Source: Myxococcales bacterium
Lineage (GTDB): Bacteria > Myxococcota_A > Polyangia > Polyangiales > DASUME01
Direction: 5' to 3'
Length of the DNA stretch: 64,000 nucleotides
Assembly (NCBI GenBank): GCA_047601445.1
Contig: JASGJH010000001.1
Coordinates: 4,992,001-5,056,000, forward strand
Made by a program: the position numbers and the translations under genes. The notes below the pieces were generated by a model that was not told the DNA's origin, ran no database searches, and was given only the letters and a program-made list of their open reading frames with translations. Shown piece by piece: positions 1 to 64,000 of this stretch; position 1 is the stretch's first letter, and each line of letters begins with the position of its first letter.

Positions 1-2845
1 AGCGGCGCGAGATTTGAGTCGCCGCCGACTGCATCGACTCCAGGTGGCAGACGTCGGCAGACAGGGCCAGCACCTCGGCGCCTGCGGCCTCGAGGCGCTG
101 GATCTGCCGGATGCGGGCGCTTACGGGGTCATGCTCGTCGTGATCTGCCAACCAGTCCGCGAAGTAGTCGCGGTCGGGGATGGGCGTGCGGCCGATCAAC
201 ACCAGGCGCGGCTTGATGCGGCGCGTGATCTCCTCGGCCAGTGCCCTGCCCACGCCGCCGAAGCCGCCGACGATGAGATAGGTGCCGCCCGGGCGCAGGC
301 CGCGCTTGTTGTCGGAAGGAATGGCCGGTGAGGGCAGCAACGTACGCTCGTAGAGCTGACGCCCGCGCACCGCATAGAGGCCGCGCCGCGATCCGCTGAT
401 CTCGGCGAACAGGCGGTCGAGCAGGCGGTCGTGCCAGCGCTTGGTGCCGAAGGGCAACAGCAGCGCGCGGCGTGCGCCGACCGGGATGTCCACGTCGAAA
501 GCGATGGTGCTGACGGTGGGTTCCTCGAACGGCAGCGCGGCCAGCGGGCCGTACATCAAGGCCTTCTCGGGCGTGGCCACGGCCTCACCACCCACGCTCA
601 AGCAGCCGTTGGTCACGGCGGCGATGCGCATGGCGGGCTTCTTGTCGAGCTCCGCGAGTCCCTGCGCCAGACCGACCAGGGCCACGTAACCGCGCTCCAG
701 GTTGTGGTGGAAGCGCGCGCTCTCCGAGCGGAACGGCTCGAAGGAAGTGACGGTCCAGAAGTAGAGCAGGACGTCGGGCAGCTGATCCTGGGCCGCGAGC
801 TCGCCGATGAGCTCACGGAAGCCCTCCGCGCCGCGCTCGCAATCGATGAGGTAGTTGCCGTCGTTGTCGCGAGCCAGCGCCGGGCCAACGCCCATGCGCA
901 CCACGGTGACCGCGCAACCTGCGTCGTCGAGGCGCGCCAGTGCGCGCTCGCTGAAGCCGCTCTCTTCCGCGAACACCAGGTAACGTAGGTTGGGATTGAG
1001 CTCGACCTTGGGGCTGGCGACGCTCTTGGTGAAGACGCTGATCAAGCGCGGCAGCGCGCCCTGATTGGTCACCGGCACGCGGCCCACGCTGAGCTCGGCA
1101 CCGGGCTCGGGCGGGTCAATCCAGAACGCGCGGTGCTCGAACGGATAGGTGGGCAGACGCAGGAGCTGGCGGCCCTCGGTCTCGAACAGCGACGTGTCGA
1201 GTGTGGAGCCCGCCAGGAAGGTCTGGGCACGCGCGGCCAGCATGGTGGACGGGATCATGCTGGAGCGAGAAGAGCCCGGGAACGCCTCGAGCGCTTCGAG
1301 GGCTTCGTCTTCCGTGCCCACCACGAAGGCGGCGCGCACGGGAAGCTCGCGACGACCCAGGCGCAAGGTATGCGCGATGTCCGCGAGGGTCTCGTGGGGA
1401 TGCGCGCGCATGTGGGCCGCCAAACGGCGGCAGGACTGCACGAGCGCCTCCGAGGTGCGCGCACTGAGCACGAGGAGTTCGCCGTCCTCCTGCACCGGAG
1501 CGCGGAAGATGGACGGTGCTTCCTCGAGCACCAGGTGCACGTTGGTGCCTCCGACCGCAAGGCAGTTGACCAGGGCACGTCGCGGCCCGTCTTCGGAGGC
1601 CCAGTGTTCAGCGCGCGTGAGGACGCGGAAGGGTGAGGTCTCGAGATCCAGCATCGGATGCGGGACCCGGAAATTGAGCAGCGGCGGCAGCGTCTTCGTG
1701 TGCAGCGCCAGGCAGGCCTTGACCAGCGAGACCAGGCCCGAAGCGTGATCGGTGTGGCCGAGGTTCGGCTTGTTGGCGCCGAGCACGCAGAAGCCGATGT
1801 CGGAAGTCTGCGTCTGGAACGCATTGCGCAGCGCGTTGACCTCGATGGAGTCGCCGAAGGGCGTGCCCGTGCCGTGAGCTTCGACGTAGCCGATGCTGCG
1901 CGGATCGATGCCAGCGACCGCCATGGCCTCTTCGATAGCCTGCGAAGGTCCGTCGACGGACGGCGCGGCGTACCCGACCTTGCGGTGTCCGTCGTTGTTC
2001 ACGGCTGTACCGCGAATCACGGCGTAGATCTGGTGACCGGCGGCCACGGCGTCCTCGAGCCGCGCCAACGCGACCACGGCCACGGCCGCCGAGGGCAAGG
2101 TGCCCGCCGCTCGCGCGTCGAAGGTACGGCAGACTCCGTCGGGGGAATCGAGCCCGCCTTCTTCGTAGAGGTAGCCCGCGTCCTGCGGCACCCGCAACGA
2201 GGCGGCCGCCGCGACGGCGATGCGACACTCACGCCCCAGCAAGCTCTGACACGCGCTGTGCACGGCCAACGCACCGCTGGCGCAGGCCGCCTGCACGCCG
2301 ACGCAGGGCCCGCGCAGATCGAGCGCATAGGCCAGGCGCGAGGTCATGAAGTCTCGGTCGTTCCCGAGCCGGAACAGGTTCTGGAGACCGGTCTCCTCCA
2401 CCAACTCACGGTTGGGAAGGATGTTGTTGAGCATGTACTCGCTGGCCGAGGTGCCCACGAAGAGCCCGATGGGCCCCGGCGGACGCGCTGGGTCGATGGC
2501 GGCGTCTTCGAGCGCGGTCCACGTGCACTCGCACAGGTGGCGCAGCTGGGGATCCATCAACGCGGCTTCGCGCGGTGTGAAGCCGAACAGCTCGGGGTCG
2601 AAGTTGGCGAGCCCCTCGATGCGCCCGCCGCGGCGGATGTAGCGCGGGTGCTCGCGCATGCCTTCGGGCACGCGGGCGCGCTTGAGGTCCTCGTCGCTGA
2701 GGTCGTCGATCAGGCTCAGGTTGTCGCGCAGCTTGTTCCACAGCTGCATCGCATCGCCGGCCCCGGGCGCACGCAGCCCGATGCCGATGACTGCTACGGC
2801 CTGCTCGGGCAACTCTGCGTTGGGTGGCGACGACGAGTCGGTCAT
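1..2845 (-). CDS. Type I PKS, KS-(no AT)-KR; runs off the left edge
   Basis: Translated by hand because it has no stop in the window and is missing from the ORF track. ATG 2845, MTDSSSPPNAELPEQAVAVIGIG. KS motifs DPQLR, QAACAS, EAHGTGT, NLGH; then LPTYPFEH; KR motif GTYLIVGGFGGVG near 250-290. Confidence 0.92.
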   Translation of the reverse strand, partial: MTDSSSPPNAELPEQAVAVIGIGLRAPGAGDAMQLWNKLRDNLSLIDDLSDEDLKRARVPEGMREHPRYIRRGGRIEGLANFDPELFGFTPREAALMDPQLRHLCECTWTALEDAAIDPARPPGPIGLFVGTSASEYMLNNILPNRELVEETGLQNLFRLGNDRDFMTSRLAYALDLRGPCVGVQAACASGALAVHSACQSLLGRECRIAVAAAASLRVPQDAGYLYEEGGLDSPDGVCRTFDARAAGTLPSAAVAVVALARLEDAVAAGHQIYAVIRGTAVNNDGHRKVGYAAPSVDGPSQAIEEAMAVAGIDPRSIGYVEAHGTGTPFGDSIEVNALRNAFQTQTSDIGFCVLGANKPNLGHTDHASGLVSLVKACLALHTKTLPPLLNFRVPHPMLDLETSPFRVLTRAEHWASEDGPRRALVNCLAVGGTNVHLVLEEAPSIFRAPVQEDGELLVLSARTSEALVQSCRRLAAHMRAHPHETLADIAHTLRLGRRELPVRAAFVVGTEDEALEALEAFPGSSRSSMIPSTMLAARAQTFLAGSTLDTSLFETEGRQLLRLPTYPFEHRAFWIDPPEPGAELSVGRVPVTNQGALPRLISVFTKSVASPKVELNPNLRYLVFAEESGFSERALARLDDAGCAVTVVRMGVGPALARDNDGNYLIDCERGAEGFRELIGELAAQDQLPDVLLYFWTVTSFEPFRSESARFHHNLERGYVALVGLAQGLAELDKKPAMRIAAVTNGCLSVGGEAVATPEKALMYGPLAALPFEEPTVSTIAFDVDIPVGARRALLLPFGTKRWHDRLLDRLFAEISGSRRGLYAVRGRQLYERTLLPSPAIPSDNKRGLRPGGTYLIVGGFGGVGRALAEEITRRIKPRLVLIGRTPIPDRDYFADWLADHDEHDPVSARIRQIQRLEAAGAEVLALSADVCHLESMQSAATQISRR

Positions 2846-2847
2846 GG

Positions 2848-6111
<3,264 letters not shown>

Positions 6112-6118
6112 TGGCTGT

Positions 6119-8299
6119 TCAACTCGTAACTAGCTGCTGATACTTGCCTGGTCGTCCGGGGTCGGGCACGAACCAGGCCGGATTGCCGTGCTGATCGCGC
6201 CCGAGCCTCGCACCAGGCACCGGGGGCGCGCTGGCGAGCGCGGGCTTGGCTGGCTCCTCGGCTGGCACGAAGAACCCGCCGCGCTGCACTTCGTGGATGG
6301 CCTCCTTGAAGGCGTCGATCACGAAGGCGACGTCCTCATCGCTATGGGCCGTGGTCAAGAAGACCGGGCGGCCATCGTAGATGTGCACGCCGCGCATGCG
6401 CATGTGGGCGAAGAGGAGATCGCCGAAGGTCTGCTCGATGGAGTAGTGCCCCTTCATCATCGAGGTGAAGTGGCCGAACTCGAGCGGCACCCCCGCCTGT
6501 TTGGCGAAGGCGTTCATGCTGGTGGCGAGGTGCGTGGCGCGCGCGTTCACCGTGCGCTGCAGCTCCGGACCTTCCTTCTTGAGGTACTCGAGCGAGGCCT
6601 TGGCCGCGGCCAACGTGAGCGGATGGCGCACGAAGGTACCCGCGAAGTAGGTGACGCCCACTTCGGGCACCGAGCTGTCGCCGAACTGCCAGTAGCCGCC
6701 GTCGAGGGCGTCCATGTACTCGCGCTTGCCGGCGATCACGCCGATGGGCATGCCGCCACCCACGACCTTGCCGTAGGTCGCGATGTCGGCCTGCACGTCG
6801 AAGATCTCCTGGGCGCCGCGCTGAGCCGAGCGGAAGCCGCAGATCACTTCGTCGACGATGAAGACGATGTTCTCGTCGGTGCACAGCTTGCGTAGCGCGT
6901 GCAGGAACTCCTTGGGCTGAAGCTCCGGACGTCGGCTCTGTACGGGTTCCACGATGGCGCAGGCGATGTCGTCGGCCTTCTCGCGGATAATCTCGAGCGA
7001 CCTGGGGTCGCCGTAGTCCAGCACCAGCACGTTGCCGGTGTGCGAGCTGGGAATGCCCGCCGCCGCCGGCACGCTACGGCCCGAGGGCGTGCCGCGGACG
7101 ATGACCTCGTCGTTGATGCCGTGGTAGTCGCCGGTGAACATCACCATCAGGTTCTTGCCGGTGACCGTGCGCGCCATGCGGATGGCACCGAGCACGGCTT
7201 CCGAGCCCGTGTTGCAGAAGGCAGCGCGCTCATGGCCCACCATCTCGCAGAACATCTGGGCGACCTCGCCGGCCAGGTGGTGCTGCGGGCCGATCTCGAA
7301 GCCGTTCCGGACCTGACGCTCGAGCGCCTCCACCACGAAGGGCGCGGCGTGCCCGAAGAAACACGAGCCGTAGCCGCACAGCATGTCGATGAACTCGTTG
7401 CCGTCGATGTCCCAGATGCGCGAGCCCTGGGAGCGGGCGGCCACGATGGAGTAGATCATCTCCTTGAGGCGCGGGTGGAAGCCGCTGACGGTGCGCGGAT
7501 CGGCCAGGTGGGCGCGATGCTGCTGCGTGTACGCCTTGGAGGACTTGGTCTTCTCGTTGTAGCGCTGGATCAGCTGGTCGATGTGCTTCTGCTGACGCGG
7601 CGTGAGCTCGGTGTTGTCCTTGCGCTCGATGCGCACCTGGGCGCCGAAGGGCTTGGCGGCGGGGGCCGGTGCGTCGGCCGCGGGGGCCGGGGTCGCAGCC
7701 GCAGCGGGGGTGCCGTTGGCAGCAGGTGCGCTGGTGACGACCGGTGAGGCTGGGGTCGCACTCGGCTGCGCGACGGCCTCGGATTGCGGCGCCGCGACCG
7801 CGCTGGCCACGGCCAGGGGCTGACCCGAAAGCATGGCCAACTGACGCGCCATGATCTGCAGCTGCTGGGAGAACACGCGCTCGAGCGCGCTGGCCCCAGC
7901 GGGAGCCACGCCCACGGGCGCAGACTCGAAGGCCGCCAGCGGCAAGGCCACGGGCACTGCGGGCTTCGCGACGGCAACCGCGACGGCTGCCACGGGAGCG
8001 GGAGCGGGGGCCGCGGGTTGGGCGGCGGCGCCGTTGAACTGATCCTTGGGCAGCACCTGGTCGAGGTGCTGGGCCAGCGCGAGCATGGACGGGAACTCGT
8101 CGGTCAGCTGGCGCATACGCAGCTTCTGCTTGAACTCCTTGTTCAAGCGCGTGGTGAGCTGGGTCAGAAAGAGGGAGTCGAAGCCCAGGTCGAAGAAGCC
8201 CGTGGCGGCCGCGGTGTCGGGGAGATCACTCCCCGAGAGTTCGTTGGTAATGAGGCGGATGCGATCGGTGAGGGTGGGGACCCGGAGATCCTGAGTCAC
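6119..8299 (-). CDS. ACP fused to a class III (GSA-aminomutase-like) PLP aminotransferase
   Basis: N-terminal FFDLGFDSL, an Ala/Pro linker, then NTGSEAV, IVDEVICGFR and YGKVVGGGMPIG (PLP lysine). RBS AAGGAG upstream. Confidence 0.93.
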   Translation of the reverse strand: MTQDLRVPTLTDRIRLITNELSGSDLPDTAAATGFFDLGFDSLFLTQLTTRLNKEFKQKLRMRQLTDEFPSMLALAQHLDQVLPKDQFNGAAAQPAAPAPAPVAAVAVAVAKPAVPVALPLAAFESAPVGVAPAGASALERVFSQQLQIMARQLAMLSGQPLAVASAVAAPQSEAVAQPSATPASPVVTSAPAANGTPAAAATPAPAADAPAPAAKPFGAQVRIERKDNTELTPRQQKHIDQLIQRYNEKTKSSKAYTQQHRAHLADPRTVSGFHPRLKEMIYSIVAARSQGSRIWDIDGNEFIDMLCGYGSCFFGHAAPFVVEALERQVRNGFEIGPQHHLAGEVAQMFCEMVGHERAAFCNTGSEAVLGAIRMARTVTGKNLMVMFTGDYHGINDEVIVRGTPSGRSVPAAAGIPSSHTGNVLVLDYGDPRSLEIIREKADDIACAIVEPVQSRRPELQPKEFLHALRKLCTDENIVFIVDEVICGFRSAQRGAQEIFDVQADIATYGKVVGGGMPIGVIAGKREYMDALDGGYWQFGDSSVPEVGVTYFAGTFVRHPLTLAAAKASLEYLKKEGPELQRTVNARATHLATSMNAFAKQAGVPLEFGHFTSMMKGHYSIEQTFGDLLFAHMRMRGVHIYDGRPVFLTTAHSDEDVAFVIDAFKEAIHEVQRGGFFVPAEEPAKPALASAPPVPGARLGRDQHGNPAWFVPDPGRPGKYQQLVTS

Positions 8300-8729
8300 A
8301 TGAACTCCTTCGAGGGCACAGGTCGAAGCGGGCGGGTGCGTCCGCGAGCTTCACTACATGAGAGCCGATACACGAACGGGCACACGTGCTCGTGCATGGC
8401 CGAGCAAGCCCGGGTGGGCGCGCCAGCAGCATCGAGATGATAGCAGGCCACACCCAGCACTCGGAGCATCAAAAGTACGCGCGGACGGCCGCAATCTGCC
8501 CTGACGATTTGACCTTGTCGAGGGCACCGCGCCGTGGCGTTCTGTCGCGATTACCCGTTCGGGTAGGTGTCACGGCTGGGCGCGTAAGACAGCGAGATGC
8601 CGATGGTGTCCAGGATTCGGTGCACGCGCTCGAGCCGCGCGCGGCGGGATTGGCTGAGCGCGCCCCGAGTCGCTGACGATCACGCTTCGCGTCCAACAAC
8701 TGTACTCGGATCGCGCGCTGCTGCGTGCC

Positions 8730-11700
8730 ATGGTTACGGCCATGCCTGAAGCTGCTTCGGACCCCAGTTTGCTCGCCCTCGACACGGCCCAGGAGCGCTG
8801 GTGGTTGCTCGCTCAACTCGTACATCAGAGCCCAGCTCTTTACATTGCGCATGCGGTGCGCAGGCCGAGCGGACTCCCGCTCTCGGAGCTCACGACGTCC
8901 GTCGTTAATTGGGCGGAGGGCATCCCCGCCCTCAAGGCACTGGTGGAGGGCAGCGGCGAGCGTGCCCGGCGTCGGGTGGGTCCACAGGCCCATGTGAGTG
9001 TACGCACGATTGGCAGTCCCCTCGCGTTGGCTACTGCCGCAGCGCACGAGGTTCGCGCCGAAGCCAAGCGGGGGATCTCGCTCGAGCGTGGCCCGCTGCT
9101 TCGCGTGACGCAGATCGTGGCGCCCGACGGAGTCGCGCTCGTGTTCGTCAGCCACCGTGTGGTGGCGAGCCGCGAATTGCTGGCGAGTTGGTGTCGTCCG
9201 CTCGAAGGACAAGGTGCTCACGCCCGCGCCGCCGGCAACGACGCGACGCGCGCGCTTTCAGTGTCACTGGAGCGAGAGCGCGCTTTCCTCGCGAGTCCAG
9301 AGGCCAAGGCCCATGGTCAATCCGTCGCAACGCGCCTGCGCGGCCACGAGTTGTCGCTCGACCTGCCCACCGATCGCGTGCGCGCCGAAGAGCGGGACCT
9401 GGTCAGCAGTGAGCTGGTCCAGCCTCTGTCCGCGGCGTGCCGTAGCGCCCTCGGTCAGCTCGCCGCCCAGACCGGCGCGAGCTCCCAAGACGTCCTGAGC
9501 GCGGCTCTCGCGCTCATGCTGGCGCGCTATGCGCGGCAGAGAGACCTGGTGCTCGGAGAAGTGCTGCCGAGCGACCCGAGTGACCCGGGCGCGCGCGAGC
9601 CGAGCGCCATCTTGCGCCTGAACCTCGAGGGCAGACCCAGTGTGAGCCAGTTGGTGGAGCGCGTGGCGCGCGCGCGTGTAGAGGCCCGCGCGGATGCCCC
9701 CCTGCCATTCGAAGCCCTGCTCGGACAGCTCGCCCTCAAGCGCGACCCGAGCCGAAGCCCCATCTTCCAGGTGGAGTTTCGCCACCGAACACTCGCGCAA
9801 GAGGCCCTCATCGTGGACGCCGGAGGTCTCGAGCTCGACCTGAGCTTCGACTTCCTGGAGAGCCCCGGCGCGCTCACCTGCGTGGTGCGCTTCGCCACCC
9901 AGCTGTTCGACGCCGCCAGTGTGGCCCGCATGGTCGCGCATCTGGGCGAGCTCCTGTGCCGGATGGCTGCGGCCCCTGACCGGGAGGCGTTCCGCCTTCA
10001 GATGGTCACCGATCAGGAGCGCAGCGCGCTGCTCGGACCGGCCACCAACCTACCCGCCTACAGCGCAAGTCCGGCCATTCACCGCTGGGTGGAGGCGCGC
10101 GCCAAGGAGCGCCCCGAGGCACTGGCCATCACCTGCAACGGCGAATCCCTCAGCTACGGCGCCCTGAACCGCCGCGCCAACCAGCTGGCCCGTGCCCTGG
10201 TGGCCCGCGGCGTGGGTCGCGACCAGCGCGTGGTCGTGTGCATGGAGCGCTCGCTGGACCTGGTGGTGGCCCTGTTGGCGGTGCTCAAGGCGGGCGGCGC
10301 CTACGTGCCCATCGAGCCCACCAACCCCAAGGACCGCATCGACTTCGTGCTCGAGGACGCCCGCGCCATCCTGGCCCTCACCCAGCGTCCGCTGGCGGAC
10401 AAGGTGAGCGGCTCGGACGTGTTGTTCGTGGACGATCTGGGCGCCTTCGCGCAGCACGCCGAGGGGGACCTCGAGGGGCCCGACGTGCTCGAGTCGCTCG
10501 CCTACGTCATCTACACCTCGGGCTCCACGGGCAAGCCGAAGGGCTGCCTCATCGAGCACCGCCACGTGGTTCGGCTATTCCAGGCCTGCGACGCGTGGTT
10601 CCATTTCGGCCCCGACGACGTCTTCAGTGTCTTCCACTCGTTCGCCTTCGACTTCTCGGTGTTCGAGCTGTGGGGAGCCCTGATGTTCGGCGGACGCGCG
10701 GTGGTGGTGCCGCAGTCCGTAACACGCGCCCCGGACGACTTTCTTTCGCTGTGCGTACGCGAGAAGGTCAGCGTGCTGTGCCAGACGCCCTCGGCGTTCC
10801 GCCAGTTCGTGGCCAACGAAGCCAAGCTGGCCCCCGGCGCCCTGGCACTGCGGCTCGTGGTGTTCGGTGGCGAGGCGCTGGAGCTCGAGAGCCTGCGCCC
10901 GTGGTTCCAGAAGCACGGCGACAGCAAGCCCGAGCTCGTCAACATGTACGGCATCACCGAGACCACGGTGCATGTCACGTATCGCCCCATCCGCTTCGCC
11001 GACCTCGCCTTGGGTGCCTCCAGCGTGATCGGCGTGCCCATCCCCGACCTCTACGTGCACCTGCTCGACGAGGAGCAGAACCTGGTGCCGGTCGGTGTGC
11101 CGGGAGAGATCCATGTGGGCGGTGCGGGCGTCGCGCGCGGCTACTTGGAGCGCCCGGAGCTCACTGCGGCGCGCTTCGTGGACGACCCCTTCGTACCTGG
11201 GGCACGGCTCTATCGCTCGGGTGACCTGGCGCGCCTGCTGCCCCACGGCGAGCTCGACTACCTCGGACGCATCGACTTCCAGGTGAAGATCCGCGGCTTT
11301 CGCATCGAGACGGGAGAGATCGAGGCCGCCCTGCGACGCTCGGGCCTGGTGCGGGATGTCGCGGTGCTCACGCACAAGCAGGCCGGGGACGCGTTCCTGG
11401 CAGCCTACGTGGTGACCGACGCCACGCCCAACGACCTGCGCAGTGCGCTGCGACGCGAGCTCCCCGAATACATGGTGCCATCCGTGTTCGTGGTGATCCC
11501 GGAGCTGCCCATGAACGTGAACGGCAAGGTCGACCGCGCCGCGCTGCCGGAACCGCGCGAGGTCACGCAGACGGTGCAAGTCCGGCCGAGCTCGGAGCTC
11601 GAGCGCATCATCGCCAGCGTGTGGTGCGAGGTGCTGGGTCGCGACGAGGTCTCGGTCGACCAGAGCTTCTTCGATCTTGGCGGCAATTCCGGGCGTGTGG

Positions 11701-14666
11701 TGGCGGTCGGCAAGCGGCTCAAGGAGCTCCACGGCATCGAGGTGCCCATCGCGCGCCTGTTCCAGCACACCAGCGTGCGCACGCTGGCTCAGCACCTGGG
11801 CAGCGTACCCAGCAAGCTGCGCCACGAGGCCGCCGCGGCGCGCCCCGCAGCGGGTGGCGAGCTCGAGCCCATCGCCATCGTGGGCATGGCCGGTCGCTTC
11901 CCTGGCGCTCCCGACGTCGAGAGCCTGTGGAAGAACCTCGAGCAAGGCCTGGAGTCGGTGACGCGCTTCGCGCTCAACGAGCTCGACCCGAGTGTGCCCG
12001 AGAGCGAGCGCAGCTCGCCTCAGTACGTGGCGGCCCGTCCCATGCTCGAAAGCGCCACTCTGTTCGACGCAGAGTTCTTCGGCATTTCACCCAGCGAGGC
12101 CGACGTCATCGACCCGCAGCAGCGCGTGATGCTCGAAGTGGCCTGGGAGGCGCTGGAGAGCGCCGGCTACGACCCCGCGCGCCCCAAGGGCAGCATCGGT
12201 GTGTACTGCGGCGAGTACAACGTGACCTATTACACCGAGAACGTCCTCACCCGGCCCGACGTGCTCGATCGCGTGGGTTCCTTCGTGGCCATGGTGGGCA
12301 ACGAGAAGGACTACATCGCGACCCGCATCGCGCACCGCCTCGACCTGCGTGGCCCCGCCATCAGCGTGCACACCGCCTGCTCCACCTCCCTGGTGGCCGT
12401 GGCCCAGGCCTTCTTCGCGCTGCGCACGCGCCAGTGCGACATGGCCCTGGCGGGTGGCGTCTCCATCGCCTTCCCGCAACGGCGTGGCCACGTCTACGAA
12501 GAAGGCGGCATGCTGTGCGCGGACGGGCACTGTCGTCCCTTCGACGCCAACGCCACCGGCACCATGTTCGGCGATGGAGCGGCCATGTTGGTGCTCAAGC
12601 GCCTGAGCGACGCGCAGGCCGACGGCGATCACATTCACGCCGTGATCCGCGGCGCCGCCACCAACAACGACGGCGCCCACAAGATGAGCTTCAGCGCGCC
12701 CACCGTAGAAGGGCAGGCCGAAGTCATCGCGCAGGCCCAGACGGTGGCAGGCGTGGACGCGGCCAGCATCGGCTATGTGGAAGCCCATGGGACCGCCACG
12801 CCGCTCGGCGACCCCATCGAGGTGGAGGCGCTCACGCAGGCTTTCCGCCGCAGCACCGACAAGCGCAACTTCTGCGGCATCGGCTCCGTCAAGAGCAACC
12901 TGGGCCATCTGACGGCAGCCTCTGGCGCCACCGGCCTGATCAAGGCCGCGCTCTCGCTCGAACACGAGCACATCCCAAAGAGCCTGCATTTCGAGCGTCC
13001 GAACCCGGGCATCGACTTCGCGAACAGCCCCTTCTACGTGATGGCAGAGCCCAAGGCCTGGCCGCGGGGCGCCGTCGCACGTCGCGCAGGCGTGAGCTCG
13101 TTCGGCGTGGGCGGCACCAACGCCCACGTGGTGATCGAGGAGGCGCCCGCCCGCGCGGAGAGTGGGTCCGCGCAGGAGCCGCAGCTCCTGGTGTTGTCCG
13201 CCCGCAGCGAGGCGGCCCTCGCGCGCATGGGCGAGCGGCTCGGCGCCTGGCTCGCCACCCATCCGCAGGCTTCGCTGTCGGACGTGGCGTTCACGCTGGC
13301 GCGCGGTCGGCGGCACTTCGAACGCCGGCGCGCGGTGGTGGTGCAGGACCCGGCGCAGGCGGCCCAAGAGCTCAGCGGCAAGCAGGCCGAGGCGCAGCTC
13401 TCCAGCAAGACTCCGCAGGTGGTGTTCGTGTTCCCGGGCCAGGGCGCGCAGCACGCCGGCATGGGTCGCGCCCTGTACCAGCGCTACCCAGCTTTCGCCG
13501 AGGCGCTCGATCGCTGCAACGCGCTGCTCGAGCCCATTTTGCAGGCCGATCTCAAGGCCCTCATGTTCGCACCCGACGACGACCCGGCCGCGCACGCCCT
13601 GTTGCGCGAGACGCGCATCACCCAACCGGCCCTGTTCGCCATCGGGTACGCGCTCGCCCAGCTCTGGAAGAGTCTGGGCGTGGAGCCTGCCTGCCTCATC
13701 GGCCACAGCGTGGGCGAGTTCGTGGCGGCCCACCTGGCCGGCGTGATGAGCCTCGACGACGCGCTGCGCATGGTGGCCGAGCGCGGACGCTTGCTGCAGT
13801 CGATGCCACGCGGATCCATGCTCGCGGTGCGTGCGCCCGCCGCGCGCGTGGAGGCCAGCCTCGATCCGACGCTCTCCATCGCTGCCATCAACGGACCGAA
13901 CCTGTGCGTGGTGGCGGGGCCCGAGAGAGCGGTCCATGCGCTGTCCCTCTTGCTCGACGCGCAGGGCGTGGCCAACTCGCACCTGCACACCTCCCACGCC
14001 TTCCACTCCGCCATGATGGATCCTGCGGTGCCCCAGTTCCTGGAGTTCGTGCGGAAGATCCCGCTCGCAGCGCCCAAGCTACCCATCTACTCCACGGTCA
14101 GCGGCGCACTGCTCACCGACAGCGAGGCCACGGACAGCATGTACTGGGCTCGCCATCTGCGCGCCACGGTGCGCTTCGCCGACGCCGTGCAAGCAGCCTA
14201 TGCCGAGCCCCATCGCGTCCTGCTCGAGGTGGGTCCGCGCAACGGAGCCACGCAACTGGCGCGTCAGGCCATCGTCGATCGCAAGACCCAGCACGCCGTG
14301 GCCACGCTCGACGGCAAGGTCGATCGCGCGGAGCTCTCGGCTCTGCTCGGCGCCGTGGGGCAGCTCTTCGAGCGCGGCGTGAGCGTAAACCTCACGGCCT
14401 TGCCCAGCGCCCAGGGCGCGCGGCGCGTGCCGCTCCCCACCTACCCCTTCGAGCGCAAGCTGCACTTCGTGGAGCCAGGCAAGGCCCTCGGCGTGCCCGC
14501 GCCGCAGGCCAGCGCGCCCAGCCGTGGCGTTCAGGCCGACGCCGCGCCCGTGGGCGACCCCTTCGCCATCCCGGCGACGGGCGAAGATCTGGTCACGGCC
14601 CAGCTGCGCTTGATGGAGATGCAACTGGCGATCCTGGCGAGCTCGAACCCGGGGGATGCGGAGTAG
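8730..14666 (+). CDS. Hybrid NRPS-PKS: degenerate C, A (Thr-like), PCP, KS, AT (malonyl)
   Basis: YTSGSTGKPKG, NMYGITETTVHVT, FFDLGGNS, KS HTACSTS/EAHGTAT/NLGH, AT GHSVG and HAFH, LPTYPFER. No ACP follows the AT. The start may be 8742. Confidence 0.95.
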   Translation: MVTAMPEAASDPSLLALDTAQERWWLLAQLVHQSPALYIAHAVRRPSGLPLSELTTSVVNWAEGIPALKALVEGSGERARRRVGPQAHVSVRTIGSPLALATAAAHEVRAEAKRGISLERGPLLRVTQIVAPDGVALVFVSHRVVASRELLASWCRPLEGQGAHARAAGNDATRALSVSLERERAFLASPEAKAHGQSVATRLRGHELSLDLPTDRVRAEERDLVSSELVQPLSAACRSALGQLAAQTGASSQDVLSAALALMLARYARQRDLVLGEVLPSDPSDPGAREPSAILRLNLEGRPSVSQLVERVARARVEARADAPLPFEALLGQLALKRDPSRSPIFQVEFRHRTLAQEALIVDAGGLELDLSFDFLESPGALTCVVRFATQLFDAASVARMVAHLGELLCRMAAAPDREAFRLQMVTDQERSALLGPATNLPAYSASPAIHRWVEARAKERPEALAITCNGESLSYGALNRRANQLARALVARGVGRDQRVVVCMERSLDLVVALLAVLKAGGAYVPIEPTNPKDRIDFVLEDARAILALTQRPLADKVSGSDVLFVDDLGAFAQHAEGDLEGPDVLESLAYVIYTSGSTGKPKGCLIEHRHVVRLFQACDAWFHFGPDDVFSVFHSFAFDFSVFELWGALMFGGRAVVVPQSVTRAPDDFLSLCVREKVSVLCQTPSAFRQFVANEAKLAPGALALRLVVFGGEALELESLRPWFQKHGDSKPELVNMYGITETTVHVTYRPIRFADLALGASSVIGVPIPDLYVHLLDEEQNLVPVGVPGEIHVGGAGVARGYLERPELTAARFVDDPFVPGARLYRSGDLARLLPHGELDYLGRIDFQVKIRGFRIETGEIEAALRRSGLVRDVAVLTHKQAGDAFLAAYVVTDATPNDLRSALRRELPEYMVPSVFVVIPELPMNVNGKVDRAALPEPREVTQTVQVRPSSELERIIASVWCEVLGRDEVSVDQSFFDLGGNSGRVVAVGKRLKELHGIEVPIARLFQHTSVRTLAQHLGSVPSKLRHEAAAARPAAGGELEPIAIVGMAGRFPGAPDVESLWKNLEQGLESVTRFALNELDPSVPESERSSPQYVAARPMLESATLFDAEFFGISPSEADVIDPQQRVMLEVAWEALESAGYDPARPKGSIGVYCGEYNVTYYTENVLTRPDVLDRVGSFVAMVGNEKDYIATRIAHRLDLRGPAISVHTACSTSLVAVAQAFFALRTRQCDMALAGGVSIAFPQRRGHVYEEGGMLCADGHCRPFDANATGTMFGDGAAMLVLKRLSDAQADGDHIHAVIRGAATNNDGAHKMSFSAPTVEGQAEVIAQAQTVAGVDAASIGYVEAHGTATPLGDPIEVEALTQAFRRSTDKRNFCGIGSVKSNLGHLTAASGATGLIKAALSLEHEHIPKSLHFERPNPGIDFANSPFYVMAEPKAWPRGAVARRAGVSSFGVGGTNAHVVIEEAPARAESGSAQEPQLLVLSARSEAALARMGERLGAWLATHPQASLSDVAFTLARGRRHFERRRAVVVQDPAQAAQELSGKQAEAQLSSKTPQVVFVFPGQGAQHAGMGRALYQRYPAFAEALDRCNALLEPILQADLKALMFAPDDDPAAHALLRETRITQPALFAIGYALAQLWKSLGVEPACLIGHSVGEFVAAHLAGVMSLDDALRMVAERGRLLQSMPRGSMLAVRAPAARVEASLDPTLSIAAINGPNLCVVAGPERAVHALSLLLDAQGVANSHLHTSHAFHSAMMDPAVPQFLEFVRKIPLAAPKLPIYSTVSGALLTDSEATDSMYWARHLRATVRFADAVQAAYAEPHRVLLEVGPRNGATQLARQAIVDRKTQHAVATLDGKVDRAELSALLGAVGQLFERGVSVNLTALPSAQGARRVPLPTYPFERKLHFVEPGKALGVPAPQASAPSRGVQADAAPVGDPFAIPATGEDLVTAQLRLMEMQLAILASSNPGDAE

Positions 14667-14678
14667 CTTCGAGCGAAC

Positions 14679-15668
14679 TCAAACCCTGAACCACCCAATC
14701 GCGCGCTCCACCAGACTGCCCAGGTACACCACGCCCGCGTGCTCGCGCACACCGGTGACCATGTGATAGCCCGCATGGCTGCCCTGGATGTCGTGGACCA
14801 CTTGCCCTGCCGCGTCGACCGCGATGACCCAGACCGTGCGCTTCGGCTGCACCACCACTTCGGGTAGCTTCCACACCAGGCTCCGCAACAGGGGCGCCCG
14901 TGGCAACAGCAGGTCGAGCAGCGGGTCACGCGGGCTCGCCTGAGTGATCCAGATGAGCCCATCGCTGCCGCGCGCGATGTTGTCGGGAAAGCCATGCAGG
15001 TTCTCGATCAGCAGGTCTTTCGTGCCGGCCTTCGGCCCCTTGAGCCAGTAGCGCGTCAGTCGATAGCCCGCGGTCTCGGCCACCGTGACGAAGGACTCGT
15101 CCGCGCTCAGCGCCACGCCGTTGGCGAACTTCAGGCCATCCACCAGCAGCTCGATCGTGCCGTTCGGAGTGCGCCGCAAGAGGCGCCCGCTGGCCGAGTG
15201 TTCCAACACGTCTGCGCGCCAGTGCTCGATGCCGAAGCGGCGCGACGAGTCGCTGAAGTAGATGGTGCCATCTGCGGCGATGGCGGCGTTGTTGCAGAAG
15301 CCGAGCCGTTCGCCCTGCGCGCTCTCGGCCAGCAGCTCGATCTCGCCCGTGTCGGCCGCCACGCGCAAGAGTCCACGCTTGGCGTCGCACACCAGGAGCG
15401 CGCCATCTCCCATGAGCTCGATGCCCAGCGGCCGCCCCTGGGTCTGCGCGAGCGTCTCGATGTACTTGCCATGCTCCCGCAAGCGCAGGATGCGTCCATC
15501 GGCGAGGCCCGTGATCAAGCTGCCGTCGGCCTCCACCACCACGTCTTCGGGGCCCACACCAGGCACTTCGATCAACTGCAGCCCGCTCAGCGCACGTCGT
15601 TTGGCGCGCGTCTCGGGGCTCTTGGTGGGAGGTTGCCAGCGCTGCGGTCGAATCGAGGGGCGGCTCAT
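14679..15668 (-). CDS. SMP-30/gluconolactonase/strictosidine-synthase-like beta-propeller
   Basis: GPEDV, GRPLG, FCNN, FANGVALS, GFPDNI motifs. Confidence 0.9.
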   Translation of the reverse strand: MSRPSIRPQRWQPPTKSPETRAKRRALSGLQLIEVPGVGPEDVVVEADGSLITGLADGRILRLREHGKYIETLAQTQGRPLGIELMGDGALLVCDAKRGLLRVAADTGEIELLAESAQGERLGFCNNAAIAADGTIYFSDSSRRFGIEHWRADVLEHSASGRLLRRTPNGTIELLVDGLKFANGVALSADESFVTVAETAGYRLTRYWLKGPKAGTKDLLIENLHGFPDNIARGSDGLIWITQASPRDPLLDLLLPRAPLLRSLVWKLPEVVVQPKRTVWVIAVDAAGQVVHDIQGSHAGYHMVTGVREHAGVVYLGSLVERAIGWFRV

Positions 15669-15882
15669 GGCGCGTGCTTATAGCGCAGTCAGACAGCGCC
15701 CCGAAGGGGGAGGTCGCGTGACCTCCCGTTGCGAGAAACTAGAGTCTTTTCCCAATTTCAGGGTCGAGGGCACGTTCAATCTTCTCAATCTCGACGGCCG
15801 GCCACACTGGCGCCGAGTTGCCGGAAATCGTGTACGGGCACGGGCACGCGTATGACCCAGACCCAGAAAATAGCGACAGGGC

Positions 15883-16521
15883 CTAAAGCGCGTGGCTCTT
15901 GCGCAGCATGCGCTCGAGGGCTTGCTTGGCTTCCGGGCTCGGACGGCTCGCGCCAGTGCCGCACAGCCACAGGAAATCGTGGGCCCTCGCTGCGTGGGTC
16001 TCGATGTGCATCTCGATGGGGAACAGCCCCAGCGCCGCCAACGACGACAACATGGCTCCCAGCAACCCCAGCGAATCGAGGGCCTCGAACTCCAGCAGCA
16101 GCGTGCCGCCGTAATCCGGGGACTCGAAGAGCGAGTAGCGGTCGAGCTCCAGCGTGTAATCGCCCGTGTAGATCTGGGCACGCTCGCCGGCCAAACCGAT
16201 GTAGGAGATGCCGCGCGGATCACTTGCACCCTCGAGGGCCACCAGCGCCAGCTCGGCCACCCACGAACCATCGTGACCACGCTTGGCGTGCACCGTATCG
16301 ATGGAAATGCGGCGCTCCGCCAGGCCACTGCCCAAAGTGGCCATCCAGGCCGGTCGGAAGATGCCGCCCAGGCGGACGCGATAGTTGCCTCCGCCGAGGG
16401 GCGACAGCTCGCTCCATGCGGCCCCCTCGCGCACGAACACCGCGGACGCGGGCGGCTGCGACGAACGCGACGCTCCGGTGGCTACCGAAGAGCTGGTTTC
16501 GCTGCTGGCCGAGGGGGGCAT
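15883..16521 (-). CDS. Small protein with probable tandem ACT-like domains
   Basis: EALDSLGLLGAMLSSLAALGLFPIEMHIET..RAHDFLWL resembles the GlnD C-terminal ACT domain. Start chosen at ATG 16521. Confidence 0.55.
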   Translation of the reverse strand: MPPSASSETSSSVATGASRSSQPPASAVFVREGAAWSELSPLGGGNYRVRLGGIFRPAWMATLGSGLAERRISIDTVHAKRGHDGSWVAELALVALEGASDPRGISYIGLAGERAQIYTGDYTLELDRYSLFESPDYGGTLLLEFEALDSLGLLGAMLSSLAALGLFPIEMHIETHAARAHDFLWLCGTGASRPSPEAKQALERMLRKSHAL

Positions 16522-16714
16522 GAACGCAGTGTGGCCGTCTTGCACCTGCCCCAGCAAGCCCGAATGCATTAAAATTACAAAGGTTTCGCGATCGTATCCC
16601 AAACGTAAACGAGCCGCATCGCTGGCACACCGCGTCGTGTTTCCGGGTCCCCCACGCCGGGGACGCAAGCATTTTTGGGGCGGGATCCGCGCAGGGGCGA
16701 TATCGTCCAAGACG

Positions 16715-18106
16715 ATGGGGTCAAACGCACTGGGTCCGGTGGACCAGCTCTTTCTGCTGATGGAACGACGCCAGCAACCCATGCATGTCGCAGGGTTACA
16801 GCTGTTCTCACTCCCACCCGAGGCCGACGGGGAATACGTCCGCCAAGTGGTGGAGCAAATCCGGAGTAGCAACGTCCCGCAGGGGCCATTCCGCAAGCGC
16901 ATGGTCACCCGCCTGGGACGCCCCTATTGGGAGGAAGACGAGCAGCTCGATCTGGAGCACCACGTCCGCCACTCGGCCCTGCCGCGCCCGGGACGCATCC
17001 GCGAACTCCTCGCATTCGTCTCCGCGGAGCACTCCAACCCATTGCACCGTGAGCGCCCGCTCTGGGAGTCGCACCTCATCGAGGGCCTCAGTGAGCGCCG
17101 CTTCGCCATCTACACCAAGGTCCACCACGCCATGATGGACGGCATCTCCGCCATGCGCCTGGGCACCCGCTCGCTGACCACCGACGCGAACAAGCGCGGC
17201 ATGCCCCCGGTGTGGGCGATGCCGCCGCGCAAGCGCACCGCCGAGGCACCCGGCGACGAGCTCGATCCGGGCGGCGCCTTGCACCGCATGGCGCAGGCCC
17301 TCCAGAAGCAGCTCTCCACGGTACCGGTGGTGATGCGCGAGGTGATGAAGCTCTCGCAGCGCCACCAGCGGGACGGCGACGCCGTGTCCATCTTCCAGGC
17401 CCCGCAGTGCATGCTCAGCGAGCACATCACGGGCTCACGGCGCTTCGCCGCCCAGTCCTACTCGCTCTCCCGTATCAAAGCGCTCTCGCGCGTCTATGGC
17501 ATCACACTCAACGACGCCGTGCTGGCCATCTGTGGCGGCGCCCTGCGCACGTACCTGATGAACCACGGCGCTCTGCCCGATCAGCCGCTGATCGCCATGG
17601 TGCCCGTCTCGCTCCGTCAGGACGAGAGCGCCGGCGGCAACCAGATCGCGATGGTGCTCGCCAACCTGGGCACGCACATCGCCGATCCCATTGAGCGCAT
17701 ACGCACCGTGAAGGCTTCCGTGGAAGACGGTAAAGCCGCCACCGCCCAGATGACCCCGGAGGAGCGACTCAACTTCACCGCGCTCCTGCTCTCGCCCACC
17801 TTTCTACAGGTGATGACCGGACTCGCCCCCAAGCTCTTGGCGTTCAACGTGGTCATCTCCAACGTTCCAGGCCCACGCGAAACCTTGTACTGGAACGGCG
17901 CTCCCCTGGTGGGCATGTATCCCGTCTCACTGGTGTTCGACCGCATGGCGCTCAACATCACGCTCACGAGCTACGGAGATTCGCTCGAGTTCGGTCTGGT
18001 GGGCTGTCGGCGCACCCTGCCCTCCTTGCAGCGCTTGCTCGATTACCTGGAACGGGCGATCGTAGAGCTCGAGATCGCCGCCGGCGTGCGCGGCGCCGCC
18101 GAGTAG
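16715..18106 (+). CDS. Wax ester synthase/diacylglycerol acyltransferase (WS/DGAT)
   Basis: PMHV, RERPLWE, catalytic HHAMMDG, NVVISNVPGP. Start reassigned to ATG 16715. Confidence 0.95.
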   Translation: MGSNALGPVDQLFLLMERRQQPMHVAGLQLFSLPPEADGEYVRQVVEQIRSSNVPQGPFRKRMVTRLGRPYWEEDEQLDLEHHVRHSALPRPGRIRELLAFVSAEHSNPLHRERPLWESHLIEGLSERRFAIYTKVHHAMMDGISAMRLGTRSLTTDANKRGMPPVWAMPPRKRTAEAPGDELDPGGALHRMAQALQKQLSTVPVVMREVMKLSQRHQRDGDAVSIFQAPQCMLSEHITGSRRFAAQSYSLSRIKALSRVYGITLNDAVLAICGGALRTYLMNHGALPDQPLIAMVPVSLRQDESAGGNQIAMVLANLGTHIADPIERIRTVKASVEDGKAATAQMTPEERLNFTALLLSPTFLQVMTGLAPKLLAFNVVISNVPGPRETLYWNGAPLVGMYPVSLVFDRMALNITLTSYGDSLEFGLVGCRRTLPSLQRLLDYLERAIVELEIAAGVRGAAE

Positions 18107-18127
18107 TCTGGCGAACACCGAGGTCTT

Positions 18128-19660
18128 GTGAAGTTAGGCTTATGTTCCCCCGCGGGCGATGCACTTCCCTGGCTCGGCTTGCTCGCACTGCTCGCAGCCT
18201 GCCCTGGTGACGGCACCGGCGGGACGGCCAAGCCTTGTGCGTCCGGCGAGCATTGCGACGGCGGCCCCGGAGACGGCGATGGGGATGGCGACGGAGACGG
18301 CGATGGCGACGGGGACGGCGATGGCGACGGGGATGTCGCGAAGCCGGGACCGCTCGAACCTTCGGAGCCCCTCGCGGGGTGCAACAAGGATCGCAAGGCC
18401 ATCGCGCTGTATCCGAACGCCACGCCGGCCACGGACGCCCCTGCTGGGGCTCCCTTCACCTGCGCGATGAATACGGGCAAGCGCGCCTTCAACACCAGCA
18501 TCGCCGTCAACAAGGACGGCAGCGTGTACTTCGCGCCAGCCGAGGCCACCGGGGTGCTGCGCTCACGCGACAACGGGATGACCTGGGAAGGGCCCGTCAA
18601 CAATCCGCCGGGCGAGAAGGACGGTCAGTGGGGCCACCCGTGGCTGTGGCGTGACCCCGACACCGAGCGCCTGTTCTTCACGCTGTACAACTCTTTCATG
18701 GGCCCATGCTTCGGCGGCACGGGCCACAACGCCTGGTACAGCGACGGCGGCGACAGCTGGACCAATCTGAAGAACGGCGTGGGCTGCGGCAGCTGGGACT
18801 GGGGCAAGATCGTCACCGGCCCTGCGCGCCTGCCCGCCACCAAGGCAGCGCTCTCCATGGGCAGCTACCCCAACGTCGTGTACTTCTGCGCGGGCGGGCC
18901 CACCTACGCGCTGGGGCCCAATCACTTCTGCTTCCGATCCCTCGACGGCGGGACCACGTTCACGCGCACCAAGGCCGATGCCATCGACGCCGCGCGCGGC
19001 GAAGCGGGCTATCCGAACGCGGGCTACGTCGCCCCCGACGGCACCTTCTACAAAGCACACCCGTCGAACGACGGCCTCACGCTCTCCACCAGCGAAGACG
19101 AGGGCGACTCCTGGCACGGTATCCTGGTCCCGGGCACGCATTTCGCCGGCGACCCAGCCACCATCAACTTCCTCTCGAGCAACGTCACGGGTGACGCCGC
19201 CGGCAACCTCTACGTCGCCTGGGTCGACGACGACGACCTCAATCCCCGTCTTGCCTACTCGAAAGACCGCGGCGCGACCTGGTCGCAGCCGATCATGGTG
19301 GGTGCGCCGGGGGTCAAGGTATCCGCCTGCGTCAACGTGTCCGTAAAGAAGCCCGGCTACGTGGCCCTCGTCTACTACGGAAGTCCCCAGGCCGAGTCCA
19401 CCGCGGGCAACGGCCACACCAGCAACGATCAGCGCCCCTATGACGCTTACCTCACCGTGAGCACCAACGTGTTCAGCGAGCGTCCGCTGTTCTGGAGCAC
19501 CACCATCAATCAGCCTGGCAAGCCCGCCATCCCCGGGCTCAGCTTGTTGGTGAGCGAATACCTCGGCGCTCCGGCGTTCGGCCCAGATGGCTCCATCTGG
19601 GCAGGCTTCATCCAGGACCCCAACGGCCTGGTGGGACGCATGACTCCGCCCCCGGAGTGA
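18128..19660 (+). CDS. Lipoprotein with GD repeat and BNR/Asp-box (sialidase-like) propeller
   Basis: Lipobox LAAC, (GD)n linker, Asp-boxes SRDNGMTW, SLDGGTTF, SEDEGDSW, SKDRGATW. Confidence 0.85.
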   Translation: MKLGLCSPAGDALPWLGLLALLAACPGDGTGGTAKPCASGEHCDGGPGDGDGDGDGDGDGDGDGDGDGDVAKPGPLEPSEPLAGCNKDRKAIALYPNATPATDAPAGAPFTCAMNTGKRAFNTSIAVNKDGSVYFAPAEATGVLRSRDNGMTWEGPVNNPPGEKDGQWGHPWLWRDPDTERLFFTLYNSFMGPCFGGTGHNAWYSDGGDSWTNLKNGVGCGSWDWGKIVTGPARLPATKAALSMGSYPNVVYFCAGGPTYALGPNHFCFRSLDGGTTFTRTKADAIDAARGEAGYPNAGYVAPDGTFYKAHPSNDGLTLSTSEDEGDSWHGILVPGTHFAGDPATINFLSSNVTGDAAGNLYVAWVDDDDLNPRLAYSKDRGATWSQPIMVGAPGVKVSACVNVSVKKPGYVALVYYGSPQAESTAGNGHTSNDQRPYDAYLTVSTNVFSERPLFWSTTINQPGKPAIPGLSLLVSEYLGAPAFGPDGSIWAGFIQDPNGLVGRMTPPPE

Positions 19661-20685
19661 AGCTTGCTCACCACCCCCGCCCCCCGAAAGCGCGCGGGTG
19701 TTTGCCCGGTCCAACGCCTGAACGCGCGGTGAAAGGCGCTGGGCTCCGAATAGCCGAGGCGATCGGCGATCTCCTTCATGCTCTCGTCGCCCTCGAGCAG
19801 CGCGCGCTTGGCGAGATCGCAGCGCAGCTCGTTCATCAGGCTCGACACGGTCTGCCCCTCCTCCTGCAGACGGCGCCGCAGCATGCGCTGTGTGGTGCCG
19901 AGTAACTTGGCCAGGCGCCGCGGATCCACGTGGGTCATGTCCGGCTGGCGCTGCAAGACATCGCGCACGCGCTCGGCGAAGGTGCGGCTGGTGGTGCGCT
20001 CGCGCAGGGAGCGCTCGGCGACGTCGCGCAGCACGCAGAACAGGTTGGCGTCACCCATCGGCTCCCTCGACACATGGGAAACCGTGAAGCGCAGCCAGTA
20101 GGAGCACTCATCGAACTTCACCGAGCAGCCGAAGGCATCGTCATAGGCCGGCTCGTAGCGAGGCCTGGCATGGGCGCAGCCGACGGCGAGCTGACTGGCT
20201 CCGTACAGCTCGCGGGCGAAGCGGGTCAGCATGCAGAGCAACCACTCCGACCAGAAGCGATCGGTGGCCTCGGAGACTCTGGCGTCGAAGCGAAACCCGA
20301 GCTCCACCAAGTCGGCGCCAGGCGGGAATGTCGCGTCGCCAGGGCGCGCGCGCCCCTCCGCTAGGTGCCAGCTGATGCCTTCGAAGAGCACCCCCGAGTA
20401 GCGCTGCAACACGTGGAACATCTCGCGCGGCGTGGAGCACTCGAGAGCCAGGTGCCCCAGCACGTGCAGCATGGTGTAGGGCGCGCGCCGGCCGAGCAGG
20501 AGTCCGGCCCCCTCGTCTTCGAAGGCGCGCACCACCGAGGTCACGAACTGGTCCACCCCGTTGCTGTCGAGCCACGGCTCCCCGTCGCCCGTCACACCGG
20601 GCAGGCGTGCTTGGGGTTTGAGCGCGTAGCGTCCGCTCTGGATCTCGCTGTGGATGGCCTTGAGGAAGGATGGAGAGACGAACAT
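19510..20685 (-). CDS. AraC family transcriptional regulator
   Basis: C-terminal EIADRLGYSEPSAFHRAFRRWTGQTP. The 3' end overlaps the convergent gene. Start taken at ATG 20685. Confidence 0.9.
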   Translation of the reverse strand: MFVSPSFLKAIHSEIQSGRYALKPQARLPGVTGDGEPWLDSNGVDQFVTSVVRAFEDEGAGLLLGRRAPYTMLHVLGHLALECSTPREMFHVLQRYSGVLFEGISWHLAEGRARPGDATFPPGADLVELGFRFDARVSEATDRFWSEWLLCMLTRFARELYGASQLAVGCAHARPRYEPAYDDAFGCSVKFDECSYWLRFTVSHVSREPMGDANLFCVLRDVAERSLRERTTSRTFAERVRDVLQRQPDMTHVDPRRLAKLLGTTQRMLRRRLQEEGQTVSSLMNELRCDLAKRALLEGDESMKEIADRLGYSEPSAFHRAFRRWTGQTPARFRGAGVVSKLHSGGGVMRPTRPLGSWMKPAQMEPSGPNAGAPRYSLTNKLSPGMAGLPG

Positions 20686-20825
20686 CGGGAACTCCAAGAT
20701 AAGGGCTGATAACCCCAACCTATCGATTCCCACCCACAGCGGAAAATAGCGCTGGACTCCAATCGACTAACCCTGGGCGTCATTCGGTCACGGGGAGGTC
20801 AGGGGACCTCCGCGCCCGTCGCCGG

Positions 20826-22385
20826 TCAGCCCGCGCCGCCGGCTTTGGTCTGGAAGCGCTTGAAGTCACGCACGAAAGCGTCGTGGAGGTCGGCCGCGAG
20901 CTGCTTGGCCTCCTGCTCCGCCTTCTCGTTCATCAGCAGGCGGTCCACCGCCACGCTGCCGCCGAACTTGATGATCCAGCTCTCCAGCGCCTCGGCCGAA
21001 GCTACCACCGAGAACACCCCCGGTTGGCCCTCGGAGCGGCTGCCCAACTCGGCGTGCCAGGTGACTCCCTTGCCGTCGTTGCCCTTCACGGCCATGCGGA
21101 AGAAGTCCTCGGTGATTTGCTGGATGTTGCTCGAGATGAACACGTCCAGGAAGCCGGGCGAGAACAGGCCGAGCGCGCGGCCCTCCACCTTGACCTTGGG
21201 CATCTGACGCACCCAGCCGTCGTTGGACACGTAGGTACCGTGGACGTCGTAGTTGCTCTCCACGCGCAGGCCCTTCACGTTGACGATGATGCCCAGCATG
21301 TTGAGGCGGGCGTTGATCATCACCTGTGGATGCTTGAGGTTCGCCGCCAGCGGGTCGAGCGGCTCGGACTCGTAGACCTGGTTGTCGTCGAAGGGCAGCA
21401 CCTGACCGTCGCGGATGTAGAGCTCACAGCCGAACAGGAGCTTCTCGCTGTCGATGTGCAGGCGCACCAGGTCGCGGCCCTGGTCGTCGAGCACGCGCAA
21501 CGTGGTGGTCAGCACGTCCTTGAGCTTCTTCACGTGCTTGGCGAAGTTCGGGTACTTGTTCTTGAGGCGATCCGGTTCGGCGCGGATGCGCATCTTGATG
21601 TGGTGGTAGTTGCCCTCGTTCTGGGCGTCCTGGATGTCCTCGGCGCGACCGATGTTGCTCACCAGCTCTTCGCCGAGCGCAGGGAAGGCCTCGTAGAGCA
21701 CGGCCAGCACGTTGATGTCCTCAGCGCCGAGGCCGGGGTTCACCGACTTGATCTTGGAGATGGTGGCGGCCGAAGGGGCCGGCTTGTCGGTGGCAGAAGC
21801 GCCGCGGGGGTCGCCGTCGGTGGCGAGCCGGGCCAGGTCGTGTCCAGACTCGATCAGCGAGGAATAGGAGAGCTGCCCCACGCCGAGGCCCCAGCGGATC
21901 CCGAACAGGAGGCTGCTGTTGTCTTTGGTCTCACGCTGCTTGCCGTGCAGGAGCAGCGACATGTCCGCCAGGCCATTGCGGCCGGTGTCGAGGCCCACGT
22001 TGTACTTGGGATCGCCGTCGGTCTTGATCACCATGTACTTGTCTCCGCTGAGCTCACCCTTGACGGTCAGCTCGCGGCGCCCGGCGCGCTCGTCGGGCAA
22101 CAAGGCCTGGAACCCCTTCAGGTCGAAGTCCTCGAACTCTTTCCAGGCCTTGTCGATGAACTTCTGGGTCGGCTTGTCGACCTCGGTCTTGTGCAGGAAG
22201 GTCTCGAAGGCCCGGGTGAGCCGGTCGAGCGACTTGACCGCAACTCCCGTATCTCCGGCGCCCCACATCGTGACGAGCGGAGTCCAGCCGGCGATGGTCG
22301 TGTCGTTGGCGGCGGCGGCATAGGCGGTGCCGACCGCAGAGAGCCCGAGGGCGAGCAAAATGGCGCGAGTTTGGGTGGGATTCAT
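20826..22385 (-). CDS. Hypothetical secreted protein
   Basis: 519-aa ORF with strong GC3 bias and signal peptide MNPTQTRAILLALGLSAVGTAYA. No family recognised. Confidence 0.75.
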   Translation of the reverse strand: MNPTQTRAILLALGLSAVGTAYAAAANDTTIAGWTPLVTMWGAGDTGVAVKSLDRLTRAFETFLHKTEVDKPTQKFIDKAWKEFEDFDLKGFQALLPDERAGRRELTVKGELSGDKYMVIKTDGDPKYNVGLDTGRNGLADMSLLLHGKQRETKDNSSLLFGIRWGLGVGQLSYSSLIESGHDLARLATDGDPRGASATDKPAPSAATISKIKSVNPGLGAEDINVLAVLYEAFPALGEELVSNIGRAEDIQDAQNEGNYHHIKMRIRAEPDRLKNKYPNFAKHVKKLKDVLTTTLRVLDDQGRDLVRLHIDSEKLLFGCELYIRDGQVLPFDDNQVYESEPLDPLAANLKHPQVMINARLNMLGIIVNVKGLRVESNYDVHGTYVSNDGWVRQMPKVKVEGRALGLFSPGFLDVFISSNIQQITEDFFRMAVKGNDGKGVTWHAELGSRSEGQPGVFSVVASAEALESWIIKFGGSVAVDRLLMNEKAEQEAKQLAADLHDAFVRDFKRFQTKAGGAG

Positions 22386-22588
22386 GGGGACACCCCTACC
22401 CCGGACCAAGTCGCGGCACAGTCACAGAGCGGACCCAAAGCCTTGACAGCTCTTGGCCAACCCCAGGTATCCCCTGCCCAGTCATTCCACGAGCGCCTCG
22501 TTTGTGGTCATCGATCGGGTCACCCGCGGTCATTGTGCGAGACGCCAACGCTTCCTAGGCTGCGCCGGGTCAGCCTGCTGGAGGCTCC

Positions 22589-23767
22589 ATGACCCTGCTC
22601 ATCGCCTACGTCGCGGCCGTCGTTTTCGCCGTCAGCTCCGCCATCACGCTCGTCGTCTATCTGTTGTGGCGGGGGCACCTGGCCTTCTGGGGACGCCGTC
22701 TGTTGGCCGAGGGCAGCTACGCGGAAGTCGAGCAACTCACGATGCCCGACGGCGGCTCCGTCACCCTGCGTCGCCTAGCGCTGCACGGAGAACCCACGAC
22801 CGGAGAGCGCATGCCGGTGCTGTTGGTGCACGGCCTGGCCATGAATCATCAGTGCCTGGATCTCGGCGAGGCCTCCCTGGCCCGCTCGCTGCAGCGCGAG
22901 GGCTTCGACGTCTGGCTGGTGACGCTGCGTTCCGGGCGCACCTATCTCTCGCCCTTCGGCCCGCGCACCAGCACCTTCGCGGCCATGGTCGAGCACGACC
23001 TGCCGCGCGCGGTGGACATCATCCTCGAGCGCACCGGCAAGCCCCAGCTCGACATCATGGGTCTCTCGATGGGCGGCATGCTGCTCTACGCGAGTCTCGG
23101 TCGCAGCCTGAGCGCAGACAAAGTCCATCGCGTGGTGTTGTTCGGTTCACCCGGCCAGATTCGTCCGCTCGGCTTGCTCAATTTGTCGCGCTTCATGCCG
23201 GCGGCGCTGGCGCTGAGCGTGCCATTGCGGGCGATGATCCGCACGGTGGCGTTCGCGCCCCGTCTGGTTCCGGGCCTCGTGTGGCGACGTCTGTACAACC
23301 CGGCCAACATGGAACGCCAGTTCGAGCGCCACATGCTGTGGAACGTGTGGGAAGGCATTCCCGGGCAGCTCGGGCGCGAGTTCGTGCTGTGGTCCGCGGC
23401 CAACGGCGTGGTCTCGGCGAACCGCGCACCGGTGCTGGCCGGGCTCGCCCAGGTCGACGTGCCCGTGTTGTTCTTCGCAGGCAGCGTGGACTGGCTGGCC
23501 CCGGTGCACAGCGTGCGCGCGGCGTACGAGGCCTGGGGCAGCGGTCTGCCCATGGTGGAGAAGCAATTCGTGGTGCTCGGACGCGAAACGAGCGGTGCCA
23601 CCTGTGACTACGGCCACTGTGATCTGGTGCTGGGTCAGCGCGCGCACACGGAGGCCTTCGAGCCTGCCGCGCGCTTCTTGCGGGCCGATGCGCGGCCGCG
23701 CACATTCGTGTCTTCGCCTGCCCCCAAACCCGGCAGCGTCTCGACTCCGCTCGCGCTCGAAGCGTGA
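22589..23767 (+). CDS. Alpha/beta hydrolase (lipase/PhaC-like) with N-terminal TM helix
   Basis: LLVHGL, GLSMGG nucleophile elbow, DYGHCDL. RBS GGAGG. Confidence 0.88.
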   Translation: MTLLIAYVAAVVFAVSSAITLVVYLLWRGHLAFWGRRLLAEGSYAEVEQLTMPDGGSVTLRRLALHGEPTTGERMPVLLVHGLAMNHQCLDLGEASLARSLQREGFDVWLVTLRSGRTYLSPFGPRTSTFAAMVEHDLPRAVDIILERTGKPQLDIMGLSMGGMLLYASLGRSLSADKVHRVVLFGSPGQIRPLGLLNLSRFMPAALALSVPLRAMIRTVAFAPRLVPGLVWRRLYNPANMERQFERHMLWNVWEGIPGQLGREFVLWSAANGVVSANRAPVLAGLAQVDVPVLFFAGSVDWLAPVHSVRAAYEAWGSGLPMVEKQFVVLGRETSGATCDYGHCDLVLGQRAHTEAFEPAARFLRADARPRTFVSSPAPKPGSVSTPLALEA

Positions 23768-23820
23768 CGGCGGCCTGCCGCAGGAGGTAGATTCGTGGTG
23801 AGATCGGTCCGAGGGAGCAA

Positions 23821-24153
23821 ATGAAACCCGTCGTGCTTGCCCTGTGCAGCGTTCTGCTGGCTCCTTACCAGTGCGCCACCGCGGAGTACAAGCCGCCGGA
23901 GGACACCGCGCCCAAGTCGCTGTGGATCCTGGCCGAGCGCTTCGAGAAAGAGGGCCAGAGCTCCGCGCGCGAGACCACGCTCAAGCAGCTCGTGGAGCAA
24001 TATCCGGGTTCACGCTACGCGCATCGAGCACGCGCCCTCCTGGGCATGCCGGATCCGCTCGACGATCAGCTCGTCATGCCCACGGACGACGAGCCTGAAG
24101 ATGCGGGTGAGCCGCTGAGCGCGGAGAGCGTGGCACCCGACGCTGGCCACTGA
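23821..24153 (+). CDS. Small exported TPR-like protein
   Basis: Signal-like N-terminus, LVEQYPGSRYAHRA TPR-like segment. RBS GGAG. Confidence 0.7.
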   Translation: MKPVVLALCSVLLAPYQCATAEYKPPEDTAPKSLWILAERFEKEGQSSARETTLKQLVEQYPGSRYAHRARALLGMPDPLDDQLVMPTDDEPEDAGEPLSAESVAPDAGH

Positions 24154-24291
24154 GCGGACGGCATTCGTCCTGTTGTAGCGAGAAGAACCTTGACGACGAC
24201 TTTGACTTGAACGGCGACGGTGTTCGGACGGCCGCAACCGTCTGCGCAGGTCGCAGACTCCGCGCTCGCCCAAGGGCAAACCCACGAGCCG

Positions 24292-25308
24292 CTACTTCAA
24301 GCTCGCTCGGTACTCCGATGGGGTCATGCCGGTCCAGCGCTTGAACGCGCGATAGAACGCGGCCGGATCCGAGAAACGCAGCAGGAAGGCGATCTCACCC
24401 GCTGCCAGCTCGGAGCGCGCGAGGAGCTCCATGGCCCGGACTTTGCGCGTGTCCTCGAGTAGCTCCGAGAGCGTGGTGCCCTCGTCCTTGAGCCGTCTGC
24501 GCAGGGTGGACTCGCTCATGGCGAGCTGCTGCGCGATGTCGTTCATCTCCACCGCCCCGGTGGTCATGCCGCGCAGCAAGGCGCGCCGCACGAGCTCGGC
24601 CAACGGGCTCTCGCTATCGAGTTCCCTGAGTTTGGCCGCGGTCTGGCCCTCGAAGAGCTGCTGCAGCTCGCGATCGGCACCGGGCATCGGGCTGTCGAGG
24701 CGGCGTGCGGGGAAGCTGCACCCGGTATATTCGCTGCCGAAGGTGACAGGACACCGGAACAAGCGCTCGTATTCGGCGAGGTTGGTGCGATCTTCATGCG
24801 CGAACTGCAGGCTGAGCAAGGGCTCGTCGCGGCCCGTGAGGATCTGCACGAAGGTCTTGAGGTAAGCGATGATGAAGTCGTGGGCCGCCGGGGGCTCTTC
24901 CAGGCCGAGCAGCCGGTAACGCCAGGTCGCGACGCCGTTCTCTTCGAGGAGCTCCACCTCGGCGCCGTCGTGCATCAGCCGATGATAGCGGGCCACACAA
25001 TCTGCCGCCTCACGCAGCGTGGAGCAGGAGCGCGCGGTCATCTCGAGGACGTCCATGTCTCCCGGCTGCACGCTGAGGCCCGCCTTGAGGCCGAGCTGCG
25101 GGTCGTTGAGCGCGGCCACCGAGTTGCGCAGGATGCGCATGACAGTGCTGTGGGGAACCCGAGTATCGGCAGCCGTGAGATCCTCGTAGCGCAGCTGCTC
25201 GGCCAACACGATGCGCATGGTGCGCGGATCGGCGCCCACGGCGCGCATGAAGGGCCAAAAGAACCGGACCGAGAGCGTGGCAGCTTGGTGCTTGGAAGAC
25301 GTTGGCAC
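24292..25308 (-). CDS. AraC family transcriptional regulator
   Basis: LAMSESTLRRRL and EIAFLLRFSDPAAFYRAFKRWTGMTP. Confidence 0.92.
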   Translation of the reverse strand: MPTSSKHQAATLSVRFFWPFMRAVGADPRTMRIVLAEQLRYEDLTAADTRVPHSTVMRILRNSVAALNDPQLGLKAGLSVQPGDMDVLEMTARSCSTLREAADCVARYHRLMHDGAEVELLEENGVATWRYRLLGLEEPPAAHDFIIAYLKTFVQILTGRDEPLLSLQFAHEDRTNLAEYERLFRCPVTFGSEYTGCSFPARRLDSPMPGADRELQQLFEGQTAAKLRELDSESPLAELVRRALLRGMTTGAVEMNDIAQQLAMSESTLRRRLKDEGTTLSELLEDTRKVRAMELLARSELAAGEIAFLLRFSDPAAFYRAFKRWTGMTPSEYRASLK

Positions 25309-25407
25309 CGGGATTCTCTTCGCCGCGCATGACTTTACGCGCGCGTAGAGAACGAGTGTGCCGCATGAGCTCTGGACCGCACAAGCCGTCGCAGCCCGTG
25401 CGAGGCT

Positions 25408-26466
25408 TCACTCCCAGCTGGTCATACCGCGCCCAGCCTGCGAGGCGGGCGCGACGCTGCCCGAGGAAGCGACGTTCGCGGGCTCGCCGGCAGACAGGAA
25501 GGCATCGGCGTCCCGGGCCGTCTCCTGCGGGAACTCCTCCATGGGGATGTGCCCGCCTTCCGGATACACCTTGACCTCCAGGCCCTCCACGTCGGCCTTC
25601 CAGGTGTCGATCAAGGCCCGCGGCACCCAGCGATCCTTGCCGCCCCACATGAGCAGCGTGGGGACCTTGATCTCGCGCACGTGGGCCGCCATCGAATTCA
25701 GGTCGTTGTACCTCCTCAACACCTTGAAGTACTCCACCATCGACGTCTTGTGGCCCTTCTTGAGCAGAAGCTCGTGGTACCGCAGCACGGTTTCATCGCT
25801 CACGCTCTCGGGGTGCCCGTACACCTTGCGCACGTTGCGCCGCACGATGAAGCGTGGCGCCGCGATCTGGGCCAACGTACCGCCGAAGCCGCCCGAGGCG
25901 AACTTGATGATGCGCGGCAAGGGTTGCTGATAGGCGATGGGGTCGATCAGGATCAGCTTCTGGACGCGCTCCGGGTGCTTGGTGGCGTAGTACCAGGCGA
26001 TGAAGCCCCCGAGCGAGTTGCCAGCGAGGTAGAAGCGCTCGGTCTTGTCAGCGAACTCCGGATGCCGCTTGGCGCCCTCGAGGCGCGCCTTCTCGAAGAA
26101 CTCGATCGCGTACTCCGGAGTGTAGTTCTTGTTGGCGAGCGGCTCACTCAGGCCGAAGCCCGGGATGTCGAGCACGAGGATGTGATACTTCTTGCCCAGT
26201 TCCTCGATCCAACCGTCCCAGGTGTGCGTATCGGCCAACACGCCGTGCAGGAGCAGGAGCCCGGGCCCCTCGGGGTTGCCCTCGATGCGGTAGTGCGCCT
26301 TGGTGCCGTCGATCGTCATGAACAAGGAGTTGCTCCGACCGTACTTTTGAAGGAGCACGTCATCCTTGATGGTGCCCATCCCCATGCGTTGACAGGCGCT
26401 GAGACCAAGCAGCAAGCAGAGCACGAACCATGGATGAACGGAGAAGCGCTGGCGTATGGACTTCAT
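25408..26466 (-). CDS. Alpha/beta hydrolase lipoprotein
   Basis: Lipobox LSAC, LLHG, GNSLGG, GHIPMEE. Confidence 0.9.
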   Translation of the reverse strand: MKSIRQRFSVHPWFVLCLLLGLSACQRMGMGTIKDDVLLQKYGRSNSLFMTIDGTKAHYRIEGNPEGPGLLLLHGVLADTHTWDGWIEELGKKYHILVLDIPGFGLSEPLANKNYTPEYAIEFFEKARLEGAKRHPEFADKTERFYLAGNSLGGFIAWYYATKHPERVQKLILIDPIAYQQPLPRIIKFASGGFGGTLAQIAAPRFIVRRNVRKVYGHPESVSDETVLRYHELLLKKGHKTSMVEYFKVLRRYNDLNSMAAHVREIKVPTLLMWGGKDRWVPRALIDTWKADVEGLEVKVYPEGGHIPMEEFPQETARDADAFLSAGEPANVASSGSVAPASQAGRGMTSWE

Positions 26467-26700
26467 GCGTGCTTCCTACGGCGCACACGCAGCAACCACA
26501 GTGACAGCGCACGCCCGAAACGCTGTCCATGCACCTGCGCCGCACGGCGGTCAGCGAAAGGGGCCGTCGGCGGTCACTGCGAACGCGAGCGCGCTGAATG
26601 ATCGGGGGCTGACCACCATCGAGCTACCAGCGCTTGCCCGCTGTCTGGTCGACGCCACGCAATGCGGCATCGGAGGAACACCGGACTCGGAAGCCAGGCT

Positions 26701-28155
26701 TCAGGCCGCGTTGCGGGTCTTTTCGGCGGGAAGGTTACGCACCGCAGCCGAGGACGTGCGCTCGGGTAGACGCGTGAGATCCATGGGCGGGAGGCTCGCC
26801 GTGAGACGACGCAGGTAGTAGCGCGCCATGCCCATCAGTACCTTCGGGGTCATCAGCTCGAGCGGCTGCTTCACCATGTGCAGCGCCTGCAGCAGCGCGA
26901 TGAACACCTCGTCTTCGTACTGGCAGGCGCGCAGGAAGGTGTGCCCCATACGCCGGCTCAGCTCGGTATACCAGGGACGCTTGCCTTGCGTGCCCGGCCA
27001 AGCGAGATCGAGCAGGGCCGTGGACTCCCAGGCTGGAAAGGCGAACTTCTTGGCCGCCGGATAGAAACGCCGGGCGAGCGTGTCGAGGTCCGCGTCCTTG
27101 CGCAGCACGTCGCGCAGGATGCGAGCGCAGGTGACGCCGATGGACATGCCCTGGCCGTAGAGCGGATTGTAGGCCCACACCGAGTCGCCGACGGCCAGGA
27201 AGTTCTTCATGGCAGGCGGCGTGCGCTCGAAGTGGTTCCAGCGCATCTCGAGTCGACGGAAGGTGCGCACGGGCGTCACGGGCTCGGCGTGGGAGAGCCA
27301 TTCCTGAAAAAGCGGCGTCTGAAAGCGCTCGCCGAAGCTCGCGAAACCCGCCTCGTCGTTGGGCGGATACATCTCGTTGAAGCCGCCGATGGTCACCACC
27401 CACTGATTGCCCTCGAGCGGCGAGATCACGCCCCACTGCGGGCGATGGGGAAAGAGCTGGTCGACGGTCATCGCCTTGTTCAGGTAGGGACTGTCGTCGC
27501 GCACCTTGTAGAACCGCGAGGCGTAGCCGCAGCGCGAGTCCACCAGGGTCTCTTTGGGGAGCGGGAGCTTGCGGTCCTCGAACCACTTCTTCCACAGCGC
27601 GGCGCGACCCGAGCAATCCACCACCAGCTGGCCGCGGATCTCGCGGTGCTCTGCGTGGTCCGTGCGCAGACCGACGGCGCGGATGTCGCTCCCCTCACCC
27701 TCGGTGAGCAGCTCCTCCACGCGGGTGCCCTCGAGCAACAAAACGTTCTGGACCAAGGCCCGAAAACGCTGACGCTCGGCGAACTCCATCAGGGTGCGCG
27801 TGGCGGCCAATGCCACGAACCCCGTCTCGAAGAGCGGACAAAAGCCCACGTCCGTGCAGCGCGCCACATCCCGCCCGTGATCGAGCCGCACCGCGCCGAG
27901 ACGCAGGGCCTCCTCCGTGAAGCCCGGAAAGAGCTCGTCGAGCTCCCGCTGTCCACGCATGGTGAGGTTGTGGATGTGATAGCTCTGCTGCACGCCACGG
28001 CGATGCTCGGGCGCTTCTCTGGAGAGCGAGTCCTTCTCGACCACGACCACTTCGCGAAAGTGCTCGGATAGCGCGCGCGCCACCGCCAGGCCGACCATGC
28101 TGCCGCCGATGACGATCGCCCGTTCGTGATTCGAAACTACCTTGGGTGCGCTCAC
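26701..28155 (-). CDS. FAD-dependent oxidoreductase/monooxygenase
   Basis: IVIGGSMVG, VVDCSGR, GDSVWAYNPLYGQGMS. Start reassigned to GTG 28155. Confidence 0.88.
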   Translation of the reverse strand: MSAPKVVSNHERAIVIGGSMVGLAVARALSEHFREVVVVEKDSLSREAPEHRRGVQQSYHIHNLTMRGQRELDELFPGFTEEALRLGAVRLDHGRDVARCTDVGFCPLFETGFVALAATRTLMEFAERQRFRALVQNVLLLEGTRVEELLTEGEGSDIRAVGLRTDHAEHREIRGQLVVDCSGRAALWKKWFEDRKLPLPKETLVDSRCGYASRFYKVRDDSPYLNKAMTVDQLFPHRPQWGVISPLEGNQWVVTIGGFNEMYPPNDEAGFASFGERFQTPLFQEWLSHAEPVTPVRTFRRLEMRWNHFERTPPAMKNFLAVGDSVWAYNPLYGQGMSIGVTCARILRDVLRKDADLDTLARRFYPAAKKFAFPAWESTALLDLAWPGTQGKRPWYTELSRRMGHTFLRACQYEDEVFIALLQALHMVKQPLELMTPKVLMGMARYYLRRLTASLPPMDLTRLPERTSSAAVRNLPAEKTRNAA

Positions 28156-28306
28156 GTTGGTCCCGTCCGAGCCAAGTTGAGTATCAGTGTCGGGCGATGG
28201 GGGCAAGACCTTCCAGGTATCCAATCGTGGCCAAGCTTGTGACCATGCTGGAGGTTTTCCGCGCACCAGGAATCTGTGGCTCGAGCCTGCGCTGGCGAGG
28301 TGATCC

Positions 28307-29515
28307 TCAGTACTCTTCGCACAGATAGGCGCGGCCGTCGGTGCACGCAGTATCGTTCCACTTGTCGTTGCTCGGCGTGACCGCCAAGCAATCCTCGCCG
28401 TTGCTGCAGGCGCCGATGTTTAGCACGCCGCAGCTGCAGCCTTGGTTGTCGGGCTGACCGTTGTCCCAGGCCGTGTACGCACCGGGCGCATCGGTGCAGG
28501 TGGTGGCGTTGCCATTCGTGAAGCTGCAGAAGGTCGGGCCGTTTTCGCTGTTGTTGGCCGGGTCGACCCAGCGCCACACGCCCTCGGCCGTGGTCTTGCG
28601 ACAGGCCGTTGCACCGCTGCCGTTGTCGCCGCGATCGTGGCCGCCCAACCAATAGTCGCCCTTGACGTTGATGTTGGCGAGGGCCGTGACCAGGCCGCCG
28701 AACTCGCTCAGCGTGTTGATGATGGCGAGGTCGTAGCCGAGCGTGCGGCACGCCACACGGGCTGCATCCCAGCTGCGCTGGTCACGACAGAACTTGTAGT
28801 GGCGTCCGGACACCGTGAGCGCGTCGCAGGTGGCCGCCGGGATCGGCACGCACTGCTGATCGACGCACTGACGATCACTCGCACAGGTCATGCCGCAGCC
28901 GCCGCAGTCGGACGGGCTTGGCACGCAGGCATCGTGGGTCGCGCCAGAATCCTGGCAAGCGCCCGGGTTTGCCGCGCAGTCGATGGGGCTCGCGTCAGCG
29001 TCGTCGCCGTCTCCGCCGGCCTCCGACTGGGTGTCCGCGTCGGGCACGCTGCCGTCGCTGCCAGGGAGCGAGCCGGCATCGAGACCGGGCAGGTGAGGCT
29101 GCACCACGATGTTGTCGGGCCCAATCTGCGAATTCACTGCGGGCAGTGGCCCGATGTCGGCGTTGGGCACCAGCATCAGCTCGAGCCCAGTGCGCTTGCC
29201 CTGCTTGAACGAGCCCCCGTGCTTGGCCCCGCCCACGACGGCCCCGTCGCGCAGGCCGAAGGCACGGAGCGCGAACTCGTGCGCGTCGCGCTCGCCCGCG
29301 GCGCTGACCAGCACCTCCATGGGCCACACCGTGCGCGGAAGCTCGACCACCGCGGCGTTCACCTCGATGCGCACGGAGGTGGCCGTCATGGCCTCGCCCT
29401 GCGCCTCGATGGAGACCAATACCTCGGTCTTTCCTTCGCTCTCACCGCCGCAGCCGATCGCCAGACTCCACGCCCACAACAAGGTCAGACGCAGCCAGGC
29501 AGTCCTCAGTGCCAT
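28307..29515 (-). CDS. Cys-rich lipoprotein with C-terminal C-type lectin domain
   Basis: Lipobox AIGC, SWDAARVAC, YWLGG, WDNGQPDN, EDC, WNDTAC. Confidence 0.85.
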   Translation of the reverse strand: MALRTAWLRLTLLWAWSLAIGCGGESEGKTEVLVSIEAQGEAMTATSVRIEVNAAVVELPRTVWPMEVLVSAAGERDAHEFALRAFGLRDGAVVGGAKHGGSFKQGKRTGLELMLVPNADIGPLPAVNSQIGPDNIVVQPHLPGLDAGSLPGSDGSVPDADTQSEAGGDGDDADASPIDCAANPGACQDSGATHDACVPSPSDCGGCGMTCASDRQCVDQQCVPIPAATCDALTVSGRHYKFCRDQRSWDAARVACRTLGYDLAIINTLSEFGGLVTALANINVKGDYWLGGHDRGDNGSGATACRKTTAEGVWRWVDPANNSENGPTFCSFTNGNATTCTDAPGAYTAWDNGQPDNQGCSCGVLNIGACSNGEDCLAVTPSNDKWNDTACTDGRAYLCEEY

Positions 29516-30168
29516 GAAAGGGCCTCGATGGTCACACCACTGTTCGGCTTGGGCCGCTCGTCGCCGTCTTTGCCGGCCGCCAGCACCGAGATGATCACGC
29601 CCGCGCTCACGGCCACCACGGCAGCGGCCACGCCGCCCCAGAGACGACGCTTGCGGGTACGCTCGCTGTGCTCTCGCGTGTTGGCCGGAGTCGGCGCGAG
29701 GGGCACCGCGGAGCGCTTGGCCGCGTCCGCGCGGGCTTGCTCGTTGGCCTCGGCTTCCGCGAGCGACGCGCGCAGCGCGCGCACACGGTTCTGCACCTCG
29801 GACACGCGCTCGGGGTCGGGCTCGTGATTCAGGTAGGTCTCGAAGGCCGCCACGGCCTCACGGTCGCGCCGCAAGCGGTCGTAGGCGAGGCCGATGTTGT
29901 ACTGCAGCGCCGAGCGTTGGCTCAGCTCGTAGGCGCGCTCGAAGTAGCCGAGCGAGTCGACGTAGCGGCCGTCTTCATAGGCCACTTTGCCCGCCTCGAA
30001 CAGCGCGCGCGCTTCATCGTCGCGCGAGTGCCCGACTTCGCCCTGAGGCGGCGCGGCCTGCGCGGCCTGCGCATGGGCCAGCTCGCCCCCATCCACGACC
30101 AGCCAGAGCAGTGCGCCCACGATCCAAGCTAAAAAAGGCATGACAACCCGAGTTGCAACTCTCGCCAT
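29506..30168 (-). CDS. TPR protein with signal peptide and C-terminal TM segment
   Basis: ARALFEAG..FERAYELS..YNIGLAYDRL. Overlaps the lectin gene by 10 bp. Start 30168 or 30141. Confidence 0.85.
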   Translation of the reverse strand: MARVATRVVMPFLAWIVGALLWLVVDGGELAHAQAAQAAPPQGEVGHSRDDEARALFEAGKVAYEDGRYVDSLGYFERAYELSQRSALQYNIGLAYDRLRRDREAVAAFETYLNHEPDPERVSEVQNRVRALRASLAEAEANEQARADAAKRSAVPLAPTPANTREHSERTRKRRLWGGVAAAVVAVSAGVIISVLAAGKDGDERPKPNSGVTIEALSWH

Positions 30169-30390
30169 AGTAAGGGCAGACAGGCAGCGTACACAAGCAA
30201 CCCGAACCGCCCGCTTTGTAGGACGTCGGCAGGTACGCGCGAGACCGAACGAGGGGATGTGGCGAGTTTGGAGATCCCGCATTCGGATGGAGCAGCGCTC
30301 GTTTCGAAGCACCTTCGTCCAGATCCCTAGAGGTGCTGGGATTCGAAATGTAAACAGGTATTTGGAACGCGACTTGCCATTGCCCTTTGC

Positions 30391-31287
30391 ATGCAGAACG
30401 CGGACGAAGGTGCGCTACGTCGCTCGCTGGCGCGCCTCGGCGCGGAGCTCGAGCAAGTAGCCTCCGTCAGTGCCATCGCACCCCCCATCACGCCCGGATC
30501 ACCGCTCGTGTTGCTGCACCCATTCTCGATGTGCGCAGACGTATGGCGACCGGTGCTACCCCTGCTGACGCGCGAGCATGAGGTCTTCGCCCTCAACATC
30601 CCGGGCCACCTCGGTGGCGACCCGCTGCCTGAGCGCTTCGTGCATTCGGTGGAGACCGGCGTGGATCTGTTGGAAGCCAAACTGGATGCACTGGGTATCC
30701 GCCAGGCACACATCGTGGGCAACTCGCTCGGCGGCTGGTTCGCCATCGAGCTGGCCCGCCGGCAGCGCGCTCTCTCGGTGGTGGCGATGGCACCGGGAGG
30801 CGGCTGGGAGATGGGCAGTCGCGCCCATCGACGGCTCCTGCGCCGCATGCAGTTGGCGCGCGTCATGGTGAACTTCGGCGGCCCCGCCGCTGGGATCCTC
30901 GGTCGCTACTCGCTGCTGCGACGCCTCACGCTCGGCTACACCGTCGCGCGCCCGGAGCTTCTGACACCACACGACGCCCGCATGTTCATCCACGCGGCCT
31001 GGCGCTGCACCAGCTTCAATGGCGTGGTCAGCTGCATGGCCACGCAGGCGCTGGAGGAACCGCTGCATCTGCCGTGTCCGGTGCGCTTCGTGTGGGGCAG
31101 CGCGGACCGCGTACTGCCGATGCGAGACTACGCAGAGCGCTGGCGTCGCGCCTTGCCGCAAGCGGACTGGGTCGTGCTACCCGACGTCGGACACGTGCAG
31201 ATGCACGACGACCCAGAGGGTGTCGCGCGCAGCATCCTCGAGATCACATGTGCGTCAGGGCATGCGCACGTGGCGGCCGCTGGATAG
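30391..31287 (+). CDS. Alpha/beta hydrolase
   Basis: LVLLH, GNSLGG, WGSADRVL, VGHVQMHDDP. Confidence 0.88.
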   Translation: MQNADEGALRRSLARLGAELEQVASVSAIAPPITPGSPLVLLHPFSMCADVWRPVLPLLTREHEVFALNIPGHLGGDPLPERFVHSVETGVDLLEAKLDALGIRQAHIVGNSLGGWFAIELARRQRALSVVAMAPGGGWEMGSRAHRRLLRRMQLARVMVNFGGPAAGILGRYSLLRRLTLGYTVARPELLTPHDARMFIHAAWRCTSFNGVVSCMATQALEEPLHLPCPVRFVWGSADRVLPMRDYAERWRRALPQADWVVLPDVGHVQMHDDPEGVARSILEITCASGHAHVAAAG

Positions 31288-31513
31288 GCCGTTTGGGGCG
31301 GAAACAACGCACTTCGTGAGCGCAGCGAACCTCGCGGTGGGGTGGGTGACCTCCCCGATGACGATGAAACTGCACGACGGGTACTCGAGCACACGATCGT
31401 AAGCCGTTTTAAGGGCGTAGAACGTCTATGTGCTTGCTGATGCGCGCTGCGCGCGCTGATGCGGTCGCGGCGCTGCGCGCTCGACCCAGGCCCCAAGCCG
31501 TCCGGAGGCGCTG

Positions 31514-31774
31514 ATGTCGGAGAGCAACAAGCTCGAAAGCCTGGAGGAGCGCCAGTGGCGCCAGAAGGCGGAGCAAGCCCACGCCAAACTCGCCGAAGAG
31601 GAAGCGGAGTGGAGCACCCTGCGCGCCCGGGCTCAGGCGGCCCTCGCGCGCGAAGAGCGCGAGTGGGAGCGCCTGAGGACCCGCGCCGAGCTCAAGTCGA
31701 GCGGTGCCTTTTTGGCACATCCTGACGACGAAGTACGCGTGAGCAAGCTGCCCGAGCTCAAGCCCCGGCGCTGA
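31514..31774 (+). CDS. Small coiled-coil hypothetical protein
   Basis: RBS GGAGG, GC3-biased, E/R/A-rich helix. Confidence 0.6.
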   Translation: MSESNKLESLEERQWRQKAEQAHAKLAEEEAEWSTLRARAQAALAREEREWERLRTRAELKSSGAFLAHPDDEVRVSKLPELKPRR

Positions 31775-31798
31775 GGCGCGCATCAGCGCCGGCACGGC

Positions 31799-33995
31799 TC
31801 AGAGCGACTCTTGGTCGCCGATGGCGCGACCACCGAGCGCCGGATCGCTCCAGGAGTCGCGGCCCGTCTCGACGCGACCCGCGAAGCGACGACCGAAGCC
31901 CGGCAGCTCGCTCACGCGCACACTGAAGTCGTACCAGTTGGCGCTGTGACGCAGGATCCAGTGCTGATTGGCGCTGCGCCCGGCGCCCACGCGCACCGTC
32001 CAGGGGCCCGCGCGCAGAGGTCCATGGAAGTAGGCATTGGGTGTGATCACGAAGGTGCAGGGGGCGTGCCCTCCGTTGATCAGGTCGACGCTGAGGCCGC
32101 CGATCAGCGGGTGATAGCGCACGCGGATCTCCGGCGCGGCCTGGGCCACCGTCGCGCTGAGGTCGCCCACGAAGTGCCGGTGATAGCCGTTGGGACCGAG
32201 CACCCACAGATCGTAGGCGCCCTGCTGCTCGCCGAGCTTGTAGCTGCCCAGCAGGCTCTTGCCGGCCTCCACGGTGTAGCGACGCGGCGCCTGGTCGAGG
32301 TGCCTGCGGTCGTACACGTGGAACACTGCGGCCGCGCGGCCGCTGTTGATGAAGCGCAGGTCGATCTGCTCCGCGCTCGGCTGCAGCTCGGCCTGAGTGT
32401 GTAGCTCGTAGGGCAGCGCGCGCGAGGGGCGCACGCCGTACTCCTGGCTCGGCAAGGATGGCGCCGGGATGGGTGGCGTGGTGGTGCCGGGCAGGGCACG
32501 CGCACGGTCCGCCAGCTCCACGGTGTCCGGGAGGTCGTCCAGGAAGGGCTGCTCGTCGGGATCACGGAAGTCGAGGGTGGACGTGAGGTCGCCACACACC
32601 ACGCGCCGCCAGGGCGTGATGTTCGGCTCGAAGACGCCGAAGCGACGCTCGAGGAAGCGGATCACCGAGGTGTGATTGAACACCTCCGAGTTGACCCAGC
32701 CGCCCTTGCTCCAGGGAGAGATCACGTAGAGCGGCACGCGCGGCCCCGGCCCGTAGGGACGGTGCAGGAGCTGCGACTCGGCGGGGTTCGCCCCATCGGG
32801 CAAGAACTCGTGGTACTCACCGCGCGTATCCACCGTGGATGCACCGGCCAACGCGGCCTTCGCAGGGTCGGCGTCCCAGCGCAGGTAGCTCGGCGCCTGG
32901 GGCGGCGGCACGTGGTCGAAGAAGCCGTCGTTCTCGTCGAAGTTCACGATGAACACGGTCTTGCTCCACACGTCGGGATTGGCTGTGAGCGCGTCGAGGA
33001 CCTGAGCCGTGTAGTCGGCGCCCTGGGCCGGACTCGAGGGGCCCGGGTGCTCCGAGCCCTCCGCCGTGGCCACGACCCAGGAGATTCTGCGGCAGCGTGC
33101 CGTCGATCACGTCCTGCTTGAGCTTGTCGAGGTCACGCGTGGACAAGCCGCGCTCGCGCAGCGCCGCGAGCGAGCCGGGCGCGCCTGCGTAGGCCGCGCG
33201 GAAGGTGCGGAAGCCGGCCACCGAGTTGTCGGTGAAGTTGTCGTCCATGTTCTGATAGATCTGCCAGCTCACACCGGCCTTCTGCAGGCGCTCGCAGTAG
33301 GTGATCCAGGTGTAGCCACCCTCGGGATCGTGCTCGAGATTGTCGTAGTCGTTGTAGAGAACCGGCCCGTGTCCCTGCTTGAACGGGTCGTTGGTGCCGG
33401 TCCACAGGAAGCAACGGTTTGGGTTGGTGCCGCCGTGGAAGGAGCAGTGATAGGCGTCGCAGAGCGTGAAGGCCTCGGCCATCGCGAACTGGAAGGGCAG
33501 GTCGGGCTCGGCGAAGTAGCCGAGCGAGTGGTTGCGCTTCTGCACCGGCCACTGGTTGAGCTTGCCGTCGTTCCAGGCGAGCGTGGCGTTGGGCCAGGTG
33601 TGGGGCGTGCCGCTCACGCGCATGTGCTCGAAGTGCTCGGTGGTGTCGAGTGGGAAGGGCGAGACCACTTGCGTGCTGCCGTCGGCCGCTACGTTGGCCT
33701 GAAACCAGACGGTCTTCTTGCTGATGCCGGGCGCGTCGGGCACGGGGATCGGAAAGCGATCGGCGAAGCCGCGCACGCCGCGGTAGGTACCGAAGTAGTG
33801 ATCGAACGAGCGGTTCTCCTGCATCAGGATCACCACGTGCTCGACGTCCTTGAGCGTGCCGGTGCGGCGATGGGCCGGGATCGCCAGCGCGCGCTGAATG
33901 GCCGGCGGAAACGCCGCGGCGGCCAGGCTCGCTCCGGCCGTATAGGCGGCGGTGCGGAGGAAGTCTCGTCGGTTGCCTTGGGTCATGTCGCGCAT
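31799..33995 (-). pseudogene. Phosphocholine-specific phospholipase C (PlcN/PlcH-like) split by a single-base frameshift, or a sequencing error
   Basis: Tat signal NRRDFL, MQENRSFDHYFG, GGTNPNR in ORF 32817-33995; NFDENDGFFDH, GPRVP, CGDLTS in ORF 31799-33073. Removing one T of 33085-33086 joins them as TLPQISWVVATAEGSEHP. Confidence 0.9.
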
Positions 33996-34251
33996 CCCTT
34001 CGTGAACTGCTGCGCCCGTTCGGGGGCGCTCACGCAGGGAAGCTCACACGCGACTAAAACCGCGGGGTGACTCTCCAGCAACGATGCATCGGCATTTCAC
34101 GCGCTAGCCGGACTCAAAGTTCCAAGACGATGACGGAGTGCGATTCCGAATACTCGCGCAGCGCACGAACGAGGCTTCTTGCCACACAGGGGGGCACGGG
34201 CACGCGTACGCCCCAGAGGGAGAGCTCGCGCGGTGGTCATGGACGTGGACA

Positions 34252-34349
34252 TGGACTTTGACAGCGACGGCGTGCGTGATCGCCTTCGCGATCGATGATC
34301 AGGCCGTCGTGCCGCTCACGCACACCGTCGCCGTTCAGGTCAAAGTCCA
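34252..34349. repeat. Intergenic imperfect palindrome with hexamer-periodic flanks
   Basis: TGGACTTTGAC (34252-62) pairs with GTCAAAGTCCA (34339-49). 34264-79 pairs with 34316-31 with one mismatch. One arm recurs at 24198-24223. Confidence 0.75.
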
Positions 34350-34396
34350 AGTCGCCGACCAAGTCCTGGGCAACGTGCCGGGATGACCCACGGACC

Positions 34397-35773
34397 TCAC
34401 TCGTCGTCGAGCGCCGAGTCCGCCAGGGACACCTCATCCGCCGTACAGAACATGGTCTTCTGCATCTTGGCGGGTGGGTTCTTGCGCGTATTTTGCGCCG
34501 ACACACGGCGCATGGTGAAGCCCGTGTTGTAGACCTCGGGGTACGCCTCGCGCGCGATCGTCATGGCCGCCTCCCAATCAGTGCGCAGCTTCACGGACGC
34601 GGGGTCGGGCGCGAAGCCGGGGTCGGGCGTGAGCGCGATCAGCCCGAGCAGGTCCTCGAACAAGGTCTGCTCGAACGGCTTGCGTTTCACGGCCGCCACC
34701 AGCGAGGGCACGAGCACGCGGTCACGCAGGGCTTCCGCGTCCGCGCCATCCACCTGACACTGCAACAGCCGGTGATGCAGGTGCGAGATGCCCACCGCGA
34801 CCTCCGAGCGCTCACGCGTGAACAGCTCCTTGAACGCAGCGTCGTAGCGCCCCTCGGCCTCCGCGAACCAGGTGAGCATGATGTCGACGAGCTTGCCTCG
34901 GCACTCCCCGTTGCAGCTCTCCCCGTACAGATAGCCCTTGAGCCAGTCGGCGCGCTCCTTGTGAAACGCGTTGACGGCGGCCACGTCGCTGGCCGACACG
35001 AAGGCGTTGGGTTGGGTGGGTGAGAGCACCAGCGCACTGATCAAGTGGGCGCCGGTGGAGGTCCCCTCGAAGTGCGCGACCTCGCCCTTTTGGCGGCGCT
35101 CGAACAACTCCACCAAATAGCTGCTGAAGAGGGCGGTCAGCTTGAGTGGCATGTTCTGCACCGAACGCTCGTCGGTCAGGAGCCCGAGCGGCCCGTCCTG
35201 GTTCTTCTTGCGCGCAGCATCGAGCTCCTCCGCGAACAGGTCCGTGAGCTCGAGCGAGCGCTCGACGTGGTTCTCCTTGGGGCAGATGGCCACGTCACGT
35301 ACGACCCCGAAACGCTGCTGGCACGACACCTCGTAGGAGCTCGCCAGACGCGCGTAGCTCTTGTCCGTGGTGCTGAGCAGCACGGACTTCATGTAGCTCG
35401 GGCTGTCCTTGCCCAGCTCGAGAGCGTAGGAAACGGCCAGCTCGGGGTCGAGGATGTTGCCGCGCGTCAGCGAGAGCAGCACGCCGTAGCGACGTTCCAC
35501 CGTGTCGGGTCCACTGGCCGACAGCACATCGAGGTTCTTGGAGAGGATCTCCGCGCGCTCGATGCGCCAGTTGTTGTCGGCTTGAGCCTTGGCGATCTGC
35601 TGCTGGGAGTCGGCCTGCTTGGCTGCCATCTCCGACTGCCGGTATTGCCAGATGGACGTCGCCACCAGACCTGCCGCCCCGATCACGAAGGATGACAGGA
35701 AGGAGTGATAGGTCTGGATGAAGGAGCCTACGCGGCCCGGCTGTGGTTTGTTCGAACTACCCGCGTCAGACAT
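34397..35773 (-). CDS. Hypothetical membrane-anchored helical protein
   Basis: ATG 35773, N-terminal TM (FLSSFVIGAAGLVATSIW), then a coiled coil. Strong GC3 bias. Confidence 0.75.
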   Translation of the reverse strand: MSDAGSSNKPQPGRVGSFIQTYHSFLSSFVIGAAGLVATSIWQYRQSEMAAKQADSQQQIAKAQADNNWRIERAEILSKNLDVLSASGPDTVERRYGVLLSLTRGNILDPELAVSYALELGKDSPSYMKSVLLSTTDKSYARLASSYEVSCQQRFGVVRDVAICPKENHVERSLELTDLFAEELDAARKKNQDGPLGLLTDERSVQNMPLKLTALFSSYLVELFERRQKGEVAHFEGTSTGAHLISALVLSPTQPNAFVSASDVAAVNAFHKERADWLKGYLYGESCNGECRGKLVDIMLTWFAEAEGRYDAAFKELFTRERSEVAVGISHLHHRLLQCQVDGADAEALRDRVLVPSLVAAVKRKPFEQTLFEDLLGLIALTPDPGFAPDPASVKLRTDWEAAMTIAREAYPEVYNTGFTMRRVSAQNTRKNPPAKMQKTMFCTADEVSLADSALDDE

Positions 35774-36008
35774 GGCGGGCGGATTGTACGCTCGCAGAGC
35801 CGGGATGCGTCCCCAGTCGGAGGCAAAAATCGGCGCTCCGCACGGATAACCCGAGTGCCCCGCCCTGACGCGAGGGAGGCCCCCGAACGCCGTCCAAGAA
35901 CGCCCCAAGTCGTGCGCACGCGCCCGCACGGCGAGGCCGGGAATCGGGGCGAAATCGGTCATTTGCGTCGCCAGTGCCGGCTTCGAGCCGCCCTGGGGCG
36001 GCTGGCAC

Positions 36009-37043
36009 ATGCATTGCTGTTCCCCAGGCGTGGACTCGACACCGCCATCCCGTGCCAAACGCTGGCTAAGTTGGTGTGCCCTCGGCTTGGTGGCGCTGGC
36101 CGGGCTTGGCTGGCTCGTCGCGCCCAGGCTCATCGCCCGCAAGGTACGGCGCGAGCTCGCCTCCCTGCCGGGCGGCTACACGGGCGACATCGACGAGGTG
36201 GAGCTGCGGCTCTGGGACGCCGAAGTCGCCATGCTCGGCATGCGCGTCGAGAAGAAGCGCCCGCAAATCCCCACGCCCTTCTTGCGTGCCGCGGAGTTCG
36301 TGATCGGGTTCGAGCGCCGGGGCTTCGGCCTGCGCAACACGCTACGGGTGGTGCAACCCATCGTGAGCCTGGTCGATGGCAAGACGCCCGCCCAGGATCA
36401 GTGGGGCCCACACTTCAAGCTGGAGACGCTGCGCGAGAAGCTGCCCTTCGAGCTCGATGGACTCCGCGTCGAGGACGGTCAGCTCCACCTACGGGTGTTC
36501 GACGCCGAGCCACCGGTAGACGCCTATCTCTCCCACGTCGACGTGGCCTGGAGCGACCTCTCGCATTGCTTGCCCCCAGGCGACGCCACCTGCGACTCCC
36601 GAGTCCGCGTGCGCGGGCGCATGATGGGGCACGCCACGCTGGCGCTGGGCGGCCGCTTCGAGCGCAACCCGGAGAGCAGCCTGGTGCTGAGCGGAACCCT
36701 GCGCGACCTCGCGGCGCGCCAGCTGAGTCCACTCCTGTTGCGTTACGTCAAAGTGGATGTGCAGGACGGCAAGGTCGACCTCGACCTGCGCTATCACCGC
36801 CACGGCGATCACTACACCGCCTTGATCGTGCCCAAGCTCGAGGACCTCAAGGTGCTGGGCGGCCGTGACGACACCAAGCTGGGACGGGAGATGGCGCTCG
36901 CGCTCACGGCCGGTTGGTTCGAGCGGCGGCGCGGCGAAAAAGCCGTGCGTCTGCGCGGACAGAGCGGCCGGGACAACCTGGATTTCAAGGTCGTCGATAG
37001 CCCCGCCAAGGAAGCCCGCGACAAGCGCGACGAGGAACCGTGA
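36009..37043 (+). CDS. DUF748/AsmA-like protein
   Basis: N-terminal TM, then beta-rich YTGDIDEVELRL..VDVQDGK..PKLEDLKV. The start may be GTG 36030. Confidence 0.65.
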   Translation: MHCCSPGVDSTPPSRAKRWLSWCALGLVALAGLGWLVAPRLIARKVRRELASLPGGYTGDIDEVELRLWDAEVAMLGMRVEKKRPQIPTPFLRAAEFVIGFERRGFGLRNTLRVVQPIVSLVDGKTPAQDQWGPHFKLETLREKLPFELDGLRVEDGQLHLRVFDAEPPVDAYLSHVDVAWSDLSHCLPPGDATCDSRVRVRGRMMGHATLALGGRFERNPESSLVLSGTLRDLAARQLSPLLLRYVKVDVQDGKVDLDLRYHRHGDHYTALIVPKLEDLKVLGGRDDTKLGREMALALTAGWFERRRGEKAVRLRGQSGRDNLDFKVVDSPAKEARDKRDEEP

Positions 37044-37087
37044 GCGGATCGATGGCGTGCGGCCCGCACTGCACGCACAGTTGAGCC

Positions 37088-37744
37088 ATGAGCAACGCGC
37101 GGACGTCCCATCCCTCGAGCGGCCAGACGTTGGCAGCCGCCCACGAACACGACAGCTCCCTCCAGAAGCAGCTCGGCAAGGCCATGTTGGTTGCCTCCGG
37201 TTGGACCGCGTCGGGCCCGCCCCCGGCGGAAAAGCGCTACGTCTTGTTGGCCGCGCCCCACACGTCCAATTGGGACTTGCCCGTGATGCTCGCCCTCACG
37301 ATGAGCTTCGGCCTGACGGTGCGCTGGATGGGCAAGCACTCGCTGTTCAAGCCACCCTTCGGCGGATTCATGAAGCTCCTGGGCGGCCTGCCCATCGAGC
37401 GCCACAAGCAGAAAGGCGTGGTCGAAGCGGTGGCCGAAGAGTACCGCAACGCCGAGGAGCTCATCATCGCCATTCCGCCCGAGGCCACGCGCAGCCGCGC
37501 TCCGTACTGGCGCTCGGGCTTCTATCACATCGCACGTGCTGCCCAGGTCCCGATCGCGCTCGGGTTTCTCGACTACGAAAAGCAAATCGGCGGCATCGGG
37601 CCCCTGATCCAGCCCAGCGGAGACATCCACGCCGACATGGAGAAGATCCGCACGTTCTACGCGCCGATGCAGGGCAAGTTCGCGGAAAACTTCGCGGTCC
37701 CACGGCTGCGCGAGGAGGACGAGTCCGTCCCCAGCAGAGGCTAG
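37088..37744 (+). CDS. 1-acyl-sn-glycerol-3-phosphate/lysophospholipid acyltransferase
   Basis: PHTSNWD (HxxxxD), PEATR, WRSGFYHIA. Confidence 0.92.
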   Translation: MSNARTSHPSSGQTLAAAHEHDSSLQKQLGKAMLVASGWTASGPPPAEKRYVLLAAPHTSNWDLPVMLALTMSFGLTVRWMGKHSLFKPPFGGFMKLLGGLPIERHKQKGVVEAVAEEYRNAEELIIAIPPEATRSRAPYWRSGFYHIARAAQVPIALGFLDYEKQIGGIGPLIQPSGDIHADMEKIRTFYAPMQGKFAENFAVPRLREEDESVPSRG

Positions 37745-37899
37745 GGGTGTCCCTAATTCCGGCGCGAGTCAGGGCGCGAATTTCCGTCGCAGCGCGAGCG
37801 CGCCCGCAGGCTCGACCTGAAGGTCGGGCCGAGGACGAAGGCTGCGATGCGGCGGAAAGGCGCGATGCTGGCGTGCGCCGGAATGAGGGACACCCCTAG
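37741..37899. mobile_element. MITE-like element with 25-bp terminal inverted repeats ending in CTAG
   Basis: CTAGGGGTGTCCCTAATTCCGGCGC ... GCGCCGGAATGAGGGACACCCCTAG (24/25 complementary). No credible coding capacity. Confidence 0.7.
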
Positions 37900-38061
37900 G
37901 TACGAGCGGTCACTGCACACGCCGCGAGAAGCCACCAAAGTCGTACGAGAGAGCGCTAGCTCACGCCGCGTAGGTCAGTGCGGTGGCCTTTCGCAGCCAG
38001 CGGACTTCGGCGTATTGTCGTTTCGACGGGGAAGACTCTCGTTCTCCCGCCGGAGGCCGAC

Positions 38062-38778
38062 ATGACTCAAGTCATCATCCGCGACTTCCACCCGAGCGAC
38101 CGCGATTCGGTCCGTAAGGTCTGCTTCGAGACCGGCATGATGGGCGACCCCATCGTCGACCAATACCGGGACTTCGACAGCTTCGTGGACATGTTCACGG
38201 CCTACTACACCGACGAGGAGCCCGAGAACAGCGTGGTGGCCGAGCTCGACGGCCAGGTGGTCGGCTACATGTTGTGTGCCCTCGACGTGCGCAGAGCCAA
38301 GACCCCCGCTCGCTACATGCTCAAGCACGCCTTCACGCGCGGCGCCTGCTTCCGCCCCGGCACCTTCGGCTTTTACATGCGCAGCGCCTTCGACATGCTC
38401 GGCGATCTGGTGGGCGATAATGCACCCAAGGTCGACTACGACCTCTATCCCTCGGCCCCCCATATCAATCTACTCGGCTCGGCCCGGCGCGGCGGCGGCG
38501 CCACCGAGATGTTCTATCGTGTGTTCGACCACATCGTGGCGCGCGGCTCCAAGGGCATGCACGGCTCGGTACAGGCCACGAACCGCCCCATCATCGATCT
38601 CGCCATGAAGAAGCTCGGCTTCCACCTGGTGGGGGACCCCTTCCCCGTGCCGGGCCTGCGCGACGGCAAGGGAGAGCGCGTGGCGCTGCAGACCTTGGCC
38701 CGCACCTTGACAGACTGGGACGTGGGCGCCTGGAAGCGCAGAGGTTTCCGGATGAACACGTCGCCGCCACGCGCGTGA
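38062..38778 (+). CDS. GNAT family N-acetyltransferase
   Basis: RBS GGAGG, IRDFHPSD, VAELDGQVVGY, HINLLGSARRGGGA. Confidence 0.8.
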   Translation: MTQVIIRDFHPSDRDSVRKVCFETGMMGDPIVDQYRDFDSFVDMFTAYYTDEEPENSVVAELDGQVVGYMLCALDVRRAKTPARYMLKHAFTRGACFRPGTFGFYMRSAFDMLGDLVGDNAPKVDYDLYPSAPHINLLGSARRGGGATEMFYRVFDHIVARGSKGMHGSVQATNRPIIDLAMKKLGFHLVGDPFPVPGLRDGKGERVALQTLARTLTDWDVGAWKRRGFRMNTSPPRA

Positions 38779-38839
38779 GCGCGCGAGCGCGGGCGCCGTT
38801 CGGGCTCGGACCCGACGGACTGGCTACTATACGCCCCGC

Positions 38840-39397
38840 ATGATCGCGCTGATTTACGCTCATCCGTACCCCGACCGTTCGCGCGCCAACCGAGCCTTGC
38901 TTTCGGCCGTCGCCGGCCTGCCGGACCTCGAAGTCCGCTCGCTCTACGATCTGTATCCCGACTTTGCGATCGACGTGGAGTCCGAGCAGGAGCTGCTCTT
39001 GCGGGCCGAGCTCATCGTGTGGCAGCACCCGTTCTACTGGTACAGCGTGCCCGCGCTCATGAAGCACTGGTTCGACAAGGTGCTGGCCCGCGGCTGGGCC
39101 TATGGCGAAGACGGCAACGCGCTCAAGGGCAAGACCTGCCTGTGGGTCACCACCACGGGCGGCGACGAGGACGCTTTCTCGCCCGCTGGCATGCATGCCT
39201 TCCCCTTTGGCGCCTTCGTGCCCCCGGTGGAACAGACGGCCCGCTTCTGCCAGATGCACTGGGCACCGCCGCTCGTGTTGCACGGCGCGCATCGCGTGAG
39301 CAACGTCGAGCTCACGGCGGCTGCGGAACGTTATCGCGAGATGGTGAGCATGCTATCGGCGCGCGTGATGGAGCGCTCAGGAGTGGCCCATGGCTGA
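38840..39397 (+). CDS. kefF: Glutathione-regulated K+ efflux ancillary NAD(P)H oxidoreductase
   Basis: YAHPYPDRSRAN, LYDLYPDF, QHPFYWYSVPALMK. Overlaps kefC by 8 bp. Confidence 0.9.
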   Translation: MIALIYAHPYPDRSRANRALLSAVAGLPDLEVRSLYDLYPDFAIDVESEQELLLRAELIVWQHPFYWYSVPALMKHWFDKVLARGWAYGEDGNALKGKTCLWVTTTGGDEDAFSPAGMHAFPFGAFVPPVEQTARFCQMHWAPPLVLHGAHRVSNVELTAAAERYREMVSMLSARVMERSGVAHG

Positions 39398-41228
39398 ACA
39401 CGGAAGTTTGCTCGATGCCCTGATTTTCCTGGGCGGCGCGGTGGTCTTCGTGCCGCTGGCGAGTCGGCTTGGACTCGGCTCGGTGCTCGGCTACCTGCTC
39501 GCGGGCTGTGCCATTGGACCGCACCTCCTCGGACTCGTGCGCAACGTGGACTCCATCATGCATTTCGCCGAGCTCGGTGTGGTGCTGATGCTGTTCGTGA
39601 TCGGACTCGAGCTCGACCCCAAGCGCCTGTGGGGCATGCGGCGCCTGGTGTTCGGCGGCGGCGCCCTGCAGATGCTCTCGTGCAGCGTGGCCATTGGCGC
39701 CGCAGGCATGGCCGTAGGGCTCGCCTGGCAACCCGCGCTGATCGCTGGGCTCGCGCTGGCGCTGTCGTCCACCGCCATCGCGGTGCAGACCATGAACGAG
39801 CGCAACCTGCTCAACTCTCCGCTCGGGCGCGCGTCCTTCGGTGTGCTGCTGTTCCAGGACCTCGCTGCGATCCCGATCATGAGCGTGGTACCGCTGCTCT
39901 CCACGGCGGCGGACGCAAAGGCCGGCGGAGACCTGAGCTCGGCGCTCAAGGGGATCGCAGCCCTGGCCGTCACCGTGGGCGTGGGCCGCTTCCTCACGCG
40001 ACCGCTCCTGCAAGTGGTGGCGCGCACCGGGCTACGCGAAGTGTTCACCTCGGTGGCGCTCTTGATCGTGTTGGGCGTGGCACAGCTGATGACGATGGCG
40101 GGCCTCTCAATGGGCCTGGGCGCGTTCTTGGCGGGTGTGCTCCTGGCAGGGTCGGAGTTTCGCCACGCCCTCGAGGCCGACATCGAGCCCTTCAAGGGTC
40201 TCTTGATGGGCCTCTTCTTCATGTCGGTGGGCATGGCCATCGACTTCGGACTACTCGCGAGCCACCCCCTGTTCGTGCTGGCTTTGGTGGCCGGATATCA
40301 GGTGATCAAAGCCGGCGTGCTCGCGCTGATCGCGCCTCGTCTGAGCGTGGCCAAGTCCCAGAGCGGCCTGTTCGCTGCACTCTTGGCCCAGGGGGGCGAG
40401 TTCGCCTTCGTGGTGCTCGGTGTGGCGAAAGAGGCCAAGGCCCTGCCGGGCAACTGGGGCGGCCTGCTGACACTCACGGTGGCGCTCTCGATGGCGCTGA
40501 CACCACTTTTGCTGTGGATCCAGGGCAAGGCCGACGACCGACGCGCCTCCGCCAATGCGCGCCAGGACGACGTGATCGAACACGACGGCTCCCAGGTGAT
40601 CATCGCGGGCTTCGGCCGCTTCGGACAGATCGTGGGCCGCATGTTGTTCGCGAGCGGCATCCGGGCCACCGTGCTCGACCACGATCCCGATCAGATCGAG
40701 GTCTTGCGCAGGTTCGGCTTTCGCATCTTTTACGGCGACGCCACCCGCGTGGACCTCTTGCACACGGCGGGCGCGGCCAAGGCCAAGCTCCTGATCAATG
40801 CCATCGACGGCATCGACGACAGCCTGCAGCTGGTGGACCGCGTGAAGGAGCACTTCCCGCAGCTGACGATCGTGTCCCGGGCCCGCAACGTGTCCCACTA
40901 TTTCGAACTGCGCTCCCGCGGCGTGAACGTGGTGGAGCGCGAGACCTTCGAAGCCGCCATCACCATGGGACAGAAGGCGCTCATCAATCTCGGCGTGGCG
41001 CCCTACGAAGCCCACGAGCGCGCCGATCGCTTTCGCCGCCACAACGTGCGCGCGCTGGAGGCGGTATTGCCCTACCTCGACGACGAAGCCCGCCGCCTGT
41101 CCATGGCGCGCGCCGCGCGCGAAGAGCTCGAGAAGCAGTTCGAGCGTGACATGGCGGCGCTCAATCGCATCGGGAGTGCGGCTTGGCAGGCGGATCTCGA
41201 GGGGGCTGACGAGGCTCGCGCGGAGTGA
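39390..41228 (+). CDS. kefC: Glutathione-regulated K+ efflux antiporter (CPA2 + KTN)
   Basis: LGSVLGYL, LLFQDLA, HALEADIEPFKGLL, IAGFGRFGQ, FYGDATR, ERETFE. Confidence 0.93.
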   Translation: MAEHGSLLDALIFLGGAVVFVPLASRLGLGSVLGYLLAGCAIGPHLLGLVRNVDSIMHFAELGVVLMLFVIGLELDPKRLWGMRRLVFGGGALQMLSCSVAIGAAGMAVGLAWQPALIAGLALALSSTAIAVQTMNERNLLNSPLGRASFGVLLFQDLAAIPIMSVVPLLSTAADAKAGGDLSSALKGIAALAVTVGVGRFLTRPLLQVVARTGLREVFTSVALLIVLGVAQLMTMAGLSMGLGAFLAGVLLAGSEFRHALEADIEPFKGLLMGLFFMSVGMAIDFGLLASHPLFVLALVAGYQVIKAGVLALIAPRLSVAKSQSGLFAALLAQGGEFAFVVLGVAKEAKALPGNWGGLLTLTVALSMALTPLLLWIQGKADDRRASANARQDDVIEHDGSQVIIAGFGRFGQIVGRMLFASGIRATVLDHDPDQIEVLRRFGFRIFYGDATRVDLLHTAGAAKAKLLINAIDGIDDSLQLVDRVKEHFPQLTIVSRARNVSHYFELRSRGVNVVERETFEAAITMGQKALINLGVAPYEAHERADRFRRHNVRALEAVLPYLDDEARRLSMARAAREELEKQFERDMAALNRIGSAAWQADLEGADEARAE

Positions 41229-41235
41229 CTCACGA

Positions 41236-41427
41236 CGCGGGTGGCTGTTCGCGACGGGCGAGAGGGCTGCCCTGCCCGCTCGTCGCGCTGCATCTCGCTG
41301 CCCCGCCTGAGCTCGGTGTTCTCTTCCCACGTGAGCTTGGTGTTCTCTCGGTTCACCCCGCTCTCTCGTGATCCCTCTGCCTCTCGCGAGCTTGGTGTTC
41401 CTTCCCACGTAAGCCCGTGTTCTCTCG
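41236..41427 (-). repeat. Internally deleted copy of the composite repeat (arm plus degenerate 27-bp units)
   Basis: CGCGGGTGGCTG..GCCCTGCCCGCTCGTCGCGCTG matches the left end of the copy at 44000, followed by several GAGCTTGGTGTTCTCT-like units. Confidence 0.7.
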
Positions 41428-41438
41428 CTCCACTGAAG

Positions 41439-41492
41439 TGGCACGCTCCGTGCTGCGATGTGCCGTTCGAAACACCAGCTTGCACAAGCTGG
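41439..41492 (+). promoter_or_regulatory. Candidate sigma54 promoter plus palindromic operator, duplicated upstream of the paralog (~42710-42762)
   Basis: TGGCACGCTCCGTGCT has GG-N10-GC spacing. CCAGCTTG-CA-CAAGCTGG is a perfect inverted repeat at 41475-92. Both are kept in the second copy. Confidence 0.45.
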
Positions 41493-41518
41493 CACAAGTC
41501 CCTTCCCGGAGGCCCGGT

Positions 41519-42637
41519 GTGTCCTCGAGATGCTCTACATTCTTGGCAGTGAGCCTGTTGGGCAGCGTCGCGCTCGGCCTCACGCCGACAAGTGCGCACG
41601 CCTGTTCCTGCCCCTTCGGACCGTATCTTTCCTGGCCTCTCGCCACGGCGACGAACGTCGCGCTGGAGCCAAGTCTAATCATCGCGGCCCCACTGCTCGA
41701 CCCAGTCCAGGTGACGTTGGTGGCCGCGGACGGCACCGAAGTCGCCGTCGAGGCGACCGGGAATCCGCGGCTCGACCCTGCTGACGCGTGCGCCGGCTCC
41801 TACTGGTTCTTTCGTCCCGCAACGCGTCTTGCGGCAAACACGACCTATTCTGTTCGCATCGACGGTGCTCCCGATTTTGCTTACACGCCGAGCTTCACCA
41901 CGGGTGAGGTCATCGCAGAGCCTGCCCCAGAAGCCCCTCCCTCCGTTCGCTATCGCCGCTTGCTGGCGCCCGCGGGATGCGATCCAAACACTGCCTCATA
42001 CTGCATGGACTACTTCGCGCTCACTGCGGAAGGAGCCGCGACCCAGAGTCGCGCTCTGACATTCCTGAAGGTCAGCGGGAAGGACCCTTCAACAGCGTCT
42101 GTGGTGTACGAGCTTGGCTTTCCGCCTCTGGAGCCACCGTCGTTCAATTTGCACAAGGTTTCGCCCGCGGATGCATGCCTCGACTACGCGTGGATCGATC
42201 GCAGCGGTGCAACGCTGCAAACAGGCACGCTTTGCGATCCAGAAAAATGCGTGCGCGCCAGCTACACGACCTGGATGGAGATGGAGTTCTGCTTTTCGTA
42301 CTACATCGACCCAACCATCTGGGAAGGCCTTCCCCCAAACAGCTGCGAAGACCCGCCCGTCCTTCCGACCGCCGAGGTGCCCGATGCTGGGATCGTCGAC
42401 GTAGAAGGGCCCGGTGATGGGACCATCGAAATGGAGGGCACGCCCGACGCGGGGCCCGACGGCAGGCCAACGACCAACGAATCGAAGGGGCTTTGCAGTG
42501 TGCAGTTCGCGGCCCCAAGTACTTCGCTGCTCAGTGGGGGATGGCTCGCGTTGCTGGCTGCCGCTCTCTGGCGGACTCGGACACGGGTGACCGCTCATGG
42601 TCGAAGCGGGGGACGCCCCAGCCGCTCGTCGCACTGA
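41519..42637 (+). CDS. Secreted Ig-like, Cys-rich surface protein with MYXO-CTERM-like tail (paralog 1)
   Basis: GGAGG plus GTG 41519, signal ending AHA-CSC, RPATRLAANTTYSVRI, tail GLCSV..WLALLAAALWRTR. Confidence 0.8.
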   Translation: MSSRCSTFLAVSLLGSVALGLTPTSAHACSCPFGPYLSWPLATATNVALEPSLIIAAPLLDPVQVTLVAADGTEVAVEATGNPRLDPADACAGSYWFFRPATRLAANTTYSVRIDGAPDFAYTPSFTTGEVIAEPAPEAPPSVRYRRLLAPAGCDPNTASYCMDYFALTAEGAATQSRALTFLKVSGKDPSTASVVYELGFPPLEPPSFNLHKVSPADACLDYAWIDRSGATLQTGTLCDPEKCVRASYTTWMEMEFCFSYYIDPTIWEGLPPNSCEDPPVLPTAEVPDAGIVDVEGPGDGTIEMEGTPDAGPDGRPTTNESKGLCSVQFAAPSTSLLSGGWLALLAAALWRTRTRVTAHGRSGGRPSRSSH

Positions 42638-42797
42638 TTGTCCGCATCTCGGTTGTCCGTGCTTCTTGATCTCTTCGTCCGCGCGAGCTTGATAGGCTGT
42701 GGCTCGCGGCGGCACGCCTCGTGCTGCAACGTGTCGTTCGAACACCAGCTTGCACAATCTGGCACAAACTCCTTCTATTCCCTCTTGGAGGCCCGGT

Positions 42798-43949
42798 ATG
42801 TCCACGAGATACGCAGCGTTGTTGACCGCGGGCTTGCTGAGCGTTGCCGCGCTCGGCTTCACCCCGACGAAGGCCCACGCCTGTTCATGCCTCCCAGGGC
42901 CCTCTCTTGCCTGGCCTTTCTCCATGGCGACGGACGTCGCGCTAGAGCCAAACCTCGTCATCGCAGTGGCGGATCTTCAACCGCTCAAAGTCACGTTGGT
43001 GGCCGCGGACGGCACGGAGATCGCCGCCGAACCGACGGAGAATCCGCGGCTCGACCATGTTCAGTCTTGCGTGAACGCCTTCTGGTTCTTTCGTCCCGCG
43101 ACGCGTCTTGCTGCGAACACGACCTATTCTGTTCGCATCGACGTAGCTGGCGATAGCGATCCTTCGTCGAGCTTCACCACCGGTGAGGTGATCGCAGAGC
43201 TTACTCCGACGGCTCTGCCTTCGCTCCGCTATCACCGTTTGTTGGCGCCGGAGGGCTGTAGCCCCGAGGACCCGTACTGCTCGGACTTCATCGGGCTCGA
43301 AGAAGCCGATGTGCCAAGTGGCGCTCCCACATTCCTGAAGATCAGCGGGAAAGCACCCTCCACGGACCCGGTGGTGTACGAGCTGGCCGTACGAGAGTTC
43401 AACTACGCTCCCCCATCTCTCATCGATCTACAGAAGGTTTCGCCCGCTGACGCATGCCTCGACTACACGTGGATCGACCGTAGCGGTGCGACACTGCAGA
43501 CAGGCACGCTGTGCGATCCGAAAAAGTGTGCCCGCGCGAGCCCGACGACGTTGCTGGAGACACGGTCTTCTTGCTCGCTTTACTACCTCGACATGGCCGC
43601 CTGGGACGCCCTACCCGACAACAACTGCGACGACCCACCTGTGCTTCCGACACGCTGGGCTTCCGATGCCGGGATCGGCGACGCAGAAGCGCCCGATGCT
43701 TCTCACGTCGTCGACGCGAAGGTCACGCCAACGCGTGACGCCGGACCCGACAGGAGTCCAACGGCGAGCGAGTCGACGGGGATGTGTAGCGTTCGGGTCG
43801 CAGCACCGAGGTCTTCGATGTTCGGTGGAGGATGGCTTGCTTTGCTGGCTGCGGTGCTCTGGCGGGCTCGGGCTCGGACGCGGGTGGCTGCTGGTGGTCG
43901 GAGCGGGGGACGCCCTGGCCGCTCGTCGCGCTGCTGCGGTGCGCGTTAG
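42798..43949 (+). CDS. Secreted Ig-like, Cys-rich surface protein with MYXO-CTERM-like tail (paralog 2)
   Basis: GGAGG plus ATG 42798. Shares blocks such as KVSPADACLDY.WIDRSGATLQTGTLCDP with paralog 1. Confidence 0.8.
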   Translation: MSTRYAALLTAGLLSVAALGFTPTKAHACSCLPGPSLAWPFSMATDVALEPNLVIAVADLQPLKVTLVAADGTEIAAEPTENPRLDHVQSCVNAFWFFRPATRLAANTTYSVRIDVAGDSDPSSSFTTGEVIAELTPTALPSLRYHRLLAPEGCSPEDPYCSDFIGLEEADVPSGAPTFLKISGKAPSTDPVVYELAVREFNYAPPSLIDLQKVSPADACLDYTWIDRSGATLQTGTLCDPKKCARASPTTLLETRSSCSLYYLDMAAWDALPDNNCDDPPVLPTRWASDAGIGDAEAPDASHVVDAKVTPTRDAGPDRSPTASESTGMCSVRVAAPRSSMFGGGWLALLAAVLWRARARTRVAAGGRSGGRPGRSSRCCGAR

Positions 43950-44112
43950 GTCGTACGTCATGGGATGCTTGGTGGCCGGTTGGCCGCATGCGGCTCGGAC
44001 GCGGGTGGCTGCTGGTGGTCGGAGCGGGGGACGCCCTGGCCGCTCGTCGCGCTGCTGCGGTGCGCGTTAGGTCGTACGTCATGGGATGCTTGGTGGCCGG
44101 TTGGCCGCATGC
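43871..44112. repeat. Exact 121-bp tandem duplication of the left part of repeat copy A
   Basis: 43871-43991 equals 43992-44112 by direct reading. Confidence 0.9.
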
Positions 44113-44250
44113 GCGCCGAGGAACGGCGCGCGGGCTGTTCTTACGGGGTGAGGCGTCTGCACGGTTGTACGTCTGTTCTTCGACTCGGGCGGGGGCGCTC
44201 CAATGCGCGGCCAGGACGTCCCCCGCTCCGACCACCAGCAGCCACCCGCG
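44000..44250 (-). repeat. Composite repeat copy A: 44-bp inverted arms around a ~167-nt conserved core
   Basis: Arms 44000-43 and 44207-50 are complementary with one mismatch. The core is the reverse complement of 45322-45489. Confidence 0.9.
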
Positions 44251-44255
44251 CTCTC

Positions 44256-44451
44256 GTGTTCTCTTGGTCCCACGTGAGCTTGGTGTTCTCTTGGTCCCAC
44301 GTGAGCTTGGTGTTCTCTCGGGCCCACGTGAACCTGGTGTTCTCTTGGTCCCACGTGAGCTTGGTGTTCTCTCGGGCCCGCGTGAGCCTGGTGTTCTCTC
44401 GGGTTCGCGTGAGCCTGGTGTTCTCTCGGGTTCGCGAACTCGGCGTTCCCT
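44256..44451. repeat. 27-bp minisatellite, about 7 copies
   Basis: Unit GTGTTCTCTYGGKCCCRCGTGAGCYTG starting at 44256, 44283, 44310, 44337, 44364, 44391, 44418. No spacers. Confidence 0.93.
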
Positions 44452-44484
44452 TCGAATGATTTCAATGCCTACTATGGTCCCGCC

Positions 44485-45165
44485 GTGACTGGTTCGCGGA
44501 AGGTTGTACTTGCTCGTTGTGGGGAGCTCGATAGCTTCAGCGGGATCACGCGGTCCAGAGAGGTGGTTGGCGTGTCTGGCACCCACGCAGCGATTCAAGG
44601 ATATGGACCTGGGTCCGACACGCTGCTCGTGTTCACCAAACGCCCACAGCCCGTCGTCCCGCAGGTCTTGGCAGGCATCATCTTCGTCTCTTTTGTCGCG
44701 GTGTTCGGCGGCTGGCGGGGCATGCTCATGCTGCTGCTTGGCGCGCCATTCTTCGTGCTTGCGTTGTTCCTGGAGCGTCTGGCTGGCTACGTCTGCGTCG
44801 TTGCCCTCGAACGACAAACTCTGGTGCTGGTCGGGTATCGCTTCGGACGGCCATACTCGGTCCGATTAGCGCTTACCGAGATCGCGCGCGCCGTCCGCGG
44901 ACGCGAGTACGGCTGTGCGCATCGGTTGCGTCTGGAGATGCGTCATGGACAAACGTATTGGCTCACGTTCATGACGGGAGGCCGAAATCCCGGCCCATAC
45001 TTCGACCTGCTCGTGAACCATACGAATCTTCGATTTCCAGAAGGATCCGCCATCCCGGAGACGGTCCGAATGTTTTCACGTGCGCTTTCGGACTTGGGAG
45101 TCGAGGTGTCCGAAGACCCATTACCGACCTATCCCCGCGTCCGCTACTGGCCCACCAAGGACTGA
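44485..45165 (+). CDS. Hypothetical membrane protein (two TM helices plus soluble domain)
   Basis: 226-aa ORF filling the gap between repeat copies A and B. Visibly more A/T-ending codons than neighbours. Confidence 0.6.
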   Translation: MTGSRKVVLARCGELDSFSGITRSREVVGVSGTHAAIQGYGPGSDTLLVFTKRPQPVVPQVLAGIIFVSFVAVFGGWRGMLMLLLGAPFFVLALFLERLAGYVCVVALERQTLVLVGYRFGRPYSVRLALTEIARAVRGREYGCAHRLRLEMRHGQTYWLTFMTGGRNPGPYFDLLVNHTNLRFPEGSAIPETVRMFSRALSDLGVEVSEDPLPTYPRVRYWPTKD

Positions 45166-45217
45166 GCTTCGACTGACGTTGGGTCAGCGCGGCTGGAGGA
45201 AGCACCCTGAGATAGGA

Positions 45218-45532
45218 CACACCAAGCGCACTCGAGAGAGAACACGAGAGAGCGGCGTGGACTAGAGAACACGAGCGAGCGGGTGGCTGCTCGTGGCGGT
45301 GGGCGCGGGTTCGCCCTGGCCGCGCATTGGAGCGCCCCCGCCCGAGTCGAAGAACAGACGTACAACGCTTCCCAGATCCCCACCCCAGAAGTACAGCCCG
45401 CGCGCCGTTCCTCGGCGCGCATGCGGCCAACCGGCCCCCAAGCACTCCATGACGTACGACCTAACGCGCACCGCATCAGCGCGACGAGCGGACAGGGCGG
45501 CACCGTGCCCGCCGCCGCGAGCAGCCACCCGC
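45218..45532 (+). repeat. Composite repeat copy B: degenerate 27-bp units plus fold-back 45279-45532
   Basis: AGAGAACACGAG units, then ~45-bp arms around the core GCGCATTGGAGCGCC...CAGCGCGACGAGC. Confidence 0.88.
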
Positions 45533-45553
45533 GTCGCGACGAGCGGCCACCCG

Positions 45554-47431
45554 CTATTTAGCGGAGAAGAATGCCCCGAGCGTCTCCAGAAGCTTCGGCC
45601 CCTCGAGCCACACCATGATCGCCACGCCCATCAACGATTCGCCCGCGATCAAACCCGATGAGACCGGGATCGTATAGGCCTGATCGACCTGCGGCCGGGT
45701 GCGCCCGATCAGCCACGCGGCCAAGGCACCGATGAACATGGAGATGGAGTTGAACGCAGGGATCACGCCGGCGATGCCGAGGCCGGTCGCAGACGGCAGC
45801 CACTTGCGGTACTTGGCGGGCAAGAGCTCTTCGGCCACGGCGAGGCCGATCCCGATGGCCGCTCCGAACACGACCGCGATCAGCGCGCCCTTGGGCAGCG
45901 CCTCGAGTCCCTTGGCGAGCATCTCGGCGACGCCGGCCCATACCTTGGCTGCCGGCGCGGGGAGTTCTTCGGAGCCGAGCTTTTCGGGCGTGGCGATCAG
46001 GGTGTACACGGGGACGCACATCAAGGTGCCCGCGAGTACGCCGAACAACTGCGCGATGGTCTGTTTGCGCGGGCTGCCACCGAGCAAGTAGCCGGACTTC
46101 AGGTCGGTGAGTAGGTCGGCCGCGTGAGCGGAAGCGGCGGACGTGATCGACGCGGTCATCAGGTTGGTGGTGATGTTGGCTGGCGCGATCACGCCGTAGG
46201 CGAGCTGGGTGATCTTGCCCAGGGCTCCGATGGGCGTGACATCGGTCTCTCCCGTAGCGCGCGCCGCGACGATGGACAGCAAGAACGTGGCGAGCACGGC
46301 AAGCACGCCCATCCACCAGGTGATCTGGAAGAACCAGTGACCGAGCATCACGCACGCAAGGCCCGAGAGGAGAGTGCCCCACAGCGTCCAGGACACGGGC
46401 ACTTCGATGTCCGCGAGCGGATCTTGCGTGGCCTTGTCGGCGTCCGCGCGGAACATGTCGCCCACGCCCGAGAGCGCGCGGCCGATGGTGCGCCAGCGGA
46501 AGCACAGCGACGTGATGCTGGAGGAGATCATCATCGCGGTAGCGGGCCAGAGCGTCCAGGAGACGATGCTGCGATAGCCGGGCTTGACGATGCCCGCTGA
46601 GACCACCATCTCGCCGGCCACACCGAAGAAGAGCACGGCCCCCAAAAGCAGCGAGATCCCCACGCGGATGCCCATGATGGCGCCTGCGGCCACCATGATG
46701 CTCGACCCCTCGAAGCCGATCGTGAGGTCGTCCAGCCAGCGCTTGGCGCGTTCCCCCCAAAACAGCGGAAAGGCGCTCGGAATGGCGTGCTTTCCCATGG
46801 CGGGTGCGTCACGCAGAAAGGCGAGCACCGCGCCGAGCACCGACGCAGCGATCAGCGAGCGCGCCTTTTGCACGGCCTCGCGACCCACCGTGTGCATCGA
46901 GCGCAGTGTCTCCGCGGTGGCGATGCCGGAAGGGAAAGGCAGCTTGTCGTGATTGATGAGCTGACGCTTGAGCGGCACCGCCAGGAACACGCCGAGCACC
47001 GAAGTGGCGAACAGCCACGGCATGGTCTCCCACCAGGTGAGCACGCGGCCGGTGGTCATGTAGAGCGCTGGCAGGGCCGAGGCCAAACCGGAGGTAGCCA
47101 TGTAGCCGGCGGCGCTGGCCGCACTCGACATGGTGTTGTTCTCGAGGATGCTGAAGGGATCCTTGCGATAGGCCGGGACGATGGCCTCGAGCGCCTTGAA
47201 CACCGAGAAGGCGATGATGCAGGCGGTGATGGTCACCCCGAGTCCCCAACCCGTCTTGAGTCCGACGTAGAGGTTGGAGATGGACATCACGGCGCCGATG
47301 GCCATGCCGCTCACCAGGGAGCGCACCGAGAGCTGGCGCACCGTGTCCCCGCGGTAGACCTCGGCCCGCCACGCGCGGTCGGAAGCAAAGGGATCGTGGT
47401 CGGCTGCCGCGGCGGGGTCGGGTCGCTCCAT
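45554..47431 (-). CDS. OPT family oligopeptide transporter
   Basis: NLYVGLKTGW, LENN, LPFPSG, GETDVTP, DLKSGYLLG, SGLIAGES. Start at ATG 47431. Confidence 0.92.
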   Translation of the reverse strand: MERPDPAAAADHDPFASDRAWRAEVYRGDTVRQLSVRSLVSGMAIGAVMSISNLYVGLKTGWGLGVTITACIIAFSVFKALEAIVPAYRKDPFSILENNTMSSAASAAGYMATSGLASALPALYMTTGRVLTWWETMPWLFATSVLGVFLAVPLKRQLINHDKLPFPSGIATAETLRSMHTVGREAVQKARSLIAASVLGAVLAFLRDAPAMGKHAIPSAFPLFWGERAKRWLDDLTIGFEGSSIMVAAGAIMGIRVGISLLLGAVLFFGVAGEMVVSAGIVKPGYRSIVSWTLWPATAMMISSSITSLCFRWRTIGRALSGVGDMFRADADKATQDPLADIEVPVSWTLWGTLLSGLACVMLGHWFFQITWWMGVLAVLATFLLSIVAARATGETDVTPIGALGKITQLAYGVIAPANITTNLMTASITSAASAHAADLLTDLKSGYLLGGSPRKQTIAQLFGVLAGTLMCVPVYTLIATPEKLGSEELPAPAAKVWAGVAEMLAKGLEALPKGALIAVVFGAAIGIGLAVAEELLPAKYRKWLPSATGLGIAGVIPAFNSISMFIGALAAWLIGRTRPQVDQAYTIPVSSGLIAGESLMGVAIMVWLEGPKLLETLGAFFSAK

Positions 47432-47559
47432 GTGCCCGTCAGTATAAGCAGGGGAAGTTCGCTTGGTGCGCCGATTCACGAATCGCTTTCACCCGGACGA
47501 GCGTTGGACCGTTGCTGCGCGCTCAGGGCCCGAGCGTGTATGAAAGAGGAAGGTACGCG

Positions 47560-48246
47560 ATGGTCAGCCTCTTAAAACCCAGCTTGCTCCTGCTCCTGCT
47601 TGGGGTCGGAGCTCTCTCTCTGAGCGCCCGGGCACAAGCCCAATTGGCCCCTAGTTCGACGGTCCCTGCGGTGGAAGCCACGCCCGTGGCGACACCCGTG
47701 GCAGAGCCCGCGTCGGCCCCTGCGCTTCAGCCCCCGCCCGCGCCGGGCCCACCCATGGCGCTCGACACCGGCTGCCGACCCGGCGACTGCAACGTGGAAG
47801 CACGAGGCACGCCGCCCGCCGCATTCGAAACCACCGCCCCCGGACCCGCCGGTTCCCGCCCACCCCCTGGCACCCTGCTGCGCATGGACGGAACGACCTA
47901 CGAGGCACCCCCGGCGAAGAAGCCCAGACTCCCCAAGCTATGGGCGCCCATCACGCTCACCTGCATCGGCGCCACCTTTCTGGTCCCCGGCGTCACCATC
48001 CTGACCATCGCTCTCATCGACCGCAGCACCGGCGGCGACGGCGATCCCGAAGACACCGCCGAATACACCACCGTGCAAGGCGCCGGCATGCTCGTCCTCT
48101 CCGGTGCCGCCCTCACCTTCGGCATCATTTGGCTCAAGAGACGCAAGGCGGAACGCCGACGCATGCGCGAAGAAATGGCAGCAGGCCTCGCGGGCTTCTC
48201 GTGGGGCATCATGGGAGCAGGGGCTCGGGTGACGCTGAGGATGTGA
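47560..48246 (+). CDS. Hypothetical protein: signal peptide, Pro-rich linker, two TM segments
   Basis: MVSLLKPSLLLLLLGVGALSLSARAQA and hydrophobic C-terminal segments. Confidence 0.65.
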   Translation: MVSLLKPSLLLLLLGVGALSLSARAQAQLAPSSTVPAVEATPVATPVAEPASAPALQPPPAPGPPMALDTGCRPGDCNVEARGTPPAAFETTAPGPAGSRPPPGTLLRMDGTTYEAPPAKKPRLPKLWAPITLTCIGATFLVPGVTILTIALIDRSTGGDGDPEDTAEYTTVQGAGMLVLSGAALTFGIIWLKRRKAERRRMREEMAAGLAGFSWGIMGAGARVTLRM

Positions 48247-48291
48247 CGGCGCGCCCATGCGAACTGTCCGCAGCACGGCCCTCTCGATCCC

Positions 48292-49023
48292 CTACGGCCA
48301 CAACGAGACTCCTACCAGCAAGCTCAGCGTAACCATGCGCTCGTAGCTCTTGGGTGGAGCATGCTGAGTCCCCACCGAGGTCTCGGACTTGAGGAAGTCG
48401 TAGGCGAACACGGCGCTCAGGTCGATGCTACCGCCGCGCAGCACGAAGAAGTGCCCCACCAAGCCGAGCAGCGGCCCCAGGGCACGTGTCTTGGTCTCGC
48501 TCTGGATGGGCAGCTCGGGTCCGTTGTCGCGTAACCAGGGCTTGGCGTGATAGCGCCTGAAATCCAGGCCTCCCAGCGCACTCAGCACCACGCGTGAGTC
48601 GGGTGTGATCGGGAACTCACAAGCCGGACGCAGCATGAAGGCGCGCTCGGGTGACTCATCGGTAGAGTCCTGCACTGCACCCTGGGAGAAATCGTAGCGG
48701 TGGCGTCGCGCTTCCACGGCGAACTGCAGCGAGGGAACGACGTGGCGGTGCACGACATAGCCAGCACCGAAGGCGACATACCCCGGGATGCCTCCCGAGA
48801 GCCGCCCGCCCGTGGGCCCGAACCCAATCTCTCGCTCCACCGTGGTCTGCGGTTCCGAAAGATTCTCGTAGCGAGATTCCGCGCGTTGATAGTCGAGCAG
48901 GACGGTGTTCACCGAGAACACGAAGTGCCCCTGCTCCACCTGCGCCACACCAAAGGCCGGCCACAGCATGCCCATCAAGCAGAGCGACCACGGCAGCAAC
49001 CCACTCAACCAACGACGGCGCAT
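48292..49023 (-). CDS. Probable outer-membrane beta-barrel protein
   Basis: Signal peptide, amphipathic strands, terminal LLVGVSLWP. Confidence 0.6.
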   Translation of the reverse strand: MRRRWLSGLLPWSLCLMGMLWPAFGVAQVEQGHFVFSVNTVLLDYQRAESRYENLSEPQTTVEREIGFGPTGGRLSGGIPGYVAFGAGYVVHRHVVPSLQFAVEARRHRYDFSQGAVQDSTDESPERAFMLRPACEFPITPDSRVVLSALGGLDFRRYHAKPWLRDNGPELPIQSETKTRALGPLLGLVGHFFVLRGGSIDLSAVFAYDFLKSETSVGTQHAPPKSYERMVTLSLLVGVSLWP

Positions 49024-49133
49024 CGCGCTGCTTCTCACGCCAAGCCCGGCATGTCGACCCCGAAGCCCCGAGCTCACCCGGAGAAGGAGTTGCGTTGAGA
49101 CCCCGCGGGTCAGGGGGCGTCGAGCCTACCCGG

Positions 49134-49499
49134 GCACGATGCACGCTCGAGATCATGCGAGGCCCAGTGAACGCTCGAGCACCATGCACGCTCGAGATCA
49201 CGCGAGCCCCAGTGAACGCCCGAGCCAAACCCGGGCACCATGCACGCTCGAGCACACCCCGTGGCGCGGCTGGAGGGGGGCTGGGTCAGGTCACGGCGCA
49301 TTGGAGCGCCCCCCGCTCGGATCGAAGAACAGACGTACGACACCCCCCAGATCCCCCGCCCCACGAGTGCAGCCCGCGCGCCGTCCTCGGCGCGCATGCG
49401 GCCAACCGGTCCCCAAGCACCTCAAGAAGTACGACCGAGGCGCGAAGCAGCGCGACGAGCCATGACCTGACCCCGCCCCCCTCCAGCCGCGCCACCGGG
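49134..49499 (+). repeat. Composite repeat copy C: 45-bp tandem units plus fold-back 49261-49495
   Basis: 45-bp units at 49134 and 49179 plus a partial third. 37-bp arms (two mismatches) of different sequence around the same core, 49296-49460. Confidence 0.88.
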
Positions 49500-49551
49500 A
49501 GTGGGAGAGCTCTGGATACGTGTTCAGGTTGGTGGTACCGTCCGCCGAACC

Positions 49552-50166
49552 ATGATCGGCCGACTTACCGGTATCATTGTGGATCAGACCCTGGACGGCG
49601 CCTGCGTGGTCGACGTCTCGGGGGTGGGTTACGAGGTCTTCGTGCCGCTCGGCGCCCTCGGGCGCCTGGCGCGCGCCACCGAGCGCGTGACGCTGCACGT
49701 CCATACCCAAATGCGCGAGGACGCGCTCACGCTGTACGGCTTCCCGACGCTGGAGGACCGTACCGCCTTTCGCACCCTGCTGGGGGTCAACGGCGTGGGG
49801 CCCAAGCTGGCTCTCGGGATCATGGGCAGTCTCACCGCCAGCGAGCTGGCCGACGCCCTCAATCGCGGCGACAAGGCGCGCTTCAAGGGCATCAGCGGCG
49901 TAGGCCCCAAGATCGTCGAGCGTCTGGTGCTCGAGCTCAAGGACAAGCTGCACTTCGTGGGGGGCGCCATGAGCGCGCCGATGCCCGCGCCCAAGAGCGC
50001 GCCCCAGAGCGCGTTCACGGGCATCCTGGCCACCGTGCACGGCGCGTTGGTGCAGATGGGGTTCAAGCCCTTCGAGGCCGAGACGGCGCTGCAGAAGATT
50101 CAGCCGAAGGCCGAAGGCAAGGCCGCCGAAGAGCTCTTGCGCGAGGCGCTAGCGTCCCTCGCCTGA
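49552..50166 (+). CDS. ruvA: Holliday junction branch migration protein RuvA
   Basis: MIGRLTG, GVGYEV, REDALTLYGF, GVGPKLAL, LELKDK. Confidence 0.96.
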   Translation: MIGRLTGIIVDQTLDGACVVDVSGVGYEVFVPLGALGRLARATERVTLHVHTQMREDALTLYGFPTLEDRTAFRTLLGVNGVGPKLALGIMGSLTASELADALNRGDKARFKGISGVGPKIVERLVLELKDKLHFVGGAMSAPMPAPKSAPQSAFTGILATVHGALVQMGFKPFEAETALQKIQPKAEGKAAEELLREALASLA

Positions 50167-50206
50167 GGCGCGCCAGCACGTTTGGAAAGCAAGTTTGGAA
50201 GGCAGC

Positions 50207-51232
50207 ATGAGCGAGCGCATGAACGAGTTGGTGGAGGCCGAACCGCGCGAGGATGATCGCCGCTTCGACCTCACCCTGCGCCCTTCGCGCTTCGACGACT
50301 TCGTCGGGCAAGACAAGATCAAAGAGAACCTCAAGGTGTTCGTGCAGGCGGCCCTGCAGCGCAAGGAGCCGCTGGACCACGTGCTGTTCTGCGGGCCCCC
50401 GGGCCTCGGCAAGACCACCCTGGCCAACATCCTCGCCGAAGAGCTCAACGTGAACCTGGTGCTGGCCTCGGGCCCGGCCATCGAGCACAAGGGCCAGCTC
50501 GCCTCGCTCGTCACCAAGCTCAACGAGCGCGACGTGCTCTTCATCGACGAGATCCATCGCCTGGCGCCCGTGATCGAAGAGAACCTCTACACGGCCATCG
50601 AGGACTTCCGCATCGAGGTGGTCACCGGCGACGGCCCGTACGCCCAGACCCTGCAGCTGCCGCTGCGTCCCTTCACGCTGGTGGCGGCCACCACGCGCAC
50701 CGGCCTGCTCACGGCGCCCCTCCTCTCGCGCTTCGGCTACGTGGCGCGGCTCGACTACTACCCACCCGAACATCTGGCGCGGGTGGTGGCGCGCAGCGCG
50801 GGCTTGCTGGAGATCCCCATCGACGAAGGAGCGGCCTTCGAGATCGCCCGGCGCGCGCGCGGCACCCCGCGCATCGCCAACCGGTTGCTGCGGCGCGCCC
50901 GCGACTTCGCCGAAGTCCTGAGTAACGGCAGGCTCTCCGAGAAGGTGGCCACCGAAGCCCTCGACCGACTCGATGTCGACAGCGCAGGACTCGACGAGAT
51001 GGATCGCCGGTTCCTCACCGTGATCATCGACTACTACAAGGGCGGCCCGGTGGGCATCGAGACCCTGGCCGCCGCCTTGAGTGAGCCGCGCGACACCCTC
51101 GAAGATGTGTACGAGCCCTTCCTCATCCAGCAGGGCCTGCTCGCGCGCACCGCCCGTGGACGTGTGGCCACCGATCGCGCCTACGAGCACCTCAAGCTGC
51201 CCAAGCCGTCACGTCAGCAAGGGCTGTTCTAA
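50207..51232 (+). CDS. ruvB: Holliday junction helicase RuvB
   Basis: LRPSRFDDFVGQ, GPPGLGKTT, FIDEIHRL, RGTPRIANRLL, GGPVG, RTARGR. Confidence 0.97.
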   Translation: MSERMNELVEAEPREDDRRFDLTLRPSRFDDFVGQDKIKENLKVFVQAALQRKEPLDHVLFCGPPGLGKTTLANILAEELNVNLVLASGPAIEHKGQLASLVTKLNERDVLFIDEIHRLAPVIEENLYTAIEDFRIEVVTGDGPYAQTLQLPLRPFTLVAATTRTGLLTAPLLSRFGYVARLDYYPPEHLARVVARSAGLLEIPIDEGAAFEIARRARGTPRIANRLLRRARDFAEVLSNGRLSEKVATEALDRLDVDSAGLDEMDRRFLTVIIDYYKGGPVGIETLAAALSEPRDTLEDVYEPFLIQQGLLARTARGRVATDRAYEHLKLPKPSRQQGLF

Positions 51233-51412
51233 TAAGCACGCCCAGGTGATGGCGACGGGAGCGGCTTGACCCGACCGAGCGGCGGGGTCGAAGCTTCGCC
51301 TCGCGATGGCAACGCCCAAACCGGCCAAGACACAGTTCGAGCGCTCACTACTCGCCTGGTCCCCGACCGAAGGACGCGCCCGAGCGAGCGCGCACTAAGC
51401 TCGACGCAGGAA

Positions 51413-52519
51413 CTACAGCAGAGGCTCGCACACCACGCGGATCTTCAGCGCGTGGTCCTTGCCGTCCTGGAGCTTCGCGCAGGCGTCGCCCTGCAGCGTG
51501 ACCGTCTTGTCGTCGATGACCCAGCCTTCGTTCAGGCGCACCAGTGTGTCGTCGAGTTTGACCTCGACGTAGGTCGGATCGGCCGGTGCCGTCTCGAGAT
51601 CGTAGGAGCACGAGACCACCTTGCCCGCGATGCCGCGGAGCTGGGTCAACAGGCTCTGTTCATCGGTGGCGTCCACGGATTTCTCGGTGCCGCCATGCTT
51701 GGCGAAGTCGTCCAGGTTGGCCGCAAAGCCGCCGCTCTTGGAGTCGAAGCCCACCACATAGGTCTTCACGTCGAGCTTCAAGAGCGCGTCGATGGCAGCG
51801 TTGGTGTGGGTCACGGCTTCGGGGTTGGCGCTGATGGCCGCGCTGGAGTCGGGGTCACAGGTGGGCTGCCCGTCGGTCACCAGCAGCACGTAGCGTTGAG
51901 CCACGCTGCCGGCCTTGGGCGCGCCGAAAGTCTTGGCGGCAGCCTCGAGGGCGAGCGCGGTGGGCGTGCTGAAGGTGCGGGGATACTGCGCGTCCAGGGC
52001 AGTCTTGATCTCCGCGGGGGTGCCACCGAAGGGCACGTTGATCTTGCTCGGTGCGCAGACATCGCCATCCACCGGAAAGACCATCAAGCCGAAACGAATG
52101 GCGCCACTCAGATCGGTGACGATCTTGTTGACCGCGCTGGTGGCAGGGGTCCAGCGATCTTTGCCGAACGCCGAGAGGTCGTAGTTGATGCCGATCATAC
52201 TCATGGAGCGGTCGAGCACGATGAGCATGTCCGGAGCCACCGGCTCGGCGTCCACCGACTTCACCTGGCAGAAGCCGTCGTCGCCATCGCCAGAGCGATC
52301 GCCGTCGCCAGAGCGATCGCCGTCGCCGTCTCCATCACCGTCCCCATCGCCATCACCGTCGCCATCGCCCGTGACCGCGCCGTGATTCTCGCCACCACCC
52401 ACCGAGGGGGGCGCGGACGAACAACTCGAGAAGCTCGCGAGCAGACAGCCCGACCACAGGGCCACGGCCGAAGGAGAGAACGCGGTTCGAAGCCAAGCAG
52501 ACAACACGGACCTCAACAT
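51413..52519 (-). CDS. vWA-domain lipoprotein with GD repeat (CglB-like architecture)
   Basis: MIDAS DRSMS, TPT, LVTDGQP, (GD)n linker, C-terminal Cys-rich domain. Start uncertain. Confidence 0.82.
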   Translation of the reverse strand: MLRSVLSAWLRTAFSPSAVALWSGCLLASFSSCSSAPPSVGGGENHGAVTGDGDGDGDGDGDGDGDGDRSGDGDRSGDGDDGFCQVKSVDAEPVAPDMLIVLDRSMSMIGINYDLSAFGKDRWTPATSAVNKIVTDLSGAIRFGLMVFPVDGDVCAPSKINVPFGGTPAEIKTALDAQYPRTFSTPTALALEAAAKTFGAPKAGSVAQRYVLLVTDGQPTCDPDSSAAISANPEAVTHTNAAIDALLKLDVKTYVVGFDSKSGGFAANLDDFAKHGGTEKSVDATDEQSLLTQLRGIAGKVVSCSYDLETAPADPTYVEVKLDDTLVRLNEGWVIDDKTVTLQGDACAKLQDGKDHALKIRVVCEPLL

Positions 52520-52699
52520 GCAGGGGGGAGCGATGGCCCGAGGATAGAGGAAACGCCCTAAAAACACGAGTCGCCCCGAGCCCGGAGCAGCGCCTACGCG
52601 CGCTTGGACGCGCGCCGCGCGAGGTGCCTCACAGAAGCCCGACGAGGCACGCTGGTCGAAACCCAGGCCACGCAGGCTGCGACGAGAGTATGCGCGCCC

Positions 52700-53380
52700 T
52701 CAGAAGCCGAACAGGAACGCAGGCCCGACGAAGAGTGCCTTGAAGCGCGTATTGGTGATGGCCTGGTAAGTGGCCTCGGCGCCGATCCCGAAGCGCATCC
52801 CGATGTGCACCATGAAGCCGCCGCCCGCGAGCCACGCCAAGCCCGCCTTGGAAGGCTCGCTCACCCAACCCGGCCCCAGGCCGCCTACGACGTAAGGTCC
52901 CACGGGTCCGACTGGCACCGTGAGCCGCGTGGTCGCCAGCGCTGCCAAGATCGTCGAGCCAGACGGGAAATAGCCTGCGAGGCGTGCGCCTGGCGCCACC
53001 ACCACGGGCCCCACCTCGATGCCGTAGCGGAAGTCGCCCGAGATGGAGAAGCCCACGTTTCCACCGTTGACCGGGATGAAGATGCCCGGCGCGATGGAGA
53101 AGCGAAACCCCGTGTTGTAGGCGAGCACGATGTCGCGCCCCGAGGGTTCCCGCGGGGGAGGCTGGTACGCCTGAGGCTCCTGGGGCTGCTGGATCTCCTG
53201 CGACTGTTGGAACTCCTGGGACTGCTGAACCCCTGGAGACTCCTGAAGCAGTGGCGACTCCTGGATCTCTGGAGGCTGGACCTCCGGAGACCCCTGGGCT
53301 CGGACATTCCGCGACGCGAGCGAGAGCGTGCCAAAGAGTGCGAAAGCGAGCGCAAAGCTGACGAAGGACCCCGGGCGCAT
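52700..53380 (-). CDS. Small outer-membrane beta-barrel with N-terminal Gln/Glu/Pro repeats
   Basis: Signal peptide, QSQEFQ/QSQEIQ/QPQEPQ repeats, PYVVGGLG, terminal Phe. Confidence 0.75.
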   Translation of the reverse strand: MRPGSFVSFALAFALFGTLSLASRNVRAQGSPEVQPPEIQESPLLQESPGVQQSQEFQQSQEIQQPQEPQAYQPPPREPSGRDIVLAYNTGFRFSIAPGIFIPVNGGNVGFSISGDFRYGIEVGPVVVAPGARLAGYFPSGSTILAALATTRLTVPVGPVGPYVVGGLGPGWVSEPSKAGLAWLAGGGFMVHIGMRFGIGAEATYQAITNTRFKALFVGPAFLFGF

Positions 53381-53545
53381 CCTCTTAGCCTCCACTGTTG
53401 CGTTCGGCCGTGCAACCAACGCTCACGAACAGGGTCCACACCACCCCGCCCCATGGGAATAGCCCGTCTCCGCAGGCCGGTTAGGCGAGACTTTCGGGTC
53501 CTCCCACCGCAAACGGGTTCCGATGTCGCCCGCCAGAGTTTGTCG

Positions 53546-55282
53546 ATGACCCCCCCGAGTCTGCGCGGACGCATGCTCGGCTCCCTATTGCCGCTGATGC
53601 TTGGCACGAGCCTCGCGGAAGGCTGCACCCGTGACGAGAGCAAGCGGCCTGCAAGCGATGCCGGTGCACGAGACGCAGCGGCACCACGCCATTGCTCGGA
53701 CCTGCATTGGGACGGTGGCCTCGAAGACCCTGCCCAAACCTTTTGCTCGGATGGGCTCCGCTGCAACGGCGCGGAGAGGTGCTCGCCCAACGATCTGCAC
53801 GCCGACGAACGAGGCTGCGCTCCGGGCACGCCCTTCGATTGCGGACCTGGCACCTGCAGCGAGGGGGAGCCCGCATGCTTGGCTCCTCCGCAGATGTGGG
53901 GCTCGTGCAACGAACCGTTCGGGTGCCCGCCTCCAACGTACCCAGACGCGCTTTGCGACTCCAAGCAGAGGGACGCGTGCGGCGGACCGCTAGGCGGCTG
54001 CGGCCGGCTCCCCAACGGCTCCTTCACCTGCACCTGTCCGCAAGGATGGGAGGCTACGGGCACCGCGTCCTGCCATTGCCCCACGGGCCAGCGGTTCTAC
54101 CCGGACACCTATCCTCAGTGCACGACCGTCGGTTGGAGCGCCGCGCGCCCGATCGTCGAGCACGTGGCGATCACTGCGGGCCCCGCCGTGGACATGATTC
54201 ACGCTGACCAAAGCGGCACCCCGGTCGCCATCGTCTGGGGCACGAGCGCAGGACTTCACGGCAGGCTCTTTCGCCTCCTGGACGAGTGGGACTCGGCCAC
54301 CACCGCGAATTTCGCGTTACCAGAGGGCGAACAGCTCACGGCTCTGGACGTGTCGGTCGTCGGCACGCCCAGCGTAGCGACCGAGACCAAATGGCCCCAC
54401 AGCGTGGGCGTGCTGACGGCCACGAGCGACGGCAATCCAGAGCGGGCCTATCGCTTCGAGCTCAGCCCCGGGAGCTTCGAGAAGCTTGTGCGCGTCGACG
54501 AACAGCTGCCCAACTGGGGAGGCTCGCAGGGCGCGCGCGCCGATGAGACCGGCATGGGCCTCATCAGCTGGTCGAGTCTGGACACGCAGACCAACGAGTC
54601 CTCGATCTGGGTGCAGTCGTTCCGGGATGCACTCGGCTGGTCGCCACCGACGCGCCTGGCCGGGGGCAACGTGCTGCCGAGCCTGGGCCAAAATCTCGCG
54701 GTCTTCGCGGACCAGTACGCGACCTTCCGTTCCGACGACGGCAGCTGGTCGGAGCTGAAACCGGATCACAACATCCGCTTGCCCGTTGTATTCGGCTTGG
54801 GCCAACTCGTCCTGGGCGGCGTCGACATGCTCAGCCAGTACGTCACGTACGGCGCCGACGCCGGCTGGTCGGCGCCCGAAGCGACCGGTGCCAACGCCAG
54901 CGCGGTGAACATGCTCGGCAATGGGGGCGGGTACAGTACTCTGTGGGTCGAGGGCTCCACGATCCGCGTGAGGAGGTTCGTGCAGGATAGCTGGCAAGTC
55001 CCTGAAACCGTCCTCGAAGAGGCAGGCAGCGTCAGCCAGCTGCGCGTGGCGGCCTACGGCAAGGTTGGCTCCGAGATTGTCGTGTGGTGCCTCGACGGAA
55101 CCGTCGTGAAAGCCGCAATCCCGTCCAACGGTGGCTGGGACGTAACCACACTACGGACCACAGGCGGCCCCGAAGTTCAGCAGCTCGACATCCAGCTCGA
55201 CCCGGTCAACCGCGCCTTCGTCGTGTGGGTCGAGCGCGAGAGCGACACCAGCCAGAGCATCTACTCTGCTCGCTACCAGTGA
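53546..55282 (+). CDS. Cys-rich/EGF-like lipoprotein with C-terminal beta-propeller-like region
   Basis: Lipobox-like AEGC, CSDGLRCNGAERC, GSFTCTCPQGW, Trp-rich repeats. The 5' part of ORF 52604 is antisense to 52700-53380. Confidence 0.7.
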   Translation: MTPPSLRGRMLGSLLPLMLGTSLAEGCTRDESKRPASDAGARDAAAPRHCSDLHWDGGLEDPAQTFCSDGLRCNGAERCSPNDLHADERGCAPGTPFDCGPGTCSEGEPACLAPPQMWGSCNEPFGCPPPTYPDALCDSKQRDACGGPLGGCGRLPNGSFTCTCPQGWEATGTASCHCPTGQRFYPDTYPQCTTVGWSAARPIVEHVAITAGPAVDMIHADQSGTPVAIVWGTSAGLHGRLFRLLDEWDSATTANFALPEGEQLTALDVSVVGTPSVATETKWPHSVGVLTATSDGNPERAYRFELSPGSFEKLVRVDEQLPNWGGSQGARADETGMGLISWSSLDTQTNESSIWVQSFRDALGWSPPTRLAGGNVLPSLGQNLAVFADQYATFRSDDGSWSELKPDHNIRLPVVFGLGQLVLGGVDMLSQYVTYGADAGWSAPEATGANASAVNMLGNGGGYSTLWVEGSTIRVRRFVQDSWQVPETVLEEAGSVSQLRVAAYGKVGSEIVVWCLDGTVVKAAIPSNGGWDVTTLRTTGGPEVQQLDIQLDPVNRAFVVWVERESDTSQSIYSARYQ

Positions 55283-55297
55283 AGCCCCGAGGCGCGC

Positions 55298-56674
<1,377 letters not shown>

Positions 56675-56679
56675 TCCTG

Positions 56680-57351
<672 letters not shown>

Positions 57352-57605
57352 AACCGCGAGTCTGAGCCAGCCGGGGTTCCTGTCAACGCCGGCTTGCAGG
57401 GGCGTCGCCCGTGGGGCGGCCGAGGTGCGCCGGAGAGGGTCTCGGGTTTGCACGCATTTTGCGTCCCCAGGGACGGGCTGCTATTCACGTTCGGTGGGCT
57501 GGGACGCAAGGGTTGACGTGCAGTGCGCACGCCAACGACAATCGAGGGCGCGACTAGGTGATGCTCGCGGGCGGACCCCGCTTCGACCCACCGTCGCGCG
57601 AGTGC

Positions 57606-59117
57606 ATGGCTGAGCAACGCTACCGCGTCATCGATCGTCTCGAAGCTGGAGGCATGGCTGAGGTCTTCCGAGGGGAAGCACTCAGTGTGCAGGGCTTCAA
57701 GAAACAAGTTGCGATCAAGCGCGTTCTGCCGAATCTGGCGCAGAACAAGAGCTTCATCCGCATGTTCCTGGACGAGGCGCGTCTCGGCGCCCGCCTGAAC
57801 CATGCAAACATCGTCACGGTCTTCGACATCGGCGCCGCCGACAACACCTACTTCATCGTGATGGAGTTCGTGGACGGGGCGAACCTCAAGACCGTCCTCG
57901 AGACGCTCAAGAAGCAGGGCCGGCGCCCGGGCGTCAAAGAGATGCTCTACATCGGCATGGAGGTCTGCCGCGGCCTGGCCTACGCCCACGACATCCGAGA
58001 CGATGCCGGCACACTGCTGAATATCGTCCACCGCGACATTTCTCCGCCCAATATCCTCATCACCAAGGGTGGCGAGGTGAAGGTCACAGACTTCGGTCTG
58101 GCCAAGGCCACCACCCAGCTCGAAAAAACCGACCCGGGCGTGGTGAAGGGCAAGTTCAGCTATCTCTCGCCCGAGGCCGCCATGGGTCTCGAGGTGGACG
58201 CCCGCGCCGACCTGTTCGCGGTGGGCATCGTGATCTGGGAGGCGCTCGCCGGACGGCGCCTGTTCTTGGGCGAGTCCGACTACGAGACCGTCAAGAAGGT
58301 CCAGAAGAGCGACATCCCGAGCCTGGGTGCGATCAACCCGGAGGTCGACGCTGACCTCGAAGCCCTGCTCGGAAAGATCATGGCCAAGGACCGCGAACAG
58401 CGGTTCCAGACGGCCCACGACGTGCAGGACGCCATCGCGGACTACCTGTTCGCCCGGCGCATGAAGGTGACCTCCTCCGACGTGGGTCGCATGATGCAGG
58501 CCGTGGTCGCGCTACGGGCGCAGGAGAAGCAGCGCGAGCGCGAGCGCAAGGCCGACCACAGCATCATCGACCAGCTCATCCAGGACGAGCTGCTGGCCTT
58601 CACCTCGCTCGACGAGATGAACGACCCGCTGAACCCGGCCTCGGGCTCGGCCAAGGCCAACCAAATCAGCAAGACGCCCAAGGCGGGCGCCAAGCCGCTG
58701 GACGCCACGTCCTTCAACGCCCAGCTCGAGAACCCGGCCAACTGGTTCTCGGAGGACGACATCGACCAGGCGACCTCGTTCTTCGATCGCAGCGCCATCC
58801 CGGGCTCTCGCGCGAGCGACCCGCGGGAGCTGGCCGCATTGCTCGAAGAAGAAGACGAAAAGGGCGAGGACCGCAAGACGGGTGCCGAGGCCCTGGGCGA
58901 CATGCTGGACAACGAGGTCGAGGCCAACAAGACCCAGCCTCCGTCGCCCGCGGCAGCACCGGCTGCCAGGGCTTCCAAGCCTCCGCCCGCGAACCAGCCC
59001 GCCCTGAGCGTCGCCAAAGAGAGCGGGGGCGGCTCCATGAAGTATGTGGTGCTGGCCCTGGTGATCCTGCTGGGGGCCGGTGCGGCTGCCTGGTTCGGCA
59101 ATCTGATTCCACACTGA
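57606..59117 (+). CDS. Hanks-type Ser/Thr protein kinase with C-terminal TM
   Basis: GGMAEVF, VAIKR, HRDISPPN, DFG, GKFSYLSPE. Confidence 0.94.
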   Translation: MAEQRYRVIDRLEAGGMAEVFRGEALSVQGFKKQVAIKRVLPNLAQNKSFIRMFLDEARLGARLNHANIVTVFDIGAADNTYFIVMEFVDGANLKTVLETLKKQGRRPGVKEMLYIGMEVCRGLAYAHDIRDDAGTLLNIVHRDISPPNILITKGGEVKVTDFGLAKATTQLEKTDPGVVKGKFSYLSPEAAMGLEVDARADLFAVGIVIWEALAGRRLFLGESDYETVKKVQKSDIPSLGAINPEVDADLEALLGKIMAKDREQRFQTAHDVQDAIADYLFARRMKVTSSDVGRMMQAVVALRAQEKQRERERKADHSIIDQLIQDELLAFTSLDEMNDPLNPASGSAKANQISKTPKAGAKPLDATSFNAQLENPANWFSEDDIDQATSFFDRSAIPGSRASDPRELAALLEEEDEKGEDRKTGAEALGDMLDNEVEANKTQPPSPAAAPAARASKPPPANQPALSVAKESGGGSMKYVVLALVILLGAGAAAWFGNLIPH

Positions 59118-59370
59118 GATCGCCTGCCGACGGGGAGCGGACCTTCCTTGGAAGGAGCTGCCCTCGCCCCAAGCGCGGCCCGAGTTGGCCAAGCGGCCTA
59201 TGAGCGCGGACACAGCACCGCGCTCGGCCGTAGTGTTTTGCTCGTCAGGCTCGTAAGCCGTTCAAGCTACAGTCCGCCTCGCGCTGAAGCCGGGGGTCAT
59301 CCACCGCGGTGCGCGCGTACAACTGGCGCCCTCCTCATCTGGAGGCGCCTTGCCGCGGGGCTGAGCACCT

Positions 59371-62300
59371 ATGAACGTCCGCTACCTCTTGCTTTGTGCG
59401 TCCCTCAGCCTCCTGGCCGCATGTTCGGGCACCCAGGACGACGAGGTCACCGAGATCCCCTGCGACGACGGCCACGGCTGTCCAAATGGCTATTCCTGCG
59501 AGGAAAACCTGTGCGTCGCCAGCGATGCCAGCATCTCCAACGATCAGGTCCAGGCCACGGGTGAGGCGGCCGGCGCGCCGGCGGTGGTCGAGGTGGAGAC
59601 CGGTGGCTGCAAGGGACCTTCCTGCGAGATCGCGGCCGGCAGCGACGTGACGTTCCGCGCGCCTGAGCTCGAGGGCTACCGCTTCACAGGCTGGAGCGGC
59701 GACGAGCGCTGCATGGGGACCGACTTCGTCCTGATGCTGGAGAACGTGGCCGCCAACATCCATTGTGTGGCGAATTACGTAAAACGAGTGAACATCGCGG
59801 GCGACACCACTTTACCAGGGGCGGCCATCACGGCGGCCTCCCAGGCGGGGTTCGCGGCCTGCGCGGTCCAGAGCTGCGAGGTGGACCAGGGCAGTAGCGT
59901 GGTGATCACGGCGGGTGACGTGTCGGGGCATCGCTTCGCGGGCTTCAGCGGGACCGGCTGCGACAACGTGATGGGCAACATGGTGAGCGTGGTCGCGGGC
60001 GACAGCGACGTCACCTGCACCGCCAACTACGTGCTGATCTACAGCGTGTTCGGCAACGTCCAGGGGGCGCCAGGCGCGGTCGTGGCGAGCTCGGACACGC
60101 CGGCTTCGGCCTGCTCGGACAACGGCTGTCAGGTCGACGAGGGCGGCAGCGTGACGCTCAGCGCGCCCATAATGGATGGCTATCGCTTCACTGGCTGGAG
60201 CGGCAACGCCGACGCCTGCACGGGCAGCGAGCCCAGCGTGACCGTGGCCAACGTGTCAGCGCCCATCCTGTGCACGGCCTCGTTCGTTGCGCGCTACGGC
60301 GTGGTGTCCGGGACCACCGGTCTGGCCACGGCGCTGGTGCTCGATGCGAGCTCGGAGGATGCGTTCGCGGACTGCGCCGAAGGCAGCTGTGACGTGGATC
60401 AGGGCAGCAGCGTCACCGTGGTGGCGCCGGTGGTGGCGGGCTACAAGTTCCTCGGCTTCGAGGGAGACGGCTGCGATGATCCGGCCGACCTCTCTGGCAC
60501 CACGCTGACCCTCACGAACGTCGGCAGTGACCTCGATTGCCTCGCCGCCTATGAGGCGCTGCCCCCGGGCAAGGTGAACGTCGTCGGCAATATGAAGGTG
60601 GGCGTGCCGGGCGCGGTCACGGCGAGCTCCCCCAACGCCAGCTGCAGCAATGGGATCTGCGTGGTGGATGAGGGCAGCAGCGTGACGCTGGTGGCGCCGA
60701 ACCTGGCGCCCGCGTGGCGCTTCACGGGCTGGAGCGGCCCCGGCTGCAGCGGAGCCAACCTCACGCTGGCCCTGAGCAACGTGCTCACGGATACGACGTG
60801 CACGGCGAACTACACGCAGCGCTTCGACGTGACGGCCGCAGTGGCGGCGAACGGCGGAGGCAGCGTGGGCATCACGTCGGCGGCGCCGAGCACTTGCGCG
60901 GGCACGAGCTGCAAGGTCGACAACGGCGGCACGGCGACCCTGACCGCAGCCCCGAGCGCGAACTTCCGCTTCGACAAGTGGGATGGCGGAGTGGGCTGCA
61001 ACAGCACGAACGCCACCCTGAACCTCCCTCCCATCAGTGGCAACACCACCTGCACTGCGCACTTCGTCGCGCGCGTCACCGTGAGCTTCAACGCGGTCGC
61101 CAATGGCAGCGTGGCGGCCTCGAACACGCCAGCCAACGCCGTGTGCACCACTGGCAGCTGCGTGATCGATCAGGGCGACGGCCTGCGACTCACGGCCACG
61201 CCCGCCGCCAACTACGTGTTCAAGAGCTGGAGCTGCTCCGCCAGCACCACCAGCCCGCTCGACCTCGGGCCGGTCAACACCAGCGTCACCTGCAGCGCCA
61301 CCTTCGCGCTCATCCAGTACAGCGTCAGCTACTCCGCAAGCAACGGCGGCACGCTCACACCGCCCGGCGGCTGCCCCGCAAGCCCCGGCTCGTGCAACCA
61401 GAACATCAACTCGCAGCCCCAGCTCACCGCCGGTGCCGACACCGCCACGGCGCGCTTCACGGGTTGGTCGGGTTGCAGCGGCACGGTCAACAACCGCACC
61501 ATCACGCTCGACGCCCTCAAGGGCAACGTCAGCTGCACGGCCAACTTCATCAAGCGCTGGACGGTCACCGCCAGCGCAGGCACCGGCGGAAGCGCAGCCC
61601 TCACGGCCCCCTGCGCCGGCGCTTCGTGCACCATCGACGACAACGGCTCGGCCACCTGGCTCGCCACACCCACCGGCAGCTATCGCTTCGATCACTGGGA
61701 CGGCGACGCGGGCTGCACCGGAACCAATCCCACGCTCAGCCTCAGCAACCTCACCGCGGCCACTACCTGCAAGGCCAACTTCACCGCGCGCGTCACCGTG
61801 AGCTTCAACGCAGTCGCCAATGGCAGCGTGGCGGCCTCGAACACGCCAGCCAACGCCGTGTGCACCACCGGCAGCTGCGTGATCGATCAGGGCGACGGCC
61901 TGCGACTCACGGCCACGCCCGCCGCCAACTACGTGTTCAAGAGCTGGAGCTGCTCCGCCAGCACTACCAGCCCGCTCGACCTCGGGCCGGTCAACACCAG
62001 CGTCACCTGCAGCGCCACCTTCGCGCTCATCCAGTACAGCGTCAGCTACTCCGCAAGCAACGGCGGCACGCTCACACCGCCCGGCGGCTGCCCCGCAAGC
62101 CCCGGCTCGTGCAACCAGAACATCAACTCGCAGCCCCAGCTCACCGCCGGTCCCGACACCGCCACGGCGCGCTTCACGGGTTGGTCGGGTTGCAGCGGCA
62201 CGGTCAACAACCGCACCATCACGCTCGACGCCCTCAAGGGCAACGTCAGCTGCACAGCCAACTTCATCAAGCGCTGGACGGTCACCGCCAGCGCAGGCAC

Positions 62301-64000
62301 CGGCGGAAGCGCAGCCCTCACGGCCCCCTGCGCCGGCGCTTCGTGCACCATCGACGACAACGGCTCGGCCACCTGGCTCGCCACACCCACCGGCAGCTAT
62401 CGCTTCGATCACTGGGACGGCGACGCGGGCTGCACCGGAACCAATCCCACGCTCAGCCTCGGCAACCTCACCGCGGCCACTACCTGCAAGGCCAACTTCA
62501 CCGCGCGCGTCACCGTGAGCTTCAACGCGGTCGCCAATGGCAGCGTGGCGGCCTCGAACACGCCAGCCAACGCCGTGTGCACCACCGGCAGCTGCGTGAT
62601 CGATCAGGGCGACGGCCTGCGACTCACGGCCACGCCCGCCGCCAACTACGTGTTCAAGAGCTGGAGCTGCTCCGCCAGCACCACCAGCCCGCTCGACCTC
62701 GGGCCGGTCAACACCAGCGTCACCTGCAGCGCCACCTTCGCGCTCATCCAGTACACGGTGGACTACTCGGCCACCGGCGGTGGCAGTGTCACCATGACTC
62801 CCGTGGTGGGCGCGTGCGGCGCCAATCCGGCCGCGGGCGCCTGCAAGCGCGACTACGGCAGCCAGCCTGTGCTCACCGCCAGCAACGCCGACGCCAGCTA
62901 TCGCTTCAACGGCTGGACCGCCGGGGCAGGCGGCACGTGCAGCGGCACCACCGGCGGCACCGGCGGACAGACGATGACGCTGAACGCGCTCAGCGGAGAC
63001 GTGAACTGCGTCGCGAACTACACGAAGCAGTGGACCATCGCCGCCAGCGTGCAAGCTGGTGCGCCCGCAGGCGCCAACGTCGCTGCAGCCTCGGCGGGCA
63101 ACTCGGCTCCCAAGGCCGTGTGCACGGCGGCCGCTGGCGCCTCCGCCAACTGCAAGGTCGATGGCGGACTGAGCGTGGCGCTGACTGCGAGCTCGGTGGC
63201 CAACTACGACATCTCCTCCTGGACCGGCGACGCGGGCTGCACGGGTGGCACCCTGAACGCGAACAAGACCAGCCTCTCCTTCACCAACGTGGGCGCGGAC
63301 CTCAACTGCCAGCCCGTATACACCGCGCGCATCACGATCACGCTGGCGAAGAAGCCGGCCACGGTCACCGACGAGGTGACCATCAGCGCGCCAGGCTGCG
63401 CCTCCAACAACACGAGCTGCACGGTGCCCCCGGGCACATCGGTCACCATCACGGCAGTGGAGAAGCTATATGGCTTCGTCAGCTGGACGGGCACCGAGTG
63501 CGCCTCCAAGAGCGCGACCAACCCCTTCACGGCCACGGTCACCCAGACCTGCACCGCGAACTTCCACGGCCTGTGGGCGGTGCGCCACGACATCTACACG
63601 GACGACTACTACGACGCGGTGTTCGCCCTCGACGCGAAGACGCTGCACAACGTGGGCTCGCTCGCCAACGCCGACCAGGCCTTCGCCCGTGATGCCGAGA
63701 TGGACGCCGAGACGGGAGCACTCCTGCGCATCGACCTCAAGAGCAACCAGCCCGCCGAACTCCGCAACGGCGGTCTGGCCGAGTTCGTGTGGCTCGACGG
63801 CGTGGCCAATGGCTCCGACTACATCCTGCTCGGACAGTACGCCTCGGGCGGCAACAACATGGCGCTCGATCGCAGCTTCCTCGCGAACGTCGGCGCCAAG
63901 CCCTGGCAGGTCTATCTGCCTGCGAACACCCCCTATCTCTTCGACCATCTGCGGGCCCTCAGCAGCGGCTCGGTATTGGCGAGCGGGTACCGCTCGTTCG
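59371..64000 (+). CDS. Large Cys-rich repeat lipoprotein (InlB-B-repeat/Flg_new-like units); runs off the right edge
   Basis: Missing from the ORF track because it has no stop. ATG 59371, MNVRYLLLCASLSLLAAC. Recurring ~80-aa units C..C.VD.G.SVTL.A...YRF.GWSG..C....C.ANY/F. Confidence 0.88.
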   Translation, partial: MNVRYLLLCASLSLLAACSGTQDDEVTEIPCDDGHGCPNGYSCEENLCVASDASISNDQVQATGEAAGAPAVVEVETGGCKGPSCEIAAGSDVTFRAPELEGYRFTGWSGDERCMGTDFVLMLENVAANIHCVANYVKRVNIAGDTTLPGAAITAASQAGFAACAVQSCEVDQGSSVVITAGDVSGHRFAGFSGTGCDNVMGNMVSVVAGDSDVTCTANYVLIYSVFGNVQGAPGAVVASSDTPASACSDNGCQVDEGGSVTLSAPIMDGYRFTGWSGNADACTGSEPSVTVANVSAPILCTASFVARYGVVSGTTGLATALVLDASSEDAFADCAEGSCDVDQGSSVTVVAPVVAGYKFLGFEGDGCDDPADLSGTTLTLTNVGSDLDCLAAYEALPPGKVNVVGNMKVGVPGAVTASSPNASCSNGICVVDEGSSVTLVAPNLAPAWRFTGWSGPGCSGANLTLALSNVLTDTTCTANYTQRFDVTAAVAANGGGSVGITSAAPSTCAGTSCKVDNGGTATLTAAPSANFRFDKWDGGVGCNSTNATLNLPPISGNTTCTAHFVARVTVSFNAVANGSVAASNTPANAVCTTGSCVIDQGDGLRLTATPAANYVFKSWSCSASTTSPLDLGPVNTSVTCSATFALIQYSVSYSASNGGTLTPPGGCPASPGSCNQNINSQPQLTAGADTATARFTGWSGCSGTVNNRTITLDALKGNVSCTANFIKRWTVTASAGTGGSAALTAPCAGASCTIDDNGSATWLATPTGSYRFDHWDGDAGCTGTNPTLSLSNLTAATTCKANFTARVTVSFNAVANGSVAASNTPANAVCTTGSCVIDQGDGLRLTATPAANYVFKSWSCSASTTSPLDLGPVNTSVTCSATFALIQYSVSYSASNGGTLTPPGGCPASPGSCNQNINSQPQLTAGPDTATARFTGWSGCSGTVNNRTITLDALKGNVSCTANFIKRWTVTASAGTGGSAALTAPCAGASCTIDDNGSATWLATPTGSYRFDHWDGDAGCTGTNPTLSLGNLTAATTCKANFTARVTVSFNAVANGSVAASNTPANAVCTTGSCVIDQGDGLRLTATPAANYVFKSWSCSASTTSPLDLGPVNTSVTCSATFALIQYTVDYSATGGGSVTMTPVVGACGANPAAGACKRDYGSQPVLTASNADASYRFNGWTAGAGGTCSGTTGGTGGQTMTLNALSGDVNCVANYTKQWTIAASVQAGAPAGANVAAASAGNSAPKAVCTAAAGASANCKVDGGLSVALTASSVANYDISSWTGDAGCTGGTLNANKTSLSFTNVGADLNCQPVYTARITITLAKKPATVTDEVTISAPGCASNNTSCTVPPGTSVTITAVEKLYGFVSWTGTECASKSATNPFTATVTQTCTANFHGLWAVRHDIYTDDYYDAVFALDAKTLHNVGSLANADQAFARDAEMDAETGALLRIDLKSNQPAELRNGGLAEFVWLDGVANGSDYILLGQYASGGNNMALDRSFLANVGAKPWQVYLPANTPYLFDHLRALSSGSVLASGYRSF
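61069..62755 (+). repeat. 717-bp in-frame tandem repeat, about 2.35 copies
   Basis: GCGCGCGTCACCGTGAGCTTC at 61069, 61786 and 62503. About six substitutions seen between copies 1 and 2. Confidence 0.93.

Follow-up and report, generated by a model that had tools for sequence, protein, structure and literature searches.

Paired fold-back repeats in a Myxococcales genome as candidate REPIN-like, non-autonomous mobile elements

The window analysed here, a 64-kb (64,000-nucleotide) stretch of a Myxococcales genome, carries three full copies of a fold-back repeat, A (−), B (+) and C (+), together with two further 3'-end remnants (Table 1). A and B are the left and right halves of one arrangement, with a cargo ORF between their leaders. 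Its product belongs to no Pfam family, and a search of 200 other genomes of the order returned no clear homologue and one 41-aa match (E = 8.5e-4). The leader minisatellite of A comprises 6.5 units of 27 nt (44256–44430), and the tandem repeat in the leader of C 2.2 units of 45 nt (49129–49225). The 3' half of A is itself tandemly repeated (121 nt, spanning 43871–44113), with the duplicate overlapping the end of an ORF at 42699–43949. The fold-back proper of B occupies 45279–45532 (+) and continues into a short partial tail repeat (45532–45553), which terminates at the stop codon (45554) of a convergent gene. The 3' end of C faces the start of a gene that, from inspection of its protein, is presumably ruvA-like. 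The longer remnant abuts a stop codon at 41228 and the shorter one is located between two paralogous accessory genes.

Table 1. Components of the fold-back family within the window
Feature	Position	Strand	Remarks
A-like half, internally deleted	41229–41430	−	leader remnant, 3' arm and tail; 3'-end part 41229–41291
Remnant of 3' arm and tail	42584–42636	−	overlaps end of ORF 41417–42637
Tandem duplicate of 3' half of A	43871–43991	−	3' part of core, 3' arm and tail
Left half A, type I	44000–44250	−	closing stem 44 bp, 98% complementary
3' arm of A	44000–44043	−	
Core of A	44042–44208	−	contains central hairpin
5' arm of A	44207–44250	−	
Leader of A	44251–44448	−	27-nt minisatellite; GAGAACAC in every unit
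Cargo ORF	44485–45165	+	226 aa, accessory
Leader of B	45230–45278	+	two GAGAACAC units, 27 nt apart
Right half B, type I	45279–45553	+	stem 45 bp, 84% complementary; core 45322–45489
Leader of C	49129–49252	+	45-nt tandem repeat, CTCGAG-rich
Single half C, type I	49253–49503	+	stem 45–52 bp, 87% complementary; core 49296–49460

The three copies, their shared core and the presence of minisatellite sequence had been recognised in a preliminary description, and all were recovered. The core motifs start at 44208 (−), 45322 (+) and 49296 (+), the cores align, and the motifs listed for them are invariant. Indels and the lack of a common reading frame among the copies argue against a coding role of the cores, in agreement with the preliminary description. 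Arms were also said to be specific to each copy. Their complementarity within a copy stands (98, 84 and 87% for A, B and C), their privacy does not: A and B share 73% of their arm sequence, and the same arm families turn up at several loci.

Copies are found beyond this locus, in line with the dispersal first suggested. The host genome (G000) holds 24 full copies of 227–262 nt (about 250 nt) in three subfamilies. Nine divergent pairs account for 18 of the 24, and two more copies have a deleted partner; the unit is thus likely the pair rather than the lone copy. Left and right half enclose either a minisatellite rich in CTCGAG or a cargo gene, and a pair with a CTCGAG-rich spacer measures ~700–900 bp. 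Each half consists of a conserved 160–180-nt core, with a central hairpin inside, and a closing stem of 32–65 bp. Separate loci carry such a pair with matching arms and sharply bounded outer ends; three pairs (G, H and I) have left and right arm families (87–100% over 30 nt) as well as outer end sequences in common, and inspection of their flanks revealed no visible target duplication. A DDE-type MITE was rejected on account of such flanks and of the outer ends, which differ between left and right halves; the sole clean empty site was unalignable. Insertion of cores into pre-existing palindromes was likewise discarded, as no empty arm–arm palindrome was found for 23 arms. Among dispersed copies, type I cores are at most 92% alike, and the adjacent I0 and I1 alone reach 98%. 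Since no two dispersed copies are identical, a recent burst is absent, an observation that counts against mobility. The same genome contains a second, unrelated repeat family of the same layout.

On its own strand, each half is able to form the long closing stem and the central hairpin. Compared with 200 dinucleotide shuffles, none of which folded as well, B and C gave z-scores of −8.2 and −8.7, respectively; the core of B alone folds weakly (z = −2.4). The central hairpin comprises 6–9 bp, and its loops are pyrimidine-rich or GNA triloops and never GNRA or UUCG, which we take to fit DNA hairpins better than RNA hairpins. Arms within one copy pair to 91–97%; between copies they are 64–73% alike. 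Because the stem mismatches of 30 copies comprise 26 G·T and four A·C, folding of one strand is constrained. The G·T excess on the element's own strand holds on both chromosome strands and on both sides of oriC. Core transitions show no bias of the G·T type (42 per 247 sites versus 24 per 160), and strand-biased deamination as a source of the excess is thus unsupported in the cores. Covariation points to the closing stem as well: both sides change in eight of ten pairs and the score was reached by none of 500 shuffles. As the copies are related, the P values given here and below overstate independence. The preliminary description had regarded stem pairing and core as selected. A pairing constraint on one strand is borne out; purely compensatory selection is not, because the arms also appear to have been copied from each other in cis (see below).

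The main rival explanation starts from this same constraint and holds that the repeats are structured RNA genes, transcribed outward from the shared spacer, whose ends pair around protein-binding single-stranded motifs and which are maintained as a multicopy family and homogenised by gene conversion. The folded strand is that of the outward transcript, and RNA would account for the G·U bias just as well. Retention of the central hairpin in three sequence forms, arms more conserved than cores within arm families, some loci common to more than one species and clustering around oriC, which the second repeat family lacks, are all compatible with this explanation. In a pair of the related genome G007, for example, an arm is identical at 39 of 39 positions, next to 87% for the core. 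Still, core folding is weak outside that one hairpin, which is deleted in copies F and P2, and no sigma-70-like promoter was found in the A–B region. Internally deleted copies, duplicated tails and remnants that overlap genes are moreover numerous. The family has no Rfam match and was not found in six of the nine other genomes of the genus or in any further genome covered by the searches. We consider RNA genes rather unlikely.

Cis copying between arms is suggested by chimeric arms and mirrored indels. In pair Q, a right-type arm is present in the outer left tail and the right 3' arm is chimeric. Twelve chosen pairs contain 38 mirrored substitutions in addition to mirrored indels. These traces, the duplicated tails that begin anew at the base of the stem, the regional clustering and the failure to find an enzyme could be accounted for by near-neutral replication errors, with template switching perfecting inverted repeats and recombination spreading copies locally without a dedicated enzyme. 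However, strand-symmetric copying does not yield 26 G·T to four A·C mismatches, nor does it explain why unpaired motifs are conserved in three subfamilies and four genomes or why unlinked loci have outer ends in common. Replication errors by themselves are unlikely.

Incomplete copies show a polarity: 3' fragments of types I and II are common and 5'-only fragments were not found. One core-deleted remnant lies at 5.11 Mb. In retrons, a long msd hairpin precedes the 3' repeat. Retrotransposed msDNA-like repeats have reportedly been seen in Nannocystis exedens, in studies cited by PMC6868368. Together with a long terminal inverted repeat around a ~165-nt core, the polarity could hint at retron-like msr-msd units or other reverse-transcribed RNAs, with the arms as a1/a2 repeats. 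However, the leader or part of the 5' arm survives in several remnants. Central deletion therefore accounts for the excess of 3' fragments, and polarity was rejected as proof of reverse transcription. Further, no reverse transcriptase gene is near any copy, the central hairpin is unlike the long msd stem, and whole pairs including the spacer recur at separate loci. Retron-like units are the least credible of the explanations, and a highly improbable one.

The outer ends are placed non-randomly relative to genes. A gene end is faced by 23 of 32, mostly within 50 nt, compared with ~34% for gaps of at least 250 nt; seven of 11 pair loci are flanked by convergent genes. CTC directly follows the stop codon in 6 of 19 cases, against 128 of 7414 genome-wide, a post hoc comparison. 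Such positions would suit mRNA 3' stabilisers, terminators or ribosome-stalling stems right after stop codons. Conversely, the mRNA of the neighbouring gene would contain the reverse complement, where each tolerated G·T pair turns into an A·C mismatch, and gene starts are faced by the other 9 of 32 ends. An mRNA role, which we judge very improbable as the primary explanation, could be a secondary co-option and would leave the constraint unexplained. On a larger scale, all 14 full-copy loci fall within 2.7 of 9.5 Mb around oriC (P = 5e-5, nine merged clusters). This clustering is unpredicted by random transposition and as such counts against mobility.

Copies are present in three of nine other genomes of the genus. 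At the site 3' of argJ, G000 carries a type II pair, G004 a type I-like one and G007 none; subtypes or families also differ at another two shared gene ends. Proteins of species with elements at the same gene ends are 76–96% identical, and shared positions could equally mean retention in place, a further consideration against mobility. The preliminary description had proposed a look for empty sites in close strains. One clean empty site for a G000 locus was found, in sequence too diverged for reading the junction; for A/B or C an empty site is unreadable as the window region is not syntenic in G007. A sequence-only model gave no match in 141 genomes of the order outside the genus. A search of the class gave one in 120 genomes, a chance match in a coding region; because these searches scored 17 candidates per genome under strict filters, diverged relatives could be missed. 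Weak matches in G006 and G008 (L173, L181 and L185) and at 7.13 Mb of G000 were dropped as coding. Pattern scans scored none of 28 metagenome loci as a real copy and three of 44 loci in the genome collection, none of them new. Three patterns had no match in viral contigs, phage records gave none, and a single 49-nt plasmid match (E = 7e-3) was taken as chance. Rfam was silent at E ≤ 1 for positions 43500–50000 of the window and at E ≤ 0.5 for 12 loci, and the literature searched, mainly open-access, contained no description of the family.

An IS110-like or HUH enzyme or a reverse transcriptase had been proposed as mobiliser, a suggestion that the gene searches did not bear out. PF02371 (IS110 recombinase) had no match in G000, with the control matched in 6 of 14, and the RAYT model NF047646 stayed below cut-off; PF04986 (Y2 transposase) was without a match, as was its control. 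G000 encodes one IS200-like TnpA (Y1), unlinked to the family in a low-GC island and flanked by other sequence. In the incomplete assemblies of the relatives, G004 and G007 gave no Y1 match, and the repeats flanking the HUH-like genes of G008 and G009 are different ones. Neither of the two reverse transcriptase genes of G000 (4.49 and 1.21 Mb) adjoins a copy, and 13 such loci of five relatives matched the family profile no better than one weak score (E = 0.27). A Pfam scan of 16 of 71 neighbouring ORFs in relatives contained no transposase. The failure to find a mobiliser and the lack of a GTAG/CGTC foot at the stem end are likewise to be set against mobility.

On balance, a non-autonomous element is the best reading, as in the preliminary description. 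We hold with moderate confidence that the family is a giant, REPIN-like, genus-restricted element that spreads via a single-stranded intermediate with the help of a putative enzyme. In favour of this reading are the predominance of divergent pairs, the arms and outer ends common to pairs G, H and I, the changes of subtype and the empty site at gene ends shared between genomes, the G·T excess and covariation of the stems, the exchanged arms of pair Q, the form of the hairpin loops, and the placement of outer ends and of CTC behind stop codons. By analogy with REPINs, a trans-acting, HUH-like nuclease would recognise the strand in its folded form together with the recurrent core motifs and join ends near a terminal GAG, and insertions would survive chiefly in gaps behind genes. 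Fold-back copying at replication may re-match the arms and duplicate the 3' tail, deletions between inverted copies would leave 3' remnants, and accessory genes might gather in or beside the spacer. Tentatively, and with considerable doubt, the repeats could even be one family in a so far undescribed class of fold-back elements, strand-specific and built of a conserved core and arms that renew themselves; such elements would use an enzyme outside the RAYT, IS91, IS110 and reverse transcriptase groups, land directly after stop codons and take up accessory genes between the halves.

REPINs serve as the model for hairpin DNA that is non-autonomous and maintained by a nuclease that the host encodes, and their replication mechanism is unsettled. 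The present family is about ten times larger, has a measurable one-strand constraint, records arm-to-arm copying and lacks a RAYT. If mobile, it points to an unrecognised single-strand mobiliser or an RNA route, and to an entry route for accessory and defence-like genes into myxobacterial chromosomes. If immobile, it is a warning that covarying closing stems need not signal a new RNA gene.

In comparison with known systems, the family lacks defining features of REPs, retrons and IS110, and with the silence of Rfam the original view of an unrecognised family holds. Bridge-RNA elements of the IS110/IS1111 type and non-autonomous derivatives of IS200/IS605 would share the want of a visible target duplication and structured single-stranded recognition; here the two ends fold on opposite strands instead of one, and no IS110 recombinase was found in the genome. 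Retron msr-msd shares a terminal inverted repeat closing a structured core and the myxobacterial host, and differs from these multi-copy pairs by its adjacent reverse transcriptase and long msd hairpin. In the available portions of PMC2267715, ERIC/IRU and YPAL are likewise dispersed intergenic fold-back repeats (127–169 nt, tens of copies), each forming one long stem-loop, whereas our divergent pairs have a large unpaired core clamped by replaceable arms. REPs are defined, in the sections accessible of PMC6006769 and PMC3733652, as 20–65-nt palindromes with GTAG/GTGG or CGTC at the stem foot. Those REPs and BIMEs also occur as opposed dimers downstream of genes and between convergent ORFs, with complementary stem changes and G·T pairs; the units described here exceed them in size about tenfold and have no tag of this kind before the arms. 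Sorangium, Myxococcus and Anaeromyxobacter are absent from the main text of PMC3733652, as far as available. REPINs, according to the accessible parts of PMC3116915 and PMC3337134, are inverted REP doublets associated with RAYT/TnpA-REP. The preliminary description had called the present pattern the opposite of theirs, a contrast that fails because the likely unit is an inverted pair with two conserved ends and a variable spacer (PMC3337134, in part). As in REPINs, two related inverted units surround a spacer of low identity, doublets prevail (18 of 24), positions are extragenic and mostly downstream of genes (23 of 32 ends), singlets are remnant-like, and tandem arrays and nesting with other repeats occur (PMC3116915, PMC3337134, both in part). 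No RAYT gene flanked by a family repeat was found in the genomes examined, and ~24 copies stand against hundreds. Unlike 20–65-nt REPs, in the same partial accounts, the ~250-nt units described here possess their own 32–65-bp closing stem, a minisatellite spacer, cargo genes and arms exchanged in cis.

Copies A, B and C of the fold-back family, with their common core, closing inverted repeats and minisatellites, were all located in the window where the preliminary description had placed them, and Rfam searches returned zero matches for these copies and for 12 loci of the family. B and C fold strongly compared to shuffled sequences (z = -8.2 and -8.7, respectively), due almost entirely to the closing stem; B's core, folded alone, gave z = -2.4. 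The window corresponds to G000:C1:4992001-5056000 of the host genome, a single contig of 9.5 Mb with 66% GC. A census of this genome, which combined iterative profile searching with a scan for inverted repeats independent of their sequence, revealed 24 full cores, i.e. 6 of type I (A–F), 9 of type II and 9 of type III. The three types can be aligned together and have invariant positions in common. Of the 24 full copies, 18 are arranged as nine divergent pairs whose 5' arms point inward and whose 3' ends point outward; two others have lost their partner to deletion, and the remaining four stand alone. The spacers between the halves of eight pairs are degenerate minisatellites of 179–337 nt, enriched in CTCGAG (11-fold) and GAGAAC (15-fold) relative to the genome. 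The A–B spacer is exceptional in that it holds a 226-aa orphan ORF, and a pair in the congeneric genome G004 carries a 1.2-kb insert in its spacer. Left and right arm families are identical in kind across pairs G, H and I at three loci, and the outer ends of these pairs coincide in position, without target duplication in flanks inspected by eye. Based on these shared arm families and common outer ends, the pair looks like the dispersing unit.

A leader containing a GAGAACAC-like motif lies ahead of the G-rich 5' arm of each half. The core is rich in C and A (38% C, 11% T), and its central hairpin of 6–9 bp, which occurs in three sequence forms, has conserved unpaired motifs to either side. At the stem base there is a GCGAC-like motif, after which the sequence continues through the 3' arm into a short tail that frequently terminates in GAG. 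Arm pairing within copies amounts to 91%, 97% and 96% for types I, II and III, respectively, and arm likeness between copies to 64%, 73% and 67% (23 of the 24 copies; K, without an outer 5' arm, was left out). The corresponding core likeness between copies is 82%, 85% and 83%. In an 18-sequence alignment, 8 of 10 inner pairs of the closing stem changed on both sides, with a covariation score reached by none of 500 shuffles.

Two processes shape the arms, namely a one-strand constraint and copying in cis. Isolated stem mismatches in 30 copies from four genomes comprise 26 G·T versus 4 A·C (37 versus 6 with all mismatches counted), and core transitions are without comparable bias (42 per 247 sites versus 24 per 160 sites). 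The G·T bias tracks the element's own strand, whichever chromosome strand carries it. Relative to the convergent neighbour gene this is the antisense strand; a role in the neighbouring mRNA would involve the wrong strand and is very unlikely. Copies that share an arm family mostly show higher conservation in their arms than in their cores; in a pair of the related genome G007, the arm matches at 39/39 positions versus 87% for the core. Comparison of 12 chosen pairs showed 38 substitutions and several indels that recur in mirrored form on the opposite arm, and 34 differences without such a counterpart. Pair Q carries the arm of its right half in the outermost tail on the left, and its right 3' arm is chimeric between the two halves. 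The 3' arm and tail are duplicated two to four times in seven halves, five of which restart at the stem base. No 5'-only fragments were found among those of types I and II, an absence for which central deletion suffices, as several remnants retain the leader. Neutral template switching explains the arm matching but leaves the strand asymmetry unexplained, and we regard it as unlikely.

Outer ends face a convergent gene end in 23 of 32 cases, and the corresponding figure for long gaps is ~34%; copy A and the remnant at 42584 were assigned by hand since the gene caller missed their ORFs. At 6 of the 19 ends where the gene call was clean, the stop codon is immediately followed by CTC (complementary to the terminal GAG), compared with 128 of 7414 genes, an excess tested post hoc once the pattern had been spotted. 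GC skew and dnaA place oriC at 5.77 Mb, and the full-copy loci, 14 in total, are confined to the interval 3.80–6.49 Mb (with 9 merged clusters, P = 5e-5 for proximity to oriC and P = 3.5e-4 for clustering at any position). Local hopping and a dosage benefit are both possible causes. Putative structured RNAs transcribed outward would account equally well for the strand bias and the origin clustering, but fit decay and patchy distribution less well; we consider them an unlikely explanation.

Real copies are present in three of nine other genomes of the genus (G004, 6 matches; G007, 4; G008, 2), with arms new in each genome. Sequence-based searches, which diverged relatives could escape, covered 141 further genomes of the order without finding a copy and 120 genomes drawn from the class with a single match, a coding-region chance hit; likewise sequence-based scans of viral, phage, plasmid and metagenome data yielded no real copy. 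The site 3' of argJ harbours a type II pair in the host and a type I-like pair in G004, and is empty in G007. A site 3' of a sterol-reductase-like gene holds type III in the host and a different subtype in G004, and one 3' of a TetR gene holds an unrelated second family in the host and type II in G007. Three further sites, occupied or nearby in relatives, are empty in the host. The names argJ, lysC, ruvA, TetR and sterol reductase are presumptive, reflecting by-eye reading of the proteins and not a family scan. The pattern is compatible with mobility and hot spots, or with old insertions converted in place. Gene fragments that, read by eye, resemble restriction-system genes occur in or beside G004 elements, and a diverged copy in G008 is bordered on each side by a segment coding for LDL-receptor-A repeats, of which the second seems to be a gene fragment.

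Copy A and both 3' remnants in the window (41229 and 42584) each lie behind an accessory gene. Two of these genes are tandem paralogues with Cys-rich bodies and a hydrophobic C-terminus ending in Arg, which we take to resemble a myxobacterial sorting signal; both reading frames extend into element tails. Within the genus, distant tandem homologues occur in G009 only. A 212-aa gene at 5.68 Mb, with a weak PycTM (Pycsar-effector) match below cut-off (E 7e-4), sits between left halves as if from single-crossover integration.

No mobiliser of the family was found among the RT, IS110, Y2, IS200-like and HUH-like genes considered. Neither of the two host RTs is near any copy, and the one at 4.49 Mb may be defence-associated. 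With no RT beside any copy, a retron origin is very unlikely. IS110 and Y2 gave no match in the host, the control for the Y2 search being silent too, and the one IS200-like gene lies within a low-GC island. HUH-Y1-like genes of G008 and G009, without match in the host, are flanked by their own short repeats, different from the fold-back family; the host carries similar inverted repeats of GGGACGGTT type. The window also contains a 25-bp inverted repeat with GGGGTGTCCCT ends; it is related to a repeat at 2.54 Mb of the host genome and may represent what is left of a terminal-repeat family associated with HUH enzymes.

The second family has the same layout, i.e. variable arms, a ~70-nt C/A-rich core with hairpin and CGAC at the stem base, and its halves form divergent pairs around CTCGAG-rich spacers. 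Its 22 profile matches are spread genome-wide, in contrast to the clustering of the fold-back family near oriC. IS3-like elements (ORFs read by eye) interrupt both halves of one pair at about the same core-hairpin position, which suggests the hairpin as an IS target. Separately, one of several inverted simple-repeat arrays encloses a 112-aa ORF, presumably encoding a four-helix-bundle protein.

Coordinates of fold-back copies, neighbouring genes, mobiliser candidates and other repeats (G000, host genome; C, contig; L, extracted locus)
Feature	Location	Remarks
Copy A	window 44000-44250 (-)	type I
Copy B	window 45279-45532 (+)	type I
Copy C	window 49253-49503 (+)	type I
Tandem paralogues	window 41417-42637 and 42699-43949	~60% identical; no Pfam family
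25-bp inverted repeat	window 37741-37899	
212-aa gene	L026:2843-3481 = G000:C1:5683842-5684480	flanked by two left halves, 97% identical
Restriction-system-like fragments	G004 L029:2886-3359 and L030:146-520	no Pfam match
Diverged copy	G008:C642 (L078:1340-1760)	
515-aa RT	L023:1216-2763 (G000 4.49 Mb)	intact; lower-GC island, 540-nt non-coding stretch before it
Group II intron-like RT	L024:1126-2150 (G000 1.21 Mb)	5'-truncated; ends beside dif-like site near skew maximum
HUH-Y1-like genes	L200 G008:C421, L201 G009:C697, L202 G008:C43	three; 330-380 aa
Second family, some of its loci (L162-L168)	G000:C1 9222800-9223450, 4708887-4709230, 4756037-4757178, 6006050-6006393, 8307582-8307774	
Second-family pair with IS3-like elements	L168 (G000:C1:1653500-1657500)	
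Inverted arrays of 6-7-nt simple repeats	G000:C1 3563480-3564140, 6310911-6311301, 6696431-6696832, 6835608-6836077, 9378791-9379261	around short inserts

The fold-back family is real and, within the literature searched, undescribed, while supplements of the compared papers might list related repeats. We see about an even chance that it is a REPIN-like non-autonomous element, a reading that draws on the observed pairing, strand bias, chimeric arms and one empty site. Transposition would proceed via a single strand, with a mobilising enzyme recognising the halves as folded single strands. Layout and location are like those of REPINs and REP dimers as covered by the consulted portions of PMC3116915, PMC3337134, PMC3733652 and PMC6006769. 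Judged by the same portions, the family departs from REPs and REPINs in size, tag and RAYT alike, and it is therefore not classed as a member. Nearest in size, according to the consulted part of PMC2267715, are ERIC and YPAL.
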